From assembly GCF_963853765.1 (NCBI RefSeq), contig NC_088858.1, positions 50,530,001 to 50,594,000 on the forward strand: a stretch of DNA of 64,000 nt, given 5' to 3'. Of the stretch, positions 1 through 64,000 are shown piece by piece (position 1 is the first letter of the stretch; every line of letters starts with the position of its first letter). The notes beneath the pieces are model-generated. The model did no database searches. It was given only the letters and a program-made list of their open reading frames with translations, and was not told where the DNA came from. Origin of the DNA: Magallana gigas (taxonomy: Eukaryota). The position numbers were made by a program, and so were the translations under genes.

Positions 1-244
1 ATTTGCTGAAAAATTTTATTACATTCAATTGGTAAACATTACTTTGCAATGGGTAATTAAAATTAGCAAACATATTTCTCATAAGGGGAAATCCATAACA
101 CAGCAGCACATACACATGACAAAAATGTGAAATTAAATGAAAAAATAATGATTCAAACTTCAAAAAGTGAATGGATAAAAGTGTAGTTGCCATGGTGATA
201 GGGTGTCATGTGATGAAGCACACACTGCAGCCGTTTCACCTTAC

Positions 245-331
245 CCCTGATTTGATCTTTGGTGGCGGTTTTAATGTGTATATCAGAACATTGTCTTTAT
301 TGGACTTTTTGAGAGTAATAAATTTTTTGAC
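245..331 (-). CDS. Internal coding exon (87 nt) of the left-hand uncharacterised gene; gene continues beyond window start
   Basis: Acceptor atttcAG (332-333), donor GTAAGG (244-239); open frame VKKFITLKKSNKDNVLIYTLKPPPKIKSG; phase 0/0 matches the upstream exon. Confidence 0.65.
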
Positions 332-863
332 CTGAAATATGAGGTAATGATACAAATGTACAGAGTGTTAAAGTCATCTTAGATTTTAAAAATTTATATA
401 TACCCTAAAAGTGCTCAATTGGTGCAAAATAAGAAAAGATACAGATGAAAAGGTAAAAGTTGGTTTTAGTGAATGTATGAATTTGTAAAATGTAGCTTGA
501 ATGACTTAACAAAATATCTTTCATTTAAAAGATGATGAAAAGCATGTAATTCATATCAGACAAGATAAAAAGAAAGTAAAACTGGAATGCCATGCAAAAA
601 GGTAAATATCAGTTGTTTGAAAAGAATGAGTTAGAAATAAGACAACAATTAATGTAAGTTGAAGTTCTTGAAGTGACAACTGTAACACAAATAACAAAAG
701 AACTAAGAAAACAGAAGATGTCTTGCAGCAGAATGTCAAAACAGGAGAACACAAGTGCATTGAGTAGAGTATGAAATTGGAAAATAGAAATGGTGAAGAG
801 ACACTGATTCATATGCACTAGTTCTGTTTTTGACTTCCCTACAGGACACTGTCTTAGAGGTAC

Positions 864-3800
864 CTCTGCAACATCAATGGTTGAGCCATCAGTGGTGAGG
901 CTGTAGAAGGCATGCAGGAGCTGTTTAAGGGTGGTGTACTCGCAGTCAGCACTGCTCAAAGACTGCCTGATAAACTCAGGATCTCTACTGTACAGCAACT
1001 TCAGAAAGTCCCGTATGGAGGTCACCCTTTTGGGTGGGAGGTTTATCAACTCCTCAGACTCCTCCTGTGACCCATCATCAGACAATGCCTGATAGCTCTG
1101 GTTGGCTGTGACCTCTAAGCTGTCTATGTGAGGGAAGGAAGCAACAGAGGACACAGGATCACTCGGCTCACTCGAATAGCCCTCACTGTTCCTAAAGAAA
1201 AGTGGACTGTCCTTGAACCGCACATCTTTGGCTGGAACTGTATTTGGGTTGTTCAGTTTGTAAATGATTGCACCAGGTTCTGTGTTGATCTCTCTTGCAG
1301 TATATTCTGTCTTATATTTGTGGTATGGTAAAGGAGAAGTTTCCTGAACTTTAAGGGAATTGTTTGATGGCTGCACATGAAAGTTGCACAACTGCATGTT
1401 ACTTCCCATTTCATAAATATCCTTACTCTGACTAGACACTTTCTTCTTTACATCGAAATCCTCATGGCTGTAATAAGATATGAGTTCTTCATCACAGTCA
1501 TCAAGATGACTGCTAGATCTTTGGGAGAAACCTCGCAGTTTTCTGTCCGAGTAAGACTTGCTGAAAGAGGAACTAGAGGGAGTAAACACTTCTAACTCCT
1601 CATCACTGATTGATTCAACTAAAACAGAACTTGGGTTGAGTCTTTTGATCAAATCCCTCGTGTTATTGCATTCCTCTGTTTCCTCCCTGTTGGCAAAACA
1701 AAATCGCCTAGATTCTCTCTCTTCCAACTGATCTTGATCTAAGGTGTTGTTTTCTGTATGAGCACTGGTATCAACACCACTCTCATACCCTTTATCAATG
1801 GAACTATTTGGACTCTCTGTTCTTTCAGTCTTGTCCAGTGGCACCTTTTCTTTTATTACTTTTTCAAGCTTCCTTTTTAAAACTTCTGATGGCAATGAAT
1901 GGTCCTTGTGTTTATGTCCCTGTGCTCTATTAACTAACTTTCCATCCAATGACTTTTTGCTGCTTTGTATCTTGGTGCTTGGTTCTCCCTCTTTAGGTTG
2001 AATCATCATTATATTTTTGGGGGTTGACTTTTCTAAGTTTATTTCGCCTGCTTCATGGAGAGACACAAGAGTACTCAGATCTTCTTCCTTAAGATTTCCT
2101 TTTTGTAAAGACTGTAATATAATTGCTGACACAAGGCTTTGCTTTTGAAGCAAAGCAGATTGTTGATCAAGAGTTGTTTGAAGCAGCAATTTAATGGATT
2201 CAATATCAGGATTCTTTGTGGCAAGTTTTGGGGAATTGTCAATAGCATCAGTAGTGTCAACTCCTTCCTCATTTTCTGGTTCTGCAGTTGGTGAAATACC
2301 AAGACTCTTACTGCCTTCTGTCATTGTACTGTTGATTAACAATGCAGAGGGTCCTTTCTTTTCATTGTTTGGATTCTTAGTTTCCAGTGCTTCCTTATTG
2401 TCTTCCCCTTCTGTACTAGTGTTAATCTTGAGGTTCTCTAGGACTAATGTTGGAGAGTTGAAGTCTACCTCTCCATATCCTTCTCTCTGAATTTCTGTCA
2501 CTGACCTCATTTTCCTCTCTGGTAGGTCCGCTTTTACTACAGTTGTTTGTTGAACTTGTTGATCGACATCAGAATCTTCTCCATGGTTTTCAGAAACAGT
2601 GAGTTCCTTCGAGGATGCTATAGAACTGCTTTCTATACCAGTGGATTCCTTTTCTCTTTGAGGGTAATTCCATTGTTCTAATGCTTCGGGTAATTTGGAT
2701 GATATTGTTTCTTTTGACAAGTCTTGATCACAATTGTCAGGTGGATTTTTTTCTCCCATCATTTTCTGGTTTTCTGCATTTTCATTATCATATTTTTTGA
2801 GAAAATGCTTTGTTTTATTTTTTATTACACTTGGCAGGGATTTGTGGGATCTTTTAAAAGAGTCTTCAAGGGCAAGTTTAGGAGGTTTCCAATTATGATG
2901 AGAGCTAATGTCTAAATCTGACTTTCTTCTTACAGACATAGCAATGTTGGCCTCATCTTCCTCCATTTCTGGAATAACAAGTCTAGAGAGGTTATGAAAA
3001 CTATAGACTCCATAGCCTGGTGTTCTATGGCTAAACTCTGCAGTTTCTTTTTCCAAATGACTTCGTTTCAGTGAATCATCTTTGTTGCCAAGCCCACTGC
3101 CTGACAGGCCAACACCATCTTCTGACATTGTCTTCCTCTTAAGATAACCTGTTTCTGGTCTGTTTTGTTTCCAGGTTTCCTCATTACAAGAATGGCGTCG
3201 GTCTGCCAGCTCTACTGCTGCCTTTTCTTTGAGCATGGTTTTCAGTAAATCACCAGGTATTGCTCCACCTTTCAAACTGCTTCTGCGAGAGTAAGTTGCT
3301 TTCAGTAGTTGTTTTGTAGGTTTCAGGAGGCAAGCATCGGCACTCTCAAACTTAGTACCTGTATCACTATAGTATTTCTGAACTGCCAATTTATAAATCA
3401 TTTTTCTGTTGTTTGGATCTTGCCACTCGGTGCACAAAGGGTCAATATACGTTTTTAGAGCCTCTGGCACTTCAAATGATATCTCATTTGACTCATCTTG
3501 ATTCAGGTCAAAGATTGCCTCTTTGCTTTGCTCTGTTTCTTGATTGGAAATAAACACTGGGTTCTTAAGATAATCATTTTTTTCATTTTTATCTATTGCT
3601 TCCTTAAAAATTTCAGGTGTTTCATTGGCATTCCCAAGCTCTTTGGAAACCTCCTCCAATGATTTCTCTTTATCTGATGCTTTCCTTACTAGCTCTTTTT
3701 CTGATGGAAGCTGTGTCGATGGTCTCTCACCTACTATATCCTTTATATCTCCTTTTTCTGTCAGAACCTCTGATAACTTTTCCATGTCTGACATTTCCAT

Positions 3801-4523
3801 GGCTTGCTCTTTCTCTGGTGGAATTTCAGGTGATGAAGGCTCTGAAATACTTTCTCTGCTTTCTCCTTTCCTTTCTGCATTTGCAGCTTCACTCTCATTC
3901 TCAGCCGCTTCGACTTCATTACTACTACCCACATCAGCAGGTCTGTTAAATTTCCAGAGAGGTTTTGGTTTGGGCTCAGCTTTTCGGGCTGGAGCTCCAT
4001 CAACCCCTGATCCTATATCATGAATATTAATGATGGAGGAATTCACTACATGCTGCCATAGAGAGGACCTACTACTCTGGGAAGTTTCCTGCTTTTTCAA
4101 TGCTGCCCATCTACTAACTTTAGGCGACTTAGGTCTAGCACCTAAAGATAACAGATTTTTTATAGACTGTATCCCAGACCCTCCAGTGCTTGTAGCACTG
4201 CCTTCTAATTTTGTGGCATCTCTTTTGTCAGATTCTGTTGACTGAGAAATACTGGAGCCTATCAATCCCTGTGCCTGTTCATTATCCTTTCTTTCTGTGC
4301 TTTTGGTATTGCTTTCTTTAGAAAACTCTCTTGACTGTTTTGGGGTTGATGTGACAAGGGGAGATAACTCTGCTCTGGAGGATGGAGGTGTGCTGGGAGA
4401 GGCTGGTAAGCTCCCTGCTACCACAGTCTCATCCAAATCTCCTTGTCTGGAATCTTTTTGCATTTTCACACTTTTTGAATCCTTCTGGTCTGTACTGATG
4501 CTTTTGATATTTTCTGATGAAGA
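864..4523 (-). CDS. Giant coding exon (3,660 nt, 1,220 codons) of an uncharacterised Ser/Glu/Lys-rich, predicted disordered protein
   Basis: Covers ORF 609..4469. Acceptor ttctacattAG at 4524-4525 extends the frame (SSSENIK...). Donor GAG|GTACCT at 863-862 makes the length divisible by 3. No recognisable domain. Confidence 0.8.
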
Positions 4524-4746
4524 CTAATGTAGAAGAGTAGAGCAGTGCAGAGTTAATTAAAGCAGACAGGGTGCAATTTGATGAGAAATACATTACAAGG
4601 AAAGAACAGGTTGTGAGAAAATTTGTATGTTTATCAAAATAACTTATTGAATGTCTCTGTGGTTTTGGAGTCTTTTTCATTGAGCAAGGACTACACAGAA
4701 TTATCACTGAGTCACTTTCACCCCACTGTTTTACATGAATACATAC

Positions 4747-4841
4747 AGAGGATGACTCTGCGGCCGCTATGTCAGGGACTGAACCGGTCGTGGGCAGACT
4801 CTCTGTCTGGTTCTTACTGGTATAACCAGAGTCCTCATCAT
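4747..4841 (-). CDS. Coding exon (95 nt) of the same gene
   Basis: Acceptor ttgtttcAG (4842-4843), donor GTATGT (4746-4741); DEDSGYTSKNQTESLPTTGSVPDIAAAESSS; ends phase 0 as the giant exon requires. Confidence 0.7.
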
Positions 4842-5625
4842 CTGAAACAATGTCAAGCATTCAGTGTCACGCTTTCCATCACTTTACACTGTCATCATAA
4901 ATAGCATCAATATAAACCATAAGCTATGCATTTAATAAAAGTGATTTTGTACCTGGTGGATTCAGATCACTCATATTTGCTGTGTAAATCTCATTCCCTG
5001 TATAAAAAAAAAAACAAAAACAAAAACAAGAAAAAAACAACAAAAAACAGTATGAATGTTAATTATTGATATAACAACAAAAGATGGACAATAATCATGA
5101 TAGTTGTGGTCTTTAATACATGAAAATTTCATACAAGTTTTTACCCAAGTTATACAGGTATAATTTGGGATATAACAGTTTACAATTGTGAAGCCAAATG
5201 AATTTAAAATGTAACACAATGTAACAAAAAGATTATTTGAGTGTAATTTGGGTAACAATAATCATTTAAATAAGTTTTTATCATATTATTCTATTTTCTA
5301 CCATTAAATGACAAAATATTTGAAATTATCTTTCAAAAGACAATAAGTTACACAAAATCTAAATGTAACATTAAGCAAATAACAAGATTTTGATGAATGT
5401 CGAATAGCATACTTTTTTAAAATAATGAAATAAAGTAATCTGTTACTGTGGTAACAACCAGTCCTATGATATTTCAAAAATATAATCATCCATGTCAATG
5501 TACTTAATTAATGAATTAATTTAGTACATTTTCCAAATGTTCACAAACAAGAGCATTGAAATTCAACAAATCTATGTACAAATAGCTGCAAATACATGTA
5601 TCGTGAAGTAAACTTATATACCTAC

Positions 5626-5696
5626 TATGTCTGGTTTCCTCTGGAATGCTGTACAGATAGAACTGCTGCGGGGTGTACCAAGTATTCACAGGGCAC
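5626..5696 (-). CDS. Coding exon (71 nt) of the same gene
   Basis: Acceptor atttttcAG (5697-5698), donor GTAGGT (5625-5620); CPVNTWYTPQQFYLYSIPEETRH; ends phase 1, matching the next exon. Confidence 0.6.
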
Positions 5697-7163
5697 CTGA
5701 AAAATAATTACCAGCATGAATTACGAAGTGATTGGAAAATAAAGTATAAGTAGTTTTCCTCAGTAGACTTTCATAAAGTGGATGATCATTCACTAGTACA
5801 CAACTACATACATACATGCATGCATGTAAAACCAAATTAAGTACAACTTTGATCAAATGCATGTTCAAAATGTAAACATGCATGCATGTTTTATATCTAT
5901 CCTTCAGAGAGTAAGATCCAGTCGGAAACCATGGTTATCTAAGTAATATTTATTTTACAAAACCCTAAAACACCATAACATACTTACACGAAAACCGTTG
6001 AGAAATCAACTTTCACCAATTTTTCACAAATTTAGAAAAATAATCATTCCTGCCTGGATTGACCCTATCGTATTCATAGCAAAAGTAAGACAAGTAGAAA
6101 AAATATGGCAACATATGGGGAGGAATAGAGCTGGTGTATAAGGCCATACATAATTGATGTGGAGAGGCTCTGAAGTTAACATTACAGTTCACTCCAGGCC
6201 AGATTGATCATAGATCTACAACAATGCTTGAAGTACCTGTTATTAATCAGCCTAATTAAATATTGATAAAGCAGGAGATAGACATTTCACAGTCATACTG
6301 TAACAACAGTTTTACATACAGGATTATAGCTTACTAGAAAGATGTGTCCCTCAGAATTAATTCCCTCACCCCACTTTTCCCATGGCTTTAATAATAACAC
6401 TAGATTTGATTCACCAACCCTCTCCCCAATTTTTGGTGGATTTTAATAAATCAAAACTATAACTGGAAGAGATATTTTCAAATTGATTTTTTTTTATATT
6501 TTAAGATTTTAAAGAAATTCAGACCAAGTTCACTGAGTACAGATTGCTATATAGGTATATGTAATATATTAATCAAATATAAATGAATGAAATAAAAGCA
6601 ATGAAATTCACACACTATATATAGATTGAAATTGTCACGAAAACTTAAAAGATTTATCATTATGATGTACGTGATATATATATATTTTTTGTAAAATGCA
6701 GTTCAGATTTTTAGCTTGGTATTGTTGAAAGAAAGGTCTTCAGGCTATAGGCATGCAAAATGCAAGTGTTTCTATAAAGAGCACAAAAATGAACAGCAGC
6801 TAAGTAGAAGCTTCCACTATATCAAGTAGTTTCACAGAGAGCCATGTTTTGCCAAATGTATTAAATTGTTTTTTTTAGTGTGTGAATAAATTTAGCAAAG
6901 AATTTGACTTTCTCCATGTGCTTATTTATTACGTGATTAAAAAACAAAATGATGCATTTTGGCACATATAGAATGCGCATGAAATTCCATGAACTACTTA
7001 TACAGGCATTGGTATCCGCTGCACATTGAAGAAATGGAAGTTCGATTCTATGACCCTTGTTTACAATTCAATGCACTGAATTTTTTCTACAAGACAGACA
7101 TATTTTATATAGCTGCTTACAAATTTAGATTCCCTCTGAAGCTTTTCTGACATTAAAAGCATG

Positions 7164-7166
<3 letters not shown>

Positions 7167-7212
<46 letters not shown>
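7167..7212. repeat. (GA)23 microsatellite
   Basis: Perfect dinucleotide run read directly. Confidence 0.95.
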
Positions 7213-7216
<4 letters not shown>

Positions 7217-8075
7217 GCCAGTCTTTACTACACAACATACATAATTATACATCCAAAGGGTCGACATTCAGTACTTTGATTTATCAAAGTATCAAGTCAC
7301 AATGGTGATTGCATGAACAGTAAAAAGTATGAACATTTATTTTACGAACCTGGAATGACCACTGAATGATCCGTGATTCATTATTTACACAATCAATAAT
7401 GCTGCATGCATTGATGTTAAATACTGGACACACAATTTACATGCCAAAGAAGTCTCTCTTTCAATATCCAAGTCATTCATTTAATTCTTTAATACAATAC
7501 ACTGTGCTATAGTTATATGTGAATATTAAGGTCCATTGTGTAGGAATTATGACAGAATTTGTGCGGTCATTTAAAATATGCACAACACTTTATATTTACA
7601 ATGCTGACTTAATTCTTTAAATCACAACGTGCTTTTACTACTGATTGAAATTTTATTAGCCTGAAGGATTATATAAATTCAAATACATGTGACATAAATA
7701 AACCACTGCCCTGCCCCTCCAAAAAGTATATGCTCCAGCCAGGCTGTGATTATATGTATGACATCATTATATAATCCATAATTAATTTACTCTTTGTCAG
7801 TTCAATTCATTTATTCACTCATTCAAAACCATTTCAAACATATGGTACATGAGGACAAATATAACATTAAAATATTCATATAAATTGGGTCAGAGGTACA
7901 AAAGTATAAACATATATAATTATATAAGGTTTATAAAGTTGGGAAAAGTTATACAAGTTGAAACTCATGGAGGACAGACTACCTCGTACATCTTTGTTAT
8001 AAACATACACAATTTTCTCAACAATTTCATGTTACATGTTGTCATATAAGGTAAGAAAAACAGGGGTATAAAAAA

Positions 8076-8207
8076 ACATGGCAATTTTTATATCACATCC
8101 TATTTTAGCCCGAGGTCCCTGTATATCAGCCCTCGAGCCTGACAGCTTTCCGGCTGATATACAGCGACCTCTGACTAATATAGGATGAGATATAAAAATT
8201 GCCATGT
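8076..8207. repeat. Palindromic (hairpin) MITE-like element, ~56-bp arms
   Basis: ACATGGCAATTTTTATATCACATCC...GTATATCAGCC (8076-8131) is the reverse complement of 8152-8207 with about 5 mismatches. Confidence 0.8.
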
Positions 8208-8240
8208 AATGATCCATATATATATATAGAGGATATCTAT

Positions 8241-8361
8241 ATTGTGTGATTTTATATTTGCTTTATCCAACGAGTTGAAATGGTGTATATATTCGCGAGG
8301 CTTGTTGAGCGAATATAACCATTTCAACGAGATGGATAAAGCAAATATAAAATCACACAAT
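8241..8361. repeat. Palindromic (hairpin) MITE-like element
   Basis: ATTGTGTGATTTTATATTTGCTTTATCCA.. mirrors ..TGGATAAAGCAAATATAAAATCACACAAT; also explains the shared MCDFIFALS start of ORFs 8175..8360(-) and 8242..8499(+). Confidence 0.8.
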
Positions 8362-11300
8362 TATAATTGTTCTATTTATCTCATACAATTTGATTTATAT
8401 TATAAAGCTTTTGAGATAGTCCCTTATGTGACCCGAATTGTTTTTTTTTTTCAAAGATTAAAAACGATGATGCAACGTTGTGTTATGCGGCTTTTGTGAC
8501 CTTGCGCAATACAATTTAGTACGTCATTCCTGAGATAAATCTAACTGTTTTAATGTAAAGTTTCACTGAAATAAACCTTAAAATAATTTTTTAGCTATAA
8601 ATAATTTTTCTTAGAGCTTATTCACTTGATTAAATGAAAATTCCGATTAGAAGACTTGAATAATCAAGTTTGTTGACTTACACAAAGTTGCGGATGCTCG
8701 TTAGTTTGAATTGACTCGAACGAGTAACAGTTGTTGATGTTTAATAAAACAAACACTAGGCTAGCCTTCTGATTCAAAATTGAAAATAGTGAATAAGGAT
8801 GCTTACTGGTGGTGGAATAAAAGTCTTATGAAACATTATTTCGGTAAGTTCTGTATATAAACACAACCAGAGCGCTCTGTTTTCATCGCGTCCTCAGGAT
8901 GAACTCCTTAATTGATAGTTAACGTAATTTGCAGTTTTGAAAGTTGGAAGTGGGCTAAACTTATCAAAAATCTTAACAAACAAGAATAAAGGGTCTTTTG
9001 GTTACGGTTATGAATAACTTTGCAAAAAAAGGGGGGGGGGCTAACCCAACCCAACCCCAACCCCCTCACAATAGCCCCCCGGTTCTGACGCCTGTGTTAC
9101 GCAGTTATATGTTTTCCCTCATATTTGTTATTTAAATCTTTGACAAAATCAATTTTATATTAATTTTTGTAGCAGATATAGTTATGTTGAAAGTACTAGC
9201 AAATCTTCGAAAATAGGTCAGTGAAGCGTTGAAGCGAGGGGTTGTGTCAAAAATAGTTCGGACCGGAAGTATTTGATAAAGCATCACCCGTTTGATATAG
9301 CAAAGGTTTATCACACGGGTAATATACACCACATGTATGAGATAAATATATATAACAAATCAAAATTACATGTTCAATATGAATGAGGAATAGGGTTTGA
9401 AATATACATTTTCACAGTCTTAGCACTTTTGAAAATATATATGCATCTGAGTTGCAAGCGTATCAAGGATGTTCAAGCAACTTCGAGTGAATAGATATGC
9501 CCAACTTTGCTATGCTATTTTCTTCCTTTGACAATGTTAATAACAATACTTTTTAACTTAGAAAAACAAGCGACACCAATGGGAATATTGTGAAATTATA
9601 TTATTACATCTCATCACACTTAGAATTTGTTCGTCAACAACTTTATCTGTGTATTTGTTTTCATAGAAACAATCTTTGAATAAAATCATGCATCCTAACA
9701 GATAGCACACAAATGCTCCATGGTTTTCATTTGCTAACTTTCAATTGTTATTAATTTTCAGTCTTGACGTTCATCAGGGAAAAGTCATTTGGAGGAAATT
9801 CGAGTTATAGATATAAAATTGACGAAAACCTGAATTCAGATTTAGACCAATCTTATTATGTGATTTTTAATGTTTATCGATTGCCTAGAACATTAAATTT
9901 ACATACACAAATTTTCATTTGACTTTCAATGTTACCTTTAAGTTGTCTCATTTATATTTTCCATCGATTTTCAGGAACCGACATGTTCCCTACGAGAATG
10001 TAAACAATGACCGTAAACCGTCTCATTTTACGACAATGAAATTATCAGGCTTAGCCATGGCCTGGACTGAACTATTTAATTGTATTTCACCTACATGTAC
10101 CTTAAATTTCTGACGCAATTAACAAAAAACTAAACGGCAAAATATATGAAATCTATAATATAATTTTTATAATCTAGATTCTATACAGAGACATACATGT
10201 ACAGTGTGTATGTATAATTTTTAAAAAAAAAATCACATTCGTTGCAGCCGAAGTAAATAGATAACGTTATGGACGCATACAATGGGGCATAATTCGTATC
10301 TCAATATAACGTTATAGAACTTTAACTAAGAAAATATATTTTTTATAATTATATCACTGCACCTTTCACTTTATAGGCGATATCATATGGCCTCTGATTT
10401 TGATCTAAACTTTAAAAGCACAAATTTAAATTAAAAAAAAGAAGTTATTTCAATATTTCACAACGCCTTAGCCCTGTACATGTCAATATAAACATACCTT
10501 TGTCCACAGCATCTATCAGCAAACTGAAGAAGTTTGACGTTATAGTTACAGCTTGTTTTTCATGACGTCACACCAGGAAAAATAACGTAAATTTTAATGA
10601 CGCTGCAGATTCTAAAACCATTTGAAGCCTTGGACTTTCAGTAGGGTGTAACTATGTATTTCTTGCGTCAAAACAAGTAAAAATGACGGTGGTTTCAAGC
10701 GAAATATACACCGACTGCGTCAAAAGCCCCGTAAGTCGCGTGTTGATTTCATATAGAACCACGACTGAATTGCCAGCAATGAAATAGACAGGCCTACGTC
10801 ACATTGCTGTTTGAAACAACTACCCATAGTCCAAGCTCTTGTTAAAATGGTTCTAGATTCAAAGAAGGCGATACCATCACATTTCAAAATTTTGAAATTG
10901 TAAGGTTTCAAGTGTGTTATATAACTGTGAACTGTCTCTACGCTTAAATACAGAGTGCTACTCCTCTGCTAACGTCTCAAGCCACGGTCCAGAGTCCGCA
11001 TAGCTCTCTCCTGGAGAATCAGTTAATCCATGGAAAGGGAAATGTAAGTGGAGAGGTCTACTGAACCGTTCACAGTGAAAAAAATTCTTGACAATTCATA
11101 TAATGTTTTACTACAACAACCAATTTAGGGATGTGCATAGATGTGACATACAGATGTAGTAGTCTACTGTCCTGTAAAAAAAATTTAGATGATTGAAAAT
11201 CAAAATTTGGTTGTCATGTACAAATTTTGATTTTCAATAATCTAAATTTTTGTAAAGGACACTACTAAAAACCATAGGTGTGTACTTGCAGTGGATTTCA

Positions 11301-11649
11301 GCGGGTTCATAACCTAGTTCAAGGAAGGGCATCTCATGTACAAGTTTTGGAATTGAAAAGGTAGTTTTTCCTTCTTTATTGCAAACTCTTTTGCTAATGA
11401 TGATAGACGTGAACAGATGCTTTTTTTGTACTGGGGGGGGGGGGGGACTGCAATTGATTAACATGTTTCACTTGAAAACTACGTTTACGGTTTCTATAAG
11501 TAAGAAACCCTGAGCATAGTTTTCGGGGACTGCAATTAATCAACTAAGAAACCCAAGTTTTCAAGTGAATTCATGTTAATTGCCGCCCCCCCCCCATTAC
11601 AAAAATAGTTTACATTTTTGTTGCAGGCAAGAAGAATATGATTTTACGC

Positions 11650-13317
11650 TTGTTTGGGGAGCATGTTGTATACATGGAAGCCAGTGGGAAGAAAATCATA
11701 GCCCGTTTTCCAAATTTTATAGAGAGGGACTAATCAGATTTCTTAGTATGACAGTTATTTATCATAATGGCGGTGATGATTTTATTAAGTTGAATAGCTA
11801 TTTGTGGATAAACTCTGATATTGAATGCTATTGTTTTGTCAAGAGACAAGAGGTTCAGTTATTACAAAGAACTTCACACAAACGCTGTTTATCATTATAC
11901 TGTGCATGTAAAGAACTTTAATGCGATTACGGTAGCCATTTTACTCAATTGGATGATAAGTTTTGTAGGCCTAAATGCAGCAACTTTTAAAGACTAGTGC
12001 CATATGGATTATTTTGAATGATATATGTTTTAATGATTTTGAGTATTGATAAACTCTAGTGCTGCAAGAACGATCTACTGAATAAAAAAAAAATTGTTGT
12101 GCCTTATGGTTGTTTGACTGAGTGTGTCTTATTTAAATGAAAATATTAACACTTCAATATTTGTTTTGTTGTTGTTTAACTGAAGCATCTTAGTATCAGT
12201 TATCCCTTAGATAGTTTAAGTTCAACATTGCGTTTATAATGAAAATTTTCTAAATTCAATTTTAAAACTTACAAATGAAAATTTTCTAACTCCAATTATA
12301 AAACTTCCAATTGTTCCGAATGAGTTCCAAGTGGTTTTTCCGAATGTCATGAAAAGTTTTTCATGTTAAATCCTTCCAAATGATTTGGAAGTATTCGGAA
12401 TCCAAATGATTCCGAATGATTCCAAGTCATTAATTCCAAGTCATGATTTCCGAATAAATTTGGTATAGACTTGTAGATTCTACCCACGGACAGATGGAAG
12501 AGGATAGTGCATATTGGCCGCGGTTTGCGACGATGCTCCTCTGCCCTTACAGCAATTTTTTTAAAAAGCAGTTTATTAGTTTATGAATATAGTCATCTAT
12601 ATGTAGTGATGTAATTTTCCCCAATATATTTCTAACACATTTTACATCAAATTCAATTGATTCTTTATTACCATTAACCTAGGTGCCAGGTTGTTACTTT
12701 TCATATCTCTAAATTTCAGGGATGCGACACCCAAACTCACTTCCTTTGAAAATATTTTTACGACCCTCCCTTTCCCAATTCTAGATCAGCCACTAAAAAA
12801 AACATGAGTTCCAAGCACAAAAAAATTATGCGTATAACAGTTACTTTCATTCAGTACAAAAACAAGTTTGATTTCAATTATTAGTTATAAAAACGCAATA
12901 TTATTGTTAATTCATAAATAAATTTTGCATTAGGGATTTATTGTAAGAAAATAACCCACCTTAACATTGTAGTCTGAAAAATTACAACGAAACAATACAT
13001 ATTTGACTTGGCTTAGATTATAAAGGAGTACAATTTTTGTTGGGCAACGTTAATATCAACGTTAATATCATTAGAAACAAACAACAGCATTATGTCGCTG
13101 GATTATTATATAGGTTCTGATCGTGATTCAGTATCAGTCTGTATGAATTTTAACATTCTTTCAAAATTAATCATGGCCACTGAACTGTTCTACACTTAAG
13201 GATAAGAATTAGTTAAAATTTCTATAATCTTAATGGTAATATTAATTTGAATATAAATATGTTCATAACAATTGCGTTTATACTAGTATACATATAGCCA
13301 CACACATCTTAGGAGAT
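11650..13317. repeat. Left copy of direct duplication flanking the LINE (includes ~770 bp absent from the right copy)
   Basis: 11650-11874 matches 18625-18849; ~12641-13317 matches ~18850-19517. Confidence 0.9.
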
Positions 13318-13515
13318 CAATCATACTTTATTTCCTCTGTTAAGAGATATGACAACATACAACTAGCATATGATTATATACAATTTATATATGCACACAC
13401 ACACCCACACCCACACCCACACACACACACACATTACATGTACACATACATGAAAATGAAAACAAGAGAAAAAGTTATTTACAGTGTCCCATAGGGGTAA
13501 TAGCCTTGAAGTGGA

Positions 13516-24881: not shown

Positions 24882-26169
24882 CAAAACAATAAAAATTCTA
24901 TTAACTATAAATTCATCTTTATATACATTGCAACAATGACAGTTAATAAAAATTGCCGTAATAAATAGTATACGAAAGATGACATTAACAATATGCATTG
25001 CATGGCACATCGGACATATTTTACGGTATTTCATGTAGCTTGCACAGTATGAAATATTCACAGTCCGATTGAAAATATAATTAATAATGCATTCATTTAT
25101 CTTGTATATCCGAGCATCTTACTCGGAGTTTTCATTGTTTAAGCATTTAATTCATTTTATAATCTATTATATCATATTATAGGTACTCACCAACTTTTGG
25201 CAGTAGAGACAGCATTCACGCCCCATTTCTTTGCAGTGCTCTTTTAAAAAAAATGGTACCAAAAAATCGCGCTAACAACTTTTTGAGATACTCATCATTT
25301 AGTTCTCCAAATTATATTGCAATAAAAACTATTTATTAAAAGGTCTCATTGATGGTGGATTAATTGCCTACTAATTAAACTGCTCGTGCGATGTTCGTAC
25401 ATGTGTTTATAACAAAATTATTGTCTAATTAAAAAAAAATTATTATCTATATGTTTTATGTATTTAAAAACAACAGCAACACATGGTGCAAATGTTTATT
25501 GTATATTTTATTTTGTTCATATTCATTAAAACTATTATTTATGATTTTCATAGGGTACGTTTTATCTTGGAGAAAACGTACCCTAGGAATTGGGTACGTT
25601 TTCTCCTGATACCTTTAGGGTACCCTCTTTTTCAGATTTTTAAATCTTCAAAATAAGTCTGCAGCTGTTCTAAGTGATTAGAATGACATTGATCTGTTCC
25701 TGTTTGCGTACATTGCATACAAAACAACATGTAGAACCTCATATTTATTCTAATAATTGCATTCTTATCTTATGACAACAGTTTTTAACCAGTTTTGGCA
25801 GAAACAGGTCTCAAATGTACAAGATGGCCACACATCCCCCGTTAACAGACACTATTCAAATAAGTTTGGTACGATTTTTTCGGAGTTAGAATTTCTATAA
25901 TCATTTAACAATCCTCAATCATTTAAAATACATTTGGGTAAAATTAAGCGTGCATTTAAATCAGAACTATCCATCATTGCTAAAATTTTACGAAAAAAGC
26001 AATTTTTTGGTATTTTCTACCTATAAACGCCACTAAGAAAGGGCCAATCCTCTATAGCTTTAGTGCACTTGTTCTTTTAGAACTGTCAAAAATCGACCAT
26101 CTGTGGGTGAACAATTTGAAAGTCATTGAGACCAATTCAGGCCAATTTGTGGGTTCACTCAGAACAAGA

Positions 26170-26381
26170 TACTATATACAGGGAAATATTCGCCAACGTT
26201 TTAATTTTGCCCCTTTCGCCCTCGTTGTCAGAGGGCGAATTTAAGACTGGGCGAATTCTATATTGCAAATAATATCTTAGTTAACACAACTGTATCTGGG
26301 CGAATTTAAGACGGGGCGAAAACGTTTGCAATTGTAAAGGGGCGAAAATAACACGGGTCGAAAATAACCTTGTATACTGTA
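26170..26381. mobile_element. TA-flanked MITE with internal GGGCGAA repeats
   Basis: Termini TACTATATACAGGG / CCTTGTATACTGTA are imperfect inverted repeats; several GGGCGAA(A/T) subrepeats. Confidence 0.65.
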
Positions 26382-27379
26382 TATGTTTTTGTCCTGTATA
26401 CTATACTTATGTTACACTAAACATTTATCGTTCATGTAAGAGTCATACAAACAACAATCCATTTTTATTTCCCCTTTTTAACAAAAGCCATTAAGAATAA
26501 CCGACTGACAGTAGTTATCCATCTGGGATGACAACACAGTTTGCTCTATGTAATAAGCATATGTCTTTGTTTATACCAGAAATTATAATGACATGTACTC
26601 TTATAGACAGATCCGTCTTCTCTGTAATACAGATTTCACGCTCCTTATAAAGTCCTCTTTCCGAATCAGAGAAGCACATTAATTGTGTTAGCGTCATAAA
26701 GTTCAGCAATAATAGAGGTAAGTTTTGTCTTGAAACCAACCATTGCAACAACAGATGCATGTTTGTTTAAGTTTTCTTTGACTCATCTACTTTTTAGTAA
26801 ATACATTCCGGAATATTGACAAAACTTGGTGAGTATGATGGGAATCATTGAAAAAAAGGAATTATAAGCAAAAAATAACTTAATAAATAAATAAAAAAAT
26901 AAATGATAAAAGATAAATAAATAAAATAAATAAACGAAAGATATACCAAAAAGGGATAATGCTCCTATATAATTATATAAGACTTATTATTCAATGTTTA
27001 TAAATTTATTTATATTGACATATATTTCCGTTATTAATAATGACGCGCTGGTCAGTGAAATGGAAATGTAATAAATTTAACAGCATACGGTTGATTATAT
27101 TTCTCCACGTTAAAGGATTCTGTTTAATTTATCGTGTTTTCGCTTTTTAAAAACGACACAGTTAAACATGTAGACGAATATCTTGATACATGCAAATACA
27201 CCAGCTTACCTGTATTGTTGTCTTAACTCCCACACAATCATGACTTGGCATTTCTCTACAGAAACCAATGCTGTAGTTATTAAGAAAGTATTTAATATTG
27301 TTACGAAGCAAACTAGAATATGGTTCACTAATATTTAATATTTTAAAATATTTTTCCTGTATATTTCTGTAAAAATAAG

Positions 27380-28045
27380 AACTAGTAGGCCCCAGAATGA
27401 GTCCGGGGGTCGCGGTGTACCAATTTAGAATCTACACCATTATAGGATGGTTCCATAGTAATCTCAAAATTTACAGCATTAATTGTAGTTCTTGAGTAGA
27501 CGATTTTTAAACATTTACCCTAGAGATTTCTATGTTAGATTTTGAACCGCTGTTGGAGCCCCGGTTTTAGTTTGGGGGTCACAATGTTATCAATGTAGAA
27601 TCCTCATTATTTGAAGATGCTTGCATAGCTATTTTAGAAATTGTAGCACTGTAGTGAGATGAAGATTTTTAAACACTTTCCATATAATTTTCAATGTTTA
27701 ACATCGAATCCCTCTTGAGGCCTTAGTATTTGTCCTAGGGGTCTTGATTTAATCAATTTAGAATCTTCACTATATAAACAAGCTTTGATGTAAATATGGG
27801 CATCTCCGGTACAGTGTTTCTTGAGAAGATATTTTAAGAAACACGCCCTATTTTCGCAATTATCTCAAGGTTTGCCCTTGATTTTAACAATTCCAAATCC
27901 ATTTTTAAATGAATCCTTTGTACCAAGTTTGATTTAAAATTTGACCCAGTACTATAGTTATTCAAGAGAACAAGTAAAAAATGTTAAAAAGTTTACAGAC
28001 AGACAGACATTTGGACGAACGACGAACAACAGGTGATCAGAAAAA
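27380..28045 (+). mobile_element. HINE-like element with ~165-bp satellite-like central repeats (Cg170-like)
   Basis: AAT(T/G)TAGAATC recurs at 27422, 27592, 27755 (spacing 170, 163); ends in (GACA)n then CAGGTGATCAGAAAA. Confidence 0.65.
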
Positions 28046-28368
28046 AATTAATAACCAGCCCCCAAAAAACCGTTTAAAAACCTCACAAAACGCGAAAACA
28101 AAACAAAATTAAAGAAAAGAGGAAAATAAGAATTGTTTCGTTTGATAAGAACATCTCCAGAGCAGACATTAGGCATAGACAAAAGTATAACTTGACAACG
28201 AAATATCAACATTGCATTTCATTAACTTCAGAACAAACTTATTTCACTAGAACTCAATCAGAGTTGCCCAACAATTGACAGAATTCGCAGCGCTATATAT
28301 ATATCTAGTGTTGGCTACTACTGCATCGATCATACTAATCACATCGATTTTTTTCTCGATTTCAGAAG

Positions 28369-28854
28369 ATGAAGGGAACTGTGTTTGTTGTGCTTCTGGC
28401 TTTGGTATCTTGCCAAAATTACCCGGATCACGGCGAGCGTGCATACCCGTCTCCAGGACTGCAGCTACTGACGGGCGGGGTGAGTGAGTTCATAGTAGAC
28501 GGCAGGGTGTACGGACGAGATTTACCACCACTGCTTACCGGCCAAGCAAGTTTTCAAGATTTTGAGAACAGCAGACTTAGAAGGCAAGGCCGCTTTGGCA
28601 GTCAAGTATCTGATTTTATTTCAACATTAAGAGGATCACCATATATCAGCATTCCTGATCCTTTCAATATTAGATATGACAGCGATAATAACTATATGAT
28701 CCCTTTGAATAACATAATACATGGAGATGATCTTGTCACCTTTGGAAGGACTAAAGAAACTTATGCTTTAGGTAGAGTTGGAAGCTATTCGTTTCGCAAA
28801 GGAAGAAGACATTCCCAAACAAGAAAAGGATCCCAGTTAATCGACCATTTTTAG
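28369..28854 (+). CDS. Small secreted protein (161 aa), signal peptide, Gly/Arg/Phe-rich; possible shell/mantle protein
   Basis: Signal-like MKGTVFVVLLALVSC; splice acceptor ttttctcgatttcAG 3 nt before ATG; coding-like composition in an AT-rich context. Confidence 0.7.
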   Translation: MKGTVFVVLLALVSCQNYPDHGERAYPSPGLQLLTGGVSEFIVDGRVYGRDLPPLLTGQASFQDFENSRLRRQGRFGSQVSDFISTLRGSPYISIPDPFNIRYDSDNNYMIPLNNIIHGDDLVTFGRTKETYALGRVGSYSFRKGRRHSQTRKGSQLIDHF

Positions 28855-29550
28855 TTTGACGATGTTACGCCAGCTAATATAACACAAGTAAATGAATGGA
28901 TGTCCAGTTTAAAGGATAGTGAAATGATATACATTTAAATATACCATTATGTCCGAAGGTGAAAAATACAACTGACTGGAAAAAAATGGAACATTCCGAG
29001 TGTTAGATATAATGTCATGTAAATAATTTGTGATACTGATATATATGGTGACTTTCCCTATAAGCACTTCAAATTAATCGGCATGCTTTATTGTGAGTGT
29101 ATGAGATGACCAAAAATTGATTGTAAATCATTACAGTTAAAGAGCAGCCATTTTCTTCATTGTCAGTAGACCTTTGAATAATAGGAAAACAGAAAGGTAT
29201 CAATGGAAGTCATGCAAAACAAGATGCCATTAGATATGTGCAGAAAAAATTGGTAGCATCAATGCTGGTCTTAATGCGGCGAATCTGAGTTCAAATATTA
29301 GTATTGTTGGACCCTGTTTAATTTGAGTTTACCGCGCAACTCAAATTATCGTAGAATATAAGTTTGCAGGTCGTCGACGCGAATAATATGGAATTAAATG
29401 TATATATTTACATTTCCCAGTGTCTTTGCCTGTGATAACACTACGTATCGATTTTGTACTATAAAACCAATACTACAAATTGAGGCGCCAGCGGGGTTTT
29501 CTTAGTTATATTTAAACAGTTAATTGTACAATGGCTTAAAATTATATAAA

Positions 29551-29713
29551 TATAAGTAATAAGGAATCATTCTTTGAATATTATGAGATGATAATTCCGG
29601 TCGGGACGTGATCAAATCTATCATAAAGCCCTTCGGGCTTTATTGGATTTGATCACGCCCCGACCGAAATTATCACCTCATAATATTCAAAGAATGATTC
29701 CTTATTCCTTATA
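29551..29713. repeat. Near-perfect 163-bp palindromic MITE-like element
   Basis: TATAAG.AATAAGGAATCATTCTTTGAATATTATGAG.TGATAATT.. mirrored around TAAAGCCCTTCGGGCTTTA. Confidence 0.9.
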
Positions 29714-31130
29714 TAACCTCGAAAATGCTATCGGTTCAAACAGCTCTTGATAGAGTTGAAGCGCATGACTGTATACTTTTACTTCTAAAAAAAACAACTT
29801 AACAAGCTTTCTGAAAAGGGCCATGAGGGTAAATCAGTATAGCTACATTTCTATGTTAATGCATATGTTTCAATGCAGCTAGATTTGTTTACTTTAAGTA
29901 TTGTAAATCATAAGATACTAGCAATAAGAACAGAAAATGTTGGGCATATAGCAGAAATCAATTACAACAAATTCAAACATATATTATACGTATGAAGTAA
30001 TTTATTTAAACATAAAATAGTTTAAAAAAGAAGGACAGACCAGCATGATTTAAACCCAAAACACAAAAAACCCCAAAGTATACTTCTTTTCAGTAATCCA
30101 GCACGAAACCAGTGAGCCATGCGAGGCTTTATAGTGTGTGGTAAAAAGTATTAATTGAAACACCATTGTCATATCTCTGGACTTTGTTCATTTTCCTTCA
30201 AAAAGTAAAAAAAATGGTCTTCTCTGGGTCATCTCTCCAACTATTTGAAAACCCCCCAGTATAACCATATACATGTAAAGATAAAATCTGTTGTATTTCA
30301 AACATTAATCTACCAATTCTACGTCCCAGAGAAACCAAATTACAATTAAGGTCCAAAATATGTGCAAAATTATTTGATGAAATATTGCTCTTCCTGTGCG
30401 CTCATATTCCTGCCAAATCTACATCTTAAACGCCCACTTTCTGAACGTATCGTGCAATTACGGCAGTTGAATGATAAAAACATTACGACATTAGTTGCGT
30501 ATGCTTTGGATGTAAACCTAAGACCAACAAAAAGAAAACAACTGGAAAAGAGCATAGTAAATGGACCAAATACTTGATGGATCTTTACGAGACAAGCTGC
30601 AACTAAAGCAGTACAACATAATTATGCTGATGCAGACACATCCACATCGTCTCTGTTTCTACTGGATTTAATACCATCTTCTGCGAAGATGAACACCAAG
30701 AAGTTTTGACATGATTTCCGACACAGACGACAGTGCTGATTATGGTGCCCTTGCAACGAAGTATACGGAAGGCGTTTAGAAACAGCTAAGGGTACTTGAA
30801 AAAGCGTAACTGCCTTGCATAAAATTGCTTCAAACCCTTCCATTTGTTAAATTCTTAACAATACATGTATTATGCAATGGTACACAGAGATTGAAGATAC
30901 GTAATATATAATAATTAATCACTTATAAACATCGCATGTTCGTGGAAAAAAACGTGTTTAAAAGATCAATTCTTGTTTGATACACTTGTTGATACAAATA
31001 TAAAGAATGGGGTGGGGGTCTAAACCGGGGGAAGCATTTCTTATGTATTTTTCAAATGATAGAGCATAATTTCCTTCAAAAACCACAACACAATGTTGTA
31101 TTAGATATTACTGACTTAAAAATAATAGCA

Positions 31131-31570
31131 TTTATTAGTCACCTGAGACACTCAGGTTATCTATTGCTGTCAGTCTTCGTCCGTCGTCTGTGCCTCGTGC
31201 GTTAACAATTTTACAGTTTTATCTTTTTCTTGAAAACTAAAAAGCCAACTGATTTGAAGCATCTGTATGATAATCTTAATTGTATAATTCATAACTTTAC
31301 CACCCCGGGACCTCATGGCCAACTTTGAAAAAAAAAACAAGTTTCAAAAATCTTCTCTACTTTCACACTAAGGAAAAGAACTAAATTAAATGCACTGTTA
31401 TGATGTCCATGAAGCCTTCTATAAAAATTGTAAAATTCATGCCCCCCTGAGCAAGGGGTTTAGGCCCTAAGATGTGGCAAATACAACCATATCGTAAAAA
31501 TATATTAAATCTTAATAAAATCTCAACTCCCGTATATAATATTTGAAAAAAAAAATTAATCTCATGGTTA
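31131..31570 (-). mobile_element. HINE-like element, reverse orientation
   Basis: TTATTAGTCACCTGAGACACTCAGGT hairpin, CGTC-type microrepeat, then a degenerate satellite-like unit. Confidence 0.55.
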
Positions 31571-31654
31571 TTATGGTGATATGGTACATCTCCATTTTGT
31601 GAAGTGTACATTTTGTGAAGTTATATAATAAAATTATGTGTAAATTTCTTCCCC

Positions 31655-31790
31655 GTGTGTTAGAGAGTTTACTACGAATCTAGTAAGTCATGAGTTCGAA
31701 TTTCGCCAGGGATTTTACATTTTTTACCTCTCCGAAAATTCTAAACCAGTAAATGTATTATAATTATAACGTATTAATCCACATGAATAT
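31655..31790 (+). mobile_element. tRNA-headed SINE-like repeat (copy 1)
   Basis: B-box-like GAGTTCGAATT; homologous to 48657-48850. Confidence 0.5.
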
Positions 31791-31994
31791 TAATAAATGT
31801 CCAATACAACCTTAATGATCTCTGATCATCAACAATGTTCGATAACTCTTAATTATCTGGAATTTTTAACCGTACCATAATATTGCCTTTTATATAGACA
31901 AATTTAATAAGCCATGTTTTTGTGTTGTAAGTGCGCGTTTTTTTTTTTGTTTTTTTGTTTGTTTATTTTTTTTTTTTGTGGCGGCTTTGAATTG

Positions 31995-32920
31995 TTTATG
32001 TTCAGTTTTGGAGTAAGTCCAGGAACCTGCACCAGATCTTGTGTCGATATGCGTAAGTCCGGCGCACCGATGTCTTCTTCTCTTCTCCAGATGATGTCTC
32101 GTACACACTTGTGTTGTACCTGTCGACGTTTCCGTTCCAGTGAAAATGGCTAGTGCAGTCATCATCTTGTACATATATGTAGGAGTCATCCCCAAAGCTG
32201 ATCCGCTTGTCATGGAATATGTTGAGGACGTTGTTGAAGGACTCCATGGAGTACGTATCATTGCGAATATGTAGTTCTCTGGGCACTTGTACACGACTGT
32301 GTTCCAGACGGCGCTGTTGAGGAGATTTTCTGCCACAGGATCTCTAATGAAAATCTTGCATGGTTCGTAGTTTGGATCCGTGCGGCATCGGCTTTCTGCA
32401 GGACAGTTGTCATGGATGTTCTTATAGTGAAAGACTAAGTTGTCAAGTCGTAGAGTGCTCCTCTCTGATGAATGTATTTATACTGGCATTAGGGTCATGG
32501 GCATGGAGACGAACTGTAACTAGATCGCCAATGCTTGGAATGTTGCTGTCAAAAAACTCGTATAGTCTTCTTGTTCCTTGAATTTTGTGACGCTGAACAC
32601 ACTGGTCATCCGTCCGAGTGACATGTTCCTCACGAATCACCTTAAGCGCTGCATTCCCGATGGACACAACGTTCGTGTTCTTGAAGTTCTTCCGAAATCT
32701 ATGAGCGGACTGAAGTAGTCGAGCAATAGCACTATCTGTACAAATGAAGTAGTTGGTATCTTCAATTTTTACAACCGGAAGAGAAAAATTGGGAGACTCG
32801 ACTATGAAGTAAAGCGTCCAAGCCTTTTCGATAATCTCGGCGTTGTTTAGGCGCTGGTCTTTTTGCTTCCTTCAACTTCACCATATTCTGACGTAGCGTT
32901 GAGGCAAAGACATGTTCTCC
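31995..32920 (-). pseudogene. Decayed DDE transposase, Kolobok-like
   Basis: Frameshifted pieces: VRLHAHDPNASINTFIREE / HYKNIHDNCPAESRCRTDPNYEP..RDPVAENLL / DTYSMESFNNVLNIFHDKRISFGDDSY..HWNGNVDR..RTYAYRHKIW. Superfamily assigned from motif memory only. Confidence 0.5.
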
Positions 32921-33107
32921 GGGTAAAACACATGTTATCTAAACTTAGGACAAAAACAATACAAGTGTTTACCGGATCGGTGAGATGGGTGCAAACCTGC
33001 AGACTTTAATCTCTCTTATTTCTAAAAAGTTTTTTTTACTGTGATCTTTTCAGCTGGTTCAACAAGAAATTTTTCTAGTTACTGCATTTGTGTAATTTAT
33101 CAGGAAG

Positions 33108-33791
33108 TATTCTGCCTTTGCCTACAGATAGTGAACCAACACAACAATCCAGTGCATCGAATTTATTGTGTATGCGGTAAAAAACTGAAACAAAAACAAA
33201 GTATGAATTACTCATACGTTCTCAAACAATGTACATGTAAAGACAAAATGCATATAATAATAGATTGTAATGAAAGAATAGAAATACAAATAACAGTATT
33301 AAGATAGGGTCCAAAACAATGAATTTTATCATAAATGGGTTTCCATAGAAAAATGTAACAAACGTACGTTTATTTACTTAGACTGACAATGACACTAATG
33401 GCGTTCCATACTTTTTAGAGATAATTAGAAATTTACTTATAAGCTGCATTTATATAAAATACAAAACAGTAAACACATAAATGAATAGCCGTGTATGTAA
33501 TATAAATCAACAGAAAACTACTTACAGTGTGTGGCAGCATACGAATACAAAAAACATGTTGGATGGACTGAGTGTCCTTGTGTGGGTCACACAAACAACA
33601 AAACAGGAAGTCAACAATTAGGAAAAGTAACTCTAAATTATATAATGAAAGGATAACTCTAGGTTCAAAAAGGAAAGATAACTGCAGAAAATACATATCA
33701 AAATGATAATGGAAGATAACTCTAAATGTATTTAGATAATAATTAGACTTTAGCAAAATACACAATCACACAAAATCTTGTAAACAATACA
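33108..33791 (-). repeat. 3' LTR (684 bp)
   Basis: Matches 39954-40637; one mismatch seen (ATAGGGT vs ATAGGTT). Confidence 0.95.
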
Positions 33792-33904
33792 CTCCCCGTC
33801 TGATATCTTTAGATATCACTATCCAACATATTTACAAAATAACCAAAATATTCCAAACGAAATACCAAACAGTTCTGATTAACATGAAGCACTGTTACAA
33901 ATAT

Positions 33905-36900
33905 TTAAATTGCCATCAAGAGCACAGTCTCTGTAACCGGGCGCGTGTATAATGTGTTAACGCCATTCTTGTTCACACGAAGTTGTACTTTACGGACTCT
34001 CTTGTCTGATACGCTTGGGAACACTTGATCCACTACTGCCATCTTCCAGTCACAGCGATGGGCTGAACTGTCCTTCAATAAAACGACATCACCGACGGAT
34101 AGGTTTCTTTGGTGCTGTGTCCACTTTTGTCGACTTTGAAGGGTGACTAAGTATTCCTTACGCCATCGTTTCCAGAAGAGGTCTGCGAGTAGTTGAACCC
34201 TTTTCCATTGCGCTTTGAAGGCATCTTTCTCGTCAAATGGTCCAGGCGGTTCTCCTCCTTTGTCCGTTTTCTGGGTCAGAAGGGTATATGGAGTGAGAAT
34301 AAATGGGTACTCTGGATCAGTTGGAACTGGCACCAGTGGTCTTGAATTAATAATGGCACTAGCCTCAGCTAAGAACGTAACGAGGGTCTCGTGTGTCAAC
34401 TTCTTTGCTGTACCAGTAATCAACAATGAATCTAGTATCCGTCTTGTAAGGCCTATCATCCTCTCCCATGCGCCACCCATGTGGGATGAGTGTGGTGAGT
34501 TGAATATCCATACTGTTCTGTTGTCAAGAAGAAACTTGTTGACAGGTCGATCTTCTACGTTTATAGCGTCAATTCCAAGACTTTCTGTTGAGCCAACGAA
34601 ATTTGTGCCACGATCTGATCTAAACTCTTTAACACTTCCACGTATAGCGACAAATCTCCTAAGTGCATTAATGAAGGATGAGGAACTCATCTCTTCGATG
34701 ACTTCAATGTGAACAGCTCGCGATGAAAGACATGAAAACATTACAGCCCAGCGTTTTGCATGAGCCAGTCCTCCTCTAGTTCGACGTGCAAGAACTTCCC
34801 AAGGTCCGAAGGTATCCACTCCTACACTTGAGAATGGAGGTCCTGGTGTTAATCGATCTTCAGGTAAGTCAGCCATGAATTGATGTTCTGGTTTTCTCCT
34901 CATCTTTCTGCAAGTCACACAGCTGTATATCATCGAGGATACGATACGCTTGGCTCCTGTTATCCAATATCCAGCAGATCTTATTGAGCCTTCTGTGAAG
35001 TGGCGTCCTTGATGTTTGGTAAGTTGATGATAATGGCGCACCAACAGTGTAGCTATGTGTTGTTTGCCAGGAATAATGACAGGATTTTTCTCAGTGACTT
35101 CCAACTCTAAATTCATCAATCGGCCTCCTACACGCAAAATACCATCATGGTCTAAAACTGGATTCAGCTTTACAAGTGAACTCTTCTTATTGAGAGCTCG
35201 GTTTTCTCTGATACTTCTGATCTCTTCTCGAAAAGATTCACCCTGGACCGCTCGAATGATGTGTTTTTCTGTTTCAAGATAAAGGTCAACATCTTTCGCT
35301 TTGTTGCAGAAATGCCATCCTCTGCATGGTTTTGTTCCACTCCAACATCTGGCAACATGTTTCAAGCGTGCAATACCTGAAACTAAACTACTCCAGGTTG
35401 AGTATTTGGTAAACCTTTCAGTTCCAATGGAGGGTTCTTTAACGTGCAATGTTTTAACAATTAGCGTAGGTCTAATCTCTCTGTCATTCTCTGAGTCTAC
35501 GAGGTCATACTCTTGTGGCATCTGTTTGTCATGATCAGATATATCTGTTTTGCCTTGGTCTTTACTTTCAAGGAACCATCGTTTCGGACCACAAAGCCAT
35601 GGGCTGTTTTTCATATTTTCAACTGCGATTGGTCTAGTTGATTGATCTGCAGGATTGTGTTCTGAAGGAACATAGCTCCATTGTTCTGGTGAGGAGACTT
35701 TGTGAATCTGCTGTACTCTGTTGCTTACGTAAGTATAGAAACGTTTGGTTCTGTTGTAGATGTAACCAAGGACAACTTTACTGTCTGTATGGTAATGAAT
35801 GTCTTTAGGGTCAATATCCAATTGATGTTGAATGATTTGAGAGATCTCAACACCAAGCGCTGCAGCACATAACTCCAAACGAGGGATGGTTACTGCCTTC
35901 TTAGGTGCAACTTTTCCTTTCCCTACTATGAATCCTTGATGAAAGTTACCATCTTGATCCTCTGCTCTCAAAATAGCAACTGCAGCAATGGCCTCCTCGG
36001 ACGCATCAGTGAATACATGGACGTGTTTCTGAAGGAGCTTCTCGGTAGGTACGGAAAGGTAAGTACGAGGAATTTCCAGGTTTTCTAAATACCATAGTTG
36101 TTCTTTCCACTTCTCCCATTCTTCTTGGTATTGGTCAGGTAAATGTTGATCCCAGTCTGTAGACTCTTCAGTAAATTTTCTAAGCAGTAACTTGCCTCTG
36201 ATGAGAACTGGTGCAACAAATCCTAAGGGGTCATAAAAGCTATTCAGACAAGAAAGGACTCCACGGCGTGTATACGGTTTCTTGTCTAAGGAGAGTCTGA
36301 AGGTAAATGCATCAGATCGTAGATTCCAGCTTATTCCTAAGCTGCGTTGTATGGGAAGAATATCCTTCGATAGATCGAGAGACATCAAGTCCTTTGCTAG
36401 GTCATCAGTGGGAAAGTATTTCATGACATCACTGCTGTTGGATACAAACTTGTGAAGTCTAAGTCCTCCTTCTTGCAACAAAGCTTGTTGAGTTCTCTTC
36501 ATCAGGCTAACGATCTCTTGTGTGGATGGCAACGAAATCAACCCATCATCAACGTAAAAGTTGCGTTCTACAAAACTTCGGACGTCACTTCCATAGGTTG
36601 ATTCAGCATTCTCTGCAGTCCTCCTTAGCCCATATGTAGCGACTGCAGGTGATGGACTATTGCCGAAGACATGGACGCACATCCTGTATTCCACCAATTG
36701 CTTCTGAGGATCGTTATCTAAGTACCAGAAGAAACGTAAGTAGTTCCTATGATCTTCTCGCACTTTAAAGCAGTGAAACATTTGCTGAATGTCGGCCATA
36801 ACTCCGATGTTATCAAGTCTGAATCGCATCAGAACACCAAGTAGACTGTTTGTCAGGTCAGGGCCAGATAGAAGCACGTTGTTCAATGACACCCCATTAC

Positions 36901-39900
36901 ACTGAGCTGATGAATCAAACACCATTCTGACTTGATCAGGTTTTTTTGGATGGTATACGCTGAAGATTGGTAAGAACCAGAACTCTTCATCTTTCTTTAA
37001 TGGTGGTGCTAGTTCTGCGTGTTCTGCATCCAGAATGCGTTTCATGAAGGTCACTGCGTGTCCGCACTTGACTGGGTTCTTTCTAAGGTTAGTGTCTAAG
37101 ATCATGGCTCTTCTCAGTGCTTGTTGTCTATTATCCGGAAGTTTACATCTAGGCTCTCGGAACGGTAATGGTGCAACCCACTGTCCACTATTGTCACGAC
37201 AAAACTCCTTATCCATAATGGCTAGGAATTCTTTATCTTCTACAGACAGTCCTGGCTTGTCATCGTCAGGAGATGTCTGGAAAATGTTCTGTCCAATTGG
37301 TTCGTTTCGTTGTGGATGTTTAAGGATTTCATCACACTGAATTTGTTTAGGTAGGGTCTCCTTGACAGTGATATTGGTAGGACAAGGGGCAGATAAGGTA
37401 GTTCTTCCATCAGACATAACTGCCACTTTGTTTGCCACTACGACATCTGGTCTGTGAGTCCTTCCAAGACAAACTTCGCCTACAATAACCCATCCGAGTT
37501 GAAGTTTCTGGGCGTATGGAGTATTTGGAGGTCCAATGCGTTGCTCAAGTATGTGATGTGCATCACCAAGATCACGTCCAATCAAGAGAAGAATGTTGAT
37601 TTCTGAATCTAGTGGCATCAGGTGATCGGCTATTTCTCGTAGATGGAAATATTTTTCTGCTACTTCTGGGGTTGGTATCTCACCTCTGTTATCAGGAATT
37701 TCATCACATTCAATGACTGTTGGTAGGTTGAAGTGACAACTTCCATCAAGAGCTTCTACTACTAGTCCATTGACTCTTCTTCCACTACAAGTTGATTGTC
37801 CGCTGCACGAAAACAGTGTGTAGGATTCAGATTCACTCTGAATATTAAAAAAGTCAAATAATTGGGATCTTGCGAGTGTGCGATTGCTCTGTTCATCGAT
37901 GACTGCATACACCTTAATAGCTTGCTCGCTGTTGAACGACGGATATACACGAACAGGAAGGACCTTTGCGCATGATCGACCACTGAAGGTAGTTCCACAA
38001 AGTTCAGTGCACTTGTTGGAAACTTCAGTTTTCCTTCCAGTTTTCTCCCCGCCGTCAGCAAATCTGGGGTTATTGTTTGCCTGAAAGTGTTCTTTATCCC
38101 ATCTGCCAGCTGCTTTAGGCTCAGAATTTCTTTGTTCAATATGCAACGCTGTAGCGTGACGAGAGCTTCCACAAAGTTCACATTTGATGGTTGCAGTACA
38201 ATTTCTCGACAAATGTTTTGATTCACAGCATTTATAACAGAAATCCATTTCTCGTAAGAGATCTTTCCTTTCTTGTAAGGATTTAGCTCTGAAGGATCTA
38301 CAGTGGTTCAGCGAATGGTTTGCTTTATGAATTGGACATCTTGGTTGCCGTTCTTGTTGAGTTGCATCGTCCGTTGCTAGTTCGGTTTTTCTACTGTGAA
38401 CAGGAAAAGTTCGTTTTTGTTCATTCGTTCTTTTCTCTGTTGTTAATGTCAGAGATCCATCAGTTTGGAAAGCTGGATCATTTTTCACAATGCTGAGTTC
38501 TCGAATGAATTTTACAAGGAAGCTGAACGGTGGAAATGGAACACAATAGTATCTCTTGTACTTGGACGCTTGAGACACCCACTTCTCTTGTAGACCTTGA
38601 GGCAGCTTACTGATGATAGGATTGACACCGGATGATGAGTCATAGTATGACAGCAGTGTTGCGTATTGCTCGTTCTCCTTTGCTGATTCTATCTCTGTTA
38701 AAATGTCAAGCAGATCGTAGAGCATTTTAGGATCTTTTATTGATATTTTGGGAAATCTGTTGAGCTTATCTTTCAACGCCGATTCTATCATTTCTGGTCT
38801 GCCATAGCGATCCTCCAAACGTTCCCAAATACGATACAGTCCTTTAACAGGGTCATTGATGTTAGATCCCCTTATGCTACTTGCGAACCTTTTTGATTCT
38901 GGACCAAGCCACTTAATGAGCAGATCCATTTCTTCAAATGCTGAAATGTTTAATTCTTTCACAATGTTTGTGAAGCTAGCTTTCCAGGTTTGGTAAGAGT
39001 CTGGTTTGTCGTTGAATGAGCTGAACCGTGACATTAGAAGGTCTTTTTTCAGGAGAAATTGTGTTAAGTTCTCTACCACATGGTCACTTGCGGCTACGGG
39101 TTCTCTTAACTTTCTGATGCTCTGAGGTGGTAAAGGATTGTCAGGTTTGTTGCTCTGCTCTTTGTCCCGATCACTCATCTTGTCCAGTTTGTCAAATGAA
39201 ACATAATCACTCATTGCTCCTCGGATCGTGGAATGCTCACGTACATAGTTTTCTGTGTATTCACGTTTTATTTGTCCCAATGAATCATAACTACCAGGAG
39301 GATGTTGTTTCGGCAATGACAGACGAGAACTATGAATGTCGAGCTCTTCTATTTCTGCTTCTAACGTATCAATCTTCTTCTGGTGTTCTAAGAGCTCCAT
39401 TTTGGCTTCTAGTAAGGCTTTCTGCTTGTGAAATTCTCTTTCTTTTTCAACGTACTGATGTCTTACTTTTTCCGTTTTAGGATTTTCAACTTTTTTCAAA
39501 GATCGATATGATTTACCAATGCTGTTCGATATAGATGCTTCAGATCTCGTTTCATACTTTTCGGAAAGTATTTCGGCAGCATCAATTAACAGGTCCTGAA
39601 TCTGACGGTCGAAATTGTTCATAATGCTTAAACACTTTTGGTGCCTAATCATTTGATTGTCTAGTTCTAAATCACTTTCTTCTGTGCAGGTGCGGGTTAG
39701 AAAGGAAATGAGGGACTCATAACTATCTCTATATTCAAATTTCACCATCTCCAGATGACTTTCAACTTTCCGTAGATATTTGATATCCATGATGGAATCG
39801 TCAAATTCTGTCAGGATTCTTTCAAATTCCTTCCAATCTTTCTTGAGGTTATTCAAGTAGTAATCCAAATTGGACTGGAACATCTCTTGGCCTCTGGGCG

Positions 39901-39925
39901 TAAGTGTACGTATCCGCCTATCCAT
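33905..39925 (-). CDS. BEL/Pao Gag-Pol polyprotein (2,006 aa, intact)
   Basis: Three Gag Cys/His knuckles (CPIH..H..C, CYKC..H..C, CELC..H..H); protease region IDEQS; RT FYVDD; Pao-type RNase H VFTDAS; integrase HHCC plus VDTFGP / SDRGTNF / GAWERMIG; order PR-RT-RH-IN. Confidence 0.97.
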   Translation of the reverse strand: MDRRIRTLTPRGQEMFQSNLDYYLNNLKKDWKEFERILTEFDDSIMDIKYLRKVESHLEMVKFEYRDSYESLISFLTRTCTEESDLELDNQMIRHQKCLSIMNNFDRQIQDLLIDAAEILSEKYETRSEASISNSIGKSYRSLKKVENPKTEKVRHQYVEKEREFHKQKALLEAKMELLEHQKKIDTLEAEIEELDIHSSRLSLPKQHPPGSYDSLGQIKREYTENYVREHSTIRGAMSDYVSFDKLDKMSDRDKEQSNKPDNPLPPQSIRKLREPVAASDHVVENLTQFLLKKDLLMSRFSSFNDKPDSYQTWKASFTNIVKELNISAFEEMDLLIKWLGPESKRFASSIRGSNINDPVKGLYRIWERLEDRYGRPEMIESALKDKLNRFPKISIKDPKMLYDLLDILTEIESAKENEQYATLLSYYDSSSGVNPIISKLPQGLQEKWVSQASKYKRYYCVPFPPFSFLVKFIRELSIVKNDPAFQTDGSLTLTTEKRTNEQKRTFPVHSRKTELATDDATQQERQPRCPIHKANHSLNHCRSFRAKSLQERKDLLREMDFCYKCCESKHLSRNCTATIKCELCGSSRHATALHIEQRNSEPKAAGRWDKEHFQANNNPRFADGGEKTGRKTEVSNKCTELCGTTFSGRSCAKVLPVRVYPSFNSEQAIKVYAVIDEQSNRTLARSQLFDFFNIQSESESYTLFSCSGQSTCSGRRVNGLVVEALDGSCHFNLPTVIECDEIPDNRGEIPTPEVAEKYFHLREIADHLMPLDSEINILLLIGRDLGDAHHILEQRIGPPNTPYAQKLQLGWVIVGEVCLGRTHRPDVVVANKVAVMSDGRTTLSAPCPTNITVKETLPKQIQCDEILKHPQRNEPIGQNIFQTSPDDDKPGLSVEDKEFLAIMDKEFCRDNSGQWVAPLPFREPRCKLPDNRQQALRRAMILDTNLRKNPVKCGHAVTFMKRILDAEHAELAPPLKKDEEFWFLPIFSVYHPKKPDQVRMVFDSSAQCNGVSLNNVLLSGPDLTNSLLGVLMRFRLDNIGVMADIQQMFHCFKVREDHRNYLRFFWYLDNDPQKQLVEYRMCVHVFGNSPSPAVATYGLRRTAENAESTYGSDVRSFVERNFYVDDGLISLPSTQEIVSLMKRTQQALLQEGGLRLHKFVSNSSDVMKYFPTDDLAKDLMSLDLSKDILPIQRSLGISWNLRSDAFTFRLSLDKKPYTRRGVLSCLNSFYDPLGFVAPVLIRGKLLLRKFTEESTDWDQHLPDQYQEEWEKWKEQLWYLENLEIPRTYLSVPTEKLLQKHVHVFTDASEEAIAAVAILRAEDQDGNFHQGFIVGKGKVAPKKAVTIPRLELCAAALGVEISQIIQHQLDIDPKDIHYHTDSKVVLGYIYNRTKRFYTYVSNRVQQIHKVSSPEQWSYVPSEHNPADQSTRPIAVENMKNSPWLCGPKRWFLESKDQGKTDISDHDKQMPQEYDLVDSENDREIRPTLIVKTLHVKEPSIGTERFTKYSTWSSLVSGIARLKHVARCWSGTKPCRGWHFCNKAKDVDLYLETEKHIIRAVQGESFREEIRSIRENRALNKKSSLVKLNPVLDHDGILRVGGRLMNLELEVTEKNPVIIPGKQHIATLLVRHYHQLTKHQGRHFTEGSIRSAGYWITGAKRIVSSMIYSCVTCRKMRRKPEHQFMADLPEDRLTPGPPFSSVGVDTFGPWEVLARRTRGGLAHAKRWAVMFSCLSSRAVHIEVIEEMSSSSFINALRRFVAIRGSVKEFRSDRGTNFVGSTESLGIDAINVEDRPVNKFLLDNRTVWIFNSPHSSHMGGAWERMIGLTRRILDSLLITGTAKKLTHETLVTFLAEASAIINSRPLVPVPTDPEYPFILTPYTLLTQKTDKGGEPPGPFDEKDAFKAQWKRVQLLADLFWKRWRKEYLVTLQSRQKWTQHQRNLSVGDVVLLKDSSAHRCDWKMAVVDQVFPSVSDKRVRKVQLRVNKNGVNTLYTRPVTETVLLMAI

Positions 39926-39953
39926 ATTGTCTGTAGCTGCACACTTTTTTTAC

Positions 39954-40637
39954 TATTCTGCCTTTGCCTACAGATAGTGAACCAACACAACAATCCAGTG
40001 CATCGAATTTATTGTGTATGCGGTAAAAAACTGAAACAAAAACAAAGTATGAATTACTCATACGTTCTCAAACAATGTACATGTAAAGACAAAATGCATA
40101 TAATAATAGATTGTAATGAAAGAATAGAAATACAAATAACAGTATTAAGATAGGTTCCAAAACAATGAATTTTATCATAAATGGGTTTCCATAGAAAAAT
40201 GTAACAAACGTACGTTTATTTACTTAGACTGACAATGACACTAATGGCGTTCCATACTTTTTAGAGATAATTAGAAATTTACTTATAAGCTGCATTTATA
40301 TAAAATACAAAACAGTAAACACATAAATGAATAGCCGTGTATGTAATATAAATCAACAGAAAACTACTTACAGTGTGTGGCAGCATACGAATACAAAAAA
40401 CATGTTGGATGGACTGAGTGTCCTTGTGTGGGTCACACAAACAACAAAACAGGAAGTCAACAATTAGGAAAAGTAACTCTAAATTATATAATGAAAGGAT
40501 AACTCTAGGTTCAAAAAGGAAAGATAACTGCAGAAAATACATATCAAAATGATAATGGAAGATAACTCTAAATGTATTTAGATAATAATTAGACTTTAGC
40601 AAAATACACAATCACACAAAATCTTGTAAACAATACA
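39954..40637 (-). repeat. 5' LTR (684 bp)
   Basis: Begins TGTATTG (minus strand), ends ..CAGAATA. Confidence 0.95.
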
Positions 40638-40896
40638 GGAAGATATGTTTATTGTACATGCAGCATACATTAAAAAGTCGTACATCGTTAAAACAATACC
40701 GGCAACGGTACTTGCTGAATAAAGACGATACAAGTACATATATTTGTTAGGTTCATTTTTTTTTTTGCTTTCTTAATCCACGCACTTTAAGCATAGCTTC
40801 CTATTTAAACACAAGGAATTAATATCCGTGTCAAATCGCGAGAAGTGCATCTCGCGAATTTTACAATCTCGCTTTTATTTCTGGACATATGTATTA

Positions 40897-42001
40897 CAGT
40901 GCTGCTATCCTGAAAGTTGACAAGGATAGGATAGGATAGGATGCAGGATGCACGATACAGGATAGAAATATAAAAGTTAAGTTCTATCCTATCCTATCCT
41001 ATCCTATCCTGCATCCTGTAGCCAATCAGATTCGAGTATAAATTTCAGAGTTATTTTGCGAAACGAAAATTGGCTTAACAATGTATTTTCAATGTCAATT
41101 TAATACGTTTAACAAGTTAAACCATTAAAGAAAAATTATTATATCAAGAACGCGGTGAATAACACTGATGCGCGCTAAAATGTAGGCGCTACATCTTTGT
41201 TAATTCGTACGCAAGTACGGTGTTACTGCGAGAATTCGATGCAACATTTGACAATGTCAGAAATAGATTTCTGTATTTCCTTCATTTAAAGTCTGCAAAG
41301 TATAAATGCTTGAATTTATAAACGACCAATTCGGCATTTTAAAAGATAAACATGTATACAAGAAACAGACATTGCTTCACGTTTCATATAATTTCTTCGA
41401 TGCCCAATAACAGTGACGCATATTTCTGTCCGATATTAACCTGAACATATCGAATAAATAAATGTTAGCTAGCTATAAATGCTTAAGAATTTATACTTTA
41501 AAAATAACTCTGAGTGGTTTAACTATAAACGATATAAACTTCCTAAAGGAATTATTTATTTCCAGATCGTGTTTACATTTATCGCCGAACGAATCGCTCG
41601 AATAATGATAATTACGCTCAGTCATATGTGATAACAAAATAATTTGATAAAAATATGTGACTAAACAGTTCCTCAATAAGTGCATCGAAGTTATTTATCT
41701 GTTTTTTATGCATAATTAAAGTAAAATCAAAAATGGAATCGCTTACCTGTTTGTTTACGTTATTGTGTCCATCCCGCGTACGATTTAATTTTACCGTAGC
41801 ACAGGTAAGTAAGTTATCCCGCTCGAAGAATTGATAAAATCATTTAATTCTTAAATTTCGTTTCATTTAACTTGCATTCCTATATTTTGAAGGTATGGGA
41901 TAGGATAGGATAGGATAGAGCTTATTTGTAGGATAGGATGCAGGATACAGGATATAGGATAGGATAGGATAGTTTTGTCAACTTTCACGATAGCAGCACT
42001 G
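40897..42001. mobile_element. 1.1-kb non-autonomous Tc1/mariner-type element (TA TSD) with subterminal (GGATA)n arrays
   Basis: TIR CAGTGCTGCTATC(C/G)TGAAAGTTGACAA at both ends; TA at 40895-40896 and 42002-42003. Confidence 0.85.
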
Positions 42002-43258
42002 TAACCTACATTAAACGTGTACTATGATAAAAATTCGGCATTCGCGATTTTATGTTCTAGCGATTTGATGGAAAACTGCTGAATCGTGGAATTAATTAAG
42101 AACCTGCGTAAAAAAGGAATCAACAGTATGTGGTCTTAATAATAATTTCCTTTCTTTGAAATAAGATTTTTTTTTAATTCGATGTAATTGGTGTAAATAT
42201 TTTAATATCAATGCGCTGTAAAAAAAAAAAAAAAAAAAAGGTGAAGCAGACACCTAAAATTGATAACAAAATATTTCTATAAATCTTCTCCAAATCATAG
42301 CCAAGTTGGAGCATTAAGCTCAGATCGGGAAAAACAGAAATGCATGTTGTTAATCAAATTTGTGTTCAAATGAGGTATGATAAGAGATGATATATAATGA
42401 TGTGAAAATTAGATTTAAAAAAAGGTATAAAAACTAAACGCGATGAAAATGACGCGTTATAAAATTTACGCTTTTCAGACGACGTTATGACGTAACGTCA
42501 TATGTTTGTGACGTTATTTCTCTGTTTTGTAAAAAATGCCATAAGCACCCTTTTCTCATGGACTCAATCATATGTGATTTATAATTTACATATATTTGTG
42601 TAAAAAATGTATTAATATATATATGTAATTTCAGACAATGTGTACACATGTAGGGATGTCAGCCATTATTCTTCACAGCGATCATTTATAGATATATAAT
42701 ACTATTTTATAAAAATCTGATCACTGTAAAGTAAAATGTGTCCAGCTCTAGCCACGTGGAGGCCTCCCTTATATATGGCCTTTTTCCCTGCATATATGTG
42801 TGGATCTCATGTTTTTCAACATCACTGCCACAAATGACCCATGTACGGCTGACTTGGCAGATTGGGAAATCAGCCTCTAACCCGGCGTACAACACAATCT
42901 GGCATAATTTCTCGCTTGTAAACGTGGGACCTCCATACAAAACGGCGGTGACGACTGTCGAGACGAACTGATACGGACTTTCTTTCTAGGTACCGTTTAT
43001 CCTGCCATAGTCCTCTGTGGCACAACATTGTCCAAAACTTTTTATAAGGTCCTTTTCTGCGGTGCTTATTTTTCTTCGAACCTTCTCTGCTTCTTTCTGG
43101 CCACCAAAGCTGCTGATTCTGGTCGCTCATGACAAACGGCCTACAAAAACAGTCGGGGCACTCAAAATGTCCATCTGTAGGCAGTATGATACATGTATAA
43201 CGATGTTCAGTCACGGGATGTTCTTGATCAGACTCATGCTCGGGGTCCTAGTTCCAAT

Positions 43259-44649
43259 CACAGGTGCTTGTGGACTGGACCGTGCACTACCCCCACCCCC
43301 CCCCCTTTTTTTCTATATTTTTTTTCAAATTTTTTTTTTTATTTCTTTTATTAATTATCATTAACAACCCCTTATATATGTCTCCAGCCGAAAAATAAAA
43401 GAAATATCACGACTTGGTAGCATTTTATAATCACACTCGTTTCCCCTATATATATAAAGAGAGAAGGTAAGCAACTCCCGTTTGTTTACATTGAGGTACT
43501 ACCTGGGAAATTCAAACGATTACTATATCAAAAATCGCTATACCTTTGGTGTCATCTATTTTTCTCACTTCCACACATATCCTTCTATCTGAAAACTTAT
43601 ATAAATTAGCACGCTGAACCGTAATCTATCCAACTAATAAACATTTGTCACTCGCGACCACGATATTTTGAAACGTTCCAAGTAGAAGCTACGGAAGTTA
43701 GCTGCACAGCGACATCTATGCTAAGAACGATAACTCTTCCCGTGTTCCGAATGTCATTGACTTAACGGTAACGCACGAGAGGCCCGAAAAAAAGTTCGGG
43801 AAAAGTTTTAGATTAAATGCAAAATTTCAGCATTTGAATATCTGCCGTCTTCTATGCCAGCCCACCTATGAAGTGTCTGGGCTTTCAAATCCTGGTAATG
43901 TGTTGCTGCAATGCCTGTAGAGCAAACTATTGATACTTCTTTTTTTTTGAGTATACCTAATGTGTTTTGCAATTTTTTAGTTATGTATGTTTTGCCTGTC
44001 CCAGCTTGGCCAGTGATGACCAAGTTATGGCCATTAATTGCTTCTTGAAAGGTAAACAATTGATCTACATCCATTTTCTTAAATATTGCACTAAAACTTT
44101 TCCCGAACTTTTTTTCGGGCCTCTCGTGCGTTACCGTTAAGTCAATGACATTCGGAACACGGGATGAGTTATCGTTCTTAGCATAGATGTCGCTGTGCAG
44201 CTAACTTCCGTAGCTTCTACTTGAAACGTTTCAAAATATCGTGGTCGCGAGTGACAAATGTTTATTAATTGGATAGATTACGGTTCAGCGTGCTAATCTA
44301 TATAAGTTTTCAGATAGAAGGATATGTGTGGAAGTGAGAAAAATAGATGACACCAAAGGTATAGCGATTTTTGATATAGTAATCGTTTGAATTTCCCAGG
44401 TAGTACCTCAATGTAAACAAACGGGAGTTGCTTACCTTCTCTCTTTATATATATAGGGGAAACGAGTGTGATTATAAAATGCTACCAAGTCGTGATATTT
44501 CTTTTATTTTTCGACTGGAGACATATATAAGGGGTTGTAAATGATAATTAATAAAAGAAATAAAAAAAAATTGAAAAAAAAAATATTTAAAAAGGAGGGG
44601 CGGGGGGGGGGGGGGGGGTAGTGCACGGTCCAGTCCACAAGCACCTGTG
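43259..44649. mobile_element. Fold-back DNA element: ~555-bp TIRs, 279-bp spacer, 8-bp TSD GTTCCAAT
   Basis: 43259-43811 is the reverse complement of 44091-44649; termini CACAGG..CCTGTG; TSD at 43251-43258 and 44650-44657. Confidence 0.9.
43808..44074 (-). pseudogene. N-terminal fragment of a Pif1-family (SF1B) DNA helicase
   Basis: Walker A ITGQAGTGKT, motif Ia CSTGIAA, motif Ib TLHRWAGI; truncated at the left arm. Confidence 0.85.
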
Positions 44650-47047
44650 GTTCCAATCATAAAAGGCAAATAAGGCATGAATCGCAGCTAACTTTTCCTC
44701 GGAAAGACGGACACTTACTTTCGTAGTCATGTTGTATGGATTTCTCTCAAACAAATGAACAAATGCACTCACACTCAAACATTCTGTAAAATTTAATTAT
44801 GAAATAATTACGTACTCATCATTATCGCGTTACACAATCATTTTGTCGCGAGACGGACGATCGGAAATGATTTTTGGAAGTAAAAAACTACAACAATAAA
44901 CTGGAGACATTATCATGTTCTATCATCCCTGTAAATTTCAGGAAAATCTATTTAGTCATCTTTGAGATATTCTACAGAAAAAGAAAAGGAGGGGGGATAA
45001 AAAGAAAGAAAGAAAACACTACAATCACTATAATGTCTTACGTTGGAAACAGAAGACATTTATGAAAAGAAAAAAGAAAGAAAGAAAGAAAAGGATCTTC
45101 TGTTGGAAACGGAAGACTTTAAGAAAGAAAAAAACACTACAGTCACTATAAATCACTTTTATACAATATTTCTTCTATTGGACCTTTTCCAAGCAGTAAA
45201 TTTATTTGATAGTTTACAACCACAATCTAATTAAAATTAGACTTTCTGAATCCACTGGTTTTAATGTCACCTCTTTAGTACAGAGAGTGTTTACCATATA
45301 ATATATCCCCCCCCCTTTTATCTGATGAAAACCATTCTGGAATATCCCAGTCATTGTCTACTTCTTTATCTTGTTCAACCGATTCCTTGTCAATCATGAC
45401 AAAGTCGAAATCATTATTATCACTTAAACTTGAGCCTTAATATTCATTATTATTGACATCAAGATCAACACTCTCTTGTACTAACTGATATACTCATTCC
45501 TTTTGAAGATTATAAATGCATCCAATAATGTCATTTATTCCCATCATTTCTTTGAATTATATCTTTATTATCCATATTCAAAATTGCGTCATTACCAAAA
45601 ATATCCTTTTTATTTTTAATCGCTTTTGTTGCATTATTTTGAAATAAATTTTTACGTTTGCCACCTGCTTTACATGCCGAAGACGGCTTCGCCAATCGAA
45701 GTTTTTGCCCTTGTTTATCATCATTCTCTACTGCAGAACCTGCAGTTGACCTTATTTCATTCATTTCGAGGCGAGTCTTTTTTGAACCATTTGTTGAGAA
45801 AAGTTTGAATTCTACTCATTGAAGTTGTAACTTTGCCTCAAAATAGGGTACCCTATTTTTATCATCAGTCGGCATGTGATCTATTTTTAGAACAAGAAAA
45901 ATCCAGTCTATACTTAGAACTCCTGTGTCTATGGATATACACAAACATAAAAAAAATTGTCAATTCCAAACAATCTGTTTTGAATTTGAAATACATCTAT
46001 ATACCTGTACCACGTTTGTTTTATAGAAATTTTAAAAATTCTATAAGTATAAATTAAAGTAAATTTTTTTAAAAAGTGGGATAGGGGTCCAAAAAGTGAT
46101 TGTCTTACATTAAAAAAGTATACATAATATTTCAATAAAAATGTTTCTGCAATGTACTTCCATTGACACTGACAAATATATCTTGTGGTTTTTGAGGCCC
46201 ATTTTAAGAATAGGGTACCTTACTTTGAGACAAAGGTACAACTTAAATGAGCAAACTTTTTCTCATCAAATGGTTATAGAGAGGACATCAATAAACCTCC
46301 TTCATATTTGTTCAGATTTTTTTAATTTTCAAAATAAGTCTGTAGCTGCACGGTTTGACAGCTGTTTTGAGTTGTTAAATAGGCACTAGACTTTGACATT
46401 TACAGAACCAAGCTTTAAGCCTACAACACTCTGCTTAGTTAGAATAAACTAACTGTGTCTCGGGACAGGCCTTCACCACAGTTAAAATGCCTCCCATATA
46501 CCCGTAATGTAGCAAAAAATTGCAGAATCGCTCCGAAACGATTTTGGAGAAAATGAAGCTGCATATAAAATAACAGTCATATTATGTATAACAAACCATT
46601 TTGAGGCTGTGAATACCTTTCATCTAAAAAATTAAATCATATTATTGAAGAATTCAACACTTTTTAATAATAAACGCAAAATTAATACTACATGCATATG
46701 TATGCTCCAGAGTATTCCCATTATATGATGTGTCTCTTAAAAGTTCCTACTTCGGACTCGTCCACTATAACGGTGCGTAAAAGTCAATGACTGAGACATC
46801 CCGGCGCGACGACGTTTAGAGAGAGGGCTTAATAAGTTATGGAACTTGTGCCCAATCATATTGTGTAAATATACAATAAAACATTTCAAACCAAACCAAC
46901 GAAGTCCTATTTTACCTTTTGTATTAATGAAATTTTTATTGGTAATAGTATATTCTTCCATGGGGGTGGAGTTGGAGTATCAAATCAATTAAATTGTTCT
47001 CGCTAGTCAAGATGTTCTCAAGTTGTATTTATGCTGCAGTGTGTATA

Positions 47048-47321
47048 TTATATAAATAGTGCCTGTTTGGGATGGTAACAGTTGAAATTGACACCCAAAG
47101 AACACCATTGTCAACCGACGCGAAGCGGAGAAAATTCAGAGAAAATTTTACTCCTTTATATAAAAATGACGTGAATTCTACGGCGAACCGTACGCACAAT
47201 GTACGCGCATGTAACAATTCGTTGGTTACCCGTTGCCAAGTGTGTTGATAACGCTGAGGATAATATTATCAACTACGTCTAAACCAATCAGATTTCAGTA
47301 TCTAACATGAAAGTATAATAA
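47048..47321 (+). mobile_element. Third, internally deleted copy of the 20943-21672 element family
   Basis: Same TATATAAATAGTGCCTGTTTGGGA start and AAAGTATAATAA end; second half of the palindrome is missing. Confidence 0.8.
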
Positions 47322-47419
47322 TACTAGGTGTTACATTCGATAAACATGTAAATATACAAGGGACGGAAGCAAGACACAGGGCTCACAATTTTTTGTAATG
47401 TAAACAAGGCTCGTGCGGT

Positions 47420-47756
47420 TTTTTTTGTTTACATGAGTTCAATATATAAGTAAAAAAATCTTTTTAAGCTGATTTATCTATTTTCTTATTCATTTTAAGA
47501 AAATAATAAATAAACAGTTCCTAACGTTTAACACATTCATTTTAAGTATATAACTAGAATTTATACTTTAACATTCAAAATGCAAACAAAAGCTTTATTT
47601 AATACATAGTAAAGAATTGTGAGCTCTGTAACTCGTTTATATTTCAACAAATGACACTCAAATTTTGGTTGCGTATTAAAAATGCTTTACTAAAGCATTG
47701 TAAACATTAAATCGGAAAAATAATTTTTTACCAAAATCGTTACAATGCCCCTTTAA
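47420..47756 (-). mobile_element. Terminal fragment of a TTAA-target non-autonomous element (Kolobok-type)
   Basis: Minus strand reads TTAA|AGGGGCATTGTAACGATTTTGG..; other end not identified. Confidence 0.45.
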
Positions 47757-48656
47757 GTCTCCCAAACGAAGTTTGGAGACTAATTGTTTATTCAAATTTA
47801 TTTTGATTGTTGGGAATATTGAAAATATTCAAAACTGACGTACGATTTTAAAGAATATTCTCCTTGGAAAGAGAGCTGTGAGTATAGGTCGGATTGCCAC
47901 TTGCGGAATCGAATCCAAGTCTTCTAAAATACAATAATTATTTATATAATGAACTTTACAACCAAAGACAACGTTGTTTCTTGCTTTATCAGCAGGGACC
48001 AGTACAAACAGATCGTGTAGTCTATATACTAATTATATAGTTACTTTCTAATTATATAGTTTCTTTTCTCATTACTAAAGTATCAAATATAAAAGAGTAG
48101 ATGATTTTCATTCTGGGCTTTATTCGCTTAATGCAGGATTTTGAATTGCATGGAACTTTTTTGGTCCATTTTGACAACGTACCAATGTCTTCTTTTTCAT
48201 GATTAAGCATGAGTAATAACTTTTTTGGCCTACACTTTGGATTTCAACTGACTTTGAAATTTGTGTTTCAATGTCTTTTATAGCTTTGTGTGGAGATTAT
48301 CCCGATGACTGCAAATAATTTGATGCTCTGGAAGATCACAATATGGTCTCTTCCTACACCTGACACCTGACTCTAAATGGACACCAACAATTTTCTCCAA
48401 ATGATATGTATGTTATCCTAGTTTGCAGCACTCCACCAAATGTAATTAAAATATTCATATTGAGAGCCGTTGCCGGTGCATATATGCATTCCTATTCTTC
48501 ACTAGTATTTCGTTGACCCAAACTGTTAACTGACACAGAGTATTCTAAGAACTCTTAAAAGCTAGTCCTGAAAGTTTCAACTGCAAATTGTCTTAAATAT
48601 GCATGATTGTTCAGGTGACTATAAAGAGAGAAGCTGACAGCTGACACCTATAATAT

Positions 48657-48850
48657 CGCAGCGCAGTGGGTAAGAGGTTTCAGTACGAATTTTTAAGTCA
48701 TTAGTTCGGATCCGCTAGGGATTTTAAATTTTATCATTTTCAAAAATGTTTAAAACGTATTTTTTGTTAAAATATTGTAAAATTTATAAACTCCTAAACC
48801 AGTGAAAGTATTTCAATTTTAATGTACTTTAATACAATATAATGATATCT
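48657..48850 (+). mobile_element. tRNA-headed SINE-like repeat (copy 2)
   Basis: A-box-like GCGCAGTGGGTAAG and B-box-like AGTTCGGATCC; homologous to 31655-31790. Confidence 0.55.
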
Positions 48851-49646
48851 ATTTTGTCTTAGTGTTCTTCACTTATCAAATTATACTATTCTAGAATATA
48901 TCCATTTATTCAAACTAGCATTAATAAACTAAAATAATCACAAATGTAAATTTGAATAAAACTATCTGTTAAAAATACTGAATTTTATTAAAATAAGTAC
49001 TAGGTTTGTTTTACTAAATAAGTAAATATATAATCCCAGATATTGTTAGTTCATCGTTCATCAAATGTGTCCCTGTGAAACCTTAAGAGTGTAATACCTA
49101 TCTTTTTATGTTTTATTGACTAAATCAAAGTCGTATTTTATGCATGAATTTTCAATAAAATTTTAATTGATTTATACACCTACAATAACTTTACATATGA
49201 TTCATTTATATTATATATATATATATATTGTAACAAATGGCCAAAGATGAAAGTATTAATTGATAAAAAAGGCAAAACCAACTTATTTAAATTATCTCCG
49301 TAGAAATGATTGGAAGGTAATATTACATTCTGTTAATTTAGTAATGCAATGTCTGCTCATGCGCTGGTATAGTAAATGACCCCCCCCCCCAAAAAAAAAA
49401 CCCCCAAAAACCACCAGAAAACACCACGATCACAATTATTTAGAGGTCTCTTGCCTTTTGTTCAATACATCATTTTCGCAGGGTTTTTTTTTGGACGAAA
49501 AGAAACCTTGAAAAACTATATCACAGTTTTTGTATTAGATTGTTCTGATAAAATCGACAGACAGCACGTGTGATGAATCTCGATACTATATATATAAATA
49601 GACAAATAAAAGAAAGTCGTTTATGAAGTTTTTTCCCTTGCATGCT

Positions 49647-49652
49647 TTTATT
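49647..49652 (-). terminator. Polyadenylation signal of Gly/Tyr gene 1
   Basis: AATAAA in ACAAAATAAA context, conserved in all four family members. Confidence 0.6.
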
Positions 49653-49726
49653 TTGTGTGTTAATAATGAAAACAGCGTTTTGAGGTACAATATAGTTTTC
49701 TTGAATGTCAAAAATGACTGGAGCCA

Positions 49727-49738
49727 TTAATAGTAGTT
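49727..49738 (-). CDS. Terminal coding piece (NYY*) of Gly/Tyr gene 1
   Basis: Acceptor T-run-gcAG (49739-49740), then AAC TAC TAT TAA. Confidence 0.75.
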   Translation of the reverse strand, partial: NYY

Positions 49739-50384
49739 CTGCAAAAAAAAAATTGTTGAAAAATACATTCATTAGGTATATAAACATATGATGCAAGATG
49801 TCATTTTTTAATTTTTTTGCTTGGAAATGATACTATGTCGACATTAATAAAAGAGTAACACAAGCAATGAAATAATTTTAAAGACATTAACGGGTAAAAA
49901 TACATGAATATATCTATACAGAGTAAACATTTGACCAAAAAGATCCCTAAAAATTATCCATTGTAGAACTGATTTGTAAAACAATCGAATCAATAAAAAA
50001 AACTTCGTTATCTCAACAAAGAAATATATTCTTATCACATGGAAAAAAAATTGATTACAAAAACAGTATTTATGCACAATATTGTTTTGATCTGAAACTA
50101 CATACAGTTAACCCATTTTAGTAGAAGAAGCTTAAATATCTTTTTGTAATAAAATTTAAAAAAGAGTTCTTATGTTTGTGATATTTAAAAAACCCATATT
50201 TTTCAGAACTATTTTCATTTTAAGCTTTGAATTAGACACACACATAAAAAAAACCCACGTATTCATAAAGCGGCGTAGGCCTCAACACATTGATTTTGAA
50301 TATATTAAACAAAAAGAAATGTTAATGAAATATCCTTTAGTATCCGTTATTTTTAGAATTATTTTTTAAGTATAATCAATTTAC

Positions 50385-50729
50385 CTTGCCTAGCCTGCTA
50401 TAGCCAAGGCCTCTTCCGTATAGTCCATTTCCGTACAGTCCGTTTCCATACAGGCCGTTTCCGTACATTCCTCCGTATAGACCATTTCCGTACAATCCCC
50501 CATACAGACCGTTTCCATAAAGACCACCATACAGACCGTTTCCATAGAGTCCACCATAGAGACTGTTGCCATAGAGACCGTTTCCATACAATCCATTTCC
50601 ATATAAACCGTTTCCATAGAGACTGTTACCGTAGTAGGGGTTGTAAAGTCCCTGACCGTAGCCGATGCCTCCGTAGTAGAAGCCAAAGGCCACAGAAAAA
50701 AGGGCCAGACAGCAGAGCAATCGGAACAT
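50385..50729 (-). CDS. Secreted Gly/Tyr/Asn-rich GNGLY-repeat protein, copy 1 (shematrin/prisilkin-like), main exon; 118 aa spliced
   Basis: Signal peptide MFRLLCCLALFSVAFG; AG directly before ATG; donor AAG|GTAAAT; non-coding exon 1 ends at 50824 (GTAGGC). Confidence 0.9.
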
Positions 50730-50887
50730 CTAAAGCAGGAGAATTGATGTTATTATTTCTGGGTATTGAGAAAATTATAGAATAAGCCAATGATAAAGTT
50801 TAGGATGAATCAATGTGGCCTACCTTGTTGATAATTAAAAAGGTCTTCGTTAAGATCCTGTGTGCTCAAAGGTTGTATGTGCAGGGG

Positions 50888-50895
50888 TATATATA
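50888..50895 (-). promoter_or_regulatory. TATA box of Gly/Tyr gene 1
   Basis: TATATATA 64 nt upstream of the exon-1 donor. Confidence 0.6.
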
Positions 50896-51885
50896 CTAAG
50901 AATCACATAAAAGTCAACCAAACATCATCAATAAAAACAATCGTAATTAACCACAATGTGACACAACTCCACCGAGGACATTTGTTTTCAACAAACATTC
51001 AACATTGATAAAGATGATTCATCATAGGAGGTCACATTTAAAAGACAATTTCATAATCATAAAAATGAAAAATATGGCAGGGTCATCAAGATAACGACGC
51101 AAATTTAAAGTTCATCCAGGTAAATGTTTATTCTACATATTGTGGTCCTCGTTTGTCACTAATTGCAAAATATGATTAAATGTACTATTTGTTCGTATCA
51201 TTTTCATTTAAATTTCCTGTTTTAGTACGATTTATTTAGAAGGAAATGATTGCTTACAAAACCATTTTTTAAAAATGTATAATTTGAAAAAAAAAATGTT
51301 TAAACCTTGCAGATAAAGCAAAAAGTTAAAACACCCCCTACCACCCCCCCCCCCCCCCCAAAGAAAATCCACCAATGTTAGGCTATTTTTTGATAAACAA
51401 TTCGTGGCATAAACATATAAAGATTTTTTTTCCTGGTGCATTACTCAGATTTGGTGATAGCACCTTTACGTAAACACTTTATCATTATTTTAAATTGGGG
51501 AATATTACACAAGCATAAACTTTAAAATCTAAAGTGTAAATAATAAAATTCGAGTATATATGTAATAAAAGTAATGTCAAAGCAAGAGGTGATAATAATG
51601 GTTTGTTATGTACGCTTTCTCAAAAAAGCCACACTTCGATTAATTGTGCTTTAGCGACAAACGATTGATTCTATAATATATTCGCAACAATCGTTTTCCC
51701 CTATCATTTTTAACGCCTCTTCAAATTTCATTTAATCCCTTGTAAAAATTTCAATAGATATATAAGAGGCGCTTTTATTTAGATGTTTAATAAAATCTTA
51801 AACGAAAATAAGTGAAATATATTATTCTTAAGATAAAATAAAAAAGTGAGACACAATGAACACAAGGAACAAAAAAAAATGAAGC

Positions 51886-51921
<36 letters not shown>

Positions 51922-52404
51922 GGCTGGAGCCTCTCCACCATTCCTGAAAATTTGAAAGCCTTTCTTTAAAACATTTTGAGAAAAACTGTGAACAAGCAAA
52001 AACATAAATCTTTATAATCTCGGGACTGGAAGTGACGACCAAAAAATTAAGTGTAAATTTTTTTTTTTACAAATTTTGTCCAGGATTAGATCTGAAAGCT
52101 TCATCGAAATTGGCGAAACCATTATTGAGAAAACGTTTAAAAAATGATCAAAGCTAGACGCGATCTCATTGTTATCAGCAAAAGTTCTTCCGCTTGAGTG
52201 CATTTGCTATTGGGAAAGTTGTTCTTCTCTATTATAATTTCTTAATTTTTCTTCAAATTCTATTTAACCCTTTCTAAGGATTTCAAATGACAATATTTAC
52301 ATTGAGAAAAGGCACTATTATATAGATTTTTGATAAAATTATAAACGGACATCAGTAAAATCCATAAGTTAAAAGACCAAGAAGCGAAACAATTAAAGAA
52401 CAAA

Positions 52405-52475
52405 AAAAATTCGGCTCTTGGAGAATGAACCCGGGTCGACTGAGCACAAGTCCACCACTCTCATGAATACGCCAT
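52405..52475 (-). mobile_element. Degenerate tRNA-derived SINE head
   Basis: Minus strand GTGGTGGACTTGTGCTCAGTCGACCCGGGTTCATTCTCC followed by a T-run; B-box-like, no complete cloverleaf. Confidence 0.35.
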
Positions 52476-53264
52476 GGAATCTGTCACTTCAGGGTTTTGG
52501 ATTCAAATTCTTCAGAATACATGGGTCGATTTTAGAACAAATTACATATTTTGAATTCATAAAAGGGTCGCTATTGAACAACTATTTAATTTTCAAAAGT
52601 TGATTTTTAATAATTGATAATTGATAGAAATGAAACAGAAATGAAAATATCTTACATTGTAAACTTAGAAATAATGCTAGACATCTTATTTCCCACGTAA
52701 AAAGTCAATTTATTCAGATGTACAGCTATGTCAAAATGTGGTCATTATGTAGAAGACACTAAACATTATTTTTGAAGTGTCCATATTATAATTAATTTTA
52801 AATCAACACCAATATTATTTAATTAATATACAAGTATACATGTATACTTGTATATAAATTAAATAATAATGGTGTTGATTTCGATCTTGAAACTCTCTTA
52901 TTTAAGGGGAAAAGTCAATATTCATATAAATTAAACTCTGATTTGTTTTTCTATTGTCCATGGATTTATTAAATATGCGAAGAGATTTTAGTACTGTATA
53001 TATATTTGACTTAAGTAATGCATGTAGATTCATTAATGTTTGGGTTTTATTCTTAATTCTATCAAGGCTAGGGCAATCAAATTATCTTTAGTATATTTTT
53101 TAAAATTCTTTTTTGCTTTTATTTACTTCTTAAGATGTTCATAACGTCTCATTGTATTTAAGCATAAGCCACATATATATGTATTGTGAAATCATTAAAT
53201 TTACTGTGACTCAATTTTCGTGGATTGCATATATTTTTCAGGTTCGTTGGGACGAAATTTCGTG

Positions 53265-53745
53265 AAAAAATGACAATAACAAACCGTGAACCATCTCAAA
53301 ATCCATAAAACGAAATACAAATTTAAATCAGAGCAACACGGACCTCCAAATAGATAGAGGTAGGATCAGGTGCCAAGGAGGAGTGAACATCCTCTGCTGA
53401 CCGGTCACATCCGTGTGCTCTTTGTCGTAATCGAAAAAAAATCGGAAAAGTCCGTAGACAATTAGGTGATTAATTGTGTTCTAACAATTAGTATGAAAAA
53501 CGTCAGTCAGCATGCGGCCCAGTGGAAGATTGTATTTGCTGACATGGTCGTTGTATCGACCATAGAACTTACGAAAAGATGACTTCAAGGGAGACTGTTG
53601 ATTGTCCTGTTTTATCAACTTGTTTGTCAGTAGCTTGCTTCGTCTTAGAAACTGTTCATGTACGAAGAGCATGCCATTGCGTATCGAATCACCTGAGAGA
53701 CTAAAACACCATATGCAGGTGATGGAGGTATATTGCTACATAAGT
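53265..53745 (-). mobile_element. 3' remnant of a retroelement (Penelope-like RT C-terminus + 3' UTR)
   Basis: Peptide EQFLRRSKLLTNKLIKQ..LKSSFRKFYGRYNDHVSKYNLPLGRMLTDVFHTNC*; homologous to 62134-62400. Confidence 0.6.
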
Positions 53746-54724
53746 AAGGAAAGTTGACTATAGAAAAATTGAAGTCATTGCGTTTATCATAAAGTTTTGT
53801 ATTTAGGTTACCATTTTTACCAGGTTTTTTATGACCACGTTTATGTCCATGTCCAGTAAAATATCCAAATATAAAACAGATGACGCAGACTTTTTTATTT
53901 CAAGTTCACTGAGATATATCGAGTCGACGTAAGTATGGAAATAACAATTGTTAATTGATAATACGTCGTCGACTCGATATACCTGAATGTTAAGTTGAAG
54001 GCCACAGCGAGTGATTTATTTGTTCACGTAAAGTTTGCTTCATAAGAATACAAAAATAGATCTGCTAACGATGGGGGCACAATTGGTACCCATGGGAATT
54101 CCAACAGATTGTTGGAAGACTTGATTTCCCAAAACTACATAGATATTGTCTATCAGAAACTCAAGCATCTTTTTATTGTCAACTTCAGAGTACTTGTGTG
54201 TGCAATCAGAATGTTTTTTAACAAAATAATTCTTGAGATTTCCAATGACAAGGTAATTAAATCTTACATTTTAGATCCCGACAACGATTTAAATAAATCT
54301 AAGAAAACAACAAAGCAGCAAGGTAACAACATGAAAAGTTTTTGATTCAGCTCATACTAACAAAGCTGTACATGTCAAACTTGTACGATCATGGTGTTTT
54401 CTTTCATTCCAGCAACCGTCTATTAGGCCAATTCAAAACAATATGTTCCATTTATACCGCAATAAAAACCTTACGTTATGCATTATCATCGTCTTCTAAA
54501 TAGTTAAGCTCTCAATGAAGTCTATAATACCAATAAGATTTTGGTAGTTAAACATTTTCTATCACGCTAAGCTTTCTGTTCTCTAAGAATTGCTGAAAAC
54601 ACGAAAAGATAAACATTTCTTATATTTAATAAATAACAAGCTATATTGAACGCATTTTTAAATATAAACACAAAAAAATTAATAAAAAAGAAATAAAAAA
54701 TAACAATCATACGGTGTAAAGTCA

Positions 54725-54730
54725 TTTATT
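54725..54730 (-). terminator. Polyadenylation signal of Gly/Tyr gene 2
   Basis: ACACAAAATAAA context. Confidence 0.6.
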
Positions 54731-54816
54731 TTGTGTCATTAAATACATTTTTATGAGTTATGTACACGGTCATGTTTGGCAAAAACAAATCCAAGACGTC
54801 CTTGTCGAACATTCCT

Positions 54817-54828
54817 CTAGTAATAGCT
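54817..54828 (-). CDS. Terminal coding piece (SYY*) of Gly/Tyr gene 2
   Basis: Acceptor ttttgattttcttttcAG, then AGC TAT TAC TAG. Confidence 0.8.
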   Translation of the reverse strand, partial: SYY

Positions 54829-54895
54829 CTGAAAAGAAAATCAAAACATATAACATAAAGAAAAACTATAAAAACAATTCTTCATGATTAACCTA

Positions 54896-55092
54896 TTGTA
54901 AACGTACTACATTTGGCTGTATATTCTATTTAGCGCTTTTGGCGGAATGCAACTTCCGCTAAATCAAGTACATCGCTAAATGCCATGCATGTATGTATAA
55001 GAACAAGAAAACGCTAATTCAAATACACGCCAACTTGTTCAAAAACTAATTACCGCAAAATAACGTACACGCAAAATATAATACGTTTACAG
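54896..55092. mobile_element. 197-bp TA-target MITE in intron 2 of gene 2
   Basis: TIR (C/T)TGTAAACGTA; TA TSD at 54894-54895 and 55093-55094; empty site AACC-TA-TTCGAAC in gene 3. Confidence 0.85.
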
Positions 55093-55119
55093 TATTCGAA
55101 CTTGCAATATTCAATTTAC

Positions 55120-55461
55120 CTTTCCAAGACGGCCAAGACCACTTCGATATCCATTTAGGCCTCCATACACATTGTTTCCATACAAGCCATTGTACAGACC
55201 GTTTCCGTAGAGTCCGCCATAGAGGCCGTTTCTGTAGATACCGTTTCCATATAGACCACCATACAGACCGTTTCCATAAAGCCCACCATAGAGACCGTTT
55301 CCATACAACCCATTACCATACAACCCGTTTCCATACAGTCCATTTCCATAGAGACTGTTACCGTAGTAGGGGTTGTAAAGTCCCTGACCGTAGCCGATGC
55401 CTCCGTAGTAAAAGCCAAAGGCCACAGAGAAAAGGGCAAGGCAACAGAGCAATCGGAACAT
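55120..55461 (-). CDS. Secreted GNGLY-repeat protein, copy 2, main exon; 117 aa spliced
   Basis: Same architecture as copy 1; exon 1 ends at 55593 (GTAAAG). Confidence 0.9.
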
Positions 55462-55647
55462 CTAAATCGAAAAACAATAAAAGAATAAAAAGTAGCTAAT
55501 AACTAACAACCATTTAAGTACATTGTTTTGAAAACAAACTACTTTCAAACGTATTTTTTTTTATTGGAGTACAATAACTTGTAAAACTTTACCTTTTGTC
55601 GGTCCTTGGTGGTTATCCAATATTGTTTGAAGCTCAGCCCGTTGAGA

Positions 55648-55655
55648 CTTATATA
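55648..55655 (-). promoter_or_regulatory. TATA box of Gly/Tyr gene 2
   Basis: TATATAAG 55 nt upstream of the exon-1 donor. Confidence 0.65.
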
Positions 55656-57361
55656 CTCACTAGCAGGTTAAACGTCATCGTAATCTGCGTTACGAAAGTG
55701 ATTGATATTAACCACAAGTTGCCATCACTCCGCCACAAGAACTTGTTAAACAATCGTCCAAACTACACTATTTATCAAAAAAGATTTTTAAATCAAACAT
55801 TTATTGCACTCACTCAAATGACAAGAAGGGTACCAACGTCCTACGCAGAAAAGGTAGAAATAGGTCAGTTGTGAAAGCGATTAAAAGCCCTCGGTTAAAG
55901 TCGCCTCATTTAAAAAAGATGATAAGTATCATTTTTATGCATTTTTTCATAATTCATTTCTATTCGACTTCTTGGTACATCCACTGTTTTGTTTATCCTA
56001 AATGTTGCTCTTTGATCATTTAAATTCAATATAAATGTGTCTATAAATGTTTATGATGGTTGCACAATGCTTGATTTATCTTGTTATATTTAGATATGTT
56101 AAAAACTAACATCAAAATGAATCTCAAGTGATTGGTTTCCGATAGTGGCTGAGTGATGATAAAGAAAGAAAAATATAAAGATTTGAAAGAAAAACAATCC
56201 ATAAAGTTATACTTGGTCCAAAATCTTTTTCAGGCAATATCAGGTTAAAAATTATAATGTTCAGATAAACGGTGTTATCTAACATTAAAGCAATCTCATT
56301 CATAAAATATATGTAATAAATTTTTCTTAAGTGGAGTAAAAATCCCCAGCGACAATATCTCCTTTGTGTACTCCAGCATATTTTAAAGGTATGTTTTCCT
56401 GGTTTAGAAAAGTCACAAATGTCTTTCCGATTCACCACTGACGTGAATGATAAATTAGTTTTGGGGGCACATTGACCAACACGTTGTTAATAATCTTACA
56501 TTAAAGAGTAATTTTTTTGTAACACATTTATTATTTAGACCAACATATGGAATATCTTTAGCCGAGGTTATTGCACGAGAGTTCAGTTACTTTGGATTAC
56601 AACTTTTCATTAATTACACAAAATAAACTGTATTTATGTTTCGTCAAAAAAGTATTTTGTTGAATTAATAAATGCGTTTTTAACCAGAATTGTATTTTTA
56701 ATTTTTTTCGAAAATCATTTCCAAAATGGATTTATGTATGAAATAAATGAATTATACAAATATCGTTTTGAAACTATAGAAAATAAAATATAACCTAGAA
56801 ATATCTTCTATACTTTTAGTGCACCTTTTCCGATATATTTTGCTATATTTGAACAACATCATATTTCTGAGAGGAAAATAAACACGCGAGAAGTGATCGA
56901 TAGATAAAATTGGGAAAATGGGGAAATTGTGCTGTAATCACATTGACTTTCAGGAAAAAGCTGACAGTTTTATCGAAAAAGAAAAGTAAATATACAGAAG
57001 TTTGCCTAATTTGGTATGTATTTCGATTTGAAGATAAGCGCTTTATTTTCTGTTTTAATTTTGTATTTAAAAGTCTTGTAGGCTTGGTATCTTCAGACGC
57101 TTACATTTAGACTCAAGTATCATTTAGTTTAAGGATCTTGCTCTCAATATTAACCTGTAATGGTTATGTATTGTAAATTCATAAGTAATTCTGATAACAT
57201 TCCACATGATGAAAACACAAATAAGATCCTTTTATTTTGTTTTTTCTTATAAGTTTTAATAAAGACTATTGACCACCATTAATATATGGCATCACAAATT
57301 TCATTACACTATACGATAAGGAAATTGTCCATATAGAAAAGCAGCTGCACAAAATCCTTAT

Positions 57362-58051
57362 TTAGTAGTTATCCTGTAAAACATAAAAAGTAAAATTTCT
57401 TGATGTTGTTGTTGAAACTAGATCATGTATACATCTTGATTAATGAAGTATTTTCACAATATTTCTACTTTGCCGTTGATAAATCCTCCAAGTCCTTTTC
57501 CACCTGAGATAAAAGTAACTGTTCCACCGTACCCTTTACCAAAACTGTTACCATATCCACCATTCAATCCACCGTATCCTCTATACAGATCAATCTATCC
57601 GGCCCAAAGCCACATTGTCTACCATATTCCAATCCGTATCCACCATTACTACCTCGGTATCCTCCATATCCCAATTGGTATCCACTATCACTACCACCGT
57701 ATCCACAATTACTACCTCCGAATCCACCATATCCACCAAATAACCCACTGTATCAACCTTTATATCTTCCGAGATAACAAAAGTATCCACTTTTGCTACC
57801 AGAAAGATCGCCTCCATTTATACCTTTTCCTCCCAGAAGCCCGACAATTCTGACAATTCCCTTTCCACCAAATCCCCCTCCATACCCCCAAAAAGGATGC
57901 CGTATCCACCTTTGCCTCCAAAGACATTTTTACCATAGAGACCGTCTTCATAGATATTGTTTCCTCCAAAAAATCCAACACCAACAACTCTTTTTCTTAA
58001 TAATGCATGAATCAAGAAGTATTTAAGAAAAATTACAAATTTTGAATTCAT
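57362..58051 (-). pseudogene. Decayed Gly/Tyr-rich (shematrin-like) gene
   Basis: GGY/GGKG-rich reading across two frameshifts (~57885, ~57600) and premature stops (~57750, ~57595); ends NGK|gtag, 95-bp intron, terminal GAT AAC TAC TAA (DNY*); ACAAAATAAA at 57231-57240. Confidence 0.75.
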
Positions 58052-58750
58052 TAAAGCGTCACTATTGATCAATTATTAAATTTTCAATACTTGATTTTAA
58101 CACGAAGTAGTGCATATTTATTCGACATAATAACCATAATAATCTTGGTGAAAATGTAAAAAAAAAAACTCTCCTTCATTTTTAATCCTTAGAACAAAGC
58201 TTAAATGCATGGACGTTACAACTTCATGTAAATATTTAAATATTGGTTACAGAAAAGACAATATCTTACCTTGTAAACTTAGAATACATTCATTTAAATT
58301 AAACTGTGATTTTTCCCCATTGTTTATGAATTTATTTAATCAACAGAGAAATTTTAGTACTGTGCATATATTTGACTGTTTAAGCTTTGCATATAGTTTC
58401 ATTTATTTTTGGGTTTTATTCTTCATTCTATCAAGGCTGGGACAATGAAATAATCTATTGTATATATTTCGTTTCTTTTTTTTTCTTTTTTTTTTACTAT
58501 AATTTACTTCATAAGATGTCAAAATGTATTTAAGTCATATATTTAAATATTTTCAATTTACTGATAATACTCAAAATACTATCAATTTAATGTGTATAAC
58601 TAGATCAAAATATTATAATGTAGATACTCATATATTATAATTATAGCTATACAATAAACAAATAATATACTTATCAAATTATTAAAATACATGATTATAG
58701 TTACACATGTATACTATTGAATATACTTATAAAATAAATCATAAATGTAC

Positions 58751-59124
58751 CTTTTTTTTTTATTACCAATCAATACAATAGTTCTATATAGAAAGACAAA
58801 CACACCAAGATGACTGAACAAAAACTTTCACTCTCACATTCATTCTAAATGTACAGTTACCACGGTTACTAAAGGGTTATATGATGCATGTCATAGTTAC
58901 GTGTTGATATAGATATATGTGTAATGCCCATTATAGCAAGTAAGTATATGGAGATGATTAAAAATAGTCAAACATGAATGTTTGCAATAAGATTCTCAAT
59001 AGTTTTCCACCTAGTAATAAATTCATCACATCTCATTTTTATTGCAAACAACTTTCTCTCTACCAAATACATGTAATATGCAAATAAATGTAACTTGACT
59101 CATTATACCAGAATAGGATATACC
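58751..59124 (-). mobile_element. Possible 3' remnant of an older L1/Tx1-type LINE, antisense to the younger insertion
   Basis: Poly(A) on the minus strand at ~58751-58765; frame YYMYLVERKLFAIKMRCDEFITRWKTIENLI resembles Tx1 ORF2 C-termini. Confidence 0.4.
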
Positions 59125-59134
59125 AAGATTATGT

Positions 59135-61296
59135 GCATCAGTTATAGAATAAAATCCACCTTAGACCTACTTATTTCAAATACACAAACAGGTTTCATAC
59201 AGGGCAGATATATTGGAGAAAACACTAGATTTATATATGATCTAATGTCTTACACAGAAATTAATAATTTGCCTGGTTTACTTATGCTTATTGATTTTGA
59301 AAAGGCTTTTGACTCGGTATCATGGTCTTTTCTTTATAAGGTGCTGCACTTTTTTGGATTTGGAAACAATATTATAAAATGGGTAAAAATTTTAAATACA
59401 AATTTTAAAGCTTCAATCCTTCAAAGCGGCTTTCTATCGCAGCAGTTTGAAATACAGAGAGGTTGTCGTCAGGGTGATCCCGTAGCCCCATATCTTTTTA
59501 TTCTCTGTGCAGAAATCTTAGCTATACTTATAAAACAAAATAAGGATATAAGAGGTATTTTTGTCTATGATAGGGAACACAAAATTTCCCAATATACTGA
59601 TGATACGTCACTTATCCTTGATGGTTCAGCTTCATCCTTGTTTAATGCTCTTGAAACTTTAGAATTATTCTCAAAAATTTCTGGTCTGCAAGTTAATAGC
59701 TCAAAAACTAAAATTGTATGGTTTGGATCAAAAAAATTCTCTTCTGAAGTTTTCCATCATTCTAGATGGAAACTAGATTGGGGGGCCACTGAATTTGTAC
59801 TATTAGGTATTCATTTTTCAGTGGACTTAGAAAAAATTCCAGATTTAAATTATGACATTCAAATTCCCAAAATTATTGCTTTGATTCAACAATGGGAAAG
59901 AAGAATTCTAACTCCCATTGGAAGAATTACAGTACTTAAGAGTCTTATTGTACCTAAATTAAACCATTTACTCATTTCCCTACCGAATCCTAAGAAAGAT
60001 ACAATTACATTTTTGAATAATGAGTTTTTTAGATTTGTTTGGAAATCCAAGTGTGACAAAGTCAAACGTTCAATTGTGACCCAAAACTTTTGCATTGGAG
60101 GTTTGAAAATGTTAAATTTTAAAAATTTTATAATTTCGCTTAAATGTTCTTGGATCAAAAGAGTGGTGCAAGGGGGACAATCATGGATGAGCATTTTTAA
60201 AGCTATCTTTGGTGACATAGGGGTTGGTTTTTTAGAGTTTGGTGATAATTTTATTAAAAAACTTATAGAACAATGCAATAATATATTTTGGAGAGATGTC
60301 TTTGATGCTTGGCTTAATGTTATGAACGTACACTCTAACCAAATTTGTGATTCTAACAATAATATAATATTTTCTCCAATATGGCATAACTCAAACATCA
60401 AAGTAGAGAAGAAGTCTATGTTTTATAAAGAATGGTACAAAAAAGGTGTAAAAATTGTTAAAGACTTTTTACATGATGATGGGTCATTTTTATCAAAATC
60501 TGAAATTGAAAAAAGATTTCATTTGAACAAAGTATGTTTTATGCAATATAACAGCATAATTAGTGCTGTTCGAAAGTTTGTTAAAGACTCAAATTTTTCA
60601 AAGGAGAACTATGTCAATTTTGTTGGTCCTTTTCTACCCTTTTACTGTGTTGAATTACTTTTGTACAAGAAATGCACTAAACCTATTTATAATTTAATCA
60701 ATACAAATGTCCAATGTATTATTCCAAACTCAATCATTCGATGGAATTCAAAAATTGTCATGAGAGGCTACTCCGAACTAATTTTACAGGATATTTTCAA
60801 AGTATGTTTCAAAGTTACAACAGATACTACTGTACAGTGGCTACAATATAGAACTCTACATAGAATTCTTCCTGTAAAATCGTATCTAAAAAAGATAAAA
60901 ATAGTTGATAATGATATATGTTCTTTTTGTAATAATGAAGTTGAAACTATTGAACATGTATTCACATCCTGTTCCTTTGCTTTAGATTTATGGAGTAGTT
61001 TAAGTATGCATATATATCATGCTGTTTCAAAAAGAGTTGGCTTTAATGAGTATAACATATTATTTGGAGAGACTCCTCCTTCTAATTCTAACTTAGTCAT
61101 CAACTTTTTGATCCTGTATACTAAACAATATATTTTTCAATGTCTGTACAACAAAAAAGTTCCAATATTTGCAGGTCTACTATGTCACTTAAACTTTAGA
61201 TATGAAATAGAAAAATGTGTTGCTATAAGAAACTCTTCTTATGATAAACATAATGATAGATGGTTTGAATGGAAAAATCTTTTTCTTAATATTTAA
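59135..61296 (+). CDS. Truncated L1/Tx1 ORF2: reverse transcriptase + zinc-binding domain (no endonuclease)
   Basis: QTGFIQGRYIGEN, IDFEKAFDSVSW, RGCRQGDP, QYTDD, GGLKM, CSFC..ETIEHVF..C; the first ~13 codons of ORF 59095..61296 are flank-derived. Confidence 0.9.
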
Positions 61297-61460
61297 CTTC
61301 AAGAGCTTTATTCATTTCAGTTTATGCAAAATTGTATCAACTTGAATAGTTTTCAAAAATTATGAGATCATGACTTGTATGTATGTGTGTATGAATGTGT
61401 TATATGTACAGTGTATTATAAAATGAAAAACTGCAAATAAAAAAAAAAAAAAAAAAAAAA
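59135..61460 (+). mobile_element. 5'-truncated L1/Tx1-clade LINE with poly(A) tail and 10-bp TSD AAGATTATGT
   Basis: TSD at 59125-59134 and 61461-61470; AATAAA running into an A-tail of about 24 nt. Confidence 0.9.
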
Positions 61461-62133
61461 AAGATTATGTCTATTGTCCTATCATAACGTATAACATAAT
61501 AACAAAATAACCTTTTTTTTAATGTGGGAAATAAATCATATCAGTTGTGATCTGTATGCATTCAGCGATGGGAATCTCCTTGGCTGGCGAGGCCGAAGTT
61601 GATGTTTATTCTTCAAACAAGTTTACCTGTTATATTTTCAAAGCAATATTGTTGCTTTCATGCTATGTGAGTAAGTACAAGCAATAAATAAAACTTGTAC
61701 TTCAGTTTATCTCTATCTTCAATTTCTAATAACGATTGAAATAATACTAAGAAAACAACAAGGCAGCAACGTAACAAAATGAAAAGTTTCTGATTCAGCT
61801 CATACCCACAAAGCTGTACATGTCAAACTTGTGCGAACATGGGGTTTTCTTTCATTCAAGCAACCATCCATTAGGATGGTTTCAATTCGAATTCAATACA
61901 ATATGTTCCATCTAAACCGAAATAGACACCTTCCGTAATGCATTATCGTCGTCTTCTAAATAGTATTAGCTCTCAATGAAGTATAAAATACCGTTTAGTT
62001 TATGAACATTTAACATATTCTATCATGCGGAGCATTCTGTTGTGTATAAATTGGTGAAACATTTCTGTTATTTACTAAATAATAAGCTACAATTAAAGCC
62101 TTTATACATATAAACAGAAAGAACTGAATAAAT

Positions 62134-62400
62134 CTTCCAAAGGGTCGCATGCTGACTGGCGATTTTCATACTAATTGTTAGATCATAATTAATCACCTAA
62201 TTGTCTACGGACTTTCCGTTTTTTTTCTCGATTACGACAAAGTGCACACGGCGGGTGTGACCGGTCAGCAGAGGATGCTTACTCCTCCTAGGCACCTGAT
62301 CCCGTCTCTATCCTTTTAGAGGTTCGTATTGCTCTGATTTGAATTTGTATTTCGTTTTATGGATTTTTCAGATTTTTGACAGTTTGTTATTGTCATTTTT
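62134..62400 (+). mobile_element. 3' remnant of the same Penelope-like family as 53265-53745
   Basis: Shares GGTGTGACCGGTCAGCAGAGGATG..ACTCCTCC..GGCACCTGATCC and the tail; absent at the paralogous site (~54690). Confidence 0.65.
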
Positions 62401-62436
62401 CATAAATAGAAATAACAATCATACGGTGTAAAGTCA

Positions 62437-62442
62437 TTTATT
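62437..62442 (-). terminator. Polyadenylation signal of Gly/Tyr gene 3
   Basis: ACACAAAATAAA context. Confidence 0.6.
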
Positions 62443-62528
62443 TTGTGTCATTAAATACATTTTTATGAGTTATGTACACGGTCATGTTTGGTAAAAACAA
62501 ATTCAAGACGTCCTTGTCGAACATTCCT

Positions 62529-62540
62529 CTAATAATAGCT
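62529..62540 (-). CDS. Terminal coding piece (SYY*) of Gly/Tyr gene 3
   Basis: Acceptor ttttgattttcttttcAG, then AGC TAT TAT TAG (synonymous change relative to gene 2). Confidence 0.8.
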   Translation of the reverse strand, partial: SYY

Positions 62541-62630
62541 CTGAAAAGAAAATCAAAACATATAACATAAAAAAACTATAAAAACAATTTGTCATGATTA
62601 ACCTATTCGAACTTGCAATATTCAATTTAC

Positions 62631-62972
62631 CTTTCCAAGACGGCCAAGACCACTTCGATATCCATTTAGGCCTCCATACACATTGTTTCCATACAAGCCA
62701 TTGTACAGATCGTTCCCGTAGAGCCCGCCATAGAGACCGTTTCCGTAGATACCGTTTCCATATAGACCACCATAGAGACCGTTTCCATAAAGCCCACCAT
62801 AGAGACCGTTTCCATACAACCCATTACCATACAACCCGTTTCCATACAGTCCATTTCCATAGAGACTGTTACCGTAGTAGGGGTTGTTAAGTCCCAGACC
62901 GTAGCCGATGCCTCCGTAGTAAAAGCCAAAGGCCACAGAGAAAAGGGCAAGGCAACAGAGCAATCGGAACAT
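62631..62972 (-). CDS. Secreted GNGLY-repeat protein, copy 3, main exon; 117 aa spliced
   Basis: Four aa differences from copy 2; exon 1 ends at 63097; intron 2 is 90 bp. Confidence 0.9.
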
Positions 62973-63151
62973 CTAAATCGAAAAACAATAAAAGAATAAA
63001 AAGTAATAAAAAGTCTGGGACCAACCATAATTACATTATTTTGAAAGTAAACTACTTTCAAACTTATTTTAAGTACAATAACTTTTAAAACTTTACCTTT
63101 TGTCGGTCTTGGGTGGTTATCCAATATTGTTTGAAGCTCAGCCTGTTGAGA

Positions 63152-63159
63152 CTTATATA
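63152..63159 (-). promoter_or_regulatory. TATA box of Gly/Tyr gene 3
   Basis: TATATAAG at the position paralogous to gene 2. Confidence 0.65.
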
Positions 63160-64000
63160 CTCACTAGCAGGTTAAACGTCATCGTAATCTGCGTTACGAA
63201 AGTGATTAATATTAACCACAAGGTGCCATCACTCCGCCACAAGTACTTGTTAAACAATCGTCCAAACTACACTATTTATCAAAAAAGATTTTTAAATCAA
63301 ACATTTATTGCACTCACTCAAATGACAAGAGAGGGTACCAACGTCCTACGCAGAAAAGGTAGAAATAGGTCAGTTGTGAAAGCGATTAAAAGCCGTCGGT
63401 TAAAGTCGCCTCATTTAAAAAAGATGATAAGTATTATTTTTGTCCATTTCTTCAAAATTCATTTCTATTCAACTTTTTGGTACATCTCATGTTTTGTTTA
63501 TCCTAAATGTTGCTCTTTGATCATTTAAATTCAATATATGTTTATGATGGTTGCACAATGCTTAATTTATCTTATTATATTTAGATATGTTAAAACTAAC
63601 ATCAAAATGGATCTAGTGATTGGTTTCCGATAGTGGCCGAATGATGATAAAGAAAGAAAAATATATAAAGATTTGAAAGAAAAACAATCCATAAAGTTAT
63701 ACTTGGTCCAAAATCTTTTTGAGGCAATTTCAGGTTAAAAGTTATAATGTTCAGATAAGCGGTGTTATCTAACATTAAAGCCATCCCATTCATGAAATAC
63801 ATGTAATAAGTTTTTCTTAAGTCGATTAAAAAACCTAGCGACAATATATCCTTTGTGTACTCCAGCATATTTTAAAGGTATGTTTTCCTGGTTTAGAAAA
63901 GTCACAAATGTCTTTCCCATTCACCACTGATAAATTAGTTTATGGGGACACATTGAACAACACGTTGTTAATAATCTTATATTAATAAGTAAATTTTTTG

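Follow-up and report, generated by a model that had tools for sequence, protein, structure and literature searches.

In a 64,000-nucleotide stretch of the Magallana gigas genome (referred to here as the window), two long inverted arms enclose the 5' end of a Pif1 helicase gene. What kind of mobile element has this structure, and how does a helicase gene come to lie in it? A sequence-only reading of the window had proposed that the element derives, by internal deletion, from a cut-and-paste family with a Pif1 gene of its own, with capture of the gene by a Pack-type element as the alternative. The follow-up analysis favored the former: the window element is very probably a nonautonomous, internally deleted copy of a ~6.9-kb P-superfamily transposon that encodes its own Pif1 helicase.

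Window element and insertion site

By direct reading, positions 43259-44649 constitute an element of exactly 1,391 bp with the termini CACAGGTG...CACCTGTG. The 8-bp target site duplication (TSD) GTTCCAAT directly flanks it on both sides. The features of the locus are as follows.

42870..43250, minus strand: downstream part of the interrupted open reading frame (ORF); preceded by an in-frame TAG (TGG in the paralogue); the upstream part is at 44658-~44800
43251..43258, no strand: left TSD copy GTTCCAAT, by direct reading; the paralogous empty site spans the rebuilt junction
43259..43809, plus strand: left arm, 551 bp, equal to full-element positions 6399-6949 in inverted orientation, which form the transposase-side terminal inverted repeat (TIR); terminus CACAGGTG, with poly-C and poly-T runs close to it and, at 43446-43459, a TATATATA box
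43783..43800, no strand: small hairpin CCCGAA-N6-TTCGGG close to the inner edge of the left arm; its position in full copies is immediately before the start of the transposase gene
43810..43811, no strand: two-nucleotide filler at the deletion junction, AG on the plus strand and CT on the Pif1 strand; common to all ~1.35-1.39-kb copies
43812..44074, minus strand: remnant of the Pif1 helicase gene, first ~88 codons, equal to full-element positions ~567-837
44075..44090, minus strand: 16-nt leader from the inner edge of the arm to the Pif1 ATG, from sequence reading and arm alignment
44091..44649, minus strand: right arm, the Pif1-side TIR; starts at 44083 when gapped; inner hairpin at 44102-44119; terminus CACCTGTG
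44650..44657, no strand: right TSD copy GTTCCAAT, by direct reading

Rereading the sequence upheld the proposed element with its 8-bp TSD and a 279-bp center holding the Pif1 ATG and three motifs, together with the CAC..GTG termini, the CCCGAA/TTCGGG hairpins at the inner arm ends, and the 16-nt offset of the ATG. The central 279 bp contains an 88-codon ORF on the minus strand (43808-44074) that matches PF05970 (PIF1, E = 5e-9) and includes a Walker A motif (GQAGTGKT), motif Ia, and TLHRWAGI. Its ATG is at 44072-44074, inward from the arm edge at 44091, and the filler and the two preceding T's make up its TAA stop. The long inverted arms are real, but the proposed identity of ~99% was too high: gapped BLAST placed the arms at 43259-43809 (551 bp) and 44083-44649 (567 bp), with 97.9% substitution identity and 18 gap columns, and ungapped alignment covered 522 nt at 96%. 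Apart from T-runs, the arm has no internal repeat family; it consists of unique sequence, with no tandem subrepeats.

The 8-bp TSD had originally been deduced from the restored reading frame of the interrupted gene. When the element and one TSD copy were removed, the minus-strand frame did continue across the join, but it met a TAG stop one codon past the TSD. Better proof of a precise insertion with an 8-bp TSD comes from a paralogue (L037, at C6:38.296 Mb), which aligns unbroken over the rebuilt empty site and has TGG in place of TAG. The ORF interrupted by the window element is itself disabled. A Pfam search with this host ORF gave no match; it may resemble a P2X7-type ballast domain.

Full-length copies and their two genes

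Longer two-arm copies with a full Pif1 gene and a transposase were looked for and found. Two copies of 6.9 kb (L031 and L032) each carry two convergent genes, one for a P-element/THAP9-type transposase and the other for a Pif1 helicase. From left to right, they consist of a TIR, a rightward gene whose product joins a Pif1 helicase to a helical domain and a PHD finger, a leftward P-type transposase gene, and the second TIR, with each gene starting within about 20-80 nt of the TIR inner edge. The encoded domains are PIF1, Pif1_2B, PHD, and TNP-like_RNaseH_N. Both 6.9-kb copies of this family (family A) in the assembly are frameshifted, and family A may therefore no longer be autonomous in the sequenced individual.

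The same convergent transposase/helicase pair occurs in at least four divergent families of the oyster genome (A, B, C, and D), which are only 32-47% identical. The family-B element measures ~8.8 kb, its TIRs are 190 bp long, and its TSD is TGATATAG; both of its ORFs (780 and 1,031 amino acids [aa]) are intact, and a second copy is 99.4% identical. TSDs are 8 bp in two mini-MITEs and 7-8 bp in family D. Outside the oyster genome, the two genes were shown to be adjacent in only two, independent contigs. In one (L053; 8.85 kb, with TIRs of ≥260 bp), the two genes are full-length and converge; in the other (L056), the 3' ends of both genes are present and converge, with ~40% identity. Equally long source contigs hint at linkage in P0019/P0037, P0007/P0044, and P0026/P0045.

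A profile of 14 transposase sequences, searched against the PDB, matched the Drosophila P transposase alone (6P5A, E = 1.5e-12), in three colinear segments that correspond to the HTH, the GBD, and the C-terminal part of the RNase H with E531. A single-sequence phmmer search of the PDB with the family-A transposase piece returned nothing useful. PF21787 was found in all 14 transposases and PF21788 in 4 of them (best E = 8e-6). The transposases have a P-type HTH and a split RNase H with conserved D, D, DxxH, and E motifs; D515 and H518 are invariant, and in all families DPCH, DPSH, or DFSH is followed by hydrophobic-KK-x-RN. The profile also covers the stretch from the second Asp to the Glu, where it aligns with residues 319-408 of 6P5A; by homology, this insertion domain is of the GTP-binding type, with GTP binding itself predicted. 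The TSDs of families A, B, and D and of the mini-MITEs are within the 7-8 bp of the P superfamily. Judged by these sequence matches, the family is a member of the P superfamily. The hAT superfamily was rejected as a candidate: TSD length alone fits, and Pfam gave P-type domains and no hAT domains.

Two domains of the P transposase were missing. No THAP domain was detected by Pfam (E up to 0.1) in any of the 14 transposases, and in family A an upstream exon would have no space. The THAP domain may be replaced by a conserved cluster of Cys residues (C172, C211, C224, and C227 in family B numbering). At the other end, the transposases terminate ~65-80 residues past the start of the catalytic-Glu motif and thus have no C-terminal domain (CTD); none of the 14 matched the PF12596-type alpha-helical CTD.

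The helicase protein matches PF05970 (E = 1e-33) and Pif1_2B and has motifs I, Ia, II, III, IV, V, and VI as well as the 2B domain of the Pif1 (SF1B) family; the Pif1 motifs are kept across taxa. Over the whole domain, its nearest solved relatives are yeast PIF1 (E = 2e-72) and human PIF1 (E = 1e-58). This type of protein is present in mussels, scallop, pearl oyster, ark clam, and acorn worms (named carriers are Mytilus, Pinctada, Tegillarca, Pecten, Ptychodera, and Glandiceps). Its helical domain was matched by 1,347 clusters (50% identity), with Pif1 and PHD as the sole domain partners.

We modeled the helical sub-domain (pLDDT, 90.5; pTM, 0.82) and compared it with 48,161 solved chains. The best structural match was the CTD of the P transposase (6p5a_B residues 617-734; rmsd, 3.1; 118/118 residues aligned), at a Z of 9.5; according to the note of the structure-search tool, chance alone can produce values of this size with helical models. 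The CTD was the sole match at a Z of ≥8 (runner-up, 7.1). Profile searches of the PDB and Pfam at E values up to 10 gave no P-CTD signal for this domain. Foldseek against the PDB matched only PHD fingers with the 592-aa model and nothing with the 231-aa sub-domain, and the ESM Atlas gave no usable match. In the P transposase, the CTD contacts DNA (PMC7776569). Going by the structural comparison, the DNA-binding tail domain missing from the transposase seems to reside in the helicase protein.

These observations allow a broader reading, which we hold with less than even confidence. The oyster families would belong to an old, undescribed P lineage that occurs in molluscs and probably also in hemichordates and has a transpososome of two proteins, the CTD having moved from the transposase to the convergent Pif1-PHD protein. 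The helicase would be an obligatory docked subunit for single-stranded ends or donor-gap repair, reading histone tails for targeting. One way in which the CTD could have been transferred is that the 3' end of the transposase gene was inverted onto the 3' end of the adjoining helicase gene. In the favored explanation itself, the family transposase probably recognizes the CACAGG termini and cuts out and pastes the short element in trans, and both inward-facing genes probably use the identical long TIRs as their promoter and leader. There, the Pif1 protein would be the second transpososome subunit, docking via the CTD-like domain, and may melt the transposon ends or promote donor-restoring gap repair (SDSA/BIR-type synthesis). 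The PHD finger and the basic stretch preceding it may anchor this protein to chromatin and the target DNA.

Alternatively, the Pif1-PHD gene could be a passenger that was captured once from the host and serves a role other than transposition (e.g., countering silencing) or none, its likeness to the CTD being a coincidence of how helices pack. We regard this as unlikely, if less so than the other alternatives. The helicase domain is nearest to cellular PIF1, nothing at the sequence level links the helical domain to the P CTD, and one further outside contig (L054) has a helicase-type gene but, within 4 kb of it, no transposase, all of which would suit a passenger. A co-fold of the transposase core (residues 250-780) with the CTD-like domain scored 0.00 without controls and counts neither way on binding. 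A passenger, however, is difficult to reconcile with the persistence of the pairing and the convergent layout in such divergent families and in the outside contigs or with the intactness of both ORFs in the nearly identical family-B copies. Furthermore, the helical domain is found solely with Pif1 and PHD, and its unique top structural match is the very domain absent from the neighboring transposase.

Origin and spread of the short form

A search of the 564-Mb oyster genome with the arm gave at least 45 matches, and dispersed copies lie on at least eight chromosomes. Tabulation of the TSDs showed that 15 of 18 family-A copies, including both 6.9-kb copies, have a perfect 8-bp TSD, all different. 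An arm that is a dispersed repeat with a different 8-bp TSD at each locus excludes chance. The short element is colinear with the two 6.9-kb copies save for one 5.56-kb deletion (positions 838-6398). Every ~1.35-1.39-kb copy has the same junction, with full-element position 837 joined to 6399 and a CT filler, which points to a single origin of the short form; pairwise identity among short copies is 96.4-99.1%. One deletion thus removed 5.56 kb and left both ~550-bp TIRs and the first 88 Pif1 codons, and the deleted form then spread by transposition to at least a dozen loci, each with its own 8-bp TSD. The window copy is an ordinary dead (noncoding) internal-deletion derivative of a P-superfamily lineage. 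By analogy with Drosophila P elements, such internal deletions may be by-products of aborted gap repair.

The colinearity with L031 and L032 and the full genes in these copies support the derivation suggested by the sequence-only reading and leave its Pack-type alternative very improbable. In that scenario, a fold-back MITE would have taken up a host PIF1 fragment unrelated to any autonomous partner, and the window copy, with only a 5' gene fragment, could give that impression. The fragment, however, lines up with the 5' part of the complete helicase gene carried by 6.9-kb copies of the same family, from which the short form is separated by one deletion. We reject capture because the helicase gene is complete and conserved together with the transposase across the 32-47%-identical families and in other taxa.

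A still smaller probability attaches to a local inverted duplication or an assembly artifact that is not mobile. Differences in homopolymer length between the arms can be read as sequencing noise, but the arms are not single copy as such an origin would imply: copies occur on several chromosomes with different perfect TSDs, the same sequence is present in runs from eight studies, and a paralogous empty site exists. An equally negligible chance remains for a rolling-circle (Helitron/Helentron) transposon that is marked by Pif1 and gained inverted ends, since despite many Helentron-size ORFs (2,000-2,900 aa) in the genome with helicases 29-36% identical to that of the element, none of the helicase proteins has a Rep/HUH or Helitron_like_N domain, similarity to Helraiser (E = 1e-13) is far weaker than to cellular PIF1, and the element has TIRs, 8-bp TSDs, and an adjoining DDE transposase.

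RNA runs covered the element. In these runs, the helicase strand is transcribed and spliced, and its transcripts run antisense through the transposase gene, with canonical plus-strand introns within the transposase region. The junction of the short form was found in poly(A) reads. The reads showed no transcription start in the TIR, and the one stranded poly(A) run covering the interior had no transposase-sense reads. A candidate intron within the TIR (GTAAGC...TTTTAG) was dropped, as no such joint occurred in the reads. Long perfect hairpins appear to feed RNA editing and antisense transcription.

Related systems and implications

The Drosophila P element (6P5A) shares with the oyster element a cut-and-paste DDE transposase with an HTH, a split RNase H, and a GTP-binding-type insertion domain, an 8-bp TSD, and a preponderance of internally deleted, nonautonomous copies over full copies. 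Its TIRs are 31 bp long, compared with ~550 bp in the oyster element. The latter also differs in having no detectable THAP domain, no transposase CTD, and an extra convergent gene for a Pif1 helicase, helical domain, and PHD finger, with both genes starting at the TIR edges. In Galileo, the TIRs are internally repetitive and bind the THAP domain, the TSD is 7 bp, and there is a single gene and no helicase. The oyster TIRs, unlike those of Galileo, are free of internal tandem repeats. With Galileo, the P superfamily already had a long-TIR member. Galileo and 1360/Hoppel of Drosophila resemble the oyster element in having a P-type transposase, fold-back-like TIRs of hundreds of base pairs, and many two-arm deletion derivatives. 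Reports on these long-TIR elements are PMC3573991, PMC3688188, and PMC4168063.

Helitrons and Helentrons, which are abundant in the oyster genome, likewise encode a Pif1-family (SF1B) helicase, but theirs is fused to a Rep/HUH endonuclease, and they have no TIRs, TSD, or DDE transposase. The short oyster copies, with two long inverted arms and a short center, are similar in form to Foldback (FB). FB arms consist of tandem subrepeats, and its TSD is 9 bp. With its arms of unique sequence, 8-bp TSD, and P-type autonomous partner, the oyster element falls outside FB. Within the Kolobok superfamily, KolobokH and Kolobok-1_CCri carry a RecQ helicase (PMC9587614). They are likewise a DDE cut-and-paste lineage defined by an accessory helicase, which in Kolobok-1_CCri is on the complementary strand (PMC9587614). 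They differ in superfamily, in their 4-bp TTAA TSD, in having a RecQ (SF2) rather than a Pif1 (SF1B) helicase that lacks a PHD finger or transposase-derived domain, and in occurring in fungi and a red alga, not animals. A search of the literature found no paper on a pairing of P and Pif1 or on an accessory helicase in the P superfamily, and a P lineage with Pif1 is apparently undescribed.

Accessory helicases are thus known from Kolobok (RecQ) and Helitrons (Rep-Hel). Here, a cut-and-paste lineage has kept a complete cellular-type Pif1 helicase and a histone-reading finger over long evolutionary distances, and the DNA-contacting tail domain of the transposase appears to have moved onto the helicase. 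Family B, which is intact and has two copies 99.4% identical to each other, could suit a transposition assay in a bivalve, with the short fold-back or a 98-bp mini-element as the substrate. The apparent link of the hairpins to RNA editing and antisense transcription bears on the silencing of transposable elements in oysters. If the helicase is a true subunit, the lineage would offer a handle on how the 17-nt staggered cut and the looped single-strand ends of P elements arise and are handled, and it would exemplify the natural transfer of a domain from one protein of a mobile element to the other.

Window element and its short-form family

Direct reading of the window returned the same element coordinates and target site duplication (TSD) that the sequence-only reading had claimed. 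The element belongs to family A, and its terminal inverted repeats (TIRs) are called arms here.

Features of the window element and the interrupted ORF (window positions)
43259-44649: window element, 1,391 bp, starting CACAGGTG and ending CACCTGTG
43251-43258 and 44650-44657: 8-bp TSD GTTCCAAT, flanking the element
43259-43809 and 44083-44649: arms, gapped alignment
43808-44074, minus strand: 88-codon ORF in the 279-bp center, matching PF05970 PIF1 (E 5e-9)
42870-43250 and 44658-44800, minus strand: interrupted ORF, with an in-frame TAG where the paralogue L037 has TGG

The arms pair ungapped over 522 nt at 96%. Their near-identity stands, although the figure is slightly lower than the ~99% outside homopolymers given earlier (97.9% when only substitutions are counted; another 18 alignment columns contain gaps, mainly in homopolymers). 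Just inside the termini (43283-43345 and 44560-44620), long runs of poly-C/poly-G and poly-T/poly-A vary in length between arms and copies and are the source of most arm-to-arm gaps. The small CCCGAA/TTCGGG hairpins are present at the inner ends of both arms, and the spacer holds the 5' end of a Pif1 helicase as described; this remnant is most likely inert. The TSD had also been argued from a restored reading frame. Once the element and one TSD are removed, the same minus-strand frame does lie on either side, but a TAG follows one codon past the TSD. L037, a paralogue without the insertion elsewhere on the same chromosome, aligns unbroken over the rebuilt junction, which indicates a clean empty site, with the interrupted ORF itself disabled in the window. 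This ORF had no Pfam matches. Fragments 67 to 86% identical to it occur on chromosomes C6, C9, C2, and C5, and it may therefore itself belong to a repeat.

Searching the genome (564 Mb; 29 contigs, ten of them large) with one arm gave at least 45 matches, which were spread over most chromosomes and tended to be paired ~279 bp apart, so the arm is multicopy rather than single copy. Perfect 8-bp TSDs, all different, flank 15 of the 18 elements delimited by their termini; the exceptions are a chance terminus match (an artifact), a TSD offset by one base, and a truncated element. All ~1.35- to 1.39-kb copies consist of blocks 1-837 and 6399-6949 of the 6.9-kb copies, with two identical filler bases. 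Because this junction and filler are common to every short copy, a single 5.56-kb deletion gave rise to the short form, which went on to transpose repeatedly. The earlier suggestion of an internal-deletion derivative of a family encoding its own Pif1 was thus correct. Short copies are pairwise 96.4 to 99.1% identical (mean, 97.6%), implying that the burst was not very recent. Other family-A derivatives measure 605, 800, 1,825, 2,464, and 2,606 bp. At 15 family-A insertion sites (L001-L035), the second base past the TSD is A in 11 and the third is G in 8, so the flank often reads TAG or CAG; this could reflect a weak target preference, the sample being small (n = 15).

Full-length copies and the helicase-transposase pairing

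Longer copies with both arms around a full Pif1 and a transposase had been anticipated, and L031 and L032 are such copies (6.9 kb, chromosome 2, 97.8% identical, each with a separate 8-bp TSD). Their two genes are convergent. One codes for a helicase of the Pif1 type whose C terminus is extended over a long stretch and finishes with a PHD finger; the ATG of this gene lies 10 to 18 nt inside the inner edge of the left TIR. The product of the other contains PF21787, the RNase H N-domain of P transposases, and the first ATG of that gene is ~60 to 80 nt inside the inner edge of the right TIR. Both assembled copies carry frameshifts. Reads from other oysters lack the extra 4 nt of L031 at 5469 and at 1717 and have an extra C at 4229; these are the points where the L031 frames break, so the defects belong to L031 alone.

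With either protein as the genome query, the other was found a few kilobases off and convergent at more than 12 loci. The paired loci span families just 29 to 47% identical in protein; the pairing characterizes a lineage and is not fortuitous. Besides family A, three divergent families share this layout, and CACAGG termini are common to all four.

Families B to D and their derivatives
Family B, C10 and C1: ~8.8 kb; 190-bp TIRs; TSD TGATATAG; intact ORFs of 780 and 1,031 aa; copies 99.4% identical
Family C, four copies: left-end TIR ~320 bp; ~99.5% identical; transposase intact, helicase gene broken
Family D, locus L041: 365-bp TIRs; TSD 7-8 bp
L040:4050-4147: family-B two-arm mini-derivative, 98 bp, 8-bp TSD ATATACAA
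L042:977-1114: family-C two-arm mini-derivative, 138 bp, 8-bp TSD CACTGTAT

The 98-bp derivative is nested in a family-B copy and absent from the 99.4%-identical sister copy, which marks it as a recent insertion. Outside this genome, contig L053 (8.85 kb) is bounded on either side by TIRs of 260 bp or more; between them lie a full-length helicase gene (55% identity) and a full-length transposase gene (62%), again convergent. In contig L056 (2.3 kb), the 3' ends of both genes stand face to face (~40% identity). Protein matches place transposase relatives in Mytilus and Pinctada and helicase-type relatives in Mytilus, Pinctada, Tegillarca, Pecten, and the acorn worms Ptychodera and Glandiceps. 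A further outside contig, L054 (JYMV01015953.1), carries a helicase-helical-PHD gene, and the 4.2 kb that follow it contain no transposase. This gene could either stand alone or belong to a derivative lacking the transposase.

P-type transposase and a CTD-like domain on the helicase

[quoted passage not shown] PF21787 was found in all 14 and PF21788 in 4, and the Asp (two), DxxH, and Glu motifs are all conserved. Pfam detected no THAP domain among the 14; a conserved Cys cluster may replace it. The proteins end ~65 to 80 residues past the start of the Glu motif, whereas the fly enzyme continues for ~225 more, and they thus have no C-terminal domain (CTD). On the basis of the catalytic core, insertion domain, DxxH motif, and TSD, with THAP and transposase CTD missing, we file the element as a divergent P-superfamily lineage. 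It works like the P element but has no detectable THAP domain and no CTD on its transposase. Long TIRs are already known in the superfamily, in Galileo (PMC3573991, PMC3688188).

The N-terminal 440 residues of the partner protein form a complete Pif1 helicase with every motif present. This domain resembles PIF1 of yeast and human (E 2e-72 and 1e-58) more than it does Helraiser, the Helitron enzyme (1e-13). P-borne helicases are 35 to 47% identical between families, against 29 to 36% to the genome's many Helentron-size ORFs. Dozens of the latter occur in the genome, unbroken and 2,000 to 3,200 aa long (e.g., C9:35,724,087, C6:10,412,419, and C4:54,315,013); they are probably intact Helentron/Helitron genes. 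The C-terminal PHD finger, preceded by a basic stretch, has its best structural matches in the H3K4-methyl readers Pygo, BPTF, TAF3, and AL1. Between helicase and PHD finger lie ~450 all-helical residues that matched no Pfam family. A profile of this region hit 1,347 clusters among 1.84 billion representatives, and the only accompanying domains on the 50 longest matches were Pif1 and PHD.

In a structural search of 48,161 solved chains, independent of Foldseek, the single outstanding non-PHD match (Z 9.6) was to the alpha-helical CTD of the Drosophila P transposase (residues 617-734). Refolded alone from a 57-sequence alignment (pLDDT 90.5; pTM 0.82), the sub-domain matched the same residues at Z 9.5 (rmsd 3.1 Å; 118/118 residues aligned), the sole match with Z of at least 8 among the 48,161 chains (next, 7.1), although by the search tool's own account such values are attainable by chance for helical models. 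Profile searches of PDB and Pfam gave no sequence-level link to the P CTD. That the top match of 48,161 should be the very domain missing from the neighboring transposase is difficult to ascribe to coincidence, and the helical domain is probably a true CTD equivalent. In the P transposase, the CTD hangs on a disordered linker, lies between one subunit's RNase H domain and the other subunit's GBD, touches the single strand looped out at the transposon end, and directs a basic tail at target DNA (PMC7776569).

Transcription, proposed mechanism, and significance

Six RNA runs contained 25 to 48% of the element's sampled words. In polyA run X21, the L031 interior (2193-6992) is covered only by pairs with the first mate on the minus strand; no transposase-sense reads were seen there in the ~1% of the run read. 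Two introns with canonical plus-strand sites (AG/GTATGT...CAACAG/ and GG/GTGAGA...TTCTAG/) are spliced inside the transposase region. Mate orientation and introns together indicate that the helicase-sense transcript continues antisense through the transposase gene.

Antisense RNA features of L031
5052-5402 and 5578-6651, plus strand: introns, both lengths multiples of three
4900-6730 (C2:45,364,8xx-45,366,6xx), plus strand: helicase-sense RNA antisense to the transposase gene

The short-form junction also occurs in polyA reads (eight in X21 and two in X22). Joints that run backward in L031 (6723->4902 and 6723->2306) land on CAG acceptors, and a three-exon piece (4902-5049, 5401-5576, and 6651-6723) has ~3-fold the depth of the rest in two total-RNA runs. 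The joints could come from circular RNA made by back-splicing, which base pairing between the 550-bp arms would favor, or from rearranged copies carried by other oysters. Six X21 polyA reads have a loose end at L031:1494-1523 (inner TIR; window ~43770-43800); its 30-nt consensus differs from the element at eight positions, all A to G, out of 14 A's. The pattern looks like ADAR-type hyper-editing of hairpin RNA.

The data show a P-type catalytic core, an 8-bp TSD, a conserved two-gene layout, and a short form that was founded by one deletion and then spread in trans. The transposase would bind the CACAGG ends whether a copy is full or short, and the identical TIRs would drive both inward genes. 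P transposase cuts with a 17-nt stagger; the Pif1 protein might enter the transpososome through its CTD-like domain, and its 5'-3' SF1B motor may aid end melting. Alternatively, the motor could drive D-loop synthesis, by which the donor gap is repaired from the sister chromatid. Such synthesis is a known role of cellular Pif1, and internally deleted P elements are classically traced to incomplete gap repair; the filler-bearing junction of the short form is consistent with such repair.

Among DDE transposons, the closest earlier example of an accessory helicase is KolobokH (PMC9587614), where the helicase is RecQ; here, it is Pif1. We found no report of a P-Pif1 pairing in the literature searched. 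The sequence-only reading had described a real feature and interpreted it correctly. As a copy, the window element is ordinary; the lineage from which it comes merits specialist attention.

Follow-up and report, generated by a model that had tools for sequence, protein, structure and literature searches.

A last exon that adds three residues with a final Tyr in a tandem family of Gly/Tyr-rich oyster genes

Structure and splicing of the cluster genes

The window, the whole 64,000-nt stretch of oyster DNA analysed here, contains three minus-strand genes with start codons at 50729 (gene 1), 55461 (gene 2) and 62972 (gene 3), together with a related pseudogene. Each gene consists of a 5′UTR exon, a single coding exon and a terminal exon. 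The coding exons end in ..RLGK at a donor AAG/GTAAAT (exon ends at 50385, 55120 and 62631), and the terminal exons add three codons and a stop, followed by ~100 nt of 3′UTR. RNA evidence comes from assembled contigs of three RNA runs from three studies (X9, X2 and X13), of which X9 is RNA on record.

In gene 1, which is of A type, a TATA box (gtatatatac, 50896-50887) precedes an exon of 5′UTR only at 50824..50866 (5′ end approximate), and an X9 contig that reaches 33 letters into exon 1 contains the joint 50729/50824. The coding exon (50385..50729, 115 codons, covered by RNA contigs over 50385-50729) encodes a signal peptide and GNGLYG-type repeats and ends ..GYSRLGK/GTAAAT. It is followed by a phase-0 intron of 646 nt (49739..50384) and a terminal exon (49640..49738, 3′ end at or beyond 49640) that opens with ttttgcag/AAC TAC TAT TAA, i.e., NYY and a stop at 49738-49727; the poly(A) signal context ACAAAATAAA lies at 49656-49647.

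Gene 2 has a TATA box (tatataag) near 55655-55648, a 5′UTR exon at 55593..55630 (5′ end approximate), a first intron at 55462-55592 and a coding exon of 114 codons at 55120..55461 that ends ..GLGRLGK/GTAAAT and is seen in RNA. An X2 contig continues beyond 55463 with the last letters of exon 1 (the reverse complement of GACCGACAAA), although by only 10 letters. Aligned to gene 3, the last intron (54829..55119, 291 nt) proves to be the 90-nt intron of that gene with 199 bp inserted; the insertion lies at 54898-55096 and has inverted ends. The terminal exon (54716..54828, sequence and RNA) begins ttttcag/AGC TAT TAC TAG, giving SYY at 54828-54817, with ACAAAATAAA at 54734-54725. Gene 3, read from sequence, has a coding exon (62631..62972, also ending ..GLGRLGK/GTAAAT) that is 97.7% identical to that of gene 2, a 5′UTR exon ending at 63097, a first intron at 62973-63096 and a last intron of 90 nt at 62541..62630. 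Its terminal exon (62425..62540, 3′ end approximate) begins ttttcag/AGC TAT TAT TAG, likewise SYY, at 62540-62529, and ACAAAATAAA follows at 62446-62437.

The fourth locus (57340..58010, minus strand) is a pseudogene of the GGYGG-type C subfamily, as originally predicted: it shares 81% identity with the intact paralogue L037, compared with which it is 5′-truncated, lacks the signal-peptide part, passes through three reading frames and carries an in-frame stop. A donor-like site AAA/GTAGAA at 57469/57468, an intron of 95 nt and ttttacag/GAT AAC TAC TAA (DNY, 57373-57362) are still recognizable. Across these four loci ACAAAATAAA recurs 70-121 nt past each stop, confirming an earlier observation; the whole window holds 7 matches versus 1.42 expected. 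Matches to YAG-NNN-TAY-TAY-stop number 4 in the window, both strands included, versus 0.52 expected, and three of the four are the tails described here.

The original prediction had read the apparent GKVN ends of these genes as splice donors and had placed a three-residue tail with a final Tyr in a separate exon, and its coordinates, acceptors, tails and intron lengths all hold on the minus strand. RNA bears out both readings for genes 1 and 2, in which the proposed junctions appear as the joints 49738/50385 (skipping 646 nt, GT..AG) and 54828/55120 (skipping 291 nt) in contigs of X9, X2 and X13 and add NYY and SYY, respectively. RNA depth is zero over 49840-50239, inside the last intron of gene 1. 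Genes 1 and 2 are the ones in which splicing at the last intron is proven. For gene 3 it is implied by a public Magallana model (P0017, A0A8W8HP16) that is 98% identical to gene 3 and has the C-terminus ..RLGKSYY, and the splices of the B- and C-type genes described below are predicted from homology. A poly(A) run of raw reads had zero reads on the genes, which implies only that their expression is not ubiquitous.

The tail exon had also been called hidden, and that description applies only to an ORF-style reading, because A0A8W8HP16 already contains the splice. ORF-style calls, including those in metagenome-type collections (P0001, P0004, P0007, P0010, P0049), yield false ends such as GKVN, GKVKRA and GKVIHV. 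At the cluster, several public oyster models (K1R414, K1Q081, A0A8W8HP16) are chimeric or out of frame; K1R414, of which we found no mention in paper texts, uses the gene-2 junction out of frame.

Extent of the family and conservation of the tail

A survey of Gly-rich oyster genes for the same exon, as the original prediction had suggested, found the layout (a coding exon ending in G-K or G-E, a phase-0 intron, three codons with a final Tyr, and a stop) at 15 loci in three subfamilies within ~160 kb of the same chromosome, with tails NYY, SYY, GYY, TTY and DNY, and in two contigs from another taxon. In the window's own genome, eight intact B-type genes ending ..RLG[K/E] have ..cag/GGT TAC TAT TAA ~910 nt downstream; seven tandem copies of this subfamily carry G-E in place of G-K at the end of the coding exon and retain the tail. 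A 385-aa paralogue ends ..SKIGK and continues with ACT ACC TAT TGA (TTY). Among C-type genes, L037 reads ..FRNGK/gtaaga..ttttacag/GAT AAC TAC TAA (DNY) and L038 has GYY. The contigs from the other taxon (L027 and L028) read ..YGK/gtgat..cag/AG[T/C] TAC TAC TAG (SYY), and the N-terminal part of their proteins is absent from this genome. One further copy, P0049/L039, shares the promoter, signal peptide and ..HSKLGK/GTAAAT with gene 1 and has a quite different protein middle.

In all subfamilies the single coding exon has introns at both ends, including a 5′UTR intron that lies just before the ATG or close to it. The last intron ranges from 90 to ~960 nt and tolerates a transposon insertion, and its position is constant. 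The analysis shows a tandemly expanded family of ordinary genes with three exons each, in Magallana (Crassostrea) gigas or a species very close to it. Because three subfamilies with unalignable repeats have the layout in common, it is old and a marker of their common descent.

One exon holds the signal peptide, the fast-evolving repeats (GNGLY/GGLY in subfamily A, GGYGG in subfamily C) and the conserved end [R/K]-x-G-K. On inspection of the translation, the signal peptide of gene 1 (MFRLLCCLALFSVAFG/FYY..) shows a hydrophobic core, with small residues at −3 and −1. The A-type mature protein of ~101 residues is rich in Gly (35-36%), Tyr (22-23.5%), Leu (16%) and Asn (13-15%); it is basic (pI 8.7-9.2), contains no Cys, and has 1 Lys and 2-3 Arg, all close to the C-terminus. 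Predicted mature N-termini are Tyr-rich (FYY.., DGYY.., YGY..). We found no Pfam family for these proteins.

The last tail codon is TAT or TAC in 13 of the 13 tails tabulated, and the stop, which may be TAA, TAG or TGA, is always codon 4. The first residue is free (N, S, G, T or D), and the second is mostly Y, with N or T in some copies. Between genes 1 and 2, the intron ends are 56-60% and the 3′UTRs 52% identical, as against 51 ± 3% for unrelated pieces. The earlier claim that the tail persists as the introns vary is strengthened by this random-level identity of the introns and 3′UTRs and by the presence of the tail in two further subfamilies and another taxon. The wording of a three-residue terminal exon needs correction: this exon is ~100-120 nt long, the tiny part is its coding portion alone, and it is not a micro-exon as such. 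We regard the splice and its conservation as almost certain.

Possible explanations of the conserved tail

The conservation agrees with purifying selection that acts, at a minimum, on the final Tyr and the location of the stop, a suggestive case rather than a statistical one given the small number of independent lineages (~6-7). The tail may, however, reflect inherited architecture with no specific function, the intron and three codons having been kept by descent and by the ordinary need for a functional acceptor, a stop codon and a composition rich in Tyr, in which case YY adds nothing to 22 internal Tyr. The proteins are indeed 22-23% Tyr throughout, the tail varies at its first position and switches to N or T at its second, and it is retained even in the pseudogene; the promoter, signal peptide and parts of the 3′UTR are also conserved in the family, and the tail is not unique in this respect. 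Yet a neutral 9-nt stretch would be expected to drift like its flanks, whereas the last Tyr is invariant despite synonymous TAT/TAC changes, and the stop varies in identity but never in position across subfamilies with unalignable introns, 3′UTRs and repeats. We consider descent without function a real but minority possibility.

There are two other explanations. An intron near the stop at the 3′ end might raise expression, export or 3′-end processing of very highly expressed secretory mRNAs that otherwise have their coding region in one repetitive exon, the three codons being simply what lies past it. Introns at both ends of the coding exon in all subfamilies, and a last intron free in length and fixed in position, would suit such a role, but the constant final Tyr and the constant length of three codons are left unexplained, and we judge this account unlikely. 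Less likely still is that the tail is a C-terminal propeptide, with cleavage following the only Lys in [R/K]-x-G-K, removal of that Lys and exposure of the Gly for amidation, so that the mature product would not contain xYY. The coding exon does end in G-K in types A and C, the 385-aa paralogue and the copies from the other taxon, and the residue at P4 is basic in most (RLGK, RNGK, RGGK, KIGK, RYGK), in keeping with the monobasic rule. However, the seven tandem B-type copies with G-E keep the tail, one copy from the other taxon has R at P5 rather than P4, AAG at an exon end is also favoured by the donor consensus, and it would be hard to see why a discarded tripeptide conserves its last Tyr. 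Amidation is, moreover, typical of peptides and not of 10-kDa structural proteins.

The explanation that we find best overall, and hold with some confidence, is an old three-exon family with a selected Tyr tail that is a probable end motif for matrix assembly. The tail and the basic residues before it would form a C-terminal basic-aromatic motif, R-x-G-K-x-Y-Y-COOH, with a probable role in assembling the extracellular matrix, most likely in oxidative Tyr/DOPA cross-linking at the chain end or else in docking onto the matrix. Given the Tyr-rich predicted mature N-termini, Tyr would then stand at both ends of the chain. Taken by itself, the matrix or cross-linking role is a tentative suggestion. 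The A-type mature proteins already have 22-24 Tyr, and two more would add little to a 101-residue protein unless their position at the chain end matters. If the terminal Tyr is necessary for cross-linking, it would tell how such matrices polymerise; if not, the tail is an ordinary conserved gene structure.

Comparison with known Gly/Tyr-rich proteins

The shematrins of pearl oysters (Pinctada) are secreted, basic, Gly/Tyr-rich proteins of repetitive low-complexity sequence, encoded in tandem gene clusters (Yano et al. 2006, as described in PMC3896809, PMC4759782 and PMC9210306), and end in the signature RKKKY, RRKKY or RRRKY (PMC3896809). Shematrins are further characterised by expression at the mantle edge and occurrence in the prismatic layer of the shell. 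The genes described here resemble them in their tandem clusters, in encoding basic proteins with a signal peptide and Gly-rich repeats containing Tyr and hydrophobic residues, and in a short basic C-terminal motif with a terminal Tyr. They differ in the tail, R-x-G-K-x-Y-Y in place of the shematrin signature (..RLGK-NYY, ..RLGK-SYY, ..RLG[K/E]-GYY, ..KIGK-TTY and ..RNGK-DNY), and in the GNGLY-type repeats of subfamily A. No named shematrin was among our sequence-search matches, such searches being limited by low-complexity sequence, and the C. gigas genome has been reported to be without shematrin homologues (PMC4759782). Of the shematrin comparison made in the original prediction, the likeness in the terminal Tyr and nearby basic residues stands; the searches brought out no sequence homology, and we take the resemblance to RKKKY as one of analogy.

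The KRMPs of Pinctada combine a Gly/Tyr-rich domain with an RnKmY-type C-terminal signature; what defines them is an N-terminal domain rich in Lys and Trp (PMC3896809). The likeness again lies in the Gly/Tyr-rich domain and a C-terminal end with basic residues and Tyr, but the A-type oyster proteins have a single Lys and lack the Lys/Trp-rich basic N-terminal domain. The shematrin-like mantle proteins of Dreissena (PMC9210306) and Mytilus (PMC3896809) are basic and Gly-rich with tandem G(n)Y repeats. Like the proteins studied here, they cannot be aligned to Pinctada shematrins, yet they share composition and a presumed role with them, and subfamily C (GGYGG) looks closest to these Dreissena and Mytilus proteins. 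Mantle expression has been shown for them and is at most presumed for the oyster genes. In the literature searched, we found no report of a shared tail or gene structure for these shematrin-like proteins.

Mussel byssal preCols and nematode cuticle collagens also carry Tyr at the ends of repetitive chains, where it forms oxidative end-to-end cross-links; their core is Tyr-poor, whereas the oyster core is 22% Tyr. We infer that the oyster motif would be functionally comparable to the RnKmY C-termini of the shematrins and KRMPs in pearl oysters. A bolder reading, which we think improbable, is that the layout is a deep homology marker tying the oyster genes to those of shematrins, KRMPs and the shematrin-like proteins of other bivalves, the free C-terminal Tyr being an ancient and required chain-end site at which tyrosinase or peroxidase drives the polymerisation of shell or periostracum matrix. 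The parts of such a marker would be an intron in the 5′UTR, an exon that runs from the signal peptide through the repeats to [R/K]-x-G-K, a phase-0 intron, and a terminal exon adding a few residues, the last of them Tyr. Repetitive low-complexity proteins of the shell-matrix type evolve too fast for sequence tracing between genera; the exon layout with its three-residue tail offers an easily checked marker of common descent and, for assembly assays, a short motif.

Splicing of the terminal exon

The three A-type genes of the window, all on the minus strand (genes 1, 2 and 3, with ATG at 50729, 55461 and 62972), have a nearly identical-looking layout: a TATA box, a short 5'UTR exon, a first intron of 94-131 nt abutting the start codon (..ttag/ATG), and a single coding exon of 114-115 codons that begins with MFRLLCCLALFSVAFG, continues as GNGLYG/GGLYG repeats and ends in ..RLGK. 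Directly after ..RLGK stands GTAAATTGA, so that an ORF reader obtains GKVN followed by a stop. Past last introns of 646, 291 and 90 nt, the lengths originally predicted, and a pyrimidine-rich acceptor, each gene has three codons and a stop, also on the minus strand: AAC TAC TAT TAA in gene 1 (49738-49727), AGC TAT TAC TAG in gene 2 (54828-54817) and AGC TAT TAT TAG in gene 3 (62540-62529). The spliced proteins are 117-118 aa long. Both strands of the window together hold four matches to YAG-NNN-TAY-TAY-stop (0.52 expected), three of them being these tails. The decamer ACAAAATAAA, which contains the poly(A) signal, stands 70-121 nt past each stop and has 7 matches in the window against 1.42 expected.

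Using RNA contigs from three studies (X9, recorded as RNA; X2 and X13, presumed to be RNA) aligned to 49640-55639, we found two GT..AG joints on the gene strand, one connecting 49738 to 50385 (skipping 646 nt) and the other 54828 to 55120 (skipping 291 nt), with sides 47-113 letters long. Two of the three introns that had been proposed for a junction check, 49739-50384 and 54829-55119, are thus removed, and the splice is established for genes 1 and 2: the apparent GKVN ends are splice donors, as predicted. Within the long intron of gene 1, depth is zero at 49840-50239 in X9, X2 and X13, a silent-stretch control that identifies the contigs as RNA. The 5'UTR joint from 50729 to 50824 is present in X9, and an X2 contig runs from 55463 on into the final ten letters of gene 2 exon 1. 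Three other joints (49759 to 54677, 53402 to 53521, and 53689 to 54961) were rejected as spurious, having 20-26-letter sides, non-canonical ends and A-rich or repeat sequence. In the poly(A) raw-read run X21, of which ~1% was read, none of the reads fell on the genes, so expression is clearly not ubiquitous.

The gene 3 junction is indistinguishable from that of gene 2 in the RNA contigs. A public model, A0A8W8HP16 (P0017), matches gene 3 at 98% identity across 113 residues and ends in ..GLGRLGKSYY. The tail exon is therefore real and its splice not new; the exon is hidden, as it had been described, to an ORF-style reading only, since transcript-guided annotation already has the tail. All three UniProt models for the cluster are faulty. 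The 2012 model K1R414 (P0005) uses the gene 2 junction in the wrong frame (..VLERAITRG..), reading the end of gene 2, the tail exon and the 3'UTR out of frame before joining the start of an A-type coding exon, and neighbouring genes are fused in K1Q081 (P0016) and A0A8W8HP16. A literature search found no paper text mentioning K1R414, and nothing specific to these genes in work on oyster Gly/Tyr-rich mantle proteins.

The tail across the family

Searching the assembly to which the window belongs in six frames, with inspection of the loci, gave a cluster spanning ~160 kb of one contig, C6. A three-codon tail ending in Tyr is present at 15 loci in subfamilies A, B and C; the original observation is correct and extends beyond the loci first reported. 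Subfamily A comprises the three window genes (exon end ..RLGK; tails NYY, SYY and SYY). In subfamily B, which has the signal MIRLIFFVVLFSVAFC, one copy ends its coding exon in ..GHSRLGK and seven copies in a 5.28-kb tandem array end in ..GHSRLGE, all with the tail GYY; ..ttttt[g/a]cag/GGT TAC TAT TAA lies ~910 nt downstream in all eight intact ordinary B genes. The 385-aa B paralogue (..SKIGK) has the tail TTY, encoded by tttgcag/ACT ACC TAT TGA ~960 nt past its coding exon. Subfamily C (signal MNKLICLSVVLVVAAA, GGYGG repeats) includes L037 (..FRNGK, tail DNY), L038 (..LRGGK, tail GYY) and the window's fourth locus (57340-58010, minus strand), with a broken exon end and the tail DNY. The latter is 81% identical to L037, lacks the first ~31 codons and passes through three frames with an in-frame stop, which bears out its designation as a pseudogene.

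The seven array copies (L006-L011 and L013, G000:C6:50690834-50722688, outside the window) are near-identical, and all have Glu in place of the exon-end Lys (..RLGE/GTAAAA) with the GYY tail exon kept. Another B locus, L017/L035, was counted as a pseudogene: it has an in-frame stop, no xYY exon was found downstream, and an exon end is not applicable.

Comparison of gene 1 with gene 2 gives 56-60% identity for the last-intron ends and 52% for the 3'UTRs, at the level of unrelated pieces (51 ± 3%), while the tail is still x-Y-Y, with two synonymous Tyr changes. In every lineage the final tail codon is TAT or TAC and the stop, whether TAA, TAG or TGA, is fixed at codon 4. Position 2 is Tyr, save for Asn (C type) and Thr (385-aa gene), and position 1 is N, S, G, T or D. 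The last intron is constant in position and phase and ranges in length from 90 to ~960 nt. This pattern fits the proposed selection on the tail, in the form of purifying selection acting on the C-terminal Tyr and the length of the tail; with only ~6-7 independent lineages, it is suggestive rather than statistical.

Insertions, intergenic DNA and relatives

The difference between the 291- and 90-nt introns is accounted for by a 199-bp insertion in the last intron of gene 2 (54898-55096, minus strand), missing from the otherwise identical intron of gene 3. With its inverted ends TGTAAACGTA..TACGTTTACA and AATA flanks, it resembles a MITE. RNA contigs and raw reads stack on it with 95-99% identity and have loose ends on either side, indicating that members of the element family are transcribed elsewhere. 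The stretch 53240-54240, lying between genes 1 and 2, resembles a repeat or the remnant of a transposon that is transcribed: summed contig depth is very high (to ~3,400 in X2), variant letters and loose ends are numerous, and the sole ORF of at least 70 aa touching it is a 78-aa TTG-start ORF (54109-54345). Long intergenic homopolymers of G/C (G17-G24 on the minus strand) lie at 49385-49400, 51345-51365 and 51890-51915; 51877-51925 was left out of read mapping as repeat, and the window contains 138 N letters. Compared with the upstream regions of loci L005, L009 and L004, the promoter block of gene 1 (50871-51000, ..tgtgtcacattgtggttaattacgattgtttttattgatgat..TATA) is, like its 3'UTR, closer to subfamily B than to genes 2 and 3. 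Its repeats are A-type despite this, so gene 1 looks intermediate or recombinant between subfamilies.

A profile search of 1.84 billion representatives yielded as kin only P0008, P0017, P0004, P0010, P0026 and P0049; most matches were SLYG/GLW repeat proteins of bacterial type and were set aside as compositional. A relative is encoded by two contigs from other samples, L027 and L028, which contain ..YGK/gtgat.., a ~150-nt intron and ..tcatttcag/AG[T/C] TAC TAC TAG; searches found the N-terminal part of the relative to be absent from this genome. A third, L039 (Logan SRR27362810), which encodes P0049, shares with gene 1 the promoter, 5'UTR exon and intron, signal peptide, coding exon end (..HSKLGK/GTAAAT) and last-intron start; it ends 72 nt into that intron, short of the tail. 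The middle of P0049 is unlike gene 1, being rich in Tyr, Asp, Glu and Lys rather than Gly, and searches of this genome did not find its gene. P0049 is an example of a wholesale swap of the low-complexity core between conserved ends, giving a picture of a family with conserved ends and a replaceable low-complexity middle.

Possible role of the tail and comparison with mantle proteins

No Pfam family was found for the A, B or C proteins; a Ribosomal_S6e match in the 385-aa paralogue was dismissed as repeat noise, with no stretch passing alone. Secretion signals are present by inspection, and the predicted mature N-termini are Tyr-rich: FYYGG (A), DGYYG (C) and YGYK (B). The predicted mature A-type protein has ~101 residues, with 35-36% Gly, 22-23.5% Tyr (22-24 residues), 16% Leu, 13-15% Asn, almost no acidic residues, no Cys and a pI of 8.7-9.2. 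Its few basic residues lie just ahead of the tail, so that the chain ends in the motif R-x-G-K-x-Y-Y. The family proteins are low-complexity and most likely disordered.

The original interpretation was half right: a tail that is separately encoded, conserved and Tyr-ending does exist. Together with the preceding basic residues, the tail may form a putative chain-end motif in extracellular matrix assembly, which would act most plausibly through oxidative Tyr/DOPA cross-linking or docking. The main weakness of this reading is that Tyr makes up one-fifth of the chain in any case, so the tail can matter only by position or by its free carboxyl end. There is an appreciable minority chance that the tail is inherited baggage, and it is rather unlikely that what has been retained, for expression or 3'-end processing, is the intron and not the tail. 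It is very unlikely that xYY is a propeptide, cleavage after the single Lys exposing Gly for amidation, an idea weakened by the seven copies in which Gly-Glu precedes a retained tail. These alternatives are not all mutually exclusive. Layout and tail are useful as a homology marker and as a small motif open to testing.

Shematrins and KRMPs share a C-terminal signature in which a final Tyr comes after basic residues (RKKKY, RRKKY, RRRKY) (PMC3896809). Shematrin genes also stand in tandem, and a shematrin homologue has been reported absent from C. gigas (PMC4759782). Searches with the family proteins detected no sequence relationship to shematrins. The oyster family has composition, charge, gene clustering and a basic tail ending in Tyr in common with the shematrins, but lacks the literal RnKmY signature, and it falls outside the KRMPs, whose Lys-rich N-terminal domain is absent from it. 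In kind, its members are comparable to the repetitive Gly/Tyr-rich matrix proteins that bivalve mantles secrete, and the family is a modest variation on a known kind of protein.
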